From assembly GCA_965200965.1 (NCBI GenBank), contig OZ241744.1, positions 3,072,001 to 3,136,000 on the forward strand: DNA of 64,000 nt, given 5' to 3'. This stretch comes from an uncultured Candidatus Binatia bacterium. Lineage in GTDB: Bacteria; Desulfobacterota; Binatia; Bin18. The notes beneath the pieces were generated by a model that saw only the letters and a list, made by a program, of their open reading frames with translations, did not search any database and was not told the DNA's origin. Positions 1-64,000 of the stretch are shown here, in pieces; positions within the stretch are counted from its first letter, which is position 1; each line of letters starts with the position of its first letter. The position numbers and the translations under genes were made by a program.

Positions 1-139
1 TGCAAGAGCCTTCACGCAGGGAGGGAGTAGCTACCCGCCCATGGTGAATAGGCAGGGCCTCACCATATCCATGCTGATGTGAACACGGCCCGGCAACCCC
101 AAGCCGGTCGTGCTCACATTTCTATGGGGAGGAGGTTCT

Positions 140-736
140 ATGACGGATCAGGCAAAACGAGTGTTCATGATGGCAGTACTACTGGGGAGTTCCGGTCTGG
201 GCCTGACCAGTGGGTGTACCCGGGTCCCACCTCGGGTCCAGCTTGTTGCCTTCCCACCGGCGGCGTCGAACCGAGTGGGGGCTGGAGCATCGTTGCATCT
301 CATCGTAATGGATGACAGGGATCAAAGAACGGTCGGACAACGAGGGGTCGGGGCGATAGGGTCAGACATTACGCTCCGGACCTGATGAGCTATCTCACAC
401 GGCAAGTCACAAAAGGGTTTCAGGACCGGGGGGCCCTCCTCGTAAGTCAGGACAAAGCGGATGCCGCGCTCACCGTCTCCTTACGGTCCTTCCGGTGGGA
501 CATTCAAATGGGCTGCTGACAGGCGGGGAGGATATTTATGTCGCCCTGAAAGCAGAAGGACGGCAGGTCGTCACACAAAAAGAACTCACAGGATCTACCA
601 ATATGCTAACGAAATGCGGGCGATCTTTGTGGCGCACGGGTCGGAGATTAGCGAAAAGATGGACGCGGGTTTATCCCATGTGCTCAAACGGTTGTTCACG
701 GATGAACAATTCCTGCGGTTTCTTGCTGGAAAATAG
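140..736 (+). pseudogene. YajG-like lipoprotein with about 3 frameshifts
   Basis: GGAGG RBS then ATG at 140; lipobox-like LTSGC; DDRDQRTVGQRG motif. A coherent protein continues across frames near 370, 510 and 570-595 and ends FTDEQFLRFLAGK*. Confidence 0.6.
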
Positions 737-783
737 CCGTGTCCATGCAGGCTATGCTTGTGTGAGGGGTCGTCAAGTTTGGT

Positions 784-1743
784 CTATAATTCCCCTTCCA
801 GAAGAGCGGTCAGCTTGCCGACCGCACTGCGCCCGGGCTGGCGCGCCCAGCCGGCGGCAACCCCGGCTTTGCCTCCCACCGCGGCGAGCCCAACCCGGCC
901 AAGCTCATAGCGCAACTCGCTGACAGCCCAGGCGATTTCCTGCTCTGCCCGTCGTGAGCCGAGCGTCCCCTTTGCCTGGAGATAGTGGTAGTGGTCAGCA
1001 ATGGTCGTGTCCAGCCGGTCAAGGTTCAGCTTGCTCAGTGCGCTGACGGCCAGGACCGGACTTGACCACCCAGCCGAACCCGGCTCCAGCGCCAACGCAG
1101 CCCTGACCTCAGCCACGGCCCTGTCGGCCAGGGCTGCGTCGTCGGCCTTATTGACAGCCAGGATATCGGGAATTTCCATCACCCCGGCTTTGATGAACTG
1201 CAACACATCGCCGGAGAAGGGCTGGACGACGAGCACCACCGTATCGGCAATGTTCGCAATGTCGGTCTCACTCTGGCCAACGCCGACCGTTTCGACCAGC
1301 ACCACATCACAGAGATGACGCAACAGAAAAACGGCCAGAAACGCCTCCCGGCTCAGCCCGCCCAGCCGGTCGCGGGCGGCAAAGCTGCGGGCATACACCG
1401 AGGCCGCAGGGGAAAGGCCCAGCCGGCTGCGGTCGCCCAGCAGCGCCCCCCCGGAAACCTTGCTCGACGGGTCAATCGCCACAACGCCGAGCCGCCGCCC
1501 GGCCTGAACCGAGCATGCGATCAGATGCGCAGTCAAGGAGCTTTTGCCAACCCCGGGCGGGCCGGTCATCCCGACGATGTGGGCCGGGGCCGGCAGGGCC
1601 GCCAACTCATCCAGCAGCGCCAGAGCGCGCTCATGGTGTGCGGGGCGGCGGTCTTCAAGCAGATTGAGAGCGGCTGCTATGGCTTGGCGATCAAAATTCA
1701 GCAGGGCTTGGCGGTCAATGAGAGGGACAGGAGGAGTGCGCAT
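784..1743 (-). CDS. meaB: Methylmalonyl-CoA mutase-associated GTPase MeaB/ArgK
   Basis: GPPGVGKS, AIDPSS, GALLGDR, ETVGVGQSE and NKAD motifs; next to a B12-dependent mutase. Confidence 0.93.
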   Translation of the reverse strand: MRTPPVPLIDRQALLNFDRQAIAAALNLLEDRRPAHHERALALLDELAALPAPAHIVGMTGPPGVGKSSLTAHLIACSVQAGRRLGVVAIDPSSKVSGGALLGDRSRLGLSPAASVYARSFAARDRLGGLSREAFLAVFLLRHLCDVVLVETVGVGQSETDIANIADTVVLVVQPFSGDVLQFIKAGVMEIPDILAVNKADDAALADRAVAEVRAALALEPGSAGWSSPVLAVSALSKLNLDRLDTTIADHYHYLQAKGTLGSRRAEQEIAWAVSELRYELGRVGLAAVGGKAGVAAGWARQPGRSAVGKLTALLEGEL

Positions 1744-1809
1744 ATTCAGAGTCCTCCTCAAAATCTTCCTTGTAAAAACCCTGGAGCAGAATGCAATGAC
1801 GCCAGCGGT

Positions 1810-1993
1810 ATGGGGAGGGAACGGCGAAAAACCCTGGTGACAATTCTCATCAAGGCAGGAAAGTTTACAACAGGTGGATTGGTCGTTGGCTATTTTGTCG
1901 TGTCACGGCCTATCAGCGCTTTCACCGCTATCTGGGGGGAGGGTTTTCGCCTTGGCCTGTTTTGCTTTGGCCGTCCTCATTTCTTGGGAGTAA
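1810..1993 (+). pseudogene. Small two-TM membrane protein, frameshifted in a G6 tract
   Basis: MGRERRKTLVTILIKAG...TAIWG; removing one G at 1934-1939 gives RVFALACFALAVLISWE*. Confidence 0.5.
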
Positions 1994-1997
1994 CACT

Positions 1998-2099
1998 ATG
2001 GATGTCATGGGTTATATTTTTATGGCTGGCACAGTGATCGTCCTGATCGTTGGCGGATGGGTACTCTACCAGGACCGTACCCAGCGTGAGTCCGAATAG
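1998..2099 (+). CDS. 33-aa single-TM microprotein
   Basis: GGGAG RBS, MDVMGYIFMAGTVIVLIVGGWVLYQDRTQRESE*; starts 4 nt after the previous stop; below the ORF-track cutoff. Confidence 0.55.
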   Translation: MDVMGYIFMAGTVIVLIVGGWVLYQDRTQRESE

Positions 2100-2135
2100 T
2101 GTCTGTCCCGTTTTTGGCAGGCAGCCCGGACGGGT

Positions 2136-4106
2136 TTACCGCTCCGCGGCTTCGGCCACCTCGACCAGGTCCGACACAATCCGCACCATCTCAAAGTCCT
2201 TGGGCGTGTACACGCGCGCTACGCCAGCCCGCCGCAAGGACTCGGCGTCGTCCTCAGGAATAATCCCGCCGACCACAACCGGCACCTCGTCAAGCCCCTC
2301 GGCTTTGAGGCCGTCAAGAATCTCCGGCACCAGGCGCAGGTGTGAGCCGGACAGGATGCTCAGGCCAATGACATGTACGCCTTCATCCCGGGCGCTGGCA
2401 ACGATCTGCTCCGGGGTGAGCCGAATCCCCTCATACACGACTTCCATCCCGGCGTCCCGGCACCACACCGCCACCTGCTCGGCCCCGTTGGAATGCCCGT
2501 CCAGGCCAGGCTTGCCGACCAGCACCTTGAGCGGCCGGCCCAGGACCTCGGCCGAGCCGCGGACCCGCTCACGCATGACTTGCATCTGCTCAACCCCGGC
2601 ATCCTGGCGTGCCGCGGGCGCAGCGCCAAGGCCGGTCGGGGCACGAAACGCGCCAAAGATAGACCGCAGCGTGTCGCTCCACTCGCCGGTGGTCACGCCA
2701 GCGTGGGCGCAACGGATTGAGGCCGGCATCAGGTTTGTCCCGCCGGTCGCCCCGTCGGCCAGACTGGCCAGGGCGGCATTGACCTCAGCTTGGTTGCGGG
2801 CCGCCCGAAAGGCGCGCAGACGCTCAATCTGATCGCGTTCTGCGGCTTCATCCACCTTGAGAATAGAGGACGACTCCCCGCTGTACAGGGGCGAGGGCGC
2901 GGTCTCAGTAAAGGCATTCACCCCGACGACGATCTGCTCCCTGGCGTTAATCCGCCGCACCCGCTCGGTATGACTGGCCACCAGCTGCTCCTTGATGGAG
3001 TCCAGGGCGGCAATCACCCCGCCCATGTCCAGCACCCGCCCCAGCTCCTGGCCGGCCGCGGTCTTCAGCGCGGCGGTCTTCCGTTCAATGACCGTGCTGC
3101 CCTCAAAGATATCCCCGTACTCCAGAAGGTCGGTCTCAAAGGCCAGGATTTGCTGAATCCGTAAACTCCACTGCTGGTCCCACGGTCGTGGCAGCCCCAG
3201 GGCCTCATTCCAGGTCGGGAGTTGCAGGGCCCGGCAGCGGGCGTCTTTGCTGAGGGTCACACCCAGGGCCTCCAGGACAATCCGGGGAACATTGTTCTCG
3301 GGTTGGGCCTCGGTCAGCCCCAGGGAGTTGACCTGCACGCCGTAGCGAAAGCGGCGCAGCTTTGGCTCGGTCACGCCGTAGCGGTCACGCGCCAGCTCGT
3401 CCCACAACTGGCCAAAGGCACGCAGCTTGCACACCTCCTCAATGAAGCGCACGCTGGCATTGACAAAGAAGCTCACCCGGCCCACCGCCGTGGCCAGTTG
3501 CCCGGGGCTGAGCTGGCCGGAGTCACGCACCGTATCAAGAATGGCGACCGCGGTGCTGAGCGCATAGGCCACCTCCTGGACCGGCGTCGCCCCGGCTTCC
3601 TGCAAATGGTAGGAACACACGTTGACCGGGTTCCACTTGGGTACCTGGGCCACCGTGTAGGTCATGACATCGCTGATCAGACGCAGGCTTGGCCGGGGCG
3701 GAAAAATATACGTCCCGCGCGACAGATATTCCTTGACAATATCGTTCTGGGTCGTGCCCTGAAGGGACGCCGGGGCCACGCCCTGACGCTCGGCCAGGGC
3801 GATGTAGAGGGCCAGCAGCCAGGCCGCGGTGGCGTTGATCGTCATTGAGGTGTTCATCTGGCCGAGCGGGATTTTGTGGAACAGGGCCTCCATATCGTTC
3901 AGATGACAGACCGGCACGCCGACCTTGCCGACCTCGCCCCGGGCCAGAGGGTGGTCGCTGTCATAGCCGGTCTGGGTCGGCAGGTCGAAGGCCACCGACA
4001 AGCCGGTCTGACCCTTGCTGAGGTTCAGCCGGTACAGGTCATTGCTGGCCTTGGCCGTGGAGTGACCGGAGTAGGTCCGCATGACCCAGGGTTTGTCTCG
4101 TGACAT
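2136..4106 (-). CDS. ecm: Ethylmalonyl-CoA mutase (MeaA/Ecm)
   Basis: [12 protein letters not shown]-terminus typical of MeaA; [11 protein letters not shown]; B12-binding [11 protein letters not shown]; 656 aa. Confidence 0.92.
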
Positions 4107-4132
4107 CGGGCTTCTCCTTTGGCTGGGGCGGT

Positions 4133-4963
4133 CTAGCGAGACAGAAGTTGGAGCAGCACGCCGTGGGTATGTCTGGGGCTGATCATGGCCATCGGCCCGG
4201 CTGAGCCGTTGATCATCCTGGCCGGAATCCCGCCCTCGGCCAGGGTCTGGACCGCGCCCTCCAGATGATCGACATCCAGCGACAGCAGGTACAGGCCTTC
4301 GCCCTTGTTGTTGAGAAACTGCCCGATCGGGCTGGGGTCGCCCAGGGGGGTGACCATTTCTACTTTGGCACCCCCAATCGGCAAAAATGTATTACGCAGC
4401 CCCAGACCCGGCGCGTCCCTGGCCGCTTCCCGCTCCAGCCCGAAATGCTGCTGATAGGTCGCTACCGCGGCTTCGAGGTCCTTGACCGCAATCACCACAT
4501 GATCGAGCCGTTTGGCGCTGAAGCGCCGCTCGCGCCCCCGGCTCGGCAAGGAGTGTTCGGCATGACCGACCGGCTGGGCGTATTCGACCAGGACGCTGCA
4601 ACACGCCTGGGGGTGCAGAAAAGCGATCCTCCCGGCTAGGCCGGCCCGGGGCTGTTGGTCAATCAGCCGGATACCCTTGTCTTTGGCGTCTTGGAGTTCG
4701 ACTTCGATATTATCGGTCTCAAAACACAGGTGGTGCAGGCCGCCGCCCTTGTTGTCCAGGAATCGGGCCACCCCGGAATCTGGAGTTATCGGCTCAAGCA
4801 GCTCAATCTCACTCTCCCCAACGGGCAGCAGGGCGGCTTTGACGCCCTGGTCTGCTATGCGGGCCACCTTGCCCAGCGGCAGTCCGAGGGTATCGCGGTA
4901 AAAAGCATAGGCGTCCTCAAGATTGCGGACGACAATCCCGACATGGTGAATCTTTGACAGCAT
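4133..4963 (-). CDS. mce: Methylmalonyl/ethylmalonyl-CoA epimerase with tandem VOC domains
   Basis: IHHVGIVV, IELLEP, GGGLHHLCFE and FLHP motifs; second copy LDHVVIAV...GEGLY. Confidence 0.88.
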   Translation of the reverse strand: MLSKIHHVGIVVRNLEDAYAFYRDTLGLPLGKVARIADQGVKAALLPVGESEIELLEPITPDSGVARFLDNKGGGLHHLCFETDNIEVELQDAKDKGIRLIDQQPRAGLAGRIAFLHPQACCSVLVEYAQPVGHAEHSLPSRGRERRFSAKRLDHVVIAVKDLEAAVATYQQHFGLEREAARDAPGLGLRNTFLPIGGAKVEMVTPLGDPSPIGQFLNNKGEGLYLLSLDVDHLEGAVQTLAEGGIPARMINGSAGPMAMISPRHTHGVLLQLLSR

Positions 4964-4974
4964 GGCACGCTCTC

Positions 4975-6012
4975 CTAGCCGACCCGTTTCATCTGCTCCA
5001 GAATATTGTAGCCGGTAATGGCCTGGCTCTTGGCCGCCTGTGCGGCCAGATAGGACTGCTCAACCGTGCCGGCCTGGGCGGCTTTGGCCAGGTCCATCAG
5101 GGCAATCTTGATCGTCGCCTCGTCAATCATCTCACCGGTCTCGGGGTCGGGCATCGAGCCGCCACCCTTGCCGTGGTACAGGTCAAGGACCCGCATGGCG
5201 TAGCCGACCTGCTCCTCAGTCGGGGTAAAGCAGGCGTTGGCAATCGCCGCCTGCTGGGGGTGGATAACCCAGGTGCCATCCATGCCGATATTGGCCGAGC
5301 CGACATTCTTGTCGCGCAGGCCGGCTTCAATCTCGGCCACTTTTTCGGGCGGGTCGTCCCTGCGCCACAGCGGCAGATAGACATTATCAACGGCGTGCAG
5401 CCCGGCCGCTTTGGCCGCCACCACTACGGCCTGCTTGGAATAGTGAAAGTTGACGTTCTGGCCTTTGACAATCTCCCGAATCCCCAGCGTTGCCGCAAAG
5501 TCGGCAATGCCGAAGATCAGCCCGGCCATCCGGTCTGAGGCGCTGGCAATGTCGTAGGCCCTGACTACCGCCTGGGGGATTTCGATCAGCGACTCAAGCC
5601 GTACCCGGCTCTGCCAGCCGGCCTGTTTCTCCAGACTGTCAAGCAGCGTCGACACATATCTGATATCGTCCGGGCCGTGGACCTTGGGCAGGATGAGGCC
5701 GTGGAACTTGTCCACCGCCCCCAGCATGATCGCCTCAAGGTCTCCCAGAAAGAACTCCGAGCGGATGTTATTGGGCCGCACAGTCACGACTTTTTTGCCG
5801 AAATCCAGATTGTTGAGCGCCTCCACCACACAGTTCCGGCTCTGCGGGCCTTTGAACTCGTAGGGGCAGGCGTCCTCAAAGTCCATCATCACATGATCGA
5901 CCGGCGATTTGACCGGATCGGCCGCGTTCTGGTGGAGCTTCATACTGTGACCGGGATAGGTCATCTCGGTCCGCGGGATCACAAAACGCTTGCCTTCATC
6001 AAGCACAAACAT
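4975..6012 (-). CDS. mcl: CitE-family CoA-ester lyase, probably malyl-CoA/beta-methylmalyl-CoA lyase
   Basis: DFEDA, VRPN, LPKV, LIE, FGIADF and WVIHPQQ motifs; in an operon with mce and ecm. Confidence 0.8.
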   Translation of the reverse strand: MFVLDEGKRFVIPRTEMTYPGHSMKLHQNAADPVKSPVDHVMMDFEDACPYEFKGPQSRNCVVEALNNLDFGKKVVTVRPNNIRSEFFLGDLEAIMLGAVDKFHGLILPKVHGPDDIRYVSTLLDSLEKQAGWQSRVRLESLIEIPQAVVRAYDIASASDRMAGLIFGIADFAATLGIREIVKGQNVNFHYSKQAVVVAAKAAGLHAVDNVYLPLWRRDDPPEKVAEIEAGLRDKNVGSANIGMDGTWVIHPQQAAIANACFTPTEEQVGYAMRVLDLYHGKGGGSMPDPETGEMIDEATIKIALMDLAKAAQAGTVEQSYLAAQAAKSQAITGYNILEQMKRVG

Positions 6013-6105
6013 GGCGGCCTCCTCATCTGTCGAGAGTCACACGCGCTGTTTAGCAGATTCATGCCAGCTACCCAACTGCCCTAGCCCAGATTCGGAGGGG
6101 GTGGT

Positions 6106-7785
6106 ATGGCTGTGCAACCGAAGGAGACCCGCGCGAAGGAGACCCGTATGAGCGACGTACTGCGGCAGACCGAGACCATTGTAGACGCCCTGCAGAAAGT
6201 TCGCGACGAAGCCCTCCACTACGGCCGTAGCCTGACCAGCAACGGCACGGCCATTGACGAGCACCAGGTCCACGCCGAACGGCTGGCCTATCTGGCGACC
6301 GAGGTCGAAGCCGCCCAGGCCCTGCTCAGCTATGCCAAGGCCGCCAGCCAAAACGGCGACACCGGGGTCGGCGACAAGGCGCTCGGTTTTGCCGCCGAGG
6401 TCAGCCACAAGCTGATCGCCCAGGTTGATGTGCATCTGGCCGACTTTGGATTTTCCGAGGCCTTTGTGGCCGACACGCTGGGCAGTGCCACGGTCAAGGC
6501 GGCCATTCGCTCAGGCGCAAAAGAGGAGCGCTTTCGTCGCATCGGGCGGGCCGAGCTGGCCACGCAGGGTGCCAACAATTCGTGGCTGGAGAGCGACATC
6601 GGGCTGATGACGCGCGATTCGGTACGGCAGTTCGCCAAGACCGAAGTGGCCCCTCTTGCCGAAACCGTCCATCGCAACGACGCCCTCATCCCCGAGCGCA
6701 TTATCACCAGCATGGCCGAACTCGGCTATTTCGGCATGTCGGTCCCCGAAGAGTACGGCGGCGGCAACATGGGCAATCTGGCCATGATTCTTACCACCGA
6801 AGAGTTGTCCGCGGCCTCGCTCGGCGTAGCCGGCAGCCTGATTACCCGGCCCGAAATTCTCATCAAAGCCCTGCTGCGCGGCGGCACCCCGGTCCAGAAG
6901 CAGCAATGGCTGCCACCGGTTGCGGCCGGACGCCTGATGGTCGCCATTTCAGTCACCGAGCCTGATACCGGCTCGGATGTGGCCTCGGTGGTGTGCCGAG
7001 CCGAGCCGGCCACGGTCGGCGGCAAGACCGGCTATGTCCTGAACGGCGCAAAAGCGTGGTGTACGTTTGCCGGGCGGGCCGATATCATCGCCCTGTTGGC
7101 CCGGACCGACCCTGACATGCGCTCTCGGGCGCGGGGTCTGTCGCTGTTCATTGTTGAGAAAGACGCTTTTGACGGACATACATTTGAGATGATACAGCCC
7201 ACCGGTGGAGTGATGCGGGGTGACGCAATCCCGACCCTGGGCTACCGGGGCATGCACTCGTATGTGCTGAACTGCGACAAGTACTTTGTGCCGGCTGAAA
7301 ATCTGGTGGGCGAAGAAGCCGGGCTGAACAGAGGCTTTTATCTGCAAATGGCGGGCTTTGCCGCGGGACGCTTACAGACCGGCGGGCGGGCCACCGGCCT
7401 GGCCCAGGCCGCCTTGGAAGTCAGCGCCGCCTATGCCGGCGAGCGCAAGCAGTTCGGAGCCGCGCTGGGCAACTTTCAGCTTACCCAGTACAAGCTGGGC
7501 CGTATGGCCAGCCACTTGGCCGCGGCCCGGCAACTGACTTATGCCGCGGCCCCGGCTATGGACAAGGACGAGTCGGCCAGCCTGACCGCGGCTATGGCCA
7601 AGCTGCTGGCCTGTGACGTGGCTGTGTGGGTCAGCCAGGAGGGCCAGTTGATACACGGCGGCTGGGGCTATGGCGAGGAGTACGCCATCTCACGCTATGT
7701 GGTGGACGCCCTGGTGCTGCCGATCTTTGAAGGCGTCAAGCCGGTGCTGGAACTCAAGGTCATTGCCAGAACCTTGCTGGCCTAG
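6106..7785 (+). CDS. mcd: Acyl-CoA dehydrogenase, probably (2S)-methylsuccinyl-CoA dehydrogenase
   Basis: About 550 aa ACAD with N-terminal extension; GSLITRPEI, TEPDTGSD, LGYRGM, IHGGWGY, IFEG; alternative start at 6148; pathway context. Confidence 0.82.
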   Translation: MAVQPKETRAKETRMSDVLRQTETIVDALQKVRDEALHYGRSLTSNGTAIDEHQVHAERLAYLATEVEAAQALLSYAKAASQNGDTGVGDKALGFAAEVSHKLIAQVDVHLADFGFSEAFVADTLGSATVKAAIRSGAKEERFRRIGRAELATQGANNSWLESDIGLMTRDSVRQFAKTEVAPLAETVHRNDALIPERIITSMAELGYFGMSVPEEYGGGNMGNLAMILTTEELSAASLGVAGSLITRPEILIKALLRGGTPVQKQQWLPPVAAGRLMVAISVTEPDTGSDVASVVCRAEPATVGGKTGYVLNGAKAWCTFAGRADIIALLARTDPDMRSRARGLSLFIVEKDAFDGHTFEMIQPTGGVMRGDAIPTLGYRGMHSYVLNCDKYFVPAENLVGEEAGLNRGFYLQMAGFAAGRLQTGGRATGLAQAALEVSAAYAGERKQFGAALGNFQLTQYKLGRMASHLAAARQLTYAAAPAMDKDESASLTAAMAKLLACDVAVWVSQEGQLIHGGWGYGEEYAISRYVVDALVLPIFEGVKPVLELKVIARTLLA

Positions 7786-7803
7786 CGTCGGGCACTCTCG
7801 CTG

Positions 7804-8101
7804 TCAGGCCGCCCCGCGCTGGGCGGTAATGGCCTCGCGCAAGCCGTCAAGCAGGCCTTCGAGATGGGCTAGGCGCTCGCGGAGTTTGACCTGCTGCTGC
7901 TCGAGAGCAGTGAACCGTTGGCCAAAGTCCCGGCGCAACTCTGCCAATTCCGCCCCAAAGTCCCGGCGCAACTCCGCCAATTCCCTGCGCTGGGCCGCCA
8001 ACTCCGCCCGGAGGGTCCGTTGGCTGGTCAGGATCAGGCCGGCCAGGGTCAGCCCAACAGCACCGACGGCAATCAAGACACTGAATCAATTCGAGACCCA
8101 T
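7804..8101 (-). pseudogene. Small TM plus coiled-coil protein with a 1-bp insertion after codon 6
   Basis: ATG at 8101 MGLELI, then shifted SVLIAVGAVGLTLAGLILTSQ...; heptad repeats. Confidence 0.55.
7922..7984. repeat. 33-bp-period tandem repeat (ELAELRRDFG x2)
   Basis: ccaaagtcccggcgcaactcYgccaattcc at 7922 and 7955. Confidence 0.9.
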
Positions 8102-8108
8102 AGAGCAC

Positions 8109-9632
8109 TCAGGGGACAGAGAGCGCCAGGCGAAAGCCCAGGTAGCTGTCCCGGTCGTCCGGCTCACCAACCCCGCGAAATGTCGCCCGGCACTGGTCAG
8201 CGGAATGGGCTAGGCCGCCGCCGCGAATCACCCGATATTTGCCCTCCGGAGGACCCTGGGGGTCGCGCACAGGTTCGGACGGGTAGGCCCCATACCAGTC
8301 CGCCACCCACTCCCACACATTCCCGTGCAGGTCATACAGGCCCCAGTCGTTGGGTTGCTTGCCGCCCACCGGGTGGGACTCTCTTCCAGAGTTGGCCTCG
8401 TACCAGGCATACGTCCCTAAGCGCCGGTTTATATTCCCAAAGTGGTAGGCAGTCTGCGTTCCGGCCCGGGCTGCGTACTCCCATTCCGCTTCGGTCGGCA
8501 GCCGGTATAATGCCCCTTCCTCCTGGGCGTTCAGCCTCCCAATAAAGGTCTGAACATTCTCCCACGACACACGCTCGACCGGGCACATGAAGCAGTTGGA
8601 GAAGCGCGACGGATTACTGCCCATCACTTGGCGCCACTGGGCTTGAGTCACTTCGTATTTTCCCAGATAAAACGCCCGGCTGATCGTCACTTGATGGACC
8701 GGCTTTTCCCCCGGAGCGCCGTCGTCGGCCCCCATCTGAAACTCGCCCGGCTGAATACGCACAAACTCCATGCCGAGGCTGTTGGTGAACTCGGGACTCA
8801 TGGCGAAGGTGGCCCGCTCACGGACCGCCCGTTCGGCCATCTCGCGTTGTCGTTGGACCGCTTCCGCCTCAGCTTCCCGTTGCCGGCGCGCCTCCTCGGC
8901 CGCGGCCTGTTGCCGGCGTGCTTCTTCCGCCGCGGCCTGCTCCGCGGCTTCCCGTTGCTGGCGCGCCTCTTCGGCCGCGGCCCGCTCGGCCGCTGCGCGC
9001 TGTCGTTGTGCTTCTTCGGCGGCCGCCTGTTGCTGGCGCGCTTCTTCGGCGGCCGCTTGCTCGGCCACCTCCTGTTGTCGGCGCTGTTCTCCGGCCCGCT
9101 CTGCGGCCTCCCGCTCGCGCTGTTGCTCTTCGGCCCGCAGACGCTCTGCGGCCTCCCGCTCGTACTGCTCGGCTGTCCACGCCTGCGCTATCAGCCTGTC
9201 GGCCTGGGTGCGTGTCAAAAAGCCCGTCGCTTCAAAGCCCTCAGCCGCCTGCCATGCCTGCAAGGCATGTCGGGTGGCCGGCCCGAACAGCCCGTCTGCC
9301 AACTCCACCGAGTAGTTGAGCGACACAAGCCCCCGCTGGACCCTGACCCGCTCCTCCCGGTCCAACCCCAGCCCCCATTCCAGACATATCCGGGCCGCGG
9401 CCACATACGCCCCGTTTGGGTAGATTCGCAGATAGGCCTGCACCTCGTCCTCTCTCTCACAATTCACGCTGCCCCAGAAGGCATCCTCAATCTCCCGCCC
9501 GGCTTGACCTCGAACCACAGTCGGCACAACTAGCGGCAACACCAGCAGCAACAGGAGAATCATCCCGCCGCCTGTCCATCGAGCCCGCCGGCCACGCTGC
9601 CGCGCATCGCATCTCGCTGTTGACCCCGCCAT
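8109..9632 (-). CDS. Secreted PG-binding / coiled-coil / FGE-sulfatase (SUMF1-like) domain protein
   Basis: Hydrophobic leader; ADGLFGPATR (PG-binding); AAEEARRQ repeats; RLPTEAEWEYAAR, GLYDLHGNVWEW, GFRLA; start uncertain (9632 or 9563). Confidence 0.85.
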   Translation of the reverse strand: MAGSTARCDARQRGRRARWTGGGMILLLLLVLPLVVPTVVRGQAGREIEDAFWGSVNCEREDEVQAYLRIYPNGAYVAAARICLEWGLGLDREERVRVQRGLVSLNYSVELADGLFGPATRHALQAWQAAEGFEATGFLTRTQADRLIAQAWTAEQYEREAAERLRAEEQQREREAAERAGEQRRQQEVAEQAAAEEARQQQAAAEEAQRQRAAAERAAAEEARQQREAAEQAAAEEARRQQAAAEEARRQREAEAEAVQRQREMAERAVRERATFAMSPEFTNSLGMEFVRIQPGEFQMGADDGAPGEKPVHQVTISRAFYLGKYEVTQAQWRQVMGSNPSRFSNCFMCPVERVSWENVQTFIGRLNAQEEGALYRLPTEAEWEYAARAGTQTAYHFGNINRRLGTYAWYEANSGRESHPVGGKQPNDWGLYDLHGNVWEWVADWYGAYPSEPVRDPQGPPEGKYRVIRGGGLAHSADQCRATFRGVGEPDDRDSYLGFRLALSVP

Positions 9633-9842
9633 CAATTCACATATCCTTTCCGAACCTGGGACCCTGGGCAGGAAGGTGGATGTTGTCAGCTCATGTTTTC
9701 GCCGACATGGGGGGTTATTCAACGCACGCCGGCCAGAAATGTCAAGTGACATGCACGGTGTATGAGTGACGCTGGCGAGGAGAGGGAGCAAGCAAAGCCG
9801 CGGGACCTTGGCCACTTCTGGATGTCCTGGCACTCGGGGTCC

Positions 9843-11217
9843 TCAGGGAGAGCGCGCCAGGCGGAAGCCCAAGTAATAGTTGCGAATACCGGGCGCATCG
9901 CTGTTCCGAGAGGCAGCGGAGAGAAGATGGGCGGGTCCGGTCCAGCCTCCGCCCCGGGAGATGCGGCGGATGCCGGTAGCGGGGCCGACGGGGTCGGTGA
10001 CTGCACCCGCGGGGTAGGGCCCATACCAGTCACCGACCCACTCCCAGACATTCCCGATCATGTCATACAGGCCAAACGCATTCGGCTGCTTTTCCCCCCG
10101 GGTGCGAGCCACAGCGCGAGGAGTCATACTGCTTCTCGGGCCACCGGTGACACCGCACCCCCCCCCGGTAGGAGACCCCGCTGTTGCCCCCATACCAGGC
10201 GATCGCATTCAGGCCCGGCGCGTTGTTCCAGCCTTGCAGGTTCAGGTCCCCGGTGTACACCGGGGTCTCAGTCCCGGCTCGGGCCGCGTACTCCCACTCG
10301 GCTTCGGTCGGCAGGCGATACCGCGTCCCTCCTTCCAAGGCGTTCAGCTTCCCGATAAAAGCCTGGACCTCCTCCCAGGATACGTTCTCGACCGGGCAAT
10401 TCGCACCACAGTTGGAGAGCGCCGATGGGTTGTCTCCCATGACCGCCTGCCACTGACCCTGCATGACTTCGGTTTTTCCCAGATAGAAAGGCTGGCTGAT
10501 CGTCACCCGATGGGCCGGGCCTTGACCCGGCCCGCCGTTGTCGGTCCCCATCTGAAACTTGCCCGGCGGAATGAGCATAAACTCCATGCCGAGGCTGTTG
10601 CTGAACTCGGGTGCCAGGCTTTCCAGGAGTGCCCGTTGCTGGCGCTGCTCTTCGGCCTGCCGGCGCGCTTCTTCTGCGGCCGCCCGCTGGCGCTGTTCTT
10701 CTGCCTGCCGCTGCCGGCGCGCTTCCTCAGCCGCCGCTCGTTCCTGGCGGACCTGCTCGGCTGCCGCCCGTGCCGCGGCTTCGCGCTCCTGCTCTTGTGC
10801 TACCGCTGCCCCGCCCTGTGCTATGAGCACATCCGCTTGCTCCCGGGTCAAATAACCGGTCGCCGCAAAGCCCTTCTGCCCCTGCCAGAGCCGCAGGGCC
10901 GACCGTGTTGTCGGCCCGAACAGCCCGTCTGCCGGGCCCATCGGGAAGTCCAGCGAAGCCAGACCCTGCTGGATCGTGATACGCGCCTCCCGGTCCAAGT
11001 CTGAACCACGCTCCAGACAGCCAGCCGCTTCTGTTACATAGGCCCCATCCGGGAAGGTCTCCAGATAGAGCTCCATGTCCTCGGCGTCCTCACACGCCAC
11101 ACTCCGCCAGAACGCGGCCTCTACTTCCTCCTCGGTCTGGGCACCGACCGGACTGGGCAGCATCAGGAGGAGCAGGGCCCCCACAAGGATGGTGCTGTTC
11201 GGGCTTTGCGCTGGCAT
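9843..11217 (-). pseudogene. Paralogous PG-binding / FGE-sulfatase protein, frameshifted at C6 10094-10099
   Basis: ORF 10063-11217 ends at CGSHP; the domain continues in ORF 9843-10208 as EKQPNAFGLYDMIGNVWEW...GFRLARSP. Confidence 0.82.
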
Positions 11218-11238
11218 GGCTGAACATCCCTCCCTGTC

Positions 11239-12528
11239 TTACTCAGCCAGTTTTCTTTCGGCCAGCTTGGTCAAGGGGCTGTCCGGGTGGCGATCGATGA
11301 ATTGTCTGTAGGATTCGGGCGTATCAATCTTCTGCGCTTCCTTCCAATCGGTGAGGGCGTTGGCGGTCGTCGGGTCGGGTGGCGCGCTTCTCAGCGCCGG
11401 CCTGGACTGGTCTGTAGAGTCAGCGCCGATCATGCTGGCCAAGTCTGGATAGAGCAGCCACAGCCCGGATCCGAGGACCACCGCCCCGACCACGGCCAGC
11501 GCCGCTTTCGAGACAAGGCCAAACCCGCCGGCCGGGGACAAGACAGGCGGCTTCTTCGCGGCAGCGGCGTCCGGGGTCGGATGTGGGGACGATGCCGGGA
11601 CGGGAGGCGGGGCTGTCGCGCCGTTGCCCCCAAGGAAGGCTTCCTGCCAGGCCGCGATGGTCTGTGGTCGGTCTTCTTCGTTGACTCGGATGGCCCAGTC
11701 TATGGCCGCCAGAAAACCGGTGTCATACGTCCCTTTGCCCACTTCAGCCGCGGGGGTCAGGTCCTGATCGCCTTTGCGCTGAGCGCGCGCCCGCGTCACC
11801 GCGTCGTGCAACTGCAATTCGGCATCGCCGAGGCCGCTCAGGCACCGATAGGCCACCATCCCCAGCGCGTACAGGTCACTCCACGGCCCAACATCGTCTT
11901 CACTGCTGCCGTACTGCTCAATTGGCGCATAGCCTGGGGTCAGGATTGAGTTGATGCTTCTCGACCGCTGCTCAACCGCCGAGCGGGCCGCGCCAAAGTC
12001 CACCAGGACCGTGCTGCCGTCCTGGCGCAGCATGATGTTGCTGGGCTTGATGTCCCGATGCACATAGCCCACCGCATGGACATCCTCCAGCCCGTCCAGC
12101 ACTTCGGCGATAATGCGTTGCAGATGCCCGCTCGGCAGGGTGGGATATTTGCTCAGCAGGTGGCTCAAGGTCTGGCCGTCAATATATTCCAGCACCAGGT
12201 AGGCCGTGCCGTTGGCCTCAAAAAAGCGGTACACTTTGTTCAGGTGCGGGTGGTCAAAGCGGGCCAGGATGCGTGCCTTGGCCAGGAAGCCTTCCAGCCC
12301 CCAGCGGTAGTCTGTGGCCGCGGCATCGGAGTGGGGTGTCACCGAGCCGCCGGCGACACGGGTGGCAAAGTCGCGCGGCAGGTATTCCTTGAGTGCCACA
12401 GGTTTGTTGAGATGGGTGTCGTCGGCCAGATAGGTGACGCCAAAGCCACCGTGACCGAGCACATCCCGGATCTCGTATTCCTCTAAGCGGGTCCCTGTTG
12501 GCAGGGCGTTAATGTATTCCATGATCAT
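11239..12528 (-). CDS. Hanks-type membrane Ser/Thr protein kinase
   Basis: LGHGGFGVTY, VALKE, HRDIKPSN, DFG, GYAPIEQ, DLYALG; TM helix and short C-terminal tail. Confidence 0.93.
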   Translation of the reverse strand: MIMEYINALPTGTRLEEYEIRDVLGHGGFGVTYLADDTHLNKPVALKEYLPRDFATRVAGGSVTPHSDAAATDYRWGLEGFLAKARILARFDHPHLNKVYRFFEANGTAYLVLEYIDGQTLSHLLSKYPTLPSGHLQRIIAEVLDGLEDVHAVGYVHRDIKPSNIMLRQDGSTVLVDFGAARSAVEQRSRSINSILTPGYAPIEQYGSSEDDVGPWSDLYALGMVAYRCLSGLGDAELQLHDAVTRARAQRKGDQDLTPAAEVGKGTYDTGFLAAIDWAIRVNEEDRPQTIAAWQEAFLGGNGATAPPPVPASSPHPTPDAAAAKKPPVLSPAGGFGLVSKAALAVVGAVVLGSGLWLLYPDLASMIGADSTDQSRPALRSAPPDPTTANALTDWKEAQKIDTPESYRQFIDRHPDSPLTKLAERKLAE

Positions 12529-12762
12529 TTCCCTCGATGAAATGCACAGTTGCCGCCCGTGCGGCCGCTGAACTCTTGGCCATGCACCTGGCAGCCGCCG
12601 ACCTCAGCCGACCGATGGAGCCAGATTTCATACAGCAGAACGCATGGGGACACCTAATGCAGAGCAGTCGGAAATGTCAAGCTACACAGAGCGGAGGGAG
12701 AGCCGGTCAAAGGGACGCAACGCTCAGCCGCATATCGCATGGTCAGGACATCGCCGCTGGTG

Positions 12763-14419
12763 CTAATGGCCGATGCGCACCCTCAGTTCGAGATCGCCGA
12801 GTTGGAGGTGGCTGGCGTCGTCAAGTGGCTGGGGCTGACCCGGTTCGGCTGGCTGACCGTTGAGCTGCGTGCCGTTGGTTGAGCCGAGATCCTCAATCAT
12901 AATCCGCCCCGAGGCCAGGAAGAGCCGGAAGTGCCGGCGGGAGACCTGTTCATGGTTGATGACAAAGGTCGCTTCCGATGGGTTTCTGCCAACGATGGCA
13001 CCCGGCTGGTCAACCAGGGAAGCGCCGGGGATTTTGAGGGCCACAGGTGGCCTTGTGCCTTCAAGGAACATGTCCGGCGCGCTGCTGCGCAGTCGGTCCC
13101 GGGCCGATACCTCGGACAGCGCGGACTGCATCCGGCGCGTTGCGGCTTCTGCGGCACGCAGCCGGCGGCGCTTGCTCCACAGCGTCCCAAGAATGCCGAT
13201 CAGCAACAGCCCGCCGATAATGGACGCAGAGCGCAGTGTCCGACGGTGTTGCTGCCGGGCTTCCCACTCCAACCGTTCTGCGGCTTCCCGGTCGCGTTGC
13301 AGGGCGGCTGATCTCTCCTGGGCCACGCGCTCGGCCGTGGCGCGTTCCTGGGCCGTGCGTTCGGCCTCTTCATTTTTTTGTTGCAGGGCCGCGGCGGTTT
13401 CCTGAGCTTGCTGTTCGGCGGCGCGTGTGGCCTGCCCAGCAGCTTCTTTTTCCTGCTGGGCAGGCCGGACTCTCTGGGCGGCCGCGGCGCGCGCACATTG
13501 CAGGGCTTGGACCTGTTCCTGCCGGGCTTGCGCTAGCTGCCGGCGCGTTTCTTCTTCGAGGCTCGGGCATTCGGTCTCGATCAGCGGCAGGGACAGACTG
13601 ACCGAGGCCAGCACGCGGCCCACCGGGGCTGAGGTCAGCGACCGGGCACTCCCGTGCTGCCTGGGATCAAGATTGTCCTGACCTGACGCTTCGTCTACTG
13701 CGTCAAGCAGGGCGCGGGCGAGTCCGCGGGCGTCGGTCCCCCGCTGTGCGTTCAGGCCGCTTATCCGCGCCTCAGACAGGACCTCAAGGCCGTCGCTGGC
13801 CAGCAGCACCACGTCATCGGCTTTGAGCCGATAGCCGTCCGCGGCGATCTCGACCAGGGGCAGATCACGGCCGGTAATGGCCGACCGTAGATGATGCGCC
13901 CGAGGGTCTGCCAGGGCCTCTTCTCGGGTCATCCTGCCGAGTTCAACCAGATCAAACAGCAGCGGGCGCATGGAGTGATCTTCGTTCAGCCGTCGCAGCT
14001 GGCCGGCCCGGAACAGCCACAGCCCGGAATCGCCCATGCTGGCCCAGTACAGGCGTTGGCCTGGCACCAGGGCGGCCACCAGGGTCGAGCCCATTTCCGC
14101 CAGAGCGGCATCGGACTGCTGTTTCGCTCTGACCGCGGCGTTGGCAGCCTCAACGCCGGCCCGCAGGTTGGTCGCAACCTCAGCCGCGGCCCGGCGAAAG
14201 CCGGTCCAGAACGCCTGCACGACCGTGTCGCTGGCCACCGCCCCCCCCGGCGTGGCCGCCCATGCCGTCGGCCAGCACCAGCAGCAACCGGTCGCTGGCC
14301 GACCGCTCGCCGGCCAGCAGGGTCAGCGCGAAATTGTCTTCCTGATAGTCGCAGCCACCGCGGATCTGCTCGCCGGCTACCCACTGTTCTACGGCATTCC
14401 ACCATGCTCTAGTGTTCAT
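12763..14419 (-). pseudogene. PP2C phosphatase fused to coiled-coil-TM-FHA; +1 frameshift at C8 14241-14248
   Basis: YQED and LADGMGGHAGG in the upstream frame; MGDS, NEDHS, LASDGL and QDN downstream; FHA motifs VGR, VSRRH, DLGSTNGT. Confidence 0.8.
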
Positions 14420-15055
14420 AGTCTTCCCAGCCGAACCGCTCGCCACACAGCGGAACGAACAACAGAACGGTCCCGCCAATGGTTATTGTGGAAAATCCTG
14501 GCAGCGCGGTCGGGACGAGCACGGGGACATCGCCCAGATACGTCAGGTTCTTACCGCCGCCGTGCTGGAGATAGAACTTCCTGCCCTTGGGGTCATAGGT
14601 GACGACGCATGACGGCGGCGGGAAATCATCCGGTCGCCAAAATCAATACAGACCTGTTCGCCGCGGTCCCGGCCAATGGGGCTCATGCCGTGGCCAAGGG
14701 TGACAGTCCGGCCCTGGCCCAGCCCCCGGACCACCACCAGCCAGCCCACCGGCGGATCGTCCATTGCCGAGGCTGCGCCTTGGGGTGGATGCGCTGCGGC
14801 TGACTTGGCACCGGGCCGGTAGATGCGGGTCAGGTCGGTGGGACTGTCCGCGGCGACTTCGCGTTCCCGGCTGCCGATGCGCCGGGACCTGGCGATCACC
14901 GTTCTGGCCTCATAGCCCGACGGCTCAGGGGCTTCAGTGCCCGCGGAGGGTTGGTACGCCCGGCCACGCCCTCCCTTGGGCTGAAACTCGTCCTCAAAGG
15001 AAGCGCGTGTCTTTTTCTCAATGCCCTCTCGGTCTGGCCCAGGTTTTACCCGCAT
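14409..15055 (-). pseudogene. FHA-domain protein, frameshifted near 14607
   Basis: PVGWLVVVRG...IGR...ISRRRHA; after the shift VTYDPKGRKFYLQHGGGKNLTYL...FVPLCGERFGWEDYEH*. Confidence 0.8.
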
Positions 15056-15329
15056 ACTCCCTCCTGTGACAGGTGAATCAGTTCATCCAGGCAGTAGCGT
15101 CAGATGCCATATGGCGATGCTTTGCTTCATCAGGCTTTGCCTTTAATCGGATTTTTGCCCAATGCAACAGCTTCGCCGGTCTCCTGATTAGGGGCGACAC
15201 GGTGGCCGGCGTCCAGTTCTCTTCCTGCGCTGATCCTGTGCTAGCGTCCGTCTTCGTCAACGAAGACAGCTTGATGTTTGCGCGGTCGGTGGCGAACCAG
15301 AGCGACGAAGGCCAGTGTCGACCAACAGT

Positions 15330-16481
15330 TCATGTTGTCAGCGACAGCACGTCCCGGTAGCGGGCCACAAAGCGCCGATCGATCCAGTCCTTGAGCCGCC
15401 ATGCCGGGCGGCTATGCGATACCAGCCGCTTATAGCGCAGCAGCGCCCTGCCGTCCGCGGTGTTCAAAATTGATAAGAAGCTGGCCTGCGGCCTGTAGCA
15501 CGGGGCCGACCGACCGTACAGCTTGGCCGCCAGACTGTCCCACAGCACCGGGCCTTGGCGGACCGCGTACACGCCGGCCTTGGGGGTGCAGGGGTAAGCG
15601 GCCAGGCTGGCGCAGTCACCCACGGCGAACACCCGCCCATCGTCAAGCGCGCGCAGGCTGTCCGTGACCAGCAGAAAGCCTCTGTCGTCCAGCGACAGAC
15701 CACAGTTGTCGAACACCGCCGGCGGTGCCGGCCCGCTCAGCCAGACGGTCAGCCGGGCCGGCAGCGAACGGCCGTTGTCCAACTCGACCGCCTCGGTATG
15801 AACGTGGCGCACGCGCTGGCCGGTATACACCGCAATGTTTCTACGGGTAAGAATCCGCCCGGCTCGGCGGCGAAACGCGGCCGAGTAGCCGCCCAGCATG
15901 GTGGCTGCCGCCTCAAACAATGATACCTGATGGATCCGGTTGGCCCGCCTCAGCACGGCCTCAAGCGCACACGCCATCTCAAAGCCGGCCGGTCCGCCGC
16001 CAACCACCGCAATACGGCACACACCGGCGTTCTGTTCCTGTGCCAGGGCCTCAATGCGCCGCCGCAACTCAAGAGCCTGAGAGAAGGGCTTGAGCACAAG
16101 CGCGTGGCGCTTGACCGCCTCGGCCCCCGCGGCTTGGGAGCCAAGGTTGAACGAGACCAGGTCGTAGGCAACCGGCTCGGCCCCGGCCAGCCGCACCGTC
16201 CGCCGGGTCGGCTCAAGCCCCAGTGCCTCGGCCCTGATAAAGCGCCCGTTCGCCCGCCGTGTCAGGGCGGCGACCTCAATCCTGATAGCCTCTTGCGGGT
16301 ATATACCGGCCACATAACCGGGCAGCATACCCGAGTAGTGCTGGTCGTCATCCAGAGAAACAACGGTCAACTCGACATGCGGCAGAGGGTTGAGGATGCA
16401 CCGCCGCAGCACTTCGAGATGGGCGTGGCCGGCTCCGACAAGGACGAGGCGGGTGGGTTCGGGGCCGGCCTTGTCCTGCAT
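15330..16481 (-). CDS. FAD-dependent pyridine nucleotide-disulfide oxidoreductase (SelD N-terminal-like)
   Basis: LVLVGAGHAH, YSGMLPG, VVGGGPAG, FAVGDCA, KAGVYAVRQG, KDWIDRRF. Confidence 0.85.
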   Translation of the reverse strand: MQDKAGPEPTRLVLVGAGHAHLEVLRRCILNPLPHVELTVVSLDDDQHYSGMLPGYVAGIYPQEAIRIEVAALTRRANGRFIRAEALGLEPTRRTVRLAGAEPVAYDLVSFNLGSQAAGAEAVKRHALVLKPFSQALELRRRIEALAQEQNAGVCRIAVVGGGPAGFEMACALEAVLRRANRIHQVSLFEAAATMLGGYSAAFRRRAGRILTRRNIAVYTGQRVRHVHTEAVELDNGRSLPARLTVWLSGPAPPAVFDNCGLSLDDRGFLLVTDSLRALDDGRVFAVGDCASLAAYPCTPKAGVYAVRQGPVLWDSLAAKLYGRSAPCYRPQASFLSILNTADGRALLRYKRLVSHSRPAWRLKDWIDRRFVARYRDVLSLTT

Positions 16482-16488
16482 GTCTGAC

Positions 16489-17583
16489 TCAGCGCTTCCT
16501 CGGCTCCAGACCCGCAAACCACGGCAACACCAGCTCTGCGTTGATGCTCGACGTATAGGCGTGCCCCCAGTCGGGCAGTTCTTTGTAGGTCGCCTTGTAG
16601 CCGATGTGGCGGAGCAGCTCATAGCCCTGCCGGATCGTGGCCACCGGGAAAATAAAGTCGTGGACGCCGTGGACGATGTAGATCGGCAGGTCTTGGCCCT
16701 GCTTGCGGCGCAGCATGGGGTCAAGCATGGCGTGAAAGTCGCCGGCAATCGGGGCAATGCCGGTAAACAGGTCCGGCCGGCTCAGGCCGAGCAGGTAGGT
16801 GAAGGTTCCGCCGTCGGACAGGCCGGACAGATAGACCCGACTCCTATCAACCGTATAGGCGGCGACCACTTCCTCGAACATCCTGGTGATCGAATCGACA
16901 TCGATCTGCGGTTGGAGGACCGCCCAAGTCACATCCACGGACTTGGGCGACAGCAGCAGATAGCCTTTGCTCTTGGCCGGCCGCAGCCAGGACCAAATAT
17001 AGTCCTCGCCGCGGCCGTAGCCACCGTGCAGACAGATAATCAGGGGCCATTCTTTGTCCGGGCTGTAATGCTCAGGCACATACAGGGAATAGGCCGCGTG
17101 GGCGTCGGTGCGCTTGGTGTGCATCAGGCCGACCGGTACCTCGGCCTCGGGTGCCGGTGTTTCCAGGGCGTCTCGATGCGCCAGCGCTTCGGGCAGCAAC
17201 CAGTACTCCTGGAGGGTCGGGGTGTGGGCCCGGATGTCGTACAGCAGGTTCATCGCCTTGCACAAGGCCCAGCGGCTGTGCAAAAAGGCCGCCGAAAAAT
17301 CTTTGCCGGCCGGCTTCAAAAATGCCTCGGCGGCGTTGCCGCACTGGACGAGAGCGGCACTCAAGGTCGCGTGAAACCCGGTCAGCGAGTCCGGGGGCGA
17401 AAGCGCGGCCAACTCAGCACTCAGGGTCGAGAACATATCGCCTGTCACCTCCTGGAGCCGGGCCTGGGAGTTGCCGGTATCGCCGAAGTGAATATGCTCT
17501 TGAATTGACTCGAACGTTCGCAGGAAACGGAGCAGTTGCTCCTCAGCCGCCCCGATGGCCCGGAGGTAGTGTTCGTCTGCCAT
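16489..17583 (-). CDS. Alpha/beta hydrolase (phospholipase/carboxylesterase-like) with N-terminal helical domain
   Basis: LHGGYG, GLSDGG nucleophile elbow, HGVHD, WGH. Confidence 0.82.
   Translation of the reverse strand: MADEHYLRAIGAAEEQLLRFLRTFESIQEHIHFGDTGNSQARLQEVTGDMFSTLSAELAALSPPDSLTGFHATLSAALVQCGNAAEAFLKPAGKDFSAAFLHSRWALCKAMNLLYDIRAHTPTLQEYWLLPEALAHRDALETPAPEAEVPVGLMHTKRTDAHAAYSLYVPEHYSPDKEWPLIICLHGGYGRGEDYIWSWLRPAKSKGYLLLSPKSVDVTWAVLQPQIDVDSITRMFEEVVAAYTVDRSRVYLSGLSDGGTFTYLLGLSRPDLFTGIAPIAGDFHAMLDPMLRRKQGQDLPIYIVHGVHDFIFPVATIRQGYELLRHIGYKATYKELPDWGHAYTSSINAELVLPWFAGLEPRKR
16939..16967. repeat. 29-bp exact direct repeat, copy 1 (copy 2 at 19388-19416)
   Basis: ggacttgggcgacagcagcagatagcctt in both places. 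Confidence 0.95.
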
Positions 17584-17867
17584 CTCGCCCTCCCTTGTTG
17601 CAGTTTGCAGGCAGGACCCTAGCAGCCGAGCGAGTCCAGCCGCAAGAGTTAGCGCAGGCGCTTCCTGGCCGACCGTCGTCTCCCGGAACGCTGAGGCGCG
17701 GCTCAGCCGCCCTGCCCGGCTGTGTGGGTCTCCATGCTTGCTCTCTTCCCATGTCAGGAACACAGACCGGCCGGGGTAAATGGGGTGTGGAAAATCAGAA
17801 CAATAGGACCTTACACCGCGGACAAACTCGCGTCCTAGTGTTAAGTTGCTAGGGGTGAAGGCTTGTC

Positions 17868-17909
17868 GCCCGTCCTAGGGCAACGTGGGCGGCTTTTCTG
17901 GGCTGTCCG
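17868..17909. repeat. 3'-flanking repeated motif, copy 1 (copy 2 at 19515-19539 plus 19618-19627)
   Basis: gcccgtYctagggcaacgtgggcgg 24/25 identical, plus gggctgtccg beside both stop codons. Confidence 0.85.
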
Positions 17910-17920
17910 CTAGTCCGTCG

Positions 17921-18780
17921 AGCCTGGAACCAGGACAAAGCCCTGTACGGGTTCTTGCCAGCGGAGAAGCACGTCCTCGTCGGGGGCTGGAAAGTCATTC
18001 ACCACTACATCCCGCTCTAGCCCTCTGATGAACTCCTCGTCGAGCGTGGTAACGGTGAAGCGGTTTTCTTGAACCGTCCGCCCGTCTACGACAAGCGCCG
18101 CGGTGTATGTCCCTTCCCCAAGCAAGTTCCAGTTCCATTGCGTGATAAAGCCGTTATTGGTATCGCCGCATACGGCTTCGGTATCACCGCGGGCGATATT
18201 CCGGGCTACCGGCGGAATGCGTAACCCTCCGTCGATAACGATTTCCACAAGCTCCCCCTCGCATGCCCAGCCGGAGATAAAGCCGATACCGCTTTGGAAT
18301 GAGCCGTTAGCAGGCACCTCGAGCCAAGCACGAGTTGACGTAGCCGTCGACTCCGGTGTGGGGGTTGGCTCTGAGCTTGGAACCAAGACAAAGCCCTGCA
18401 CGGGTTCTTGCCAGCGGAGAAGCACGTCCTCGTCGGGGGCTGGAAAGTCATTCACCACTACATCCCGCTCTAGCCCTCTGATGAACTCTTGCCCCATTGT
18501 GGTAATGGTGAAGGTGTTGCTCTGCATGGTCTGTCCGTCTATCACAAGCGCCGCGGTGTATGTTCCTTCCCCAAGCAAGTTCCAGTTCCATTGCGTGATA
18601 AAGCCGTTATTGGTATCGCCGCATACGGCTTCGGTATCACCGCGGGCGATATTCCGGGCTACCGGCGGAAGGTGCAGACCGCCGTCTATGACGATTGAGA
18701 CAGAACGGCCTTCACATGCCCAACCGGAGACAAACCCTATCCCGCTCTGGAATGAGCCGTCGCTAGGAACCTCCAGGTTG
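17921..18780. repeat. 453-bp-period intragenic tandem duplication
   Basis: 17935-18035 vs 18388-18488 and 18091-18217 vs 18544-18670 each differ by about 1 base. Confidence 0.92.
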
Positions 18781-19387
18781 CCCACGGGTTCAGCCGGTTC
18801 TTCGGGTTCAGGTCCGGGGGGGGGGTCGGCCGTCTTGTCGTTGGTGGTGGTGTTGGTGGTGGCGGTTCACCATACCGACTATAGCCGGGCGGTAGGCTCT
18901 GAATCCGAACCTGGGCAGAGCCTAGAGACGTCCAACCTCCCGCTTGTACTGTCGCGTCAAGAGGTGGCAAGCGGAGTTGGGCGCATGACATTCCTAGCCC
19001 TACCTGCCCCCCGCTAAATGTGTCGGTATAAGGCGGCCCTGAATAGCAGAACATTTGCAATCCTGGAAGACAAGCCGATGTCAAAGCATAAACCCCGTCA
19101 GGTATGCCGGTAACGAGGATGTCCTCACCCTCCAACCGCCATGCAAACTCGGCATCGCGCGGGTTAGTGACTGCCGGAAGCCCGCCCGGCGGGTTAGCGT
19201 CAAACGTGAGAAGTGTCACCGAATCACCGCATGCCGCGGCCGCATAGCGGATAGCCCATTCCCGATAGCCCGCGGCTGTAGTCACGTCATAAGGCGGGCT
19301 TGACGTTGCCGTTGTGGTGGCCATTTGCCCAAAGGCGGGCGGACTAGCCAAAAAGCCCAGGACGAGGGCGATACCCGAAATCACCTG

Positions 19388-19416
19388 GGACTTGGGCGAC
19401 AGCAGCAGATAGCCTT
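19388..19416. repeat. 29-bp exact direct repeat, copy 2
   Basis: Identical to 16939-16967; encodes GYLLLSPKS in both genes. Confidence 0.95.
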
Positions 19417-19560
19417 GGGTCATAGATTTTCCTTCCTGAACACGCGCTAGGGTAGGTCTGCTAGCCCTTCCTTATCACCTAAGCCATTACACTGATATAG
19501 GGGTAAGAGATTTAGCCCGTTCTAGGGCAACGTGGGCGGGTTTTGATGGGGTAGGGATAG

Positions 19561-19619
19561 CCCGCCCGGACGGGCGGGTATGGGGTTAGTCCTGCTTCCC
19601 GGCTCCGGGTAGAGCCGGG
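19561..19619. other. Two GC-rich hairpins downstream of the RHH gene
   Basis: cccgccc-ggac-gggcggg and cccggctc-cgggta-gagccggg. Confidence 0.7.
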
Positions 19620-19629
19620 GCTGTCCGTT

Positions 19630-19821
19630 TCAGTCTTTGCCCTCTGCCTCTGCCTTCTCCGGTTCAGGTGCTGGGCAATGCCGTTTGACGAACTCCTCGA
19701 TAGCCTGCCTGTAGAGCCGCGTTGCTGATACTCCCCGGTCGAGGGCAAGGCGTCTAATGGCGAGTGTGTGGCTCTGCTCGACCTCAAAGTTGAGCGTTTT
19801 ATGCGTCCGTTCCTGCATCAT
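19630..19821 (-). CDS. Ribbon-helix-helix DNA-binding protein
   Basis: KTLNFEV strand, AIRRLALDRGVSATRLYRQAIEEF helices; GGAAGG RBS. Confidence 0.7.
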   Translation of the reverse strand: MMQERTHKTLNFEVEQSHTLAIRRLALDRGVSATRLYRQAIEEFVKRHCPAPEPEKAEAEGKD

Positions 19822-20105
19822 CTTTCCTTCCTTCCAGGCTCTCTAGCAGGGTTTCCGCTCTGCCCTGAAAATCGCCCGCAAACTTGGCCACGGCCGCGGC
19901 CATTGCTTCCACCTTTTCCCGGAGCCGGACGGCTTCCGCCCTGCCTTGGGCAAGGCCGGCCTGGTAGCCCGCCGCATAATCGCCTTCGGCATCTTTCAGA
20001 GCGGCCGCATAGCCCGCGTCGTAGCCTAGCCGTGCCTTCTGGGCGGCTTGTTTGGCAATGCCAGCCCCGGCCTTGGCCAAGCCTTTTCCTTGGTTCAGGG
20101 CGGTA
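19799..20105 (-). pseudogene. 5'-truncated Ala-rich helical protein with GYxAGY repeats
   Basis: GYDAGYAAA...YAAGYQAGLAQG; no credible start before the neighbouring gene's stop. Confidence 0.45.
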
Positions 20106-20939
20106 TCAAAGAACCCGCTCTGCCAGCCTGACCCCCACCGCGTACCGTCCGTGTGGCCCCTGGGCAATCTCAAAGGCAACCCGGTCGCCCGGTCTCAGAC
20201 TGCGGTCGCCCTGACCCGGAATACCGCTGAAGTGGACAAAAATCTCTTCGCCCTGATCCGAGTGTATCAGCCCCCGCCCGGCGGCGAACCATGCCACCCT
20301 GCCCCGTCCCTGCCCGACTGTCCGCCACGGTGTGAGCGCGGTCTGTGCGTGCCAGTAGGCGGCCGGAACGCGGACCGCCTTCACCGCCGGGGTATCCCAG
20401 GCGGCGTGGGCATAATCGGCCAGCCGTGATCTGACAGCCCGGATATCCTGGCGCAACTCTTCCACGCTCGGTCGCCCGGCCAGCCACCAGCCGACATACA
20501 CGCTGTGGATGCTCAGATCGGGTGCCAGACACAGGGTATGCGGAATAGCGACATCGGGGTATTCGCCGTCGGTGGTATCGACGATGTTCAGCCGCCGAAT
20601 TGCCTGCCGCTGGTAGTCGCTCAGAAAAGGAAAGCGAGCGCCCAAACCCGCCCGATAGGCGGCGGCAACGGCTGGGGTATCGGTGCTGATCGCCACCAGC
20701 CCGGTGTGGTTGAGTTCGACCTCGGGGTAAAAAGCGACCATCTGGCTGAGTTGGAGGCGGTCTCTGGGACAGAAAAAACCGCGATACACCACAACGATCA
20801 GCGGTCGGCCATGCGCAAAGCCGAGGTGCCGGTCGAATTCATCCGGGGCGGTCAGCTGCGACAGGCTGACGCGCCGACCGGTGTGGTCGGGCAGGGACAG
20901 GTCGGGAAACCAGGTACCGGCATGAAGCGAGGTAGACAT
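20106..20939 (-). CDS. AhpC/TSA redoxin fused to a C-terminal cold-shock domain
   Basis: FPDLSLPDHTG, YRGFFCPRD, VAISTD, FPFLSD; C-terminal GRVAWF...GRGLI...EIFVHFSGI...SLRPGDRVAFEI.QGPHG. Confidence 0.82.
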   Translation of the reverse strand: MSTSLHAGTWFPDLSLPDHTGRRVSLSQLTAPDEFDRHLGFAHGRPLIVVVYRGFFCPRDRLQLSQMVAFYPEVELNHTGLVAISTDTPAVAAAYRAGLGARFPFLSDYQRQAIRRLNIVDTTDGEYPDVAIPHTLCLAPDLSIHSVYVGWWLAGRPSVEELRQDIRAVRSRLADYAHAAWDTPAVKAVRVPAAYWHAQTALTPWRTVGQGRGRVAWFAAGRGLIHSDQGEEIFVHFSGIPGQGDRSLRPGDRVAFEIAQGPHGRYAVGVRLAERVL

Positions 20940-20971
20940 GCGTATCTCCGGGACTGAGGATGGACCCCAGT

Positions 20972-22990
20972 TCAGCCCAACACCCGCGGAAACTCTTCCC
21001 GCCAGCGCCGGCTGAAGATCAGGGTGTCGTTGTAGGTGGCCTGGAGTTCAATCACAGCAAGAAAGGTTTGCGCGGTGCAACTCAGCGTGATCGTGCTGTC
21101 GATGACAATTTTCCAAGCCGTCCGTTCCCACTCCAGGTGGCGGCGCATCTGGGCCGTGCAGCTCAGGGGGTCACCGTCTCGGAGAGACAGGTCTTTGGCG
21201 TTGGTCTCGGTCATGCGCAGTCCCTGTTCGGTCAGGAAGCTCGTGCCGCCGACCCGGCTGCTGAGCGTGCTTGTGCCATCGACCATATCGTGCCGAACGG
21301 TGTATGCGCGTTCGGTGTCTTCTGAGCGGACAGGGGCGGCCGGCACCTCGGGCAGAGCAAAGACCGGTGCCGGCAACGCCGGAGACCGGGCCGGGATAAC
21401 GGGCAGGACGAGCCGAGAGGGATGGGTTGCGCCGTAGTACAGGCTCAGGCTGGTCGGGCGCGGGGGCGGCCAGACCAGCGGCCAGTCGGCCCCGGCCAGA
21501 CTCAGCCGCAGGCGACGGCCCGGGGCAAAAACGTGGCAGATGCTGCTCAGCTCAAGGCGGACCGGGTAGACCCGACCGGGTACCAGTGGGGTCGGCTGCG
21601 CGTGACTGTCCCGATGGGTCAGGTTGAGCACGCCACGGGTTACGAGCAGGGAAGAGCCGTCGGGGCCGACATCGCACAGTTTGACCGCGAGCTGCGCGAC
21701 CGGCTCCGAGGCGGCAAGGTAGAGCTCGAGTCGGGGGAAGCCCAAAATCTCCAGCGGCTCGGACAGGGGCGGGGTGGTGAATGTCAGCGAGCAGGCGTCA
21801 TCGCGGCGTTGGTCGCGGGGGAGCCCGCCGGGCCGCGGGCCGGTACACCAGAACGGGGCGGCCAGACCGGGGCTTGGGGGGCCTTGCCAGGAAACCGGGG
21901 GCGTGTCCGGCGGCGGCTGTAGCCCAAACGTCCCGGCCGGCCCGAGATACCAGGTCTGGTAGTCGGTTCGAGCCACCGGCCACTCGGTTTCAGACCGCCA
22001 GTGACCGGGCGTGATATCCCGATACGGATCGGGCGAGCGCGAGCCCTGAACCCACACCGTCAGCTTAGGCTCGTCCATGACGCCGTTCTGAAGCCCCTTG
22101 AGCCAGTAGTCCCACCACCGCCGCATCTCTCGCAGATGATCGATCTGGGGACCGGGCCGGGCCACATGCGGCATGTCGTGCAGCCACGGCCCGATGAGGC
22201 CCTTGCACGGGGCGCGCAGGTGCTGCAACATCTGGAGAACAAAATCCCGATAACTGTCGGCCCAGCCGCCAATGGCGAACACCGGGCACTGCATTGCAGC
22301 CCAGTCCTCACACAGTGAGCCATTCTGCCAGTAGGCGTCGCGGGTTTGGTGGCGGAGCCATGCAAACGGCCACTGTGGGGTGCGCTCAAGCCGCTCCCGC
22401 CAGCGTGCCTCCCACTCGTCGCCGGCGATTTCCGGCAGCGGCGGCAGGGCGTTCAAGGCCACCATGCGGCCCGCCCAGGCGACCGATTCGTTGACCGGCA
22501 GACAGCCGCCGTGGTAATGCACGTCCTGGCCGTAGCGGTCAACGAGGGCGTGCAGGGCAACAATCGCCTTGAGCTGGGGCGGGGCGTGCATAGCAGTCTG
22601 AATGGCGCTGATCCCCCCGTAGGATGAACCGTACATGCCGAGCCGGCCACTACACCACGGCTGGTCGGCCAGCCAGTCCAGCGCGTGCAGGCAGTCGAGT
22701 TGTTCCTGGCGGGTGTACTCATTGTCGGCAATGCCCTCCGAGGCTCCACTGCCCCGGGTATCAAGCCGGACCCCGATATAGCCCTTGCGGGCCAAATAGC
22801 TGTGGGTGCGCCAATCACGCGCGATCTTGTTGTCGTCTTTGCGGTAGGGGTGGGCCTCAACAATGGCCGGAAACGGTCCGTCGTTTGGAGCGTCCGGCAT
22901 GTACAGGCGAACGCCGAGCCTGACCCCGTCCGGCATGGGTATGGCGAGCTGGGGGATGATGCGTATCGGGTAGTCCACAGAGTTTTTCAT
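20972..22990 (-). CDS. CocE/NonD family hydrolase (peptidase S15)
   Basis: MPDGVRL, PYRKDD, RGSGASEG, GSSYGG, GGWADSY, IGPWLH. Confidence 0.9.
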   Translation of the reverse strand: MKNSVDYPIRIIPQLAIPMPDGVRLGVRLYMPDAPNDGPFPAIVEAHPYRKDDNKIARDWRTHSYLARKGYIGVRLDTRGSGASEGIADNEYTRQEQLDCLHALDWLADQPWCSGRLGMYGSSYGGISAIQTAMHAPPQLKAIVALHALVDRYGQDVHYHGGCLPVNESVAWAGRMVALNALPPLPEIAGDEWEARWRERLERTPQWPFAWLRHQTRDAYWQNGSLCEDWAAMQCPVFAIGGWADSYRDFVLQMLQHLRAPCKGLIGPWLHDMPHVARPGPQIDHLREMRRWWDYWLKGLQNGVMDEPKLTVWVQGSRSPDPYRDITPGHWRSETEWPVARTDYQTWYLGPAGTFGLQPPPDTPPVSWQGPPSPGLAAPFWCTGPRPGGLPRDQRRDDACSLTFTTPPLSEPLEILGFPRLELYLAASEPVAQLAVKLCDVGPDGSSLLVTRGVLNLTHRDSHAQPTPLVPGRVYPVRLELSSICHVFAPGRRLRLSLAGADWPLVWPPPRPTSLSLYYGATHPSRLVLPVIPARSPALPAPVFALPEVPAAPVRSEDTERAYTVRHDMVDGTSTLSSRVGGTSFLTEQGLRMTETNAKDLSLRDGDPLSCTAQMRRHLEWERTAWKIVIDSTITLSCTAQTFLAVIELQATYNDTLIFSRRWREEFPRVLG

Positions 22991-23240
22991 CCCACTCTCT
23001 TTGCCTTGCAAGCTCCGGCACAACAACGATAGCGTTCGCTGACAGGAAGCGGTTTCAAGCCCATGCAGAGTACCAGACGGAAGACGCCCGGCAAACAAGG
23101 AGCAGCCCCATGCCACAGGCGCGTAGCGACGCCAGCGTGACCCTGCACTACGAACGTGACGAGTACACCGATATCGTTGCCTGTGCCGGCAGCATGGACA
23201 TCACCCCCTTTCTCCCCTCCTGTATCGGAGAGCGGCAAGC

Positions 23241-24539
23241 GTGACGGCGACGCTGAGCGACACGCCAGACAGTGTGTGGCTGACCGAGCCACCTGCGACC
23301 GCCCCGCGGCTGCACGGTCGGGTGCGGGCCGACCTGGCTATCGTTGGCGGCGGGATAACAGGGCTGAGTGCTGCTTACCATTTCAAGCGGCGCTATCCCG
23401 ACAAACATATTGTGGTGCTTGAAGGACAGCGGGTCGGCTTTGGGGCGAGCGGGCGCAGCAGCGGCTTCATCTCGCGCGAATATCACGGCTGGGACAGTCT
23501 CTTTTTTGACCAGGGGGTGGCCGCGGTCGAACCCTACGCCCGCTACGCCGAGCGCGGCTATAGGCATCTGGTTCACACCATTACACGGGAGGCGATTGAC
23601 TGCGACCTCCGGGAGAGCGGCGCGCTGCGGCTGGCCAAGAAAGACGCCGAGACGCGGACGCTGGAGAAACAGGTCGCGGCCTACGCTCAGCTCGGCCAAT
23701 CGGTTCAACTCTGGCAGGGCCGAGACTTGGCCGCAAAGATTCGCTCGGAGTTTTATCCGGCCGCGGTGTTCCTGCCCCACTGGGCCACCCTGCATCCGGG
23801 TAAACTCGTCCGGGGTCTCAGAGCCGCTGTCGAGGGTCTCGGTGTCCACATCTACGAACACACTCCGGTGCAGCGGCTCCGGCGGGGCAAAGCGGTCGAG
23901 CTGGTCTGCCCGGATGGCCAGCTCAGGGCCGACACGGTCGTTATCGCCACCAACGCTTACACGCCTCAACTCGGCCTGTTCAAGCGTATTCTGATGCCCC
24001 TCCATCTGTACGTCATGGTGACCCAACCGCTGGACGAGACCGCCGTCGGCCACGGTGCCTGGACCAGCCTGCCGGGCCGGTATGAAATGGACGCCAGCCA
24101 TACCATTCGCCTCACCCCCGATGGCCGCCTGCTGATCAGGGGCGGTGCCCGCTACGATTACAACAGTCGGGTCGCCTCCCGTCACCGGCCCAGGGCCTAT
24201 CAGCGCTTGGCCGAGCGCCTGGTCGAACGCTATCCCTATCTGGGCAGCGTCCAAGCCGCCTACAACTGGAGCGGCGTGATGGCGCTGACCCGCGCCCATA
24301 CGCCGCTACTGGGACGGCTGGACAGTGACAAGAGTCTCCTGTTCAGCGTCGGCTACAACGGCTTCGGCTTGGTGAACGGATTTTATGGCGGCAGGCTGAT
24401 GTGCGAGCTGTACGCAGGCCAGCCCAGCCCGGATGTGGCGCTCATGTCCTCGCCAGCCAGGGCCGGCTGGCTGCCACCCGAGCCTCTGCGCTATCTGTCT
24501 GTGAACGTGTCGCTGGCCCTGCGACACCATCGTTTGTGA
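23241..24539 (+). CDS. FAD-dependent amine oxidoreductase (DadA/PuuB-like)
   Basis: IVGGGITGLSAAY, GASGRSSG, LHPGKL, ATNAY, GYNGFG. Confidence 0.87.
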   Translation: MTATLSDTPDSVWLTEPPATAPRLHGRVRADLAIVGGGITGLSAAYHFKRRYPDKHIVVLEGQRVGFGASGRSSGFISREYHGWDSLFFDQGVAAVEPYARYAERGYRHLVHTITREAIDCDLRESGALRLAKKDAETRTLEKQVAAYAQLGQSVQLWQGRDLAAKIRSEFYPAAVFLPHWATLHPGKLVRGLRAAVEGLGVHIYEHTPVQRLRRGKAVELVCPDGQLRADTVVIATNAYTPQLGLFKRILMPLHLYVMVTQPLDETAVGHGAWTSLPGRYEMDASHTIRLTPDGRLLIRGGARYDYNSRVASRHRPRAYQRLAERLVERYPYLGSVQAAYNWSGVMALTRAHTPLLGRLDSDKSLLFSVGYNGFGLVNGFYGGRLMCELYAGQPSPDVALMSSPARAGWLPPEPLRYLSVNVSLALRHHRL

Positions 24540-24544
24540 GGGGG

Positions 24545-24856
24545 CTACTGCAAAGGCGAAAAACTGGCCGGCGTCAGGATTTTGTTGTACTGGCTCACAA
24601 TCATCGCCTGGGCGCGGGGCCGGAAGGCCTGCAGGGCGGGATCTGCGCCCTGGGCGGCCCGGGCTTGGGCGCGGTGATTCATATCCTCGTAGGCCCAGAT
24701 ATGGACTACCTCGTTGAGCGGCCCGACCTCGGTTGACCACCAGCCGACCAGCTTGGAGTACTTGCTGATGACGGGCAGGGCTTCGTGCTCTATCAGGGCT
24801 TGAAACTCCGGGACCTTGCCCGGCTGTAAGGTGTACACTCGCATTTCGTAGATCAT
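24545..24856 (-). CDS. NIPSNAP family protein
   Basis: MIYEMRVYTLQPG, EVGPLNEVVHIWAYED, LTPASFSPLQ. Confidence 0.92.
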   Translation of the reverse strand: MIYEMRVYTLQPGKVPEFQALIEHEALPVISKYSKLVGWWSTEVGPLNEVVHIWAYEDMNHRAQARAAQGADPALQAFRPRAQAMIVSQYNKILTPASFSPLQ

Positions 24857-24892
24857 ACGATACCCCTCCTTTGTGTGGTGCTTGGCGTGTGG

Positions 24893-26827
24893 CTAAAAGC
24901 GTGCGATCAGACGGCCCTGGACGCCGGAGTCCATGCCGCCGGCGCGTGTCAGGCTGGTCTCGCCGCTGACCTGGGCGGCCAGGCTGGCACCGACCCCGAA
25001 CTCAATGCCGCCGCCGAAGACTGCGGCCGGCTCGTTGTCGGCTACCTTGCCGGACACGGTTTGGCCGGAGCCGAGCCTGCCCCTGACCTGCTCTTCGTCG
25101 CCAAAGTCATACTCCCCGGTGATGCGCAGGTGCGGCGCGACCCACACGGGGCCAAACTGCACGAGGCTGGACACCTGGCCGCCGAGAAAGCCGACCCAGC
25201 TTTCGTGGACGCTGCTTCTGACCGACAGGGCGAGCGGGCCGGCGCTTTCCTGGTAGCCGTCGAGCTGAGATTCGGTCCAGCGGCCGCCGATGATCGGCCC
25301 GAAGCTCGTGTTGCCGTACTGGAAGTTGTAGCCGCCACTCAGCAGGGCGAACCAGGTTGAGCCTCTGGGGTTGGCTGAGGCGGTGGGACGCGGGCTGAAG
25401 CCGGTAGGACGCGAGAAGCGGTAGTCGTCCGCAGCATAGCCGACGGCTGCGTCCACATACATCGCCCTGTTGCTCACCGTGCCGTAGACGGTCCCGAACC
25501 AGCTCTCCAGGTCAGCCCGCCCCCGGCCTCCGTCCAACTCCAGGTCGGCCTCGCTGTAGCCAAAGCCGGCCCCGAGCATGGCCGACTGCTGAAACCGCCA
25601 GTCCAGCCCCAGCATCCCGGCGGTCGTGTCATAGTCAAAGCCGCGCTGGCCGGCGTCGCCGTCCCGGTCGCCCATACCGAAGTCGCCGGTGAGGTGCAGG
25701 GAGAACTGTCCCAACTCAACGGCGTCCGTCCCGAAGCAGGAGCGCGCCGACAGCAGGCGGGCTTCCATCAGGCGCTGCTGGGAGCGCGATGACAGCAGGC
25801 CCAGCATGGAGCGGGCGGTGATGTCGGCCCCGGCGTTGGCCTTCATGTCGAGATAGGCGGCCACATATTGGCCGGCAACCTGGTGTGTCCGGGCGGTTGG
25901 GTGGATGCCGTCATAGAAGAGGCCGGCGTTGGCCGTCTCTGGAGTCGAACAGTCACGCACCTCGGGGCTGGCCACCGCCGTATAGAAACAGGGGCGGCGG
26001 GTGTCGCTCAAGCCGTAGAGAGCCGGGTTGTCCAGCATGTCGGCGAACAGGTCGTCCATTGCCACCAGCGTGATGTCAAGCTCACGCGCGGATTCAAGCA
26101 CGGTCACTGCGCTGAGCAGGGCGGTATTGTGGGCCGCGGTGAGCTGGCTGAGGCCGGCCGAGATCGACGGGCCGAGGGCCAGCGCGCGTGGCGTCCTGCC
26201 CATATCCGGCAGGTTCAGGACGGCAAAGCGTCTCTGACCAGCCCCGGCCAGCGTGCCGAGGCCGGTGTTGATATTGCCGATGACCGTGCCGACAAGGGTC
26301 TGGGGGGTGAGCGCGCCGGCGGCAATCCGGCCGGCATTGTTCACATAGTCGTTGGCCCCGATGAAGTAGACGGCCAGGCTGTTCGGACCAGCCACCCCTC
26401 GCCCGACCGCCCTGCCGACCTGATCGAGCGCGTCAACGTTGAGCAGGTTGAACAACGAAGCAACAGCCGGGTCCGGGTAGGCGTTCGTCTCTCCCGACTC
26501 TGCGCCGGCAAAGGCGAGGTTGAAGACGTTTGACTCAGACACGCCAAGCAGGCCGGGCAGCACCTCAGCATAGGTCGGGCCGTTGGAAAACCGGCCCGAG
26601 TAATACGGCGGGCTGGGCGGCTGCACCGGCACCTGGGGAGATCGGGCGTTCAGGACGGTGGTTGCCTGGTACAGGTTGCCGGTGTCGGTCAGGCTGTCGC
26701 CGATGAAAAACAGGCTGGGCTGGGCCACGGCCGGCCGGCCGGTCAAGGTGCCGGCCAGCAGTAGCCCCACGGCGAGGCTCAACCGGACAAGCCGCCGGCT
26801 CCTTCCTGTTGTCCGCGATGTCAACAT
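24893..26827 (-). CDS. GDSL lipase/esterase autotransporter
   Basis: Signal peptide; GDSLTDTGN, GRFSNG, GANDY, DGIHPT; C-terminal beta-barrel ending in F. Confidence 0.9.
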   Translation of the reverse strand: MLTSRTTGRSRRLVRLSLAVGLLLAGTLTGRPAVAQPSLFFIGDSLTDTGNLYQATTVLNARSPQVPVQPPSPPYYSGRFSNGPTYAEVLPGLLGVSESNVFNLAFAGAESGETNAYPDPAVASLFNLLNVDALDQVGRAVGRGVAGPNSLAVYFIGANDYVNNAGRIAAGALTPQTLVGTVIGNINTGLGTLAGAGQRRFAVLNLPDMGRTPRALALGPSISAGLSQLTAAHNTALLSAVTVLESARELDITLVAMDDLFADMLDNPALYGLSDTRRPCFYTAVASPEVRDCSTPETANAGLFYDGIHPTARTHQVAGQYVAAYLDMKANAGADITARSMLGLLSSRSQQRLMEARLLSARSCFGTDAVELGQFSLHLTGDFGMGDRDGDAGQRGFDYDTTAGMLGLDWRFQQSAMLGAGFGYSEADLELDGGRGRADLESWFGTVYGTVSNRAMYVDAAVGYAADDYRFSRPTGFSPRPTASANPRGSTWFALLSGGYNFQYGNTSFGPIIGGRWTESQLDGYQESAGPLALSVRSSVHESWVGFLGGQVSSLVQFGPVWVAPHLRITGEYDFGDEEQVRGRLGSGQTVSGKVADNEPAAVFGGGIEFGVGASLAAQVSGETSLTRAGGMDSGVQGRLIARF

Positions 26828-26870
26828 AGTGCTCCCTTTCTCTGGCATATCCGCGGCGTGTCGTGGCGGG

Positions 26871-28079
26871 CTAGGCGTCGGCAAAGGCCGGCGCGACCTT
26901 GGTGGCGAACATCTCAATGTCTTCTATCAGCTGCGCCTGCGGCTCTAAGCCGTTATAGGCCACCAGGGAAAAATACTCGAACGGAATCTCGCTATAGATC
27001 TCGTCGATCTGGCGTTTCACCTCGTCCACCGTGCCGGCCACAATCAGGCCGGTGTTCATCACCCGCTCAAACAGTGAGCCGTGCCCTTCGGCCAGCAGCC
27101 CAGGGAAAAAATGGCCGGCAAACTGCGAAAAGAACGGCACTATCGTGTGGTCCACCTTCTCATACGCCTCTTGGCGCGTTTTGCCGACAAACAGGAAGCG
27201 CAGCAAGCCCTGACCCTGGCCCGGGCTGAGGGTTCTGCCGACCTGGGCCGCCCCCTCACGATAGGCCAGGTCTTGGGCACGCGCACCCTGGACAGGCGCG
27301 AAGTAACAGCAGGTAAATCCTTCTTGTCCCGACCAGCGGGCCGACTCGGCGCTGCCCGACGAGCTGATGAACACCGGCGGGTGGGGCTGTTGATAGGAGG
27401 CCGGGACGACACTGATCTGACGCACGCGGTTGTGTTCGTCGATCTCGCCCGGGGCACCGTACTCCCGAGCGCAGGGGTAGGCCGGATAGTTCTCAATGCC
27501 GGTATGGGGGTAAGGAACCTTGAAATATGCGCCGTCGTGGGCAAAGCTCTGCTGCGTCCAGGCTTTCTTCACAATCGTGACCATTTCACGAAAAATGCGC
27601 TGGTTGTTCTCGTCGGCCTCGGCCTGATCGGGCGACTCGCGGTGCGACAGGGTGGGCAGCGATTGGTAGGCCTGGCCCAGGGTCCGCACCCAACGTGCCT
27701 GGTAGCCGCGGGCAAACCCGACAAAAAAGCGGCCTTTCAGAATATGGTCCAACAGGGCGGTTTCTTCGGCTACCCGCAGCGGGTCATGCGTACCCATAAC
27801 ATAGCCGAGTTGGCCCATCCGCATACGCGTGGCATACGGCCCGAGCCAGGCGTTCATGATGCCCGGGCAGGGCAACATCTCAAACCCCTCGGAATGAAAA
27901 TGGTGCTCAATAAAACTCATGCCCCAGTAGCCCAACTCATCAGCCGCCTTGACAATATCGACCATGCCGTCGATGATCTCGGCATACTTCTCAACGTTCC
28001 GTCCAACCGGTTTGAGTCGTTTGCGCTCGGCGTTCGAGCGGACCGGCATGGACGGGACCATCTGAATCATTGTTTTCAC
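26871..28079 (-). CDS. LLM-class (luciferase-like) flavin monooxygenase
   Basis: ADELGY, EHHFHSEG, PLRVAEE..LLDH..KGRF..G.ARGYQ, QQPHPP. Confidence 0.9.
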   Translation of the reverse strand: MKTMIQMVPSMPVRSNAERKRLKPVGRNVEKYAEIIDGMVDIVKAADELGYWGMSFIEHHFHSEGFEMLPCPGIMNAWLGPYATRMRMGQLGYVMGTHDPLRVAEETALLDHILKGRFFVGFARGYQARWVRTLGQAYQSLPTLSHRESPDQAEADENNQRIFREMVTIVKKAWTQQSFAHDGAYFKVPYPHTGIENYPAYPCAREYGAPGEIDEHNRVRQISVVPASYQQPHPPVFISSSGSAESARWSGQEGFTCCYFAPVQGARAQDLAYREGAAQVGRTLSPGQGQGLLRFLFVGKTRQEAYEKVDHTIVPFFSQFAGHFFPGLLAEGHGSLFERVMNTGLIVAGTVDEVKRQIDEIYSEIPFEYFSLVAYNGLEPQAQLIEDIEMFATKVAPAFADA

Positions 28080-28256
28080 CCGCGTCCTCCCTTTCCCTGC
28101 CCTTTAAACCTGCTCAGTCCCACAGCGTCAAGCCCGCCCCGTCTCGCTTGCAGCCGTGTCCGAGGTTTTGTATGGAGAATCATCCCATACCCTGACGGGC
28201 ATGGTTGACGGGTCCGGCGAGGCAGCGGTCGTAGCACCTGAGAAGGGGAGAGAAAA

Positions 28257-29174
28257 ATGTCACAGGGCGAAGTAGAGATTCACCTGGGAGACAACCTAGA
28301 GATTCTCAAAACATTTCCGGGTGAGTCTTTCGATCTGATCTATATTGACCCGCCGTTCAACACGGGGAAGCGACAGGGAAGAACAACATTGAAAACGGTC
28401 CGGGACCCGCACGGCGATCGTACCGGCTATCAGGGCCAGCGGTATCGCACGATTCAGCTGGGGACGGTATCGTACACTGACTCTTTTGGGCAGTATGAGG
28501 AGTTTCTGGAGCCGAGATTGCGAGAAGCCTATCGGGTACTCAAAAAGACGGGGGTGTTCTTCTTTCATATTGATTACCGGGAAGTGCATTATTGCAAGGT
28601 GCTGCTGGATCAAATTTTCGGCAGAGCATCCTTTATCAACGAAATCATATGGGCCTATGACTACGGCGCACGCTCAAAGCGGAGATGGTCCCCGAAGCAT
28701 GACAACATTCTCTGGTACGCCAAGACACCAAGCGCATACACCTACCGCTATGAAGCGATTGATCGCGTCCCATACATGGCCCCCGGCCTGGTCGGGAAGG
28801 AGAAAGCGGAGCGGGGAAAAACGCCAACCGATACCTGGTGGAACACCATTGTTCCGACGAACGGGAAGGAAAAAACGGGATATCCGACCCAAAAGCCTCT
28901 GACTATTCTGAATCGAATTATCCGAACGCATTCTCATCCGGGCGATCGGGTCCTGGATTTCTTTGCGGGGAGCGGAACGACAGGAGAAGCGGCGTTCACG
29001 AGCGGGCGGGATGTTGTCCTGGTCGATAACAATCCAGAGGCGATTCGGGTTATGGAACACCGCCTGGCGCGTGCGAAGCCGACTCTCTATGAAGAGGGAA
29101 AACCGATTTCAGAGCCTCGAGAGCGGCGAGACTTGTTTGACGTGCCGGAAAGGGCTCCAGAATGTCACGCATAA
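28257..29174 (+). CDS. N6A/N4C DNA methyltransferase, beta-type motif order
   Basis: GDNL, IYIDPPFNTG, YPTQKP, LDFFAGSGTT. Confidence 0.93.
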   Translation: MSQGEVEIHLGDNLEILKTFPGESFDLIYIDPPFNTGKRQGRTTLKTVRDPHGDRTGYQGQRYRTIQLGTVSYTDSFGQYEEFLEPRLREAYRVLKKTGVFFFHIDYREVHYCKVLLDQIFGRASFINEIIWAYDYGARSKRRWSPKHDNILWYAKTPSAYTYRYEAIDRVPYMAPGLVGKEKAERGKTPTDTWWNTIVPTNGKEKTGYPTQKPLTILNRIIRTHSHPGDRVLDFFAGSGTTGEAAFTSGRDVVLVDNNPEAIRVMEHRLARAKPTLYEEGKPISEPRERRDLFDVPERAPECHA

Positions 29175-29722
29175 CAGACGCAGAAGTCCGGATTCTCGCA
29201 CAAGAGGCGGATACATTGAGTCAAGAATACGCAGCGAAGAGGAGGGATTGGGAAGGGAGTCCTTTCGGATGGATACGGGAGGGGGTCTCTTCAAGACAAA
29301 AAGGAACGATCGGGGAAAAGATCGTGGAAAGGTATCTGGCTGGTAAAGGATTCGATGTCGCTCGAAGTCCAAACTCCGAAGCAGACCGTTTGATAAATGG
29401 GATCAGGGCAGAGATAAAAATGAGTACCTTATGGGAAAATGGAACTTATACGTTCCAACAGTTGCGGGATCAGAATTATCAGTTTGCGGTATGTCTCGGC
29501 ATTAGTCCGTTTGACGCGCACTGTTGGGTTCTACCGAAGCAAACAATCATGCGACAGAGGGAGCTTGGGGGGATCACGCCACAACATGGCGGGGCCGGGG
29601 GAACCGATACGGCATGGTTGAAGGTAGACCCCAAAAATGTAGCTGCCTGGCTGAATGATTGCGGGGGTACGCTAAGTCAGGCTGTGCAACGCATTGCCGA
29701 AATAGTGAAAACATCAACCTGA
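29162..29722 (+). CDS. Putative type II restriction endonuclease (PD-(D/E)xK)
   Basis: KGTIGE...AD...AEIK...FQQLR; overlaps the MTase stop; AT-richer DNA. Confidence 0.72.
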   Translation: MSRITDAEVRILAQEADTLSQEYAAKRRDWEGSPFGWIREGVSSRQKGTIGEKIVERYLAGKGFDVARSPNSEADRLINGIRAEIKMSTLWENGTYTFQQLRDQNYQFAVCLGISPFDAHCWVLPKQTIMRQRELGGITPQHGGAGGTDTAWLKVDPKNVAAWLNDCGGTLSQAVQRIAEIVKTST

Positions 29723-29807
29723 GAAACGTCTCGTTATCGCTCCGGCAGACCTGGACACAGGGCTGGCTGAGTGACGCGGCCGCGCGCATGAAGGAAGGCT
29801 CGCCGGT

Positions 29808-30308
29808 CTACTCCATGCCCAGCGCGTCCAGCCCGGCCTGGGCGGCCTCGATATCTTCGGCCTCCGTCCCTCCGCTGGCACCGACCCCGCCCAGCAGCTT
29901 GCCATCAACCCTGATCGGCAAGCCACCGCCCGCCGGCAGCAAGGGCTCACCGATCAGCTTCTGCACACTCTTGAACAGATGCGGGCGACCCTTGGCAAAC
30001 TCTTCAACCGAGGCTGAGGAGCGGCCAAAGGTGGCCGCGGTCAAAGCTTTGCTATAGGCCACCTTGGGCGTCATCCAGCGTGTGCCATCCATACGCGCCA
30101 TAGCGACCGGACGACCAAAATTATCAACTACCGCAAAGCTCATGGCCCAGCCTTCCTGCTCAGCTTTGGCCTTGGCCGCGGCAATAATTGACTCCGCCAT
30201 CGCCAAGCTCACCAGAGACGGTGCGGCGGCCTCTTGGGCGCGGAGCGAAAGAGGGCTGAGAACGAGACCGACCATGATCCACAGTCCAGGGAGAGATATC
30301 TTTTTCAT
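29808..30308 (-). CDS. Exported GlcG/HbpS family heme-binding protein
   Basis: Signal peptide; AVVDNFG, ARMDG, KALTA, GGGLPI, GGVGASGG..ED. Confidence 0.88.
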   Translation of the reverse strand: MKKISLPGLWIMVGLVLSPLSLRAQEAAAPSLVSLAMAESIIAAAKAKAEQEGWAMSFAVVDNFGRPVAMARMDGTRWMTPKVAYSKALTAATFGRSSASVEEFAKGRPHLFKSVQKLIGEPLLPAGGGLPIRVDGKLLGGVGASGGTEAEDIEAAQAGLDALGME

Positions 30309-30483
30309 GCCGTTTGCCTATCCTTTCTTCCGGCCAGCCGACGACCGCTGAGAAGCTCATACAGCATCAGCCCTTTCCTGTCCAGGCGGCGGGCGTCCGG
30401 CGTGCCAGGACACGCGAGAACAATGAATCGTCTTGTCTTCCTCTCGAAAGGTGCTAAGATGACCCCCTCTCCGAGGACATAGC

Positions 30484-31023
30484 GTGGCAGACGCCCATCA
30501 TCACGCTCACCATCACGGCCCGGGTTTCCGTTTCTGTCCCAAGTGTGGAGGCCGGCTGGAACGCAAAAAAGTCAAGGCCAATGAGCCCGAGCGGCGCGTG
30601 TGCGGCAGCTGTGGGTTTATCTTCTACGAAGACCCAAAAATCGCCGCCTGCGTCATCCCGGTTATTAACAACAAGATCGTCCTGCTCAAACGCGGCATCG
30701 AGCCCAGCTATGGCAAGTGGGTCTTTCCCGGCGGCTTTATGGACCAGGGCGAGCGGGTTGAGGACGCGGCCATTCGGGAAACCCGGGAAGAAGTGAATCT
30801 CAAAGTCAAAATTGACCGGCTGCTCAATATCTACTCGTATACCGGCTACCCGGTCGTGATCGTGGTCTATCTGGCCACTATCGTGGGTGGACAACTCAAA
30901 GCTATGGACGAAACGCTCGAGACGGCGACCTTTGCTCCAGACGAGATTCCGTGGGATAAGCTGGCCTTTGACAGTACCCGGGACGCGCTGCGTGAGTATG
31001 TAGCCTTACACACTGCGTCCTAA
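30484..31023 (+). CDS. NUDIX hydrolase with N-terminal zinc ribbon
   Basis: FCPKCG...CGSCG; PGGFMDQGERVEDAAIRETREE. Confidence 0.92.
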   Translation: MADAHHHAHHHGPGFRFCPKCGGRLERKKVKANEPERRVCGSCGFIFYEDPKIAACVIPVINNKIVLLKRGIEPSYGKWVFPGGFMDQGERVEDAAIRETREEVNLKVKIDRLLNIYSYTGYPVVIVVYLATIVGGQLKAMDETLETATFAPDEIPWDKLAFDSTRDALREYVALHTAS

Positions 31024-31046
31024 GGGCGGCATCGCTCACCCGCTCC

Positions 31047-31316
31047 TTACAGATAGTGAATAAAATTCTTCATCGCCGACAGCAGGGCTTCAAGGTCGGC
31101 GTAATCGTGCAGCTCGTCGTACAGGAAATCATACTGGCTGCGGACCTCGGCCTCGTCCTGCTCGGCCTCGTCCACCGCCACCGCGGCCTCAAATTCTTTG
31201 AGCATGGCCTGGGTCTGGAGTTTGGTCTCAACCGGAATCGTGTCGTCGGTTGCAATCAACAGGCGGGTCTGGTGGATCAGACGGCCAACGATATAGGCGT
31301 CGCTGTGTTCGGCCAT
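31047..31316 (-). CDS. Hypothetical acidic helical protein
   Basis: ATG 4 nt after the TPR gene stop; host-like codon use. Confidence 0.65.
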   Translation of the reverse strand: MAEHSDAYIVGRLIHQTRLLIATDDTIPVETKLQTQAMLKEFEAAVAVDEAEQDEAEVRSQYDFLYDELHDYADLEALLSAMKNFIHYL

Positions 31317-31320
31317 ACAC

Positions 31321-31671
31321 CTACGCGCGCCCGCCCAGCTTTTTCTCTTGCAACTCCCGCTTCCAGTCCAGTACGCGGGCCTTGGCGGCCTCGGCCTCAG
31401 CCTCGGGAATCATGCCCTTCTGCTGGTAGAAGCGGGACAGGATGGTGAACCCCATCGCGTCATCCGGGGTCAGGGCGATCAGCTGTTTAGCCGTCTCAAT
31501 CGCCTCGTCAAGCATGTCGTTATCGGCGTAGGCGTGGGCCAGATCATGTACGGCATCAACATGGCTGGGATCGTGGTCGAGAATCGCTTTATAGGTTGCA
31601 ATCGCCCGGTCGGCTTCCCCGTCACACAGCAGCTCGTAGGCTTGATCGTACAGTTCTTCAATGGATGGCAT
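31321..31671 (-). CDS. Small TPR protein
   Basis: AIATYKAILDHDP and LDEAIETAKQLIALTPDD TPR pattern. Confidence 0.85.
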   Translation of the reverse strand: MPSIEELYDQAYELLCDGEADRAIATYKAILDHDPSHVDAVHDLAHAYADNDMLDEAIETAKQLIALTPDDAMGFTILSRFYQQKGMIPEAEAEAAKARVLDWKRELQEKKLGGRA

Positions 31672-31756
31672 GGCTGCCTCTCCTCACGGCCCAGAGTCTT
31701 GGGCTCCTGGTGTAGCCCATTTACACCCCATAGCCAAGCCCGCTACAGTCTGGCGT

Positions 31757-32842
31757 ATGGCTGCGGGTATCGAAGCGGAGGTGCTCAACTTTATTGCCGC
31801 CCCTGAGGGCAAGGACTTCAGTGCCCTGGCCCTGGCCGTTTTTGCCTACCAGTTCGAGCGCAACGATCCCTACCAACGCTTTTGCGCGGCCCGGGGGACC
31901 AGACCGGCTACGGTCAGCCGCTGGCAGGATATCCCGGCTGTGCCGACCGTGGCCTTCAAAGAGTTGGACCTCGCCTGTGGCCCGCCTCAGAAGATCTTTC
32001 GGACCAGCGGCACCACCCGTGGCCGGGACAAACGCGGCCGTCACCTCATCCCCGACCTGCGCTTATATCATGCCGCGGCCCTGACCCATTTTGATCGCTG
32101 TGTGCTGCCCGACGGCGGGCGGCTCAGGGTGCTGGCCCTGATCCCATCGCCCAGCGTCCGTCCGGACTCTTCGCTGAGCCAGATGGCGGAATGGATTATC
32201 GCCGAGCGTGGGGCAGCCGGCAGCCGGTTTTTTATTGACCACACCGGCATTCAGCTCGAGGCCTTTGCCACCGCCCTGGCCCAGGCCGGGGCCGAGGGCA
32301 GCCCGGTGTGTATTCTGGCCATTACCGCGGCCTTGGTGGCCTTCTTCAACTGGTGTACCGGCCAGCAGACAGCTTTCGCCCTGCCCGCCGGCAGCCGCGT
32401 CATGGACACCGGCGGCGATAAAGGTCAGCCGCGGCCGCTGTCTCGGAACGGATTTCTGCACGCCTGCTGGAAGTATCTGAAGGTCGCCGGCTACTCGTGT
32501 GTCAATGAGTATGGCATGACCGAGATGGCCTCACAGTTTTATGACAATGTGTTGTACAACCGATTTCATCACAGCACCGAGCCGCGCTATAAAATCGGGC
32601 CGGCCTGGACCCGCACGCTCGTGGTTGACCCGGACAGCCTCCAGGCAGTCCCGCCGGGCCAGCCCGGCATCCTCCGTCACCTTGACTTGGCCAACTGTGG
32701 CTCGGTCATGGCGATTCAGACCGATGATGTCGGCCATCTGACGCGGGCCGGGTTCGAGCTGAGCGGGCGCGCCCCAGGCGCAGAGGCACGCGGGTGCGCC
32801 TTGGCCCTGGACGAGTTTCTGGCCGCGCTGGACACGACCTGA
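31757..32842 (+). CDS. luxE: LuxE-like acyl-protein synthetase
   Basis: IPAVP..FK, FRTSGTT, MDTGG.KG, EYGMTE, DLAN.GS..AIQTDD.G, GR...AEARGC. Confidence 0.85.
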   Translation: MAAGIEAEVLNFIAAPEGKDFSALALAVFAYQFERNDPYQRFCAARGTRPATVSRWQDIPAVPTVAFKELDLACGPPQKIFRTSGTTRGRDKRGRHLIPDLRLYHAAALTHFDRCVLPDGGRLRVLALIPSPSVRPDSSLSQMAEWIIAERGAAGSRFFIDHTGIQLEAFATALAQAGAEGSPVCILAITAALVAFFNWCTGQQTAFALPAGSRVMDTGGDKGQPRPLSRNGFLHACWKYLKVAGYSCVNEYGMTEMASQFYDNVLYNRFHHSTEPRYKIGPAWTRTLVVDPDSLQAVPPGQPGILRHLDLANCGSVMAIQTDDVGHLTRAGFELSGRAPGAEARGCALALDEFLAALDTT

Positions 32843-32868
32843 TCCGCCGCTGTGGCGTTTGACTGCCT

Positions 32869-34155
32869 ATGGCCGCCCTCACGCCCGACTCCCTGCGTTC
32901 CATTATCGCCGGCCTGCTGAGCGCCCGAGAATGTCACCTCGTCCGGCGTCCGGTTCAGGATATTCTGGCCAGCATCAGCGCGGTTGTGGCTCGCTTTCTT
33001 GACCCCAGTTCAGACGAACGCCAACACGCCGAGGCGCTCCTGCCGGCAGAAAGCGGACTCTCACCGGAGATGGTCCGGCATAGCCTGCCGCTTCTTTTTC
33101 AGGAGTATCAGCCCGAGCGTTTACGCGGTCTTGTGGCCGCTGAACTCGGCGGCGTCCTTGACCGGGTTGAGCGCGGCCTCCGCGCCCGGGGGCCGCGGCT
33201 GATAAGCCACATCCTGGCCGGCAATCTCCCAGGTGCCGGCCAGGACGCCATTGTCTTCTCGCTGCTGGTGAAATCAGCCACCCTGGTAAAAGCCGCCTCC
33301 TCGGGCGGCGGCCTGCAAGGCTTGTTCGCCGGCAGTCTGCGCCAGCACGACCCCGAGCTGGGCAGCTGTCTGGCCGTGGTCACTTGGCCGGGCGGCACTG
33401 TCGAGCTGGAGGATATTGCATTTTCCGAGGCCGGGCTGGTCGTGGCCTCAGGTTCGGACGAAAGTCTGGCGGCGATTCGTCGCCGCGTGTCGGGGCGATT
33501 CATCGGCTACGGCCATAAGCTGAGCCTGAGCCTGCTCACCCACGAAGCCCTCGATCAGGCCCAAGAGGCGGCCGAGCGGACAGCCTACGACATGGCGCTG
33601 TTTGACCAGCACGGCTGCCTGTCCCCCCAGCTGGTCTATGTCGAAGACTACGGCGCGGTCTCACCAAGGGCGTTTGCCGGGCTGTTGGCAGGAGCGCTGG
33701 CAGGCTGGCAGACCCGCCTGCCCCGGGGGCGGATCAGCCCGGCGGCCAGCAGCCAGATACGCCGGGCACGCGACGAAGCCGAATGGCAGGCCCTGGCCGG
33801 CAGGGATATCGTCCTCCACGCCAGCCCAGAGGGAACGGAGTGGACGGTCATCTATGAGGCCGACCCGACCTTTGTCCCCTCACCGCTTTACCGCACGGTC
33901 CGGGTCAAGCCGCTCGCCACATTCGATCAACTCAGCGCACTGCTCGCTCCGTGGCGACCCTATCTCGAAGCGGTTGGAACGGTCGTGCCGAGCGCGGGCC
34001 ACCGCCGCCAGGCGCTGCTTGAGGTCCTGACCGACAGTGGGCTGAGCCGCATCTGTCCGGTCGGCACCATGCAGACGCCGCCACTCGGCTGGCGACACGG
34101 CGGTCGGCCACGGCTGGCCGAGCTGGTGAGCTGGACGGCAATGGATTCGGGCTGA
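32869..34155 (+). CDS. luxC: LuxC-like acyl-CoA reductase
   Basis: HILAGNLP, ASGSDE, YGHKLS, FDQHGCLSP, RICPVGTMQTP..WRHGG. Confidence 0.85.
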   Translation: MAALTPDSLRSIIAGLLSARECHLVRRPVQDILASISAVVARFLDPSSDERQHAEALLPAESGLSPEMVRHSLPLLFQEYQPERLRGLVAAELGGVLDRVERGLRARGPRLISHILAGNLPGAGQDAIVFSLLVKSATLVKAASSGGGLQGLFAGSLRQHDPELGSCLAVVTWPGGTVELEDIAFSEAGLVVASGSDESLAAIRRRVSGRFIGYGHKLSLSLLTHEALDQAQEAAERTAYDMALFDQHGCLSPQLVYVEDYGAVSPRAFAGLLAGALAGWQTRLPRGRISPAASSQIRRARDEAEWQALAGRDIVLHASPEGTEWTVIYEADPTFVPSPLYRTVRVKPLATFDQLSALLAPWRPYLEAVGTVVPSAGHRRQALLEVLTDSGLSRICPVGTMQTPPLGWRHGGRPRLAELVSWTAMDSG

Positions 34156-34206
34156 GGCAGACGCCCCGTTTGCCGGCGACATGGGCCTGACGTATGCTCT
34201 GCCCCT

Positions 34207-35397
34207 ATGAGTGCCCTGCGTGACGATTTCCTGCGTTTTGTGTGTCAAACCTCGCCCGAACCGATGGGCATTGAGGTGGCTTCGGCCCGCGGCTGCGTGG
34301 TGGTGGATGCCCGCGGCCACGAGTATCTGGACTTGCTGTCCGGCATCGGCGTTGCCAGCATCGGCTATGCCCACCCTGCGGTGCTCCGGGCTGTCCAGGA
34401 CCAGGCCGCCCGCTATCTGCATACGATGGTCTACGGCGAATACATCCAGGAGCCCCAGGTACGGCTGGCCCGTCGCTTAGCCGAGATGACGCCTGAGCCG
34501 CTGTCAGTGACCTATTTTACCAACAGCGGGACCGAAGCGGTTGAGGGCGCGCTCAAAACCGCCCGCAAATACACCCGCCGCTCACGCCTGGTCAGTTTTG
34601 TGGGCAGCTTCCACGGTGACACCCTCGGCTCGGTCTCGGTAGGCGGCAATCCCACATACCGCACGCCGTTTGAACCGCTGCTGCCGACGGTGACGTTTTT
34701 GGCCTTTAGCGACAGGCGGGCGCTCGGCGCGATCGACGACAGTGTCGCCGCCGTCATCATCGAGCCGATTCAGGGCGAGGGCGGCGTGCGGATTCCAGAT
34801 GCCGGGTTTCTGCCGGCCCTGCGCCGGCGCTGTTCCGAGGTCGGCGCGGTGCTGATCTTTGACGAAGTCATCACCGGCTTTGGCCGGACGGGAAAAGTCT
34901 TTGCCGCCGAACACTGGCAGGTCGTCCCCGACATCCTGGTGCTGGCCAAAGCCCTGGGCGGCGGTATGCCGCTCGGAGCATTCATGAGCAGGCCGGACAT
35001 CTTGCAAACCCTGTCACGCGATCCGCCTCTGGCCCATGTGACAACTTTCGGCGGCCATCCGGTGTGCTGTGCAGCCGGCTTGGCCGCCCTGGATGTCATG
35101 CTTGCCGACCGGCTTCCCCAGCGGGCCGAGGAAAAGGGGCACGAGTTTATGACCAGACTGCGCGCCCTGCTCGGCCGCGGCGGGCTGACTGGAGTCCGGG
35201 GTCGGGGTCTGCTGATCGGGCTGGACTTTCGCCATCCCGGGGCAAGCCAGCGTTTTGTCAAGCGGTGTTTTGCCGGCGGCTTGGTACTGGGCTGGACGCT
35301 GCACGACGATAGCGTCGTGCGCCTGGCTCCGCCCTTGATTATCTCGTCAGCCGAGATTGATCGGGCGATTGCGATCATGGCTACAGCGCTTGATTAG
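34207..35397 (+). CDS. Class III PLP aminotransferase (ArgD-like)
   Basis: NSGTEAVEGALK, SFHGDT, EPIQGEGG, DEVITGFGRTG, LAKALGGG, TTFGGHP. Confidence 0.9.
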   Translation: MSALRDDFLRFVCQTSPEPMGIEVASARGCVVVDARGHEYLDLLSGIGVASIGYAHPAVLRAVQDQAARYLHTMVYGEYIQEPQVRLARRLAEMTPEPLSVTYFTNSGTEAVEGALKTARKYTRRSRLVSFVGSFHGDTLGSVSVGGNPTYRTPFEPLLPTVTFLAFSDRRALGAIDDSVAAVIIEPIQGEGGVRIPDAGFLPALRRRCSEVGAVLIFDEVITGFGRTGKVFAAEHWQVVPDILVLAKALGGGMPLGAFMSRPDILQTLSRDPPLAHVTTFGGHPVCCAAGLAALDVMLADRLPQRAEEKGHEFMTRLRALLGRGGLTGVRGRGLLIGLDFRHPGASQRFVKRCFAGGLVLGWTLHDDSVVRLAPPLIISSAEIDRAIAIMATALD

Positions 35398-35416
35398 ATT
35401 TCTCCTAAAGAGTCCG

Positions 35417-35546
35417 CTAACAGGCTGTACCGGAGTCTTCTGCATCTTTTAGAAGAGCGCCAGAGTCGCAACCCTTACCGATTTGCCCCGTCGTTACCGG
35501 TAGGGGCAATAATCGTCTCGGACGGAGCATCAAGCGATACGCTCAT
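35417..35546 (-). pseudogene. Remnant of the gene coupled downstream of the Z1 gene
   Basis: ATG overlaps the Z1 stop (TGATG); reads MSVSLDAPSETIIAPTGNDGANR* then breaks down. Confidence 0.45.
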
Positions 35547-37756
35547 CAGCCGCCCTGAGTCGGCTGATCCTGGTTGATCCAGTCACGAGCCAGCCGTGCC
35601 GGGACCCATACAGCAATCACAGGTACAGTCGCTTTGATCACCTTGCTCCCTTGCGTGAGATCAAGCATATGGATTTGAATGGTTACAGTGTCCCGGTCGT
35701 AGATCTCACGATCACCTGGATACACCTTACCGCGCTCCTCACGCGGCTGAACGGGCGCTTCACCCTGAAAGAGATTAGTAATCTCCCCCTTCCTCTTGAT
35801 ACCCCGTTGCCGCTTATTACCACGACTCATCTGGTAGATAGTACAAAGCTCATTGGGGTCGTTTTCCAGCGCGTGTCTGAGTTGAAGAAGCAGGCCAGTA
35901 TTACGCTGTGAATCAGATGTGCCGGTGATTCGCACGCGGACGAGAAGTTGATCAAGCACATCATATAAGCGAACCCCAGCGCAAACCAGATGGCGTTGGA
36001 TGTCGGTGCGATTAGGATGCCCATCGTTATCGACAAACTCCTTCCCGTTCAAGAATGCTTCAACAGCCTCCCGGTTGGCCGAGATGACAGGATCGGGCTC
36101 CATCACAACGCGCGGCGTCACCCAATCGTCCGAGAATCGACCACGCATGTAGTCGAACTCAAGCACATTGTGGCGACAGGGCTGTAATCTGCTATCAAGA
36201 ATGAAGGTTCGCTTCCATTCATTGAGGGGCCGGTTCTCTTGTTGAATAGCCTGCAACTGCCCCCGGATGTCCTCTTCATGCTCTACATAGCTCTGAAGGG
36301 CATTGAGTACGCTTTGCTCAAGATAAAGACGACAATAGCCAAGATACGATCTCTTGTAACCGAAGAACCGGGCGCGCTGCTGCATGGCATCGGCATTACC
36401 CACGCCGATGCCCCTAGGCATATAGGTGACCGTGAGGCCCTCAACGGTGAAGCCACGATCCATGGCCTGTCCACCGACAAGTATCCAGCCATAGGTACTC
36501 TGCCAGTCCACAGACGGAGTAGATCCTGCTCGAGCATTGACCTCTAGGACGCGTGTGTGGAGAAATGCAAGACGCAAACGGGGTACGAGTTTGTCGAAGG
36601 CAGGCAGGTCTGCTCCCGCCGTCTCAGCCAATTCGTCATAGGCTTCACGAAATTCCTCAATCAGTTCCAGTTTGTCGGGATCGGCATCCGGCAGACCGGA
36701 GATGCGCTTCCATTCCTCGAAAATGTTCCGCACCCAGTTGTGGAACTCCTGATGCTGAGCGGTACGGTGAGACGGATGAACCAGCATTGAGCGGTTGCCG
36801 GTATTGCCACTGGTGAGAAGACCGGCTGTAACGCCCACCATGAAAACGCGGAGCGCTCCCATTAGAGATTCAGGGGGCTCGCTCAAAGGATCGGACTGGC
36901 TGGGCACATCCTGTGAAGGAATGACGCGGACATAGCTGGGATTGTCGCCGAAGAAGTCCCTCCCACCTACATAAGTGTCACCGGGCTCAAGAACCTGAAC
37001 GAAGTTAGGGGACAGGGAATCTATGATGCTCACGAGCAACGGTGCTTGGGGCGTCGCAGTATATTGCAGATATGTATGGCTAGGTATTGCCCGCTTGAGT
37101 TCCATCAGACAGCGGTAGGTTGTACTTTTCTGGCCTTGCTCCACCTTTGTGTTCAAGCTGGCCTGATCCGCTTCATCATCAATAATGAGAACGGGGACGT
37201 TCTGCATGTCAAGGTTGCCAATGAGTTGAGCAAGCTTCTGCAAGTACCGGTGATTCTTGAGGACTGTGATGAGAACGGTCTTCCTATATTCCTCGGGTGT
37301 TCCGGGATCCCTCCAGCCCTCCAGCACATTACGAATGTCTTGGAGCGTCGCATGATTGTAAGATGGGTTCTCAAACCGAAGCCAACGCCGTGCACGCGGA
37401 CCGTCAAGCCTCAGATCGCGGCTCAGTCGGTCCGTCGATTGTTTAAGTAAGATCTTAGAGCTGCCAGCGACGATAATAACGATCTGGAAGGTGTTATCGC
37501 GGGCAAGAGCGACGACGGTCTCGAATGACATCGTCTTACCACTTTGAACATATCCGACCACAATCCCCGTTTCCTGACCGCTGGCTGTCGTTGGAGGAAT
37601 ACACTTGGCAAGAATGGAGACGGCGTCATCGAGTACACTTTCGCGGCTCTCTTGCGGGACCACATTCTCCAGAAAGTCCGTAGTTTCCGCCCCCACCGAA
37701 GGCGTCCAACGGTCGCCGCCAATGGGCTTGGCTATGCTATGGGTTTCATCAGCCAT
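35546..37756 (-). CDS. Z1-domain protein with SF2 helicase-like N-terminus
   Basis: GYVQSGKT, IIDDEADQASLN, YTATPQA, MLVHPS, GG.AMDRGFTVEGLTVTY, QRARFFGY. Confidence 0.9.
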   Translation of the reverse strand: MADETHSIAKPIGGDRWTPSVGAETTDFLENVVPQESRESVLDDAVSILAKCIPPTTASGQETGIVVGYVQSGKTMSFETVVALARDNTFQIVIIVAGSSKILLKQSTDRLSRDLRLDGPRARRWLRFENPSYNHATLQDIRNVLEGWRDPGTPEEYRKTVLITVLKNHRYLQKLAQLIGNLDMQNVPVLIIDDEADQASLNTKVEQGQKSTTYRCLMELKRAIPSHTYLQYTATPQAPLLVSIIDSLSPNFVQVLEPGDTYVGGRDFFGDNPSYVRVIPSQDVPSQSDPLSEPPESLMGALRVFMVGVTAGLLTSGNTGNRSMLVHPSHRTAQHQEFHNWVRNIFEEWKRISGLPDADPDKLELIEEFREAYDELAETAGADLPAFDKLVPRLRLAFLHTRVLEVNARAGSTPSVDWQSTYGWILVGGQAMDRGFTVEGLTVTYMPRGIGVGNADAMQQRARFFGYKRSYLGYCRLYLEQSVLNALQSYVEHEEDIRGQLQAIQQENRPLNEWKRTFILDSRLQPCRHNVLEFDYMRGRFSDDWVTPRVVMEPDPVISANREAVEAFLNGKEFVDNDGHPNRTDIQRHLVCAGVRLYDVLDQLLVRVRITGTSDSQRNTGLLLQLRHALENDPNELCTIYQMSRGNKRQRGIKRKGEITNLFQGEAPVQPREERGKVYPGDREIYDRDTVTIQIHMLDLTQGSKVIKATVPVIAVWVPARLARDWINQDQPTQGG

Positions 37757-37772
37757 GAGTGGATATCCTATT

Positions 37773-39302
37773 CTACGGTTCTGAAAGCGCGGCCCTTAGA
37801 ATCTCATTCACGTTGCGCCGAACAGTGCCGGCCTTGCGCACCCCGGAGTCACGTGCAAGCACCTCGGCCAGCGCGAACGCTGCCGCCACCCGAAGCAATC
37901 CTTCGATATTCTCAGTACCGGTTTGCGCAAAGCGCACCATGAACGGATGGGCCATGGAAACGCGGATGCTGAGCCGACGAGGATCGCTGAGAGTCTCAGC
38001 AATATCGCTAGGGGTAATCCATTGGTCTTCAGCCGGGTCATTGGTGAGTTCGACCTTAATTGACCAACCTCTGTCACGAAAACGAATGTCAAACTGCCGT
38101 CCTGCGAGAAGAGATTTCTGCGGTGCTTCCTCCGTCGGTGTATCCACCGGCTCAGCTTCCGCAACGGCTGGCAGAACTTCAGGCAAGTGAGTCTCCATCG
38201 CCTGCGTTGTGTTAGTGACAGCTTGTTGGGCAACTGTCTTGAGTTGCGCGCGGGCTCCGCGGACTCGGTAGCCCTCAGCCTGCTTCAACAGGGGCACATC
38301 TCCGCTATCCAAGTGCTCCCGCAACAACTCCAGAAACGGCTGCTCATTCTCGTCCCACCGGAATCCATCCTTCGTGTGGCTCACCTCAAAGCCGGCAAGG
38401 TGAAGTTCCCCAAAGAGCCGCTGGTAACGGTAGCTGTTGGAACTACCAAAAATATGGGATGGGCGGTATCCCTCATCGCCACTGCCCTGAATCACACGGC
38501 CCCGCCGAAAAAGTGAGAATCCGGCCTTGGTCGTGTTTGCCGTCTTAAGCAGTGCTGCGAAGCCACGGACAGAGAGACCTTCACCGAAATCAAACGCAAT
38601 GTCTTTGCGCCAGACACGATCGATCCCCTCCTTATCCTTGAAGTGCGGGGCTTTCAGAACTTTCGGCTCTCTGTAGGTTAATACCTCGCCCTTGAAGCGC
38701 AATTCGAGACGGTCGTCTCGGATGAAGGCTCGGTAGATATCTGTGAGATGCTCCTTGAGTTTCGCAGTCGTGCGCCCGACAGGGACATGAAAGATGTCCT
38801 CAAGGATGATTTCCGTATAGTGATTTTCAGCCTTCTCCTGAACTTCGCGGATTGTGAGCTCCTTGATATCGTCATTCACGATGTTCTCAATATCAAAATG
38901 AACCTTACGGGCGACCGACTCACCAAGTGCGGAGGTGCGCACGATCCACCGCGGAGCGAACCAGCACGCCGCACTCTTCATGCCCATGCCGAACTCGGCA
39001 AGACCGGAGCGGTCCGGAGGGATGGCGGCCGGCCGAAAGGCCCGTCCATACTCCTGCTCACAGATACCGGCAGCGTTGTCTCGGATAGAGAGGCGGGCTG
39101 GCGAGGCCGTGTCGATGTCAATATCGACACGGAGCTTGATATGCTCGCCGTGAGCCTGTTCCAGCGCCTCCCTATGCTTACCGAAGCTCTCTACGGCGTT
39201 GTCGACAAACTCGCCCAGCGCATACCACGGCTTGTAGTTAAGATGTCGTAACACAGCCAAGACGCTTACGCCGGGCCTGATATCAACTGTTCTCGGTGCC
39301 AA
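37773..39302 (-). CDS. MORC-like GHKL ATPase
   Basis: [31 protein letters not shown]. Confidence 0.88.
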
Positions 39303-40702
39303 TGCTCTTCATTCCCCTTTTCACGGCGCGTTGGTTGTCTCGGCGATAGGCGGAACGTTGTCAGTTGACCAGTGGTCTCATGCTGCCGCGGTATCCCGCC
39401 GTGATGAACTCCCGCCGTGGTCCCCGTGCTATGATCCCTCAAGAGGTGTTGAGCAACCTCCTGCACCACACGCACATTGACCGCGTTCCCAAGGGCCTTG
39501 AATGCAGCGGTCTGCGTTGGCGGAAGTTGGAGGTCTCCCATGCTCTGAAGGCGGCTGCATTCGCGGGTCGTCATGTACCGCCGTTGCGCGGCAATGACGG
39601 GGACCTGACTCGTCGTCATGGCCACAAGGGAGGGGGCCACCGTTGGGCGCTTGACGCGAATGCCGGATGCACGAAACTGAAGAAGAGCGTTCCAGATATT
39701 CCGTGGCTCCCCTTTGCAGTTCCATTCCAATTTCTGAAAGCTCGGCGCGAACTCAAGGATTGAGGGAAGCCACGGGTCGATCCAGGCTTGGTGACGCTGA
39801 TACAGGGTCCGGTTCTTGTGGATGAAGTCCCGCTTCCATTTCGGAAAGCATGGGGCCGGGTTGCGCGCATACGCGGGCAACGCCGCAAGCACCTCCTGCT
39901 GAGAGAGGCCGTGGAGTGGACGGCCAAAGCTCCCCTTGCACGCCCCCATTCTTGCAAGTCCCATCCCGGTTGGTGACGTGTCCCTATACGGATATGTGGC
40001 CCCGAACTCCATGCTCCAGATAGGAAAGGACGGCAACTCCTCATCTGCGGGATATTGATCAAGGAAGTGCTGCCACGCCTGGAGGTAATGCACGAACTGC
40101 TCCGACAGTGGGCGCGCATTCTCGGGATGCTGGTCCAATATGGAGTCCAGAGACAACGTGGACGCGTCGGAGACCACGGGCCAGGAGAACCCGCCCAGTC
40201 CACCGCGACGGCCAACGATAAACACCCGTTCACGAATATGTGGTACATCGAAATGGTGCGGTGACAGGAGCGTATCTCGGACGCTGTAGCCGGCAAGGCG
40301 CAGCCTGTGCTTAATCGTCCGCCACGTTTTTCCCTGGTGGTGTCGCACGAGGTGAGGCACATTCTCGATGAGGAAATACCGCGGCGTGTGGGTCCTGAGA
40401 ATGCGGATGATGTAGCTCATGAGGTCGCCCCATTGGGAGCAGTCAAACCCCTGCTGATTGCCCGCCTTGGAGAAGGGCTGGCAGGGGAAGCCAGCACAGA
40501 GGATGTCGTGATCAGGCAGTGACGGGATATCAAGGGCACGGATATTGCCAAAAGGACGGAGGCCGAAGTTTTTTTCATAGAGGGCGGCAAGACCCTCATC
40601 AACCTCGCACGCAAAGACACAACGGTGTCCGAGGTTTTTGAGCGCAAGATGAAAGCCCCCAAGACCTGCAAACAAATCAATGAAGCGGAGCGGCTGTGCC
40701 AT
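39266..40702 (-). CDS. dcm: DNA (cytosine-5) methyltransferase
   Basis: [38 protein letters not shown]; alternative start at 40750. Confidence 0.94.
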
Positions 40703-40803
40703 GTTGTTCTGCGCTACTCCATGGCCAGAGCAGGCGGCACCTCTCTCCATGTTCTCCTTACATCCTATCCACTTGTCAACGGCTGGAGGGCCACCATCTC
40801 TGA

Positions 40804-41244
40804 TCATGACGCAATGCGGCCCCAGGCATTCACCTTGGTGGGGGTAATGCGCACCATCGCGTTGCGGCCAAAGCGCAGGTCCATCGCTCGGTACTGCGGG
40901 TAGCGCTTACGGAGCAAGGCCAGGGCCCGGTCGTACTCGGCCCGGTCCTCAACCAGGGCGGTCGTGCCCCGTACCATCACATACGCCAGCCGGGTCCAGT
41001 CGTCGGCGTAATCGTCAACGACCAGGGCCGCCTGGGGATTCTCCATCATGTTCCGAATGCGCTTGAGCGGTTTGCCCGTGTGGCGCTTGGGCTTGTGGTC
41101 AACCACAAAGTAGAAGTGCTGGCCGTCACAGGCATAGCAAAACGGGATGACGTGCGGCTCGCCGTCCCGACCGGCCGTTGCCAAGCGAGCCACCTGGTGG
41201 GCGTCAAGAAAGCTTCGCACCGGCTCTGGAATCAGATCGGGCAT
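40804..41244 (-). CDS. PPOX-class (probably F420-dependent) oxidoreductase
   Basis: VARLAT, PHVIP, VDHKPK, LKRIRN..ENP, VDDY.DDW..L. Confidence 0.85.
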
Positions 41245-41247
41245 AGG

Positions 41248-42252
41248 CTAGACCGTGGGGGGATGCCCCTCAAAGGTCTGCCGGGCCTCCCGGTAGAGGG
41301 CCTCGGCCCGGCCCGAGTAGCGGGGCGAAAAGTGAAAGACGACCAATTTCTTGACCCGTGCCGCCCGGGCTAGCAGACCGGCTTGGTGGGCCGTCAGATG
41401 GTAGCGTCGGGCGGCCTGCCCGTGGTCGGCGTCTAGAAAGGGCGACTCACAGAACAACACGTCCGCGCCGTGGGCTAAGTCGGCAATCCGAGCCGCGTTG
41501 TCCGGGCTGTACAGCGTATCAACCACATAGGCGAGCTTGTGGCCCGGACGCTGTTTGACCAAGCGGTCGCGCAGCTCGCCGAGCGCAAAAGCCCGCCCCT
41601 GCCGGCGTCCGTCGTGGCCCCACTCGGCCCGAATGCAAAAATCGTCTGGCCGCTCGGCACGCACCGCGCGTTTCAGTTCAGATAGCCACGGTCCGGGGCC
41701 AAGCCCGAGTTCGGCCAACACCGCGGTATCCACATTCAGGCGCGTTTCTTCCTCCAGGGCAAAGGCCAAGGAGTCGATCCGGTGATCGAGATGCGAGGTC
41801 CGCACGCAAAATCCGGCCTCCTCCACCAGTGTCCCGGTAAACGGCAGCGAAGCCAGCGGCCGCGGCCTGAAACCGGTGGCCGCCTCAAAGCGTGCCCGCG
41901 GCATGGTCTGGCGTCCAACTTCGGTCACCTCAAGGCCAAAATCGCAGCCGTCAATCAGGTTCCAGGTATAGCCCCGGAGTTTTCCGGCCACACAGTCCAG
42001 GATGCCCGGCGGTCCAAACAGTTGGAGGGTCTTCTGCTGGGACAGAAACACCCGCAACAGCCGATCAAAGCCAATGAAGTGATCCATGTGGCAGTGCGAG
42101 ACAAACACATGGCTCAGCCGCAGTATTTCGGCGATTGACAGGGCGTCATTATGGCCAAGGTCACACACTACCGCCCGTCCCTGCACGGGCAGAGAGATAT
42201 ACAGGCCGGGGTCGCCAAACGGCCCATTCACCAGACGCGCGGCAGGGTTCAT
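41248..42252 (-). CDS. rnz: Ribonuclease Z-like MBL-fold hydrolase
   Basis: LVNGPFGDPG, SHCHMDHFIG, LDH, YVVD, HLTA, HFSPRY. Confidence 0.82.
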   Translation of the reverse strand: MNPAARLVNGPFGDPGLYISLPVQGRAVVCDLGHNDALSIAEILRLSHVFVSHCHMDHFIGFDRLLRVFLSQQKTLQLFGPPGILDCVAGKLRGYTWNLIDGCDFGLEVTEVGRQTMPRARFEAATGFRPRPLASLPFTGTLVEEAGFCVRTSHLDHRIDSLAFALEEETRLNVDTAVLAELGLGPGPWLSELKRAVRAERPDDFCIRAEWGHDGRRQGRAFALGELRDRLVKQRPGHKLAYVVDTLYSPDNAARIADLAHGADVLFCESPFLDADHGQAARRYHLTAHQAGLLARAARVKKLVVFHFSPRYSGRAEALYREARQTFEGHPPTV

Positions 42253-42321
42253 GACCAGACTATTATCCCGGCTCGCCGCCCCCTTTGCAAGGCGTTCCGG
42301 CACGCTCCAGCCGCGGGGACA

Positions 42322-42350
42322 TTGACAGCCGCGGGCAGGAGCGTTAGCCA
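42322..42350 (+). promoter_or_regulatory. Possible sigma70 promoter of the ferredoxin gene
   Basis: TTGACA-17 nt-TAGCCA; weak -10. Confidence 0.3.
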
Positions 42351-42389
42351 TGAGGGCAGGCGGACGGTCTGGAGAGGGAGACAGCAGCT

Positions 42390-43217
42390 ATGGCAACCAT
42401 GATCACGAACGACTGCATCAACTGCGGAGCCTGCGAGCCGGAATGCCCGAACACGGCCATTTACCAGGGCGGTGCAGAGTGGGATATGAACGGCGTGAAC
42501 AGCCCTGCCATCTCGGACGATATCTTCTACATCGTGCCCCAGAAGTGTACCGAGTGCGTCGGCTTTTTTGACCAGGAAGCCTGCGCCGCGGTCTGTCCGG
42601 TTGACTGCTGCGTCCCCAACCCGGATATCCCAGAAACAGAATCGGTCTTGATCGCCCGGGCCAAAGAGTTGCACCCGGAAGAAACCTTTGAGGCCGATTT
42701 TCCGTCTCGCTTCAAAGGTGCCGACGCTGCCGAACCCGCTGCCGAGCCAGCCGCGGCTGCCGAACCCGTCCCAGTCGCCGCTCCGCCAGTCGCCGCCCCG
42801 GCTCCCGTCCCAGCCGCGGGCGTAGAGGTTTCAACACTCATCATTCCCGAAGTCAAGGACTGGGAGGTCCCGCTGAGCTGTTATAAGTGCGAACAGGAAT
42901 ATGCGCTGGCCTTTGAACGCTTTCGGATTGGCACAGTACTGAACTGCCCCAACCCCTATTGCACGGCCAGCCTGACCGTCACCTCAAGCCTGTACAAAAC
43001 CGTGGCCAACGCCCTCGACGCCTTCCATGCCGGCTGGAACGCCGATTTTGACGCCTTCCGGGAAAAGCGACGCCGAGAACTCGAAGCGTTTGAGGCCAAG
43101 AAACAGGCCGAGCTTGAAGACTTTACCGACAGCCTCAGAAAAGCGGTGGCCAGCGTCAAACCGGCCGGCAAACCCTGGCGGCGACTGTCGCTGTTCGGCT
43201 TTCAGCGCGTGGGATAG
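42390..43217 (+). CDS. YfhL-type 2x[4Fe-4S] ferredoxin with C-terminal Zn-ribbon/coiled-coil extension
   Basis: CINCGACEPECP, CTECVG...CAAVCPVDCC; Ala/Pro linker; CYKC...CPNPYC. Confidence 0.85.
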   Translation: MATMITNDCINCGACEPECPNTAIYQGGAEWDMNGVNSPAISDDIFYIVPQKCTECVGFFDQEACAAVCPVDCCVPNPDIPETESVLIARAKELHPEETFEADFPSRFKGADAAEPAAEPAAAAEPVPVAAPPVAAPAPVPAAGVEVSTLIIPEVKDWEVPLSCYKCEQEYALAFERFRIGTVLNCPNPYCTASLTVTSSLYKTVANALDAFHAGWNADFDAFREKRRRELEAFEAKKQAELEDFTDSLRKAVASVKPAGKPWRRLSLFGFQRVG

Positions 43218-43223
43218 AGAAGC

Positions 43224-44066
43224 TCAAGTGGCGTACTTCCTGCCAATCTCCATCGCTTCGGGGACGCCCAGCAGATTGGTCATTTCCTCAAAGCAGCCCC
43301 AGCCGGCATCGGCGGTGATCTGGCCGGTGGCCTTGAGTTCCTGCATGGCGTCCCGCATCCGAATATAGGCCGCCATCAGGGTAGCCGAGTAAATGGTGAG
43401 TTTGAAGCCAAATTTCCGGATTTCCTGGACCGGAAGCAACTGCCCGTTGTAGAGCAGCGGCAGGTCGCCCAACTCGGTGGCGTAGCGCTGGATATCGGTG
43501 AGGGTCCTGATACCGTCCACAAAGATCAGATCGGCACCGGCCTCTCGGTAGGCATGGCCGCGCGCGACAACATCATCCCAGCCCTTGACCGCCAGGGCGT
43601 CGGTTCGGGCAATGATCACAAAATCGTCACTGTGCCGGGCATCGCAGGCCGCCCGCACCTTGGGCACCATGTCGTCCACAGGAATGACTTGTTTGCCGGC
43701 CAGAAAGCCGCAGCGTTTGGGCCACACTTGGTCTTCGAGGTGCAGAGCCGCGGCCCCGGCCGCCTCATACTCGCGCACCGTCCGATACACGTTGACCGGA
43801 TTACCATAGCCGGTGTCAGCGTCACAGATCAGCGGAATCTCGACCGCGTGAGCGATGTAGCGCACGTTCTGGACCATCTCGGCCATGCTCAACAGCCCGA
43901 CATCGGGAAACCCACGGGCCGCGGCCGTACCAAAACCGGTCATATACACGGCCTCAAAGCCGGCGGCCTGGGCAATCCGGGCCTGGAAGGCGTCAAACAC
44001 AAACGGGGCGACGACCATATCAGGGCCGTTGAGCAGCTGGCGCAGACGGGGAACTGGAGCGGGCAT
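43224..44066 (-). CDS. Isocitrate lyase/PEP mutase family enzyme (PrpB-like)
   Basis: YMTG, PDVGL, DADTGYG, EDQVWPKRCG, IARTDA, AGAD. Confidence 0.88.
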   Translation of the reverse strand: MPAPVPRLRQLLNGPDMVVAPFVFDAFQARIAQAAGFEAVYMTGFGTAAARGFPDVGLLSMAEMVQNVRYIAHAVEIPLICDADTGYGNPVNVYRTVREYEAAGAAALHLEDQVWPKRCGFLAGKQVIPVDDMVPKVRAACDARHSDDFVIIARTDALAVKGWDDVVARGHAYREAGADLIFVDGIRTLTDIQRYATELGDLPLLYNGQLLPVQEIRKFGFKLTIYSATLMAAYIRMRDAMQELKATGQITADAGWGCFEEMTNLLGVPEAMEIGRKYAT

Positions 44067-44086
44067 ACGGTTCTCCTCATGGCCGC

Positions 44087-44656
44087 TTATGGCCACAACT
44101 CGGCAATGGACAGCTTGGCGGCCGGCAGTAAGACAGGGGCGATCTCATCATCGTTGGCCGGCCGCAGGACCTCGGCATAGCCGTCGGCCCCGGGCTGACG
44201 ATAGACCTCAAGCTGGGCGTTGCGCAGGTCAAGCAGCCAGACTTCGGGGATGCCGTGGCGGGCGTACAGCGGGAGTTTGATTTCCTGGTCATAGCGGATG
44301 CTGGTGTCTGCAACTTCAATGATGAGCAGCACATCTTGCGGCTCTGGATGGGAGGCTTCATAAAAATCGCTGCGGGGACGGAGGACGGCAAAATCAGGTT
44401 GAGGCTCAGAGTGATCGCTCAGGCGGATGGGATTCTGCGAAGAAATCAGCGCTCGCCCCGCCAGGACTGAACTGAGTAGAGTCGTGAATCGGATAACTTT
44501 TCCGGCGTGATCGCTACCTACGGGTGCCATATCAATGAGCCGGCCCTCAATCAGTTCCACTCGCTCATGGGGGCCGAAGATGCCGGCCTCGCCCATCTTG
44601 TAATAGTCGTCCACGCTCAGGCGGTGCTGGGGTAGCAGGGGCTCGGGCTGGTGCAT
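44087..44656 (-). CDS. Uma2 family endonuclease
   Basis: RVELIEG, SEPQPD, IEVADTS..YD..KL.LYA..GIPEVW. Confidence 0.9.
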   Translation of the reverse strand: MHQPEPLLPQHRLSVDDYYKMGEAGIFGPHERVELIEGRLIDMAPVGSDHAGKVIRFTTLLSSVLAGRALISSQNPIRLSDHSEPQPDFAVLRPRSDFYEASHPEPQDVLLIIEVADTSIRYDQEIKLPLYARHGIPEVWLLDLRNAQLEVYRQPGADGYAEVLRPANDDEIAPVLLPAAKLSIAELWP

Positions 44657-44685
44657 GGGGTTTCCCTCCTTGGCGGCCGAGCGTC

Positions 44686-45588
44686 TCACCACTCGGTGCG
44701 TGCGGGTGGAAGTGCTCCGTCGGGACGCGGAGCCTGAACGATTGCCTCGTTGCTCACAATGTCCTTGTGCAAATACTCCTCAAGCAGCGTGACCGCGCTG
44801 CGCAGCAACTCAGCCTTGTCGTCAAACACCGCTTCGCATACCCACTCGCCCTGAATCCAGCAGTCAAACGAGGCTTCGTCAATAAAATTGAACTCCAGCA
44901 GCCGCTCATACATCGGCGTTCCGGTGATCAGGGCCCGCAGCGACAGGCCGGAATCAATCAGCACGGCGTAGACATCGGAGGGAATTGGCAGCGCCCGCTT
45001 GACCTGTTCAATCTCTCGGGCTGGACAGCGCTCTTTGACCGGTGCGCAGTAGGCCCATTGGCCTGGTTCGGGGTTTGCCTGTTGGATCAATTTGATGTTG
45101 GGCTCGCTGAGCCACTCCCGCGCTTCCTCTTGATCGTAGTGCTCAAAACTGCGAAAAAACGCCGCCCCGGCAGGTTCGCGTTGGTCTTCGGACTGCTCGG
45201 CTGAATCGCCCAAGCGCAGCCCCGAGCGTCTGGCGGCATTTGCGGGTCTGTCTTCGGGTTCCCGCCAGTCCTCACGTTGCGGCTCGGAACGAGCGGGACG
45301 TGCCGCCCCCTTGGGGGCCGGCCTGTTGCGGGGGGGGGGACGACGCTCGGCCGGGGAGCCGGCCTGCGGTGTAGCCATTTTTCTGCTCGGTCCGGGCCGA
45401 TCTTTTGCCCGGCCCCGGTCGATCCGGGCTGGCGGACTGTCCGACTTGGCGGCTCGGCCCTGCTGAGACGGCGACGGCTTCTCCTGAGAGCGGTTCCGAG
45501 CCCGGTTTCTGGACCGGCTGCGGCCGCGTTTCTTCCGACACGCCTTCCCGATGGACGGCTCAGCCGCTTTGTTCTCGTCGTCCGGCAT
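44686..45588 (-). CDS. Hypothetical protein with basic disordered N-half and globular C-half
   Basis: ATG 3 nt after the upstream gene's stop; protein-like acidic C-terminal half. Confidence 0.65.
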   Translation of the reverse strand: MPDDENKAAEPSIGKACRKKRGRSRSRNRARNRSQEKPSPSQQGRAAKSDSPPARIDRGRAKDRPGPSRKMATPQAGSPAERRPPPRNRPAPKGAARPARSEPQREDWREPEDRPANAARRSGLRLGDSAEQSEDQREPAGAAFFRSFEHYDQEEAREWLSEPNIKLIQQANPEPGQWAYCAPVKERCPAREIEQVKRALPIPSDVYAVLIDSGLSLRALITGTPMYERLLEFNFIDEASFDCWIQGEWVCEAVFDDKAELLRSAVTLLEEYLHKDIVSNEAIVQAPRPDGALPPARTEW

Positions 45589-45591
45589 GTC

Positions 45592-46227
45592 TTACCTGTG
45601 GGGTAAAAAGTACGAAAAGCCGGCCAGGAAGATGTGCGAGTTCAGGCCGTCATTTTCGTCGTACAGGCTGGCGTTTGAGGTGTGACGGAAGCGATAGCCC
45701 ACGGTGAGGGACAGGTTATCGTCCAGAACATACGACAGGCCGGCTCCGGCCATCTCGGTGAAACTGAAGCCCCCGCCCAGGTCATAACCCTGGTAGTCAT
45801 GGTAGAGGAGGCCTAAGCCGCCCTCAATATACGGAGACAGCCGAGCGCCGAGGTCAAAATGGTAGCTTAAGACCGGCAGCATAAGGCCGGCCTCAATTGA
45901 GGCGTCGCGCTTTCTCCCCCGTATTCCCTGTGTGACGCCACTCCCCTCTCTCTGGTTTGAGTCGCACACCACCGCGGACAGGAACGGCTCGGTCGCAATC
46001 TCAAACGCGCCTTCAGGAAAGAGCCACGGCTTTCCCTGAAAGAGGATATAGCCGATATGGAGGTTCAGCGGCACGCTATCGACATCCCGTTCGCTGATGG
46101 AGTAGCCCGAGCGCAGGCCAACGTTCCACAAGCCTTGGGCCGGCCCTGTCTTTTGGGCTTGGGCGGCACTCACGCCTACCAGGAACATTCCCAGCAGGCA
46201 GCCGCCCATGCATAGAGCCTTTTTCAT
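45592..46227 (-). CDS. PagL-like lipid A 3-O-deacylase (outer-membrane beta-barrel)
   Basis: Signal peptide; PYIEGGLG, FSFTE, YRFRHTSNA.LY..N.GLN. Confidence 0.8.
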   Translation of the reverse strand: MKKALCMGGCLLGMFLVGVSAAQAQKTGPAQGLWNVGLRSGYSISERDVDSVPLNLHIGYILFQGKPWLFPEGAFEIATEPFLSAVVCDSNQREGSGVTQGIRGRKRDASIEAGLMLPVLSYHFDLGARLSPYIEGGLGLLYHDYQGYDLGGGFSFTEMAGAGLSYVLDDNLSLTVGYRFRHTSNASLYDENDGLNSHIFLAGFSYFLPHR

Positions 46228-46263
46228 GATCCCCTCTCTCGTATCCACGCTCCCGCTCCTATC

Positions 46264-46740
46264 CTACCGGCCCGGCTTGTGCAAGCCGATTGACAGCTCG
46301 GTCTCAACAAAGTCGCGCTGCGCCTCGTCCCACCGAAAGGCTTTGATCGTGCGCACTTGGCGGTCGTAGATTGAGACCACCAGATAGGCCGTATCTGGAT
46401 AGGACGGCTCATCGCCAAACATGGCCTGGCGTGTGTCCTCGGCCGAGAAATAGGCGTCGTGATTCGGGTGCGAATGGTAAAAGGCGGTCAACTCGGCGTT
46501 GCCGCTGTCGGCCTCTTGGATCACCGCCAACAGCTGCTTGGGCTGCATGAAATACGCGGTGGCAGCATCACGCGGATAGGTCTCCGTGTCCTTGTCACGC
46601 ATGACGTTCTGAATGTTGTCAATGCGCCGCACCTCGGCCCGACCGTCCCGGGTCAAGATGGCCCCACAGCATTCGTCGGGAAACGTGTCTTGGGCGTGTT
46701 GAGACAGGGCACGCCAAGTCCTTGCGTCTATGTGAAACAT
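46264..46740 (-). CDS. JAB/Mov34 (M67) metallopeptidase
   Basis: PDECCG, YHSHP....FS.ED. Confidence 0.9.
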   Translation of the reverse strand: MFHIDARTWRALSQHAQDTFPDECCGAILTRDGRAEVRRIDNIQNVMRDKDTETYPRDAATAYFMQPKQLLAVIQEADSGNAELTAFYHSHPNHDAYFSAEDTRQAMFGDEPSYPDTAYLVVSIYDRQVRTIKAFRWDEAQRDFVETELSIGLHKPGR

Positions 46741-46755
46741 ATCCCGTTCCTGTCC

Positions 46756-47772
46756 TCAGCCCGGCTTGCGGGCCAGCACCAGGCCGGTGAAGGCCGGTGG
46801 CGGCAGGCTTCTTTTCTGCCCATCAACAAAGCCGATGTCGTGCAGCCAGCCAATGATCTCTTCGCCCGGATAGGCTTCCCCGTGGGGAAAAACCAGCATC
46901 ATAAACAGCGAGAAGACCACCGGTTGGACCGGTTCTATCAGGTTTGGCTCGGGCATAATCCCATGGATGAGAATCTGACCGCCGGCCTCCAGGGCCTCAA
47001 AGGCTTTGCCCAGCACCATCTTGCAGGTCTCGCGGCCCTCGGTCTGGAGCATATTCGACAGGACAATCGTGTCATGGCCGCGGCCAAAGTCATCGCTGAA
47101 ATAGTTGCCCTCGCGGACCGTGACCCGGCCGGCCATGCCCTCCCGCTCAATAATGTCGTGCGTGCGTCGCAAAACAGGCGGCAGGTCAAACACGGTGGCA
47201 GCGAGCTGCGGAAAGGTCTGACACAGACGGATTGAGTACACCCCTGAGCCGCCGGCAACATCAAGCAGACGGCGGGACTGGCTCAGGTCCACCAAGCCGG
47301 CGATCCGCTCGGCCAAGCCTTTCCCCAGCTCAAACAGCCCGTGGACATAATTATCCAGCACCTCGGGCGACGCCTGCTCAAGCTCTGTGCCGGTCAGGGG
47401 CAAGACCGGGCTATCGCTACGAATGGCCTCGGCCAGCTTACCCCAGGCCTGGTAGCGGTCGCTGGCCTGTTTGAGCATATTGCCCACATACCCCGGTCTG
47501 TCTCTGACCAGAAAGGCATCGGCTACCGGTGCGTTGTGGTAGTGCTCGGCCTCCCTGGTCACAAAGCCCAGCGCCGTGCTGGCGTTAAGCAGACGCGCCA
47601 CACCGCGCAGGGGCAGGCCAGTGTGGGCGGCCAGCTCGGCCGCGGTCAGCGGCCCGTCAGCCAGCGGGGAGAACAGGTCGAGCTGCGCAGCCCCAAGAAG
47701 CACTGCGGCCTGCTCAAATCCGTTGACAATTTTCATCAGGCCCGGCATATCGGCCGGGAGTGGTTCCGGCAT
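46756..47772 (-). CDS. SAM-dependent O-methyltransferase with dimerisation domain
   Basis: LDLFS.L, LLDVAGGSG, FDLP, GNYF. Confidence 0.88.
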   Translation of the reverse strand: MPEPLPADMPGLMKIVNGFEQAAVLLGAAQLDLFSPLADGPLTAAELAAHTGLPLRGVARLLNASTALGFVTREAEHYHNAPVADAFLVRDRPGYVGNMLKQASDRYQAWGKLAEAIRSDSPVLPLTGTELEQASPEVLDNYVHGLFELGKGLAERIAGLVDLSQSRRLLDVAGGSGVYSIRLCQTFPQLAATVFDLPPVLRRTHDIIEREGMAGRVTVREGNYFSDDFGRGHDTIVLSNMLQTEGRETCKMVLGKAFEALEAGGQILIHGIMPEPNLIEPVQPVVFSLFMMLVFPHGEAYPGEEIIGWLHDIGFVDGQKRSLPPPAFTGLVLARKPG

Positions 47773-47870
47773 GGTCTTCCCTCCTGCCTCTGAGATTGCT
47801 GCCAGCCTCCGTTGCGCCGGCTGACAGAGTCACTATAGTGCATCAGAAATCCGCAAAGGAGTACAGGCTG

Positions 47871-48197
47871 ATGATGAGTATTGAGGAATTTGGCAAGGTT
47901 GAGTTGCGGGTGGCGACCGTCACTGCGGCCGAGCCCCACCCCAACGCCGACCGTTTATTGGTGCTCAAGGTTGACCTGGGCGACGAACAGCGCCAACTCG
48001 TGGCCGGCATTCGGAACCACTATACGCCCGAGGCCCTGGTCGGCAGACAGATCGTGGTGGTGGCCAATCTTCAGCCGGCAAAGCTGCGCGGGGTTGAGAG
48101 TCAGGGGATGCTGCTGGCCGCCACCGATGCCGGTACCGGCGGCGTGATTCTCTTAAGCCCAGTCCAGCAGGTCGCCCCCGGCTCCAAAGTGTCCTAA
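47871..48197 (+). CDS. tRNA-binding OB-fold protein (MetG C-terminal/Trbp111/CsaA-like)
   Basis: HPNADRLL, RQLVAGI, NLQPAKLRGVESQGMLLAA; AAGGAG RBS. Confidence 0.9.
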   Translation: MMSIEEFGKVELRVATVTAAEPHPNADRLLVLKVDLGDEQRQLVAGIRNHYTPEALVGRQIVVVANLQPAKLRGVESQGMLLAATDAGTGGVILLSPVQQVAPGSKVS

Positions 48198-48244
48198 TCG
48201 CTAGCGTCCGTCTGGAGCTTGGCCTGTTTGATGGAGAACAGGTT

Positions 48245-48621
48245 TCAGAAAGCAATCCGTGTGATGCCTTCGACAAGGTCGAAATGGGCGTCGTTACTCA
48301 ACACTGGGAGAGCGTGCTGGCGGGCGAGGGCGGCAACCCAGATGTCGTTGAGAGGGATGGGCTTAACTGTCCGTTTCAATTCCAAACGGATCTCGGCATA
48401 GACTCCGGCCGTCACTGGGGTAATGGCGGCGATTTCGACCAGCGGGAGATAGCGGCGGAGCCAGTCCTCCTGGCGGGGACGGTAGCGAGATTGGCGATAC
48501 CGAAATAATACTCACCAAGAACGATGGCGGGAACAAGGAGCCGGTCGGCAGATCGTAATGGGGATTGAACCTCCGGGCGACCTTCCGCCCACGCCGACAA
48601 AGCGTTCGTGTCTGAAATCAT
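48245..48621 (-). pseudogene. vapC: PIN-domain VapC toxin, frameshifted near 48497
   Basis: DTNALS, VLGE; after the shift RQSRYR...PIPLNDIWVAALA..H...SNDAHFD.VEG. Confidence 0.82.
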
Positions 48622-48745
48622 GCGCTGTCGCCAAGTTCGAGGCGCTCGAACTCATCCTCGATCATCTCAGCGACGGTTTTCACTCGACAGGTCGGACAGC
48701 TTGCCGAACCCTGCCATCCAGGGAGCTTCCTGTTTGTCTATGAGT
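48618..48745 (-). pseudogene. C-terminal remnant of a VapB-like antitoxin
   Basis: APWMAGFGKLSDLSSENRR, then shifted EMIEDEFERLELGDSA*; ATGA overlap with vapC. Confidence 0.55.
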
Positions 48746-49303
48746 GGGTCGGTATCAGCCTTGCCGACTATGCTCTTCAGGGCACAGATCTGGTTAGCGT
48801 CCTGAACTTCTTCGCTCTTTTTGTCGTACCTATCAAGAAAGGACTTTCTCGATTCGGCGTTCTCTTCTAAGGTACGCCTGTATTTCCCGAATTCCAGACA
48901 AAGAGCCTCACAGAGCTGCCTCACATTGAGTATCAGGTTGGGAACTTCGTCAATCTTTCGTCGTGAAAGATGCTTGCCTTCTTTCCGCGCAATAGCGATC
49001 CACAAGGTTTGTCGAGCGAATCTCCGGGGCCTTGTAACGGTGAACGAGACCGTTCCTGAGAACGTTGTAGAGTGGCTTTGCTGCAGCCTTGCAGGGGCCC
49101 GCCCGGAAAAGGTCTCTAAAGACCTTAGAGCCTTCGCTGCTCCCGTAACGAAATTTTGCCAGGGTTTCGCAGGCACAGGTAATGAGGAGGGTAATGGCGA
49201 AATTTCCTCCTGCTTCAAGTTCGAGAATTCGCTCCAAGTCACGACGGATGAAGCCGAATACTCGGTCGAACTTATCGTTGATATCTTCGAAACTGACGAC
49301 CAT
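48745..49303 (-). pseudogene. HEPN-motif protein, frameshifted near 49015
   Basis: GGAG RBS, MVVSFED; CACETLA; LRNGLVH (RxxxxH); continues in ORF 48667-49242. Confidence 0.6.
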
Positions 49304-49351
49304 AGGAGTTTCTCCGAATTCCACCAAATAAGGGCGGGCGTGGGCCCTCAC

Positions 49352-49771
49352 TCAGATTTCAATCACCCGGTTGTTCGCTCGGGCTTGCCTGAAGGTCTCA
49401 AAGTCTTTGAGCGGGCTGTCTTTCACGATCCCCAGGATGCCGCTGAGGGCCGTATCCATCGCGTGTTCATTTTTTTCCTGTACCGCAGTATGCAGAACGT
49501 CAAAGAATCCGTTTAGCGCAGCTTTACGTTCCGCAAACCGTTGTGCGAAATACTCCAGGATAATTTCTCTTTCAGACTCGATAAGTCTGACGGCAATGTC
49601 GCGCTTCGCTGCGATGCGTGCCCGCTCTGTTTGTTGTTCCTCTGCGGTTTTTCGGTACGATATATATTCTCTCAAGACTTCGAGCGGATCCAGGTTCTGA
49701 ACAATCACCTTGCCGCCGCCTATATGCTTTGCCAGAGAAGAAGCAGCTTTTCCAATTGGAGATTGTGGCAT
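49352..49771 (-). CDS. Small all-helical hypothetical protein
   Basis: ATG 2 nt after the upstream stop; EEQQTERARIAA...SPLKDF. Confidence 0.75.
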   Translation of the reverse strand: MPQSPIGKAASSLAKHIGGGKVIVQNLDPLEVLREYISYRKTAEEQQTERARIAAKRDIAVRLIESEREIILEYFAQRFAERKAALNGFFDVLHTAVQEKNEHAMDTALSGILGIVKDSPLKDFETFRQARANNRVIEI

Positions 49772-49773
49772 AC

Positions 49774-50649
49774 TCAGATAATCCTTCCGTCGTTATCAAG
49801 GATCGCGACATCCAAAAGCTGTCCCAAGGACACCGCGACCTTTGCAACCCGGTAAGCGTCATGTTCATTGTCGGGCGAAGATGAAGAGAGCAGGTGTTCC
49901 AGTTCATACGTCAGCTTGATGGTGCTCTCTTTCAATTCGGTGACGCGGGCGAGAACAGCGTCCAAAGCAGCGACCAGTCTCCGCTTTTTTGCCTCGTCAA
50001 TATCCAACTCCGCGATGGATTTTTCTACTTGGTTCTCTACATCACCCGCCCGCTTAAGCCTCCAAAGACCAATAACGAGAATGGCCGGTACGACAACAAG
50101 ACCGCCGAGAACTGTCGTTCCAGCGGCAACGCCGCCTCCGCCGGCGGCTAGGGTCCCTCCTCCCAACCACGCTAGCGTCGCACTTTTTGCGGCAGCGCCC
50201 GATAAAGCTGAAATGGCCGTACCAGTCCCGGCCTTTGCGAGCATTCCCACCAATCCGTAAGCCGCCGTCGCAGTGGCAACCCCTGACCTAAGAGCGGCAG
50301 CGCCTCCCGCAAGAATTTCATGCGCGGAAACAGAGGCGTTGCTGAACTGGATAAGCTGTTCCGGGGTGATGTTGAATTTTTCAAAAGGCTCTCTGTTCTT
50401 GAGTTTGGCCTGTTCGAGAAACTTCACCGCTTTGCCAAGCGTCACCATCGATTCAAGGCGAGTCTTGCCAAGGTCCTCAAACCTTGAAGCTACATAGGCG
50501 TGTTTTTCTTCATACTTCCGAATCTCTCCCTCGTACCGTCTGCGGCGATCCGCGTATTTTTGCTTAGCTCTCTTAATCCGCTTATTGCCGCGAATAAGAA
50601 CGAGGAGAGGGGAAGCAGCAGCGATTAGTCCCAATAGAGGTATTGGCAT
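49774..50649 (-). CDS. Coiled-coil membrane protein with a long Gly/Ala hydrophobic segment
   Basis: AAGGAG RBS; GTGTAISALSGAAAKSATLAWLGGGTLAAGGGGVAAG plus TM helix. Confidence 0.8.
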   Translation of the reverse strand: MPIPLLGLIAAASPLLVLIRGNKRIKRAKQKYADRRRRYEGEIRKYEEKHAYVASRFEDLGKTRLESMVTLGKAVKFLEQAKLKNREPFEKFNITPEQLIQFSNASVSAHEILAGGAAALRSGVATATAAYGLVGMLAKAGTGTAISALSGAAAKSATLAWLGGGTLAAGGGGVAAGTTVLGGLVVVPAILVIGLWRLKRAGDVENQVEKSIAELDIDEAKKRRLVAALDAVLARVTELKESTIKLTYELEHLLSSSSPDNEHDAYRVAKVAVSLGQLLDVAILDNDGRII

Positions 50650-50719
50650 GATAGCTCCTTTCGTCAGACCCTGGTCGAAAGCACTGAGTCTGTTTTCCGG
50701 TTTATGGCGATGCCACGAC

Positions 50720-51103
50720 CTACTCCTTGCCGGCGAACCGGTCGATACTGATGACCGCCCGTTCGTGCGTGCCTGCACCGATTTTGGTGCCGTCCTCGTT
50801 GTAGGCTTCGACGCTGAATGTGAGCCGCCGGCCTGTGATCTCGGTCAGGCTGACCTTGCCGGTGACTTGCTGGCCGATCGGGGTCGGAGCCAGGTGTCTG
50901 ACATCAATGTGAAAGCCGACCGTCTGCTCGCCGGCGTCCATATGGGGCGTCAGAAACTCGACACAGACGCCCTCCATGAGCTGGATCATGGCCGGGGTGG
51001 AATACATCCGAGGGGCGTCCGGCCCGAGGTGGACAATGCCCATGTCCGGGGTGGTGGTAATCGTTCGTTCTGAGGCCATGCCGGGTTTGAGCGAGTCTTT
51101 CAT
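50720..51103 (-). CDS. FlK-like hotdog thioesterase
   Basis: YSTPAMIQLME, TVG...VRHLAPTP.G, GTHERA. Confidence 0.88.
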   Translation of the reverse strand: MKDSLKPGMASERTITTTPDMGIVHLGPDAPRMYSTPAMIQLMEGVCVEFLTPHMDAGEQTVGFHIDVRHLAPTPIGQQVTGKVSLTEITGRRLTFSVEAYNEDGTKIGAGTHERAVISIDRFAGKE

Positions 51104-51120
51104 GCGCATTCCTCTTGTTG

Positions 51121-52203
51121 TCAGGGGACCAGGGCGGCCCGGGTAATCTCCTTGCGGTTGGACTTGTCCAGCGCTTCAGCCGCATTCTTCAGCGGAAACT
51201 CGGCGTCAACCAGTTCGTGATACGGGTAGTGGTCAATATGCTCGGACAGGAACTGCAAGGCTTTGTGCAGATAGTGGGGGTTATAGGTGGCGACCCCGAT
51301 AAGCGAGATGGACTTGAAGGTGATCAGCGATGGGGAGATTGTCGCGTGCAGGCCCATTGAGATATTGCCCAGCTCGGCAATCCGACCGCCGCTCCGCACC
51401 AGTTGAATGGCTTCCTCAAAAGCGGCCGGCACGCCGGCGACTTCCAGCACAACGTCCGGCCCAAGTCCGTTTGTCAACTCCCGGACGCGCACCGTGCGGT
51501 CTTTGACCGAGGCGTATTCGCGCAGGTCAATCACCTCGTCGGCCCCAAACGCCTTGGCTCGCTGCAAGCGCAGGTCCACCCCGTCAATGGCGATCACCCG
51601 CGCCCCGCGGGCCTTGGCTACGGCCACTGCGTGCAGCCCCAGGCCGCCCGCGCCCTGGACCACCAGGGTCTCATCGTAGCACAGCTTGACCCGGTCGAGG
51701 CTGAAAAACACCTGGGAGAGGGCGCAGTTGGCCGACGACGCGGCATGGTCGGGCACATTATCAGGGACTTTGTAGACGTGTTGGCCGGAGTGGATGTAGT
51801 AGTGGGTCGCCCACGGGGTATGAAAATGCGGCGCTTCGTCTGGAATCAACCGTTTGGCCCGGATGCTCAGCCCGGTACAGGCCGCGGCATTGCCCTCCCG
51901 ACAGTTGACGCACAGGCCGCACACCCGGTAGTAGACCGGGGCCACCCGGTCGCCTTCCTTGAGCGGCTGGCCGGCCGTGTCGGTGGTCACGCCTTGGCCC
52001 AGGCTATGCACCCGCCCGACCATTTCATGCCCGGGCATGGCTCCGCGTCTACCAAACTCGCCCCGCCACATATGGACCTCGGAGCCGCACACATTGGTCT
52101 GCGTCACCTCGGCCAGCAGTGCTCCGGGCTCGGGCTGAGGCAAGTCGTACTCATAAAAGTCAATGGTACGGGCTTCAGGAATAAAGCTGACCGTCCCTTT
52201 CAT
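51121..52203 (-). CDS. Zinc-binding alcohol dehydrogenase (MDR family)
   Basis: VCGSE.H, GHE..G, CGLCVNC.....C, GAGGLG. Confidence 0.9.
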   Translation of the reverse strand: MKGTVSFIPEARTIDFYEYDLPQPEPGALLAEVTQTNVCGSEVHMWRGEFGRRGAMPGHEMVGRVHSLGQGVTTDTAGQPLKEGDRVAPVYYRVCGLCVNCREGNAAACTGLSIRAKRLIPDEAPHFHTPWATHYYIHSGQHVYKVPDNVPDHAASSANCALSQVFFSLDRVKLCYDETLVVQGAGGLGLHAVAVAKARGARVIAIDGVDLRLQRAKAFGADEVIDLREYASVKDRTVRVRELTNGLGPDVVLEVAGVPAAFEEAIQLVRSGGRIAELGNISMGLHATISPSLITFKSISLIGVATYNPHYLHKALQFLSEHIDHYPYHELVDAEFPLKNAAEALDKSNRKEITRAALVP

Positions 52204-52216
52204 AGTTGTCTCCTCA

Positions 52217-53881
52217 TTACACGAATGACGGGGCGCGGTACTCGCCAAAGACCCGTCGCAGCCGGTCGGAAATCTCTCCCAGGGTGCTGTAAGCGCGTAC
52301 CGCATCAATGATGACCGGCAGCAGATTGCTGCCGTCGCGGGCGGCCGTCTCCACGCGATCCAAGGCTGTTTGGGCCGCGCCCTGATTGCGCTCGGCGCGT
52401 AGCGCGGCGAGCTTTTCTCTCTGGCGCTTTTCGAGATCCAGGTCAATTTTGAGCAGTTCGTTGCCAGACGCCTCTTCAACGGTAAAGTCGTTCACCCCGA
52501 CAATGATGTGTTCCTTGCGCTCAATCGCCTGCTGGGCGCGGAAGGCCGCGTCGTGGATCTCGCGCTGCTGATAACCGGCCTCAATCGCTTTGACGGCTCC
52601 GCCCAGCGTATCGATATGCCTAATATACTCAACCGCCCGGGCTTCTAACTCGTCGGTCAATGATTCTACATAGTAGGAGCCGGCCAGCGGGTCGATCGTA
52701 TCGGCCGCGCCCGATTCGTAGGCAATCACCTGCTGGGTACGCAGGGCGATCCGTACTGCGTCTTCGGTTGGCAGGGCCAGGGCTTCGTCTTTTGAGTTGG
52801 TATGCAGGGAGTTTGTGCCGCCCAGCACGCCGGCCAGGGCTTGGAGCGTCACGCGGATGATATTATTGTCCGGCTGCTGGGCGGTCAGGGTGGAGCCGGC
52901 GGTCTGGGCGTGGGTGCGCAGCATCCACGAGCGGGGGTTTTTGGCCCCAAAGCGCTCTTTCATAATCCGCGCCCACAGCCGGCGGGCAGCCCGGAACTTG
53001 GCCACCTCCTCAAACAGACTGTTATGCACGTTGAAGAAAAACGACAGGCGCGAAGCAAAGGTGTCCACGTCCAGGCCAATTGACAGCGCGGCATCAACAT
53101 AGGCAATGCCGTCGGCCAGGGTAAAGGCGATCTCCTGGGCTGCGGTCGAGCCGGCCTCACGGATGTGGTAGCCCGAGATGGAGATTGTATTCCAGTTCGG
53201 GACGCGCTCGGCGCAAAAGGCAAAAATATCGGTGATGATCCGCAGCGACGGGCTTGGCGGATAGATATAGGTCCCCCGGGCGATATACTCTTTGAGCAGA
53301 TCGTTCTGGATTGTGCCGTTGACCTTATCCCAGGCCACGCCCTGTTTTTCGGCCACCACCAGGTAGAGCGCCAGCAGGATGGCCGCGGTCGAGTTGATCG
53401 TCATTGAGGTGCTGACCTGATCGAGCGGAATGCCGTTCAGCAGGGTTTCCATATCGGCCAGCGAATCAATCGCCACCCCGGCCCGCCCGACCTCACCGGC
53501 GGCCAGCGTATGGTCCGAATCGCGGCCCATCTGGGTCGGCAGATCAAAGGCAACCGATAAGCCCGTCTGGCCCTGGTCCAACAGATAGCGGTAGCGCTCG
53601 TTTGACTCCTCAGCCGTGCCAAAGCCAGCATACTGGCGCATGGTCCAGAACCGGCCCCGGTACATGGTCGGCTGTACCCCGCGGGTGAACGGGTATTGAC
53701 CTGGAAAGCTCAGCGCCGCCTGGTAGTCCTGAGTAGCCGTATCGGCCGCGGTGTACAGGTGTTTGATGGGGATGCCGGACGAGGTCTGGAAGGATGTTTT
53801 ACGCTCTGGCGCTCGGGCCAGGGCTTTTTTCAGCGTCGTGTCTTCCCATTCCTGATACGCCTTGACAATGCTCGCGCTCAT
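52217..53881 (-). CDS. Methylmalonyl-CoA mutase large subunit (no B12-binding domain)
   Basis: [45 protein letters not shown]; ends TLGEI..LR.VFGEY. Confidence 0.92.
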
Positions 53882-54011
53882 AGTGCCTCTCATCGACCAG
53901 GATTCGTCAGATGCGCCAGATTCCCAGGCCAATCAGAGCAATTGACCAAATCAGACGAATCGCAGTTCAGACAGCTTCCTGCCTAACCTAAATAGGATAC
54001 CGAGACAAGGG

Positions 54012-54374
54012 TCAGGGCGTGGTCGGCAGGGCGTGAAAGCGCAGACGCAGCAGGGTGGTCGGTGCCCGAGGGATGGGGTTTTCCGTCGCCGTGGGAGCGA
54101 TGCCGAGCGCGGTTAGCCTCTCCCGCAGCTCGGACAGACGGACGGTCGGCAGAGAGAGTACCAGCAGGCTGTCTTCCTCTTTGACCAGCACAACGCTGGT
54201 CATCTGAGTCACCGCGGCCTTGACTTGGGAGCGCAGGCCGGCCGGGTCGGCCGCGGACAACCGCCAACTCCGCGTTTCAATAACGCTGGCGCTTCCTTCG
54301 GGCCGGGGAGCATCCTGGGCCCAAGCGGTAGCGAGCATGGCCAAAGCCACGATACTGAGGAACGCTCTATTCAT
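54012..54374 (-). CDS. Small exported hypothetical protein
   Basis: GGAG RBS; signal peptide ending AWA. Confidence 0.6.
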   Translation of the reverse strand: MNRAFLSIVALAMLATAWAQDAPRPEGSASVIETRSWRLSAADPAGLRSQVKAAVTQMTSVVLVKEEDSLLVLSLPTVRLSELRERLTALGIAPTATENPIPRAPTTLLRLRFHALPTTP

Positions 54375-54404
54375 GGCAAGCTCCTGTCCGAAAAGCGCGC
54401 CCGC

Positions 54405-56294
54405 TTACAAAGAGAAACCTGAAACCTGCCGGGCTCCACAGGGCTCAGGTTTCTCTTTTTCAAGCTGCCCGACAAGGTCCCGGGCCGCCCGCAGGACGCC
54501 CGGCATATCACCCGCACCCATTCCTGGGGCAAAACGCACCCGCTCGCACACAGCCAGGATTTCGGCAATACGGCTCGCGCAATCTGCGGATACCCCGCGC
54601 TCCGCAATCGGCCCGGCCTCAATCTGGCCCGGCGGCAGGTCGAGCTTGGCTGCTAAGTATTCTTGGACGGCGCGCGACAGCAGATCATAAAACGTGGCCG
54701 GGTCGGACTCGCCAAGCGCCCGCTCAGCCGCCCCTAGGCCGTGACGGGCTTGGCGGCCGGCCCGGGCAAAACGCGCGTATCCGGCATCCCGGCTGAGCCG
54801 GCGGCGGTCGCACCACACGGCCACACCAAACAGGCCGAGCGGCACGATATGCCACAGTGCGAAAACCGACCAGGATGGACCGGACTCAATGGAGGAACAG
54901 GATGATCCTGCCACTGCTACAATCCTGTCAATTCCACATATCAGACGCATCCCGGTCACCTGGTTATGCAACGGCCCAAGCTCGTCTTTGATGTACACAA
55001 TATCCCGCCCCAGCCGTTCTGATGGCACCCGCCCGCCCACTACACCGACCCGCTGACCCTTGGGCGCGGGACGCAGCAGCAGGCGAATTGGTTGGCTGGT
55101 GAGTGTCCGGTATTGGGCCACCTCGGGATCAAAATAGCTGAAGTGGACCGCAGGAATGGCCTCAAGCATCTTGTCCTGGGGAATCAGGACCTGTTCAAAG
55201 ACGGTAGTATCCGGGTTGGGCCGGTCCATCTGAGAGGGATAGGTCCGAAAACCGTCGGTATTGACCAAACCCGGTAGCTGGGCGTCGGTCACTTGTCCGT
55301 TTCCGCTCAGCAGCATGCGCAGCGTGAGCGGGTCGCCGACCTGCAACTGGGTTGGATCGGCCGTCACCTCCATCCTGAACTGTCCAACCGCCCCGGAAAA
55401 GGTGGCTGGGCGGCCCTCTTCCGGCAGGGGGGCGACACGCAGGCTGAGCGCGTTGGAGTGCAGCGTCCGGGGGCGGCGTTCCGTCCCAAGCAGGGAATCG
55501 GAAAAAAACCGATCAAACAGGCTGGGCGAGCCGCGCGGAACTGGGCGTATCACGTTCAGTTGGAGCGAGGCCGGGCCTAGTTCAATAGTGCCTGAGCGGA
55601 GCGGCACGACCGTCGTCCGAAAGCGCAAAACACGAAACATATCGCCCCGCACAGTGCGTCGCTGTCTGACCGGTTCCTCAAACGGCTCAAGTGACACACC
55701 GTCTCCGGGCAGGACTGGATATTGCGCATCGGCAATGCGCATACCGCCAATGTATAACATAACCTCAAGCGGGATAGGCTGGTGCAGAAAGACCTCGCGC
55801 TTGGGAGTCCTGATCTCAAGCCACAAGCCCTCCCCGCTGGGGTCTGACCGATCGCCCAGAGTCCGGTCGGATGAGGGCGGTCCGGCGGCCGGCCGGCCAG
55901 AACGGATATCGACCTCGACCGTTCCCGTCTGATACTCCCGCCCCTGGTGTTTGAGGCGAAACGGTCCAAACGTGAAACGTCCCTCTTGACGCGCCCGCAG
56001 CGTGTAGCGATGTCGGACCGAGGCGCTATACCGATTGTTGACAATCGACATCTGGGTCGAGGGACCGATATAGCGGGTATCGAAGCCATCGAGTCCGCTC
56101 AGAGCGGGCGGCTCAACGTTTTGCGCGCCCCGGACCTCAATCACCAGCGTCAGCAACTCTCCCGGCTCGGCCTGTCTGGGTGTGATGTGCAGTTGGACCT
56201 GGATGTCCGCCTGTGCCTGCGCACCTCCGAGGCCGAGCAGCAGGCCGAGCAACCAGACCCCAGATATCCGGCGAGCGTGGCCGCCCATTACCAA
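54405..56294 (-). CDS. batD: BatD family protein
   Basis: Signal peptide; GPSTQMSIVN, FSGAVGQF, GDPLTL, FSYFDP; C-terminal TM. Confidence 0.85.
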   Translation of the reverse strand: MVMGGHARRISGVWLLGLLLGLGGAQAQADIQVQLHITPRQAEPGELLTLVIEVRGAQNVEPPALSGLDGFDTRYIGPSTQMSIVNNRYSASVRHRYTLRARQEGRFTFGPFRLKHQGREYQTGTVEVDIRSGRPAAGPPSSDRTLGDRSDPSGEGLWLEIRTPKREVFLHQPIPLEVMLYIGGMRIADAQYPVLPGDGVSLEPFEEPVRQRRTVRGDMFRVLRFRTTVVPLRSGTIELGPASLQLNVIRPVPRGSPSLFDRFFSDSLLGTERRPRTLHSNALSLRVAPLPEEGRPATFSGAVGQFRMEVTADPTQLQVGDPLTLRMLLSGNGQVTDAQLPGLVNTDGFRTYPSQMDRPNPDTTVFEQVLIPQDKMLEAIPAVHFSYFDPEVAQYRTLTSQPIRLLLRPAPKGQRVGVVGGRVPSERLGRDIVYIKDELGPLHNQVTGMRLICGIDRIVAVAGSSCSSIESGPSWSVFALWHIVPLGLFGVAVWCDRRRLSRDAGYARFARAGRQARHGLGAAERALGESDPATFYDLLSRAVQEYLAAKLDLPPGQIEAGPIAERGVSADCASRIAEILAVCERVRFAPGMGAGDMPGVLRAARDLVGQLEKEKPEPCGARQVSGFSL

Positions 56295-57121
56295 TCTTCC
56301 AGGGGCTCGGCCACGGCCCCACCCTGTGCCTGACGAATGAAGTCCTCAACGCGAAGCTCTTCGCTTTTTGCGGTGTCGATCAGAGCCGAGGCTTCTTCTT
56401 CCGACAGGTCCGCCCCGTCCAACTGCTGCGCCTGGCCACCGCGGCCCTGCGGCTGCTCGGGGGCGGACTCTTGACGCCGGTCGGCCTGGACCGAGCGCTG
56501 GTCTTGCCTGTCGGGCCGCGGCTCAGACTGGCCCTGGTTTGGCTGCGGCTGGTCGGCTTGTCCGTGTTGCGGCTGATTCTGCATCTGCTCTTTAAGCTGT
56601 TCAATTTTTTTGGCCACCAACTCGTAGTTGAACTTGGCGTCCTGGTCACTGGGATCAAGGCCGAGCGCGCGGCGATAGGCGGCCAGAGCCGAGGTGTAGG
56701 CTTTGAGCGCGGCCTGGGGCTGGGCGGTTTCCGCCGCAGCACCGATTTGATACTGGGTATTGCCCAGGTTATAGGCCGTCCGAGCGGCCTGGAGCTGGGT
56801 GTCATCCAGGCTTGGCACCCGGGTAAAAGAGGACAGAGCGGCCACATAGTCGCCGGCTTTGTAATGGGCAGCCCCCATATTGAAATTGACCAACGGCGAG
56901 TCCGGATCGTCAACCAGGACCTCGCCGTAGCGTGTCAGCGCCTCCTCGAACTGTCCGGCGTGAAACAAACGGTTGCCCTCTTCAAGTCCGTTACGGACCG
57001 GGTCGAGCCAAGCCACATTGCCGATCGCCAGACCTACGGCAAGCACGCGCCACAGGCGGCTCAGACCGGGCGCGTTTGTGTGTCGTTTCCTTTCCAGTTG
57101 CACTTCATTCTCCTCTGGCAC
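56288..57121 (-). CDS. batC: BatC-like TPR protein
   Basis: GN.LF..G.F..A, YNLGN, AKFNYEL, Q-rich tail ending DW. Confidence 0.8.
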   Translation of the reverse strand: MPEENEVQLERKRHTNAPGLSRLWRVLAVGLAIGNVAWLDPVRNGLEEGNRLFHAGQFEEALTRYGEVLVDDPDSPLVNFNMGAAHYKAGDYVAALSSFTRVPSLDDTQLQAARTAYNLGNTQYQIGAAAETAQPQAALKAYTSALAAYRRALGLDPSDQDAKFNYELVAKKIEQLKEQMQNQPQHGQADQPQPNQGQSEPRPDRQDQRSVQADRRQESAPEQPQGRGGQAQQLDGADLSEEEASALIDTAKSEELRVEDFIRQAQGGAVAEPLEDW

Positions 57122-58145
57122 GCAGACTGCGGCTCACTGCGGGTCTGACTATGGGGAGCGCGGCTTCGAGTCCGATCAGCACCAGGGCAGCGAACAGCGG
57201 CCACTGAAAGCGCTGGCGGAAGCGCCGCTCCACCGTACTCGTCAACACCCGGCCTTCGAGACGACCGATATAGCGCCGATAGACCTCATCCAGGCCCAAA
57301 TTCTGGCCGGCGGCAGAAATGTATGCCCCGCCGGTCGTAATAGCGATATCCTGCAAACCTCCAACATTGAGACGCGATTTCACAATCCGACCGTGGCGAT
57401 CTTTCAAAAACCTGGACTGCCCGTCCTCGCTCATCACGATCAACTCTCCCTCTGGGGTACCGATCCCAACCGTATAAATCCGAATCCCTTTGTCACGCGC
57501 CTGCTCTGCGGCGGCCTTGACCCGCCCCTCATGATCCTCCCCATCGGTTATCATCAGCAAGGCGGCGTTTTTGCCAGAGCGGCCCTCAAAGGCCTCAATC
57601 CCGGTCTGAATCGCGGCCGCCAAGGAGGTTCCGCCCTTTGGAATAATGCCGACCTCAAGGGCGTGCAAGTTTTCGGTAAACGCCCCATAGTCCAGGGTCA
57701 GGGGGCATTGCACAAAGGCCGAACCGGCAAAGGGCACTAGCCCGACCCGGTCGCCACGCACCTGTTGGATCAGGTCCTGGACCGCCAGCTTGGCGCGCTC
57801 CAGCCGGTTCGGTTTGATATCCTCGGCCAACATGCTGCGCGAGGTGTCGATCGCAATCACGATATCCGCCCCACGCCGCTCGATCGTTTCCCAGTGAAGC
57901 CCCCACTGGGGACCGGCCAGGGCAACCAGCAACAGGGACACCACCCCGAGCATCAGACCGGCCCGCCAGAGCTGATGGCGATTATCGAGGCTGGGCGAAA
58001 GAGCCGGCACCAAGCTCTCCAACAAGCGGGCCTGGGCAAAACGTAGCAGTGCGAGACGGCGCTGGCGCAAGGCCCACCACAGGCCCGCTCCGAGCAAGGG
58101 CACAAGCGTCAATAACCATACAAGATGTGGAGCGCGCCAGCTCAT
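57105..58145 (-). CDS. batB: BatB-like vWA protein
   Basis: DTSRSM MIDAS, PNRLERAK, PLTLDY, TDGEDH. Confidence 0.85.
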   Translation of the reverse strand: MSWRAPHLVWLLTLVPLLGAGLWWALRQRRLALLRFAQARLLESLVPALSPSLDNRHQLWRAGLMLGVVSLLLVALAGPQWGLHWETIERRGADIVIAIDTSRSMLAEDIKPNRLERAKLAVQDLIQQVRGDRVGLVPFAGSAFVQCPLTLDYGAFTENLHALEVGIIPKGGTSLAAAIQTGIEAFEGRSGKNAALLMITDGEDHEGRVKAAAEQARDKGIRIYTVGIGTPEGELIVMSEDGQSRFLKDRHGRIVKSRLNVGGLQDIAITTGGAYISAAGQNLGLDEVYRRYIGRLEGRVLTSTVERRFRQRFQWPLFAALVLIGLEAALPIVRPAVSRSLRARGE

Positions 58146-59140
58146 CAGGGCAGCTTTCGTAACAGGCTATGCCGCAGACCAAGCTCAAGGCCGATCAACA
58201 CCAGAGCCGGGACCAGCAACCAGGGGTAGAGTTCGTCATAATCAAGGGAGCGCGGAACGTCAAACTCGGTGCGCTCGAGCCGATCGATCGCCCGGTAGAT
58301 GTCTTTGAGGCTCGCGGTGTCGGTCGCTCGGAAATATCGGCCACCGGTCGTATCAGCAATCTGACGCAAAGTCCGCTCATCAATATCAACCTGGACAGGA
58401 CGGTAGACCAGGTTGCCAAAGGCGTCCCGGGCTGGATACGGTGCCATGCCCTTTGTCCCGGCTCCAATGGTATGGACTTTGACGCTGAGCGCCCGGGCGG
58501 CTTCGGCCGCGGTCAGCGGAGAGATTTTTCCGGCGTTGTTCTGGCCGTCGGTCAACAGGATGACGACCGCGCTCTTGGCCGCCGCACGTTCGAGACGGCC
58601 AACCGCGGTGGCCAGGGCCGAGCCGATCGCCGTGCCGTCTTCAATCATCCCGATCCGGGCCCGTTCAAGATTCTGCAAGAGCCAGCCGTGGTCCAGGGTC
58701 AGCGGACACTGGGTATACGGCCGAGCGCTGAATAAGACCAGGCCGATCCGGTCGCCCGGTCGCTCGGTGACAAAATCCGTGACCACCGACTTGACCACAT
58801 CAAGTCGGCTGACGCGACGCCCCTCCAGGCGAAAATCCTCAGAGCGCATGCTGCCCGAGATATCGACGCTCAGCACGATATCGATCCCGGTTCCGACATA
58901 TCGGCCCTCAGCTTTGCCGATCTGGGGCCGGGCCAAGGCCAAGCTCAGCAGGACGAGCGTCAAGCCGCGAACGACCGGCAACACCCAGCGCCAGCGCTGG
59001 CGTCCGCCCAGCGGCAGACCACGCAGCGGGCCGAGACTCGGGTAGCGCACGGCCGCCTGGTAGGCACCTCGGCGATGCCAGACAAAGACGAGGGGGACCA
59101 GGGCGAGCAGAGCCAGGGCCCACGGATCATGAAAGCGCAT
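58145..59140 (-). CDS. batA: BatA-like vWA protein
   Basis: LARPQ, DISGSM, DGTAIG, LLTDGQNNAG, TGGRYFRA. Confidence 0.88.
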   Translation of the reverse strand: MRFHDPWALALLALVPLVFVWHRRGAYQAAVRYPSLGPLRGLPLGGRQRWRWVLPVVRGLTLVLLSLALARPQIGKAEGRYVGTGIDIVLSVDISGSMRSEDFRLEGRRVSRLDVVKSVVTDFVTERPGDRIGLVLFSARPYTQCPLTLDHGWLLQNLERARIGMIEDGTAIGSALATAVGRLERAAAKSAVVILLTDGQNNAGKISPLTAAEAARALSVKVHTIGAGTKGMAPYPARDAFGNLVYRPVQVDIDERTLRQIADTTGGRYFRATDTASLKDIYRAIDRLERTEFDVPRSLDYDELYPWLLVPALVLIGLELGLRHSLLRKLP

Positions 59141-60185
59141 CCGACCCCCCGTTTGTGGCCGCCGGAGAAATGTGGGCGGTGTGCTGAGCTTGCTGGGCTT
59201 GCTGATTTTGGCGGGGCAGGGTTTCTTCGATAAAACGCTGGGCGGCCTGGTAGGCGGCTTCGCTCTCGTCCGAGCCCGGCCGGTGACGGGCAAATTTCAC
59301 CAGATCGGCCTGGGCTAGAAACCCGGCCAGCCGGTCTTGCTGCACGGCGCTGAGCTGACTGTCGCCGGCCGCGGCAGACAGGAATTCTTCGGTCGTCATC
59401 TCTGATGCTCTGAGCCTGAGGCCGTCTTCCAGATACTCCCGCACAATGGCAGACAAGCACACATAGTATGCCTCAAACTGGCCCTTTTCAATCAAGCCCT
59501 GGGTGCGCAGTCGGCGCAGGGCTTCCAGAGCCACCTGATAGGCCGCAGGAGCGGGTGGGGCCATTGCCGGGGAGGGACGCCTGAGGTAAAAAAACAGCCC
59601 GCCGCCAAGCCCGGCCAGGACCAGGACGGCGAGCGCCGCAAGCGCGTATGGCCGCCAATCAAAGGGAGGGACTTCCGGGGGCTTGATATCCCGGATCGTC
59701 GCATTTTGGTCGGTTTGGGCCAGCAGGCTGATGACCGTGACCGAAACATCATTGCCGTCAACCCGCTGCCGCTCCGCACCGGACTGCCTATAATGGACCG
59801 TCGGACCGGGCAGCAGGTGTTGGCCGGTCTGAAAAATAGTCAGCCGAAACCAGCGACTCGTTACTACCCGGTCGGTTTCGGTCCAGGGCGGCAGGTCGCC
59901 AAAATCAAGGACGATGAAATCCCCCAGCCGCTCGCCCAGCAGCGGGATCTCGATATCAATGTCGGCCGGGGCCGTCACGCTGATGGTGTAACGGATGGGA
60001 TCGCCAATCGTCACCTCGTCCCGATCAACGCTGGCGCGGACGGTCACGGCTGGCACCTCAGCCTGCTCGGCCGTGACCCGGCCAAGCGTCGCGCCCCAGA
60101 CAGACACGACGAGCAGGCCGAACAGGAACGCGCCGTCGCCAAGCCACGCCGCCTGACCCCTGTCTTTCCGCGGGCGCAACTTCAC
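59127..60185 (-). CDS. Bat-operon membrane protein
   Basis: IGDPIRY, IRDIKPP, TM, REYLE...ASEMTTEEF, ADLVKFA; GTG start inferred. Confidence 0.75.
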   Translation of the reverse strand: MKLRPRKDRGQAAWLGDGAFLFGLLVVSVWGATLGRVTAEQAEVPAVTVRASVDRDEVTIGDPIRYTISVTAPADIDIEIPLLGERLGDFIVLDFGDLPPWTETDRVVTSRWFRLTIFQTGQHLLPGPTVHYRQSGAERQRVDGNDVSVTVISLLAQTDQNATIRDIKPPEVPPFDWRPYALAALAVLVLAGLGGGLFFYLRRPSPAMAPPAPAAYQVALEALRRLRTQGLIEKGQFEAYYVCLSAIVREYLEDGLRLRASEMTTEEFLSAAAGDSQLSAVQQDRLAGFLAQADLVKFARHRPGSDESEAAYQAAQRFIEETLPRQNQQAQQAQHTAHISPAATNGGSDALS

Positions 60186-60198
60186 CTGCTCCTCCCTC

Positions 60199-61074
60199 TT
60201 AGTGGCGGCGCTCGCGCAAGCGAAAGAAGCGCAACAGCACCTCAACATACGAGCGGTCGGTTCGGACGGCAATTGTATCAATGCCCGCACCGCGCAGCGT
60301 GCGGGCGCGTTGGCGTCTGGCTTCCTCGGCTCGCTGCTCAAACGCCTGACGGACGCGCCGGCTCCCCGTATCAACCGTCAGCCGCTCACCGGTCTCGGCA
60401 TCCTGAAAGACCATGAGGCCGACATCCGGTAGCGTCCACTCGCGCGGGTCATCCAGCATCACCCCGATGACATCGTGCCGGTGACTGGCGATCTTGAGTG
60501 CCAGGCCGGCCCCGGCGTCCAGAAAATCGGAAATCAGAAACACCACCCCGCGCCGCTTACTGACACGATTGAGATGCTCAAGCGCGGCGGCAATATCCGT
60601 GCCCGCGTGTTGGGCCCGAAAAGATAAGACCTCACGAATGACCCGCAGGACGTGGCGGGCACCCTTCTTCGGTGCCAGGCTCAGCTCAACCCGGTCACTG
60701 AACATGACCAGGCCGACCTTGTCGTTATTGCTGATCGCCGAAAAGGCAAACAGGGCTGCCATCTCGGCCGCCATCTCGCTCTTGAGCTGAGAGACCGTGC
60801 CAAAACGGGTCGAAGCGCTGGCGTCAACCACAAGCATCACCGTTAGCTCGCGCTCTTCAACAAAGCGTTTGAGGTGCGGTATCCCGGTCCGGGCGGTGAC
60901 ATTCCAGTCAATTGCCCGGATATCATCGCCCGGCAGATAGTGGCGGACCTCGGCAAACTCCATGCCCTGGCCCCTAAACGCGCTCTGGTACTGGCCGGCA
61001 AACAGATCGCTGACCAGGTGGCTCGTCCGCACATGGATCTTGCGGACGGTTTTGAGCTGTTCGGTGCTCAGCAT
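60199..61074 (-). CDS. DUF58 family protein
   Basis: G.GMEF.EVR.Y.PGDDIR.IDWNVTAR, EEREL, ISDF. Confidence 0.92.
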   Translation of the reverse strand: MLSTEQLKTVRKIHVRTSHLVSDLFAGQYQSAFRGQGMEFAEVRHYLPGDDIRAIDWNVTARTGIPHLKRFVEERELTVMLVVDASASTRFGTVSQLKSEMAAEMAALFAFSAISNNDKVGLVMFSDRVELSLAPKKGARHVLRVIREVLSFRAQHAGTDIAAALEHLNRVSKRRGVVFLISDFLDAGAGLALKIASHRHDVIGVMLDDPREWTLPDVGLMVFQDAETGERLTVDTGSRRVRQAFEQRAEEARRQRARTLRGAGIDTIAVRTDRSYVEVLLRFFRLRERRH

Positions 61075-61101
61075 AGGTGCGCCCCTCGCCGGCGTACCGG
61101 C

Positions 61102-62121
61102 CTAGGGCACTGGCACGCCGTCCAGAATGCGCTCCACAATGCGCTCCGCACTGATGTCTTCGGCCTCGGCCTCATAGCTTACAATGATCCGGTGGCGCAA
61201 CACATCCGGGGCGAGCGATTTCACGTCTTGGGGGGTCACATAACCGCGGCCGTTCAGCAGAGCGTGGGCCTTGGCGGCGAGTGTCAGATACAGGGTCGCC
61301 CGCGGCGAGGCACCATACTGGATGAAACGTTGCAGGTCGAGCTGATAGGCGGTCGGCTGCCGAGTGGCAAAGATCAGGTCAAGAATATAGTCCTTGATCT
61401 TGTCGTCGAGGTAGATGCGATCGACCACACCCCGCAGCCGGAGTATATCGTCCGTCTGAAGCACGGTCTGAGCGCCGGGGTGGTCAGCGGTCGAGGCCAT
61501 CACATCCAGAATGTGGCGCTCCTCCTCTTTTGACGGATAGCTGACCCACACCTTCAGCATGAAGCGATCGACCTGGGCCTCGGGCAGCGGATAGGTGCCT
61601 TCTTGTTCAATCGGATTCTGGGTCGCCAGGACCAGAAAGAGCGTGGGCAGCGGATAGGTTTCCTCCCCGATCGTCACCTGTCGTTCCTGCATGGCTTCGA
61701 GCAGGGCGCTCTGCACCTTTGCCGGCGCACGGTTGATTTCGTCAGCCAGCACGATATTGGCGAAGATCGGGCCTTTCTTGGTGGTAAAGCTCCCATCGCG
61801 CGGACTGTAGACCAGCGTCCCGATGAGATCGGCCGGCAACAGATCGGGGGTGAATTGCAGCCGCTGGAAGCTGGCGCTCAGGGTCTGGGCCAGGGTCTTG
61901 ACCGACAGGGTCTTGGCCAGTCCAGGCACGCCTTCAAGCAGAACATGGCCGCTGGCCAACAGCCCGATCAGGAGCCGGTCAATCAGCGCGCGTTGACCAA
62001 CGATGACCCGACCCATTTCTTCCCGCAAACGGGTGAGGGCGGGCACTTGGGCCTGCACCTGCTCGTTGAGCGCACGCATACCGACCGCCTCTTGCTGTTC
62101 GACCGCCCGATCATCATCCAT
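61102..62121 (-). CDS. moxR: MoxR AAA+ ATPase
   Basis: EGVPGLAKT, QFTPDLLPAD, DEINRAPAKVQSALLEAM, ATQNPIEQEGTYPLPEAQ.DRF. Confidence 0.95.
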   Translation of the reverse strand: MDDDRAVEQQEAVGMRALNEQVQAQVPALTRLREEMGRVIVGQRALIDRLLIGLLASGHVLLEGVPGLAKTLSVKTLAQTLSASFQRLQFTPDLLPADLIGTLVYSPRDGSFTTKKGPIFANIVLADEINRAPAKVQSALLEAMQERQVTIGEETYPLPTLFLVLATQNPIEQEGTYPLPEAQVDRFMLKVWVSYPSKEEERHILDVMASTADHPGAQTVLQTDDILRLRGVVDRIYLDDKIKDYILDLIFATRQPTAYQLDLQRFIQYGASPRATLYLTLAAKAHALLNGRGYVTPQDVKSLAPDVLRHRIIVSYEAEAEDISAERIVERILDGVPVP

Positions 62122-62211
62122 AGCGTATAGCGTTCCTCCGCTCGCCGAGGTCTCCAACCGCCCCATGTCGCGCGGACGGAGCCGGCGTAGCATTCACCGC
62201 CCGCCTTGTGC

Positions 62212-62240
62212 TTGACAATGGACAGGGGGGTGTATACGAA
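62212..62240 (+). promoter_or_regulatory. Possible sigma70 promoter of degP
   Basis: TTGACA-17 nt-TACGAA in a divergent intergenic region. Confidence 0.35.
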
Positions 62241-62293
62241 CATGGTGTTCAGCACGACTGAACAACGATATCTCAAGCAAATGTAGGGGATGT

Positions 62294-63796
62294 ATGCGCA
62301 TTCTTCAATCTCCCTGGTTGCCGGGAGCCGCTGTCCGGCAGAGTGGCCCGTCCTCTCTTTCTCTTGCGAAGCTCAAGATGAACCCCTGTGTCTTGATCGT
62401 CGTCCTGGGTGCGGGCTGGGTTTTACCGGGGATCGTGCCTCCGGCCCGGGCGGCGACACCGTCGGTCGCCGGGATTGCCCAGAAGTCGATGCCCGCGGTC
62501 GTCAATATCTCCACCAAGCGTAAACCCGAGCCCCGCGCTCAGCATCGGCGTCAATTCCCGCCTATGCCTGGCCCGTTCGGCCCGAACGACCCCTTTGAAG
62601 AGTTCTTTCGGCGGTTTGGCCCCAGAGAGCGCCCGCCCTCACGAGAGCAGCGCAGCGTAGGGTCCGGGTTCATTATCAGCCAGGACGGCTATATCGTCAC
62701 CAACAACCATGTCATTGACGGGGCAGACACCATCATCGTCCGCATGTCTGACGAAGAAGAGTACGAAGCCGCCCCGATTGGAACGGACGAAAAGACCGAC
62801 CTGGCGCTGATCAAGATTGAACCCAGACAGCCCCTCCCCAGCGTGCCGTTTGGCCAGTCGGCCAACCTGGAGGTCGGCAATTGGGTCATTGCCATCGGCA
62901 ACCCGTTTGGGCTGAGCCAGACCGTGACCATCGGGATTGTGAGCGCCAAGGGACGGGTCATCGGTGCCGGCCCCTACGACAATTTCATTCAGACCGATGC
63001 CTCCATCAACCCGGGCAATTCCGGCGGTCCGCTGCTCAACCTGCAAGGCGAGGTGATTGGGGTCAACACGGCCATCTACAGCCGGCGCGGCGGCAATATC
63101 GGCATCGGCTTTGCCATCCCGATTGATCTGGCCAAGTCGGTTGTGCAGCAACTCAGAGAAAAAGGTTCGGTCACCCGGGGCTGGCTGGGGGTGATGATCC
63201 AATCCGTCACCCCGGAGTTGGCCAAATCGTTTGACTTGGCAGACCCCAAGGGTGCCCTGGTGGCCGAGGTCACGCCCGACAGCCCGGCCCACAGAGCCGG
63301 CCTGGAGCGGGGCGACATCATTGTCGCCTTTAACCAGACCGAGATCGCCAACTCGCGCGATCTGCCCGCCCTGGTGGCCCAGACCCCGGTTGGCACACAG
63401 GCAACAATCGGTGTCTTGCGCGGAGGCAAAAGCCAGACCTTGGCCGTCACCCTGGGCGAACTCAAGGACGAGCGGCAAACCGAAATAACCAGCGGCAAAG
63501 CCAGCCCCGGCAACTGGGGCATGACGGTCACGGACCTCACGCCCGAGATCCGCCGCCGACTCCAACTCGAAGCCGCTCACAACGGCGTTGTTGTGTCCGA
63601 GGTCGATCCGGGGAGCGCGGCCAGTCGGGCCGGCATTCGGCGCGGGGACATCATCCAGGAAGTCAACCGCAGAGCGGTGGCATCGGTCCGCGATTTCATG
63701 ACAATCGTGTCCGAGATGCAGGACCAGGACCGTCTACTCCTCCTGATTCGTCGCAGCGACTTTACCTCATTCTTTGCCCTACGCCGGGAAGACTAG
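62294..63796 (+). CDS. degP: DegP/DegQ (HtrA) serine protease with two PDZ domains
   Basis: GSGFII, TNNHV, DLALIK, IQTDASINPGNSGGPL, two PDZ domains. Confidence 0.93.
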   Translation: MRILQSPWLPGAAVRQSGPSSLSLAKLKMNPCVLIVVLGAGWVLPGIVPPARAATPSVAGIAQKSMPAVVNISTKRKPEPRAQHRRQFPPMPGPFGPNDPFEEFFRRFGPRERPPSREQRSVGSGFIISQDGYIVTNNHVIDGADTIIVRMSDEEEYEAAPIGTDEKTDLALIKIEPRQPLPSVPFGQSANLEVGNWVIAIGNPFGLSQTVTIGIVSAKGRVIGAGPYDNFIQTDASINPGNSGGPLLNLQGEVIGVNTAIYSRRGGNIGIGFAIPIDLAKSVVQQLREKGSVTRGWLGVMIQSVTPELAKSFDLADPKGALVAEVTPDSPAHRAGLERGDIIVAFNQTEIANSRDLPALVAQTPVGTQATIGVLRGGKSQTLAVTLGELKDERQTEITSGKASPGNWGMTVTDLTPEIRRRLQLEAAHNGVVVSEVDPGSAASRAGIRRGDIIQEVNRRAVASVRDFMTIVSEMQDQDRLLLLIRRSDFTSFFALRRED

Positions 63797-63934
63797 ACAA
63801 GGCTCTCGTTTTACGGCTGGCCCCGGGCCGGGCATCCCGTCTGCCGCAAGACCGCGCGTCCAGCCCAGAGCATGTGCCGCTGGACTCAATAGTGAATGAG
63901 GCCATCATCTCAAAGGGCCTCCACTTTGGGGGAT

Positions 63935-64000
63935 ATGCTCCAGAGCCTCCCCTCACAACTGCTGCCAGTTACCGCCCTTGACCTGGAGACCAGCCGTCAG
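63935..64000 (+). CDS. Possible CDS start truncated by the window edge
   Basis: GGGGGA then ATG; open frame MLQSLPSQLLPVTALDLETSRQ. Confidence 0.3.
   Translation, partial: MLQSLPSQLLPVTALDLETSRQ

Follow-up and report, generated by a model that had tools for sequence, protein, structure and literature searches.

What do three adjacent genes do when scans of Pfam, NCBIfam, and PHROGs find nothing significant in any of them? The question is raised by a run on the minus strand of the window, by which we mean the whole stretch of 64,000 nucleotides that was analyzed. The initial annotation had described the run as three low-GC genes spaced 2 and 48 bp apart, and this description is correct: the genes are at the reported places (50649–49774, 49771–49352, and a third from 49303), 2 bp separate gene 1 from gene 2 and 48 bp gene 2 from gene 3, and the GC content is 52.1% between 48745 and 50649 versus 61.5% for the genome. 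Only 1.6% of 1,905 segments of the genome (1.9 kb each) are equally low in GC, and GC3 is 0.52–0.57 in the low-GC genes versus 0.75–0.80 in three flanking genes. No sigma-70-like promoter was found (0 versus 1.2 expected), and sequence searches of the PDB with alignments of the three genes gave no match below E 0.1. In the ESM Atlas, the matches are to unnamed clusters only.

Gene 1 (49774..50649, minus strand) encodes a protein of 291 aa, a putative membrane-inserting effector. AAAGGAG, which resembles a ribosome-binding site, lies 5 nt 5' of its ATG. The protein begins with an N-terminal hydrophobic leader, followed by a long helix, a Gly/Ala hydrophobic stretch, and C-terminal helices. The hydrophobic stretch, delimited by composition and alignment, covers residues 104–195 (50065..50340, minus strand); its 92 aa are 47% Gly+Ala and include four charged residues, in keeping with the earlier description of a Gly/Ala stretch of about 90 aa amid helices. 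Long predicted helices (residues 23–80 and 201–256) flank it, and it contains every one of the 13 columns that are invariant in the wide family alignment. The likeness to alpha pore-forming proteins that had been suggested on these grounds was not demonstrated by the structure search proposed along with it. The model of gene 1 has a mean pLDDT of 59.5, with values under 50 in the hydrophobic stretch. ClyA holds the top rank in Foldseek, but at E 0.16 and TM 0.27, values that are not significant and come from a low-confidence model; AhlC and SmhB are also among the weak rows. In the VIA wide search, ClyA is at rank 30 (Z 5.8, rmsd 7.4, 161 aligned), and unrelated helical bundles rank higher. 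The models are compatible with an alpha pore-forming fold of gene 1.

Gene 2 (49352..49771, minus strand) had been described as a helical protein of 139 aa, and its model is indeed all-helical (pLDDT 80.8), with three helices, and the protein is read as soluble. It has no hydrophobic segment, the best 19-residue Kyte-Doolittle mean being 0.68, and neither the structure model nor the hydropathy reveals an extra domain for sensing. Since the hydrophobic segment is missing, gene 2 is probably not a further subunit that enters the membrane. As regards the pairing, the idea of a two-component pair is supported. Gene 2 matches no named family, fold searches with it return only generic helical hairpins, and it has no match in the phage collection. 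Its profile matches 978 cluster representatives at 50% clustering; 125 of the best 150 are 105–170 aa long. Longer relatives, of up to 261 aa, have N-terminal extensions that match neither Pfam nor gene 1, so no fusion of gene 1 to gene 2 was found. The ClyA/Hbl/Nhe toxins resemble gene 1 in size and in having long helices around a Gly/Ala hydrophobic segment. They differ in that the PDB gives no sequence match, the fold match is not significant, and a hydrophobic segment is lacking in gene 2.

Co-occurrence was the check proposed for genes 1 and 2 in the initial annotation, and they proved to be conserved neighbors. A metagenome search with gene 2 gave 17 loci, from which two were removed for failing the profile and two for beginning at a contig edge; in all 13 informative loci that were kept, gene 1 is directly upstream of gene 2. 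A gene 1 homolog likewise precedes a gene 2 homolog in all four plasmid matches. When genome loci were anchored on gene 1 instead (n = 22), a short partner was present in 13, a long partner of 480–580 aa in seven, and two were cut by contig ends. The order can vary, as in L019, where the short partner is upstream of gene 1 and not downstream, and no partner was detected for the gene 1 relatives of L050–L052.

The two proteins are also predicted to form a complex. With ESMFold2 the complex of gene 1 and gene 2 scores 0.76, and the best of three controls 0.00; the mark for this score is reached by 116 of 157 solved pairs and by 2 of 215 mismatched ones, counts that apply only approximately to the alignments used here. 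The runs share at least 86% of contacts, and the partner has a pLDDT of at least 78. The predicted gene 2-binding surface consists of the C-terminal helices of gene 1, residues 198–291 (49777..50058, minus strand), and is distant from the hydrophobic stretch. Twelve of the 16 most conserved residues of gene 2 are in the predicted interface (p 2e-4), where conservation is 0.53 versus 0.37 in the rest of the protein; R50, F79, R82, and P120 are conserved residues of this interface. On the gene 1 side, conservation of the interface is not raised (mean 0.54 versus 0.63 in other C-terminal residues). The models support 1:1 binding of gene 2 by gene 1.

The third gene stands differently. Gene 3 (48618..49303, minus strand) is a HEPN-motif pseudogene with two deletions relative to an intact relative; close relatives that are intact encode 185–236 aa. 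Earlier, an RNGLVH motif with an upstream Glu had been noted in a frameshifted gene. Both observations stand, but the lesion is not single: 5 nt are missing near 49010–49017 and 5 nt at 48669, as compared to the intact relative. An assembly error behind the frameshifts was considered and is ruled out, because the first deletion (near 49010) is bridged unchanged in the contigs of four of four runs from three studies. One of these runs (X1) may be the source of the window DNA. The second deletion is absent from one run (X8), and the decay of gene 3 is therefore ongoing. The full frame of gene 3 would reach 48618, overlapping a fourth gene. This is a PIN/VapC-like pseudogene (48245..48621, minus strand) that overlaps the end of gene 3 at ATGA and lacks 1 nt near 48496; its intact counterpart in L070 matches Pfam PIN (E 4e-12). 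In close relatives of gene 3, an extension of about 40 residues ends on the start of the PIN gene.

The resemblance of gene 3 to the HEPN RNase superfamily comes from motifs. HEPN motifs have been described as Rx4-6H with a polar residue after R, together with an upstream acidic residue, typically in Ex3[KR] (PMC3710099). In gene 3, the R-NGLV-H motif (R83–H88; 49040..49057, minus strand) has the Rx4H spacing and a polar residue after R, and upstream of it is E46-x3-K50. LR[ND]G[LF][VA]H is found in 21 of 22 alignment rows, the exception being the out-of-frame fragment of the window, and the upstream acidic position is Glu in 11 of the 22 rows, Asp in nine, and Gln in one. Unlike members of the superfamily, gene 3 has no match in Pfam, NCBIfam, PADLOC, or the PDB, and it is a pseudogene.

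Could the three genes nevertheless be one system, with the pair as the sensor of infection and the HEPN-motif RNase as its effector? In related genomes, L001 and L002 occupy different sites and have all three genes intact and in the same order, and G037 keeps the three-gene order in a partly broken state. However, gene 3 lies downstream of the pair in only two of 13 gene-1-anchored pair loci, both of the window lineage, and in none of 12 gene-2-anchored metagenome loci with at least 600 bp of downstream sequence. It has no match in plasmids. Nine of 60 relatives have gene 3, and three of these (G019, G023, and G028; 83–93% complete) are without a gene 1 match. Moreover, genes 1 and 2 are intact and gene 3 is dead in the window, and G037 shows the reverse. 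We regard a three-gene system as very improbable. Gene 3 accompanies the pair in close relatives only and is also found by itself, so it does not belong to the core, and it is better read as separate, lineage-specific cargo than as the effector of the pair. It is optional, as originally proposed. This cargo joined the pair in the window lineage and is dead in the window genome.

The place where these genes are found is a variable slot, in which the low-GC insertion is patchy. On the upstream side, the slot is flanked by a gene at 50720..51109 (minus strand), which is present in eight of eight genomes of the genus and which we take from its sequence to be thioesterase-like. The convergent gene that borders the slot downstream (47874..48197, plus strand) is presumably tRNA-binding-domain-like. 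The flanks are about 180–490 bp apart in G002, G003, and G006, where the site is empty, and 1.6 kb apart in G004, where a gene 2 remnant is inside. The distance is 3.5 kb in G005 (a broken gene 3 plus other cargo), 3.2 kb in L001 (genes 1, 2, and 3 all intact), and 2.5 kb at the window locus; in G001 it is cut by a contig end. Gene 1 is present in four of 60 related genomes, and its closest relatives are in Candidatus Binatia genomes. Gene 2 was found in none of 300 other genomes of the phylum.

This distribution bears on whether the pair could be a membrane-stress or membrane-remodeling module, linked to dynamins or TerB, and not a dedicated phage defense. The patchiness just described, the low GC, and the repeated decay are against it. 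Some neighbors would fit such a module: in L047 a dynamin-family gene (Pfam E 1e-22) immediately precedes the pair, and TerB is upstream of it in L020 and L097. In addition, LeoBC is weakly matched by seven of 89 gene 1 homologs, and LeoB by the tail region of one long partner. However, TerB and Leo dynamins themselves belong to validated defense systems (10.1101/2022.05.11.491447), and in L104 the pair is directly behind a type I restriction operon. We therefore consider a membrane-stress role unlikely.

Outside the window lineage, genes of the defense type surround the pair at 13 of the 23 distinct loci that were compared, three Psychrobacter loci being counted once. In this sense, genes 1 and 2 often have defense genes as neighbors. 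The neighbors are HEC-01 (L004), an AbiL-like ATPase (L005), a type IIG restriction-modification (RM) gene (L007), AbiL together with BREX (L010–L012), TerB (L020 and L097), PDC-S31 (L040), HNH (L041), dynamin (L047), SIR2 with toxin-antitoxin genes (L103), type I RM directly upstream (L104), a phosphorothioation-associated methyltransferase (L105), and WYL with Uma2 (L144). The defense context is suggestive only, because the neighbors were chosen by eye, those of five loci (L003, L019, L036, L042, and L043) were left out of the scan, and the count is without background. The same neighborhood speaks against gene 1 being a pore-forming toxin that is released or delivered by contact against other cells, with gene 2 as its immunity protein or chaperone. 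A toxin gene followed by that of a small partner is the layout to be expected in that case, ClyA, AhlC, and SmhB appear in the weak Foldseek rows, and sponge metagenomes are among the runs that contain DNA of the locus. (No RNA run is listed among these runs, which has no bearing on expression.) However, secretion genes were not noticed at any of the inspected loci, the neighbors are restriction, BREX, Abi, and toxin-antitoxin genes, and the named relatives of the family are intracellular defense candidates. A released toxin seems to us quite improbable. Taken together, the defense readings, including the three-gene form and the activator form discussed below, are probable.

Among them, we tentatively prefer to read the pair as a minimal anti-phage membrane module of two genes, with gene 2 holding gene 1 in check until the cell is infected, a reading that we hold to be only a little more apt to be wrong than right. 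In this view the pair is likely a pared-down relative of known anti-phage systems that attack membranes. We infer that the pair defends the cell, that gene 1 forms pores, that gene 2 restrains it, and which membrane is the target, and the sequence of events might be as follows. Gene 2 would bind like a clamp to the helices at the C-terminus of gene 1 and thereby keep gene 1 soluble and inactive. Infection would lead to displacement or loss of gene 2, which is the most likely trigger, and the glycine-rich hydrophobic stretch of the freed gene 1 would then enter the membrane, which would leak as gene 1 oligomerizes. The target may be the host inner membrane or the infection vesicle of a jumbo phage, as reported for Dionysus.

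Two observations make restraint the preferred role: gene 2 lacks a segment that could enter the membrane, and the genes appear to be lost in a certain order. An intact gene 1 next to a broken gene 2 was not seen among the loci inspected, and the reverse and joint decay were: gene 1 is split and gene 2 intact in L041, both are broken in G037, and gene 2 remnants are found without gene 1 in G036 and G004. These cases are few. The partnerless gene 1 relatives of L050–L052 count against a strict toxin-antitoxin logic. The anti-phage membrane role could also be kept with gene 2 as an activator or adaptor, which would recruit gene 1 to a phage structure or co-assemble with it; the leak would then require both proteins, as is the case for two-part alpha pore-forming toxins. 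Conservation of gene 2 among close relatives is very high (79–93%) and exceeds the usual level for antitoxins. The tight helical complex predicted for genes 1 and 2 would suit an activator, and Dionysus requires all three of its proteins for defense, DinA and DinC forming foci together at infection vesicles (10.1101/2025.09.30.679545). On the other hand, gene 2 has neither a hydrophobic segment nor an extra sensing domain, its best representatives are mostly just 105–170 aa long, and the loss-order cases favor restraint. We consider an activator role, the chief competitor of restraint, fairly unlikely and retain restraint as the working interpretation. In Dionysus, DinA has been reported to aid defense rather than block it (10.1101/2025.09.30.679545), an observation that goes against restraint.

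What gene 2 is related to is indicated by the long partners that replace it in some loci, as gene 2 is a stand-alone counterpart of the C-terminal approximately 110 residues of long partners adjoining gene 1 relatives, clearly so for several of them. When the gene 2 profile was run against 4,214 ORFs of the collected loci, it matched, apart from gene 2, only the C-terminal ends of five distinct long proteins (L013, E 7e-10; L095, 2e-7; L021, 2e-5; L016, 7e-4; L014, 9e-4), all of which adjoin gene 1 relatives. The best decoy was at E 4.2 among 20,509 ORFs of the genome itself, and reversed partners were at E 68 or worse. A reciprocal profile built from 11 tails, at E<=1e-3, recovered 75 of the 151 gene 2 proteins and no decoys. 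A non-circular profile from the seven tails that the gene 2 profile does not match found none of the 151 at 1e-3, and nine of them plus one genome decoy at 0.1. By hhalign, gene 2 matches the seven unmatched long partners with a probability of 29% (E 6e-4), BnzB with 27%, the three Dionysus-order tails alone with 7%, and true PDC-M09B with 0.7%. No gene 2 tail was found in the 544-aa partners of one gene 1 subfamily (PDC-M40B-like). Judged from these profiles, tail homology is well established for some of the long partners, which form one group, and weak for the BnzB-like and Dionysus-order proteins; no such link was found for M09B.

How does the pair compare with systems that have names? No match to a named system had been recognized initially; the PADLOC scan then proposed places gene 1 in the PDC-M09A family as a distant member, which it matches over most of its length (E 6e-25 and 5e-20). 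PDC-M09A is matched by all 89 gene 1 homologs that were aligned, out of 635 found. PDC systems are predicted candidates embedded in BREX, DISARM, and RM loci, and M09 is unnamed in the main text of the report that describes them (10.1101/2024.01.29.577857). The pair resembles PDC-M09 in having an M09A homolog as gene 1 and a two-gene layout with the effector-like gene first. However, true M09A proteins score about 380 bits versus 86 bits for gene 1, and the true loci (L098, L099, and L058) carry an M09B of about 480 aa, while the partner here has 139 aa. PADLOC gave no M09B match in the neighbors of gene 1, and PDLC04408, one of the three M09B models, has none genome-wide at E<=10. In a quick tree, gene 1 belongs to a group of 10 (support 97) in which every protein has the short partner, and this clade is separate from that of M09. 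Because M09B was not found and the clades are separate, the pair is not PDC-M09. No description of the short-partner pair was found in the library papers on PDC-M09, Dionysus, Bunzi, and glycine-zipper or alpha-pore defense; the scan covered systems named up to PADLOC 2.0, and a recent name for the pair may therefore exist.

Dionysus consists of DinA, a long membrane protein, DinB, a TerB protein, and DinC, an alpha pore-former modeled as ClyA/Hbl/Nhe-like, and it blocks jumbo-phage infection vesicles while the host survives (10.1101/2025.09.30.679545). A gene 1 relative is present in 21 of 401 Pseudomonadaceae genomes, and in three Pseudomonadaceae loci (L127–L129) the order is WYL, a long protein, a TerB-like protein, and the gene 1 relative, the TerB-like call being weak (hhalign E 2e-3). 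The protein clusters of these loci include Pseudomonas aeruginosa proteins, one of them on 441 contigs. From their architecture, we infer that L127–L129 may be Dionysus, an identity that is unproven because His326 of DinA is absent from the readable Dionysus-order long partners (it was missing from the seven long-partner sequences checked). The last, or third, protein of the Dionysus-order loci is homologous to gene 1, which is 31% identical to it over the full length (E 4e-30). The predicted geometry of gene 1 with gene 2 also matches the report that DinC is predicted to bind the DinA C-terminus 1:1 (10.1101/2025.09.30.679545). The pair differs from Dionysus in that none of the three genes matches TerB and the gaps of 2 and 48 bp leave no room for one. 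It also differs in that there is no long DinA but a tail-sized partner of 139 aa, without a hydrophobic segment and with weak homology. Bunzi consists of BnzA, a TerB protein, and BnzB (10.1101/2022.05.11.491447). BnzB-like genes adjoin gene 1 relatives in L021 and L054, and the last 60 residues of the L021 BnzB-like protein match the gene 2 profile (E 2e-5); unlike Bunzi, the three window genes have no BnzA or BnzB match, and the link is a short tail of one protein.

These comparisons invite a broader proposal, which we consider doubtful but worth stating. The pair, a glycine-zipper pore former plus a clamp of about 110 residues, could be the irreducible core of a superfamily of membrane-attacking defense systems, to which Dionysus, PDC-M09, and Bunzi-like loci would have added sensors (TerB, long N-terminal domains, or dynamins). 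The stand-alone pair, which PADLOC 2.0 misses and whose protein clusters number about a thousand across many phyla, would then be a functional anti-phage system that fires without a sensor, and its trigger would be the clamp. Should protection against phage be its role, the pair would be a widespread and so far uncalled defense system and, with just two short proteins, the smallest handle on how membrane effectors of the Dionysus type are switched on. The shared tail, meanwhile, would connect PDC-M09, Dionysus-order, and BnzB-linked loci that have been listed separately, and it suggests what the C-terminal part of their long partners may do, a role open to testing.

Gene 1, the 291-aa PDC-M09A-family protein with a Gly/Ala hydrophobic stretch, has relatives that occur in other combinations. 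In a Pseudomonadaceae subfamily (loci L130-L137 among those fetched from other genomes, metagenomes and plasmids), a gene 1 relative of about 366 aa is accompanied by a PDC-M40B-like partner of 544-559 aa. The tail homologous to gene 2, the 139-aa helical partner of gene 1, was not found in these PDC-M40B-like partners, and the pairing is another combination without a name. In L100 and L142, proteins of 520-620 aa fuse a gene-1-like hydrophobic stretch to a PDC-M72B-like domain.

Gene order and copy number also vary. At L001, a locus of a related genome, partial copies of gene 1 lie on both sides of it (L001:5712-7702). Upstream is a 95-aa piece corresponding to its N-terminal part, and downstream is a 117-aa ORF in which a gene-2-like start is joined to gene 1 residues 185-296; this ORF retains the part of gene 1 predicted to bind gene 2, without the hydrophobic stretch. 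In L019 (5371-8357), gene 2 precedes gene 1, and a diverged second copy of gene 1 follows downstream.

Some neighbours of gene-1-family cassettes recur. A small gene encoding a CxxCxxCC (YkgJ) cysteine cluster adjoins them at five loci (L010:5707-5982, L021:8110-8379, L105:6336-6650, L127:6123-6452 and L129:205-552), which span three partner types: short, BnzB-like and Dionysus-order. WYL-domain regulator genes are often adjacent as well (L015, L021, L052, L054, L127-L132 and L137), those of L127-L132 and L137 being presumed such by resemblance. In L047 (1905-5372), a gene 1-gene 2 pair is preceded, at a distance of 21 bp, by a dynamin-family gene for a protein of 714 aa.

Some relatives of gene 3, the HEPN-motif pseudogene downstream of the pair, carry an acidic C-terminal tail of about 40 residues (window 48618-48760; proteins P0189-P0198 and P0209). 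The stop codon that closes this tail overlaps with the beginning of a PIN gene. The tail resembles the end of a vapB-type antitoxin, which may have become fused to the HEPN-motif protein.

Elsewhere in the window, a low-GC block of three genes (35546-40807, - strand), 8 kb from the run of genes 1 to 3, is likely a restriction-type defence locus. It contains a C5 DNA methylase gene (Pfam E 3e-63), a gene for a putative MORC/Hsp90-type ATPase of 509 aa and one for a putative Z1-domain helicase/endonuclease of 736 aa, both named by resemblance. A low-GC gene pair at 28257-29722 (+ strand) encodes a DNA methyltransferase-like protein (305 aa) and an endonuclease-like protein (186 aa); by resemblance, it is likely a type II restriction-modification pair.
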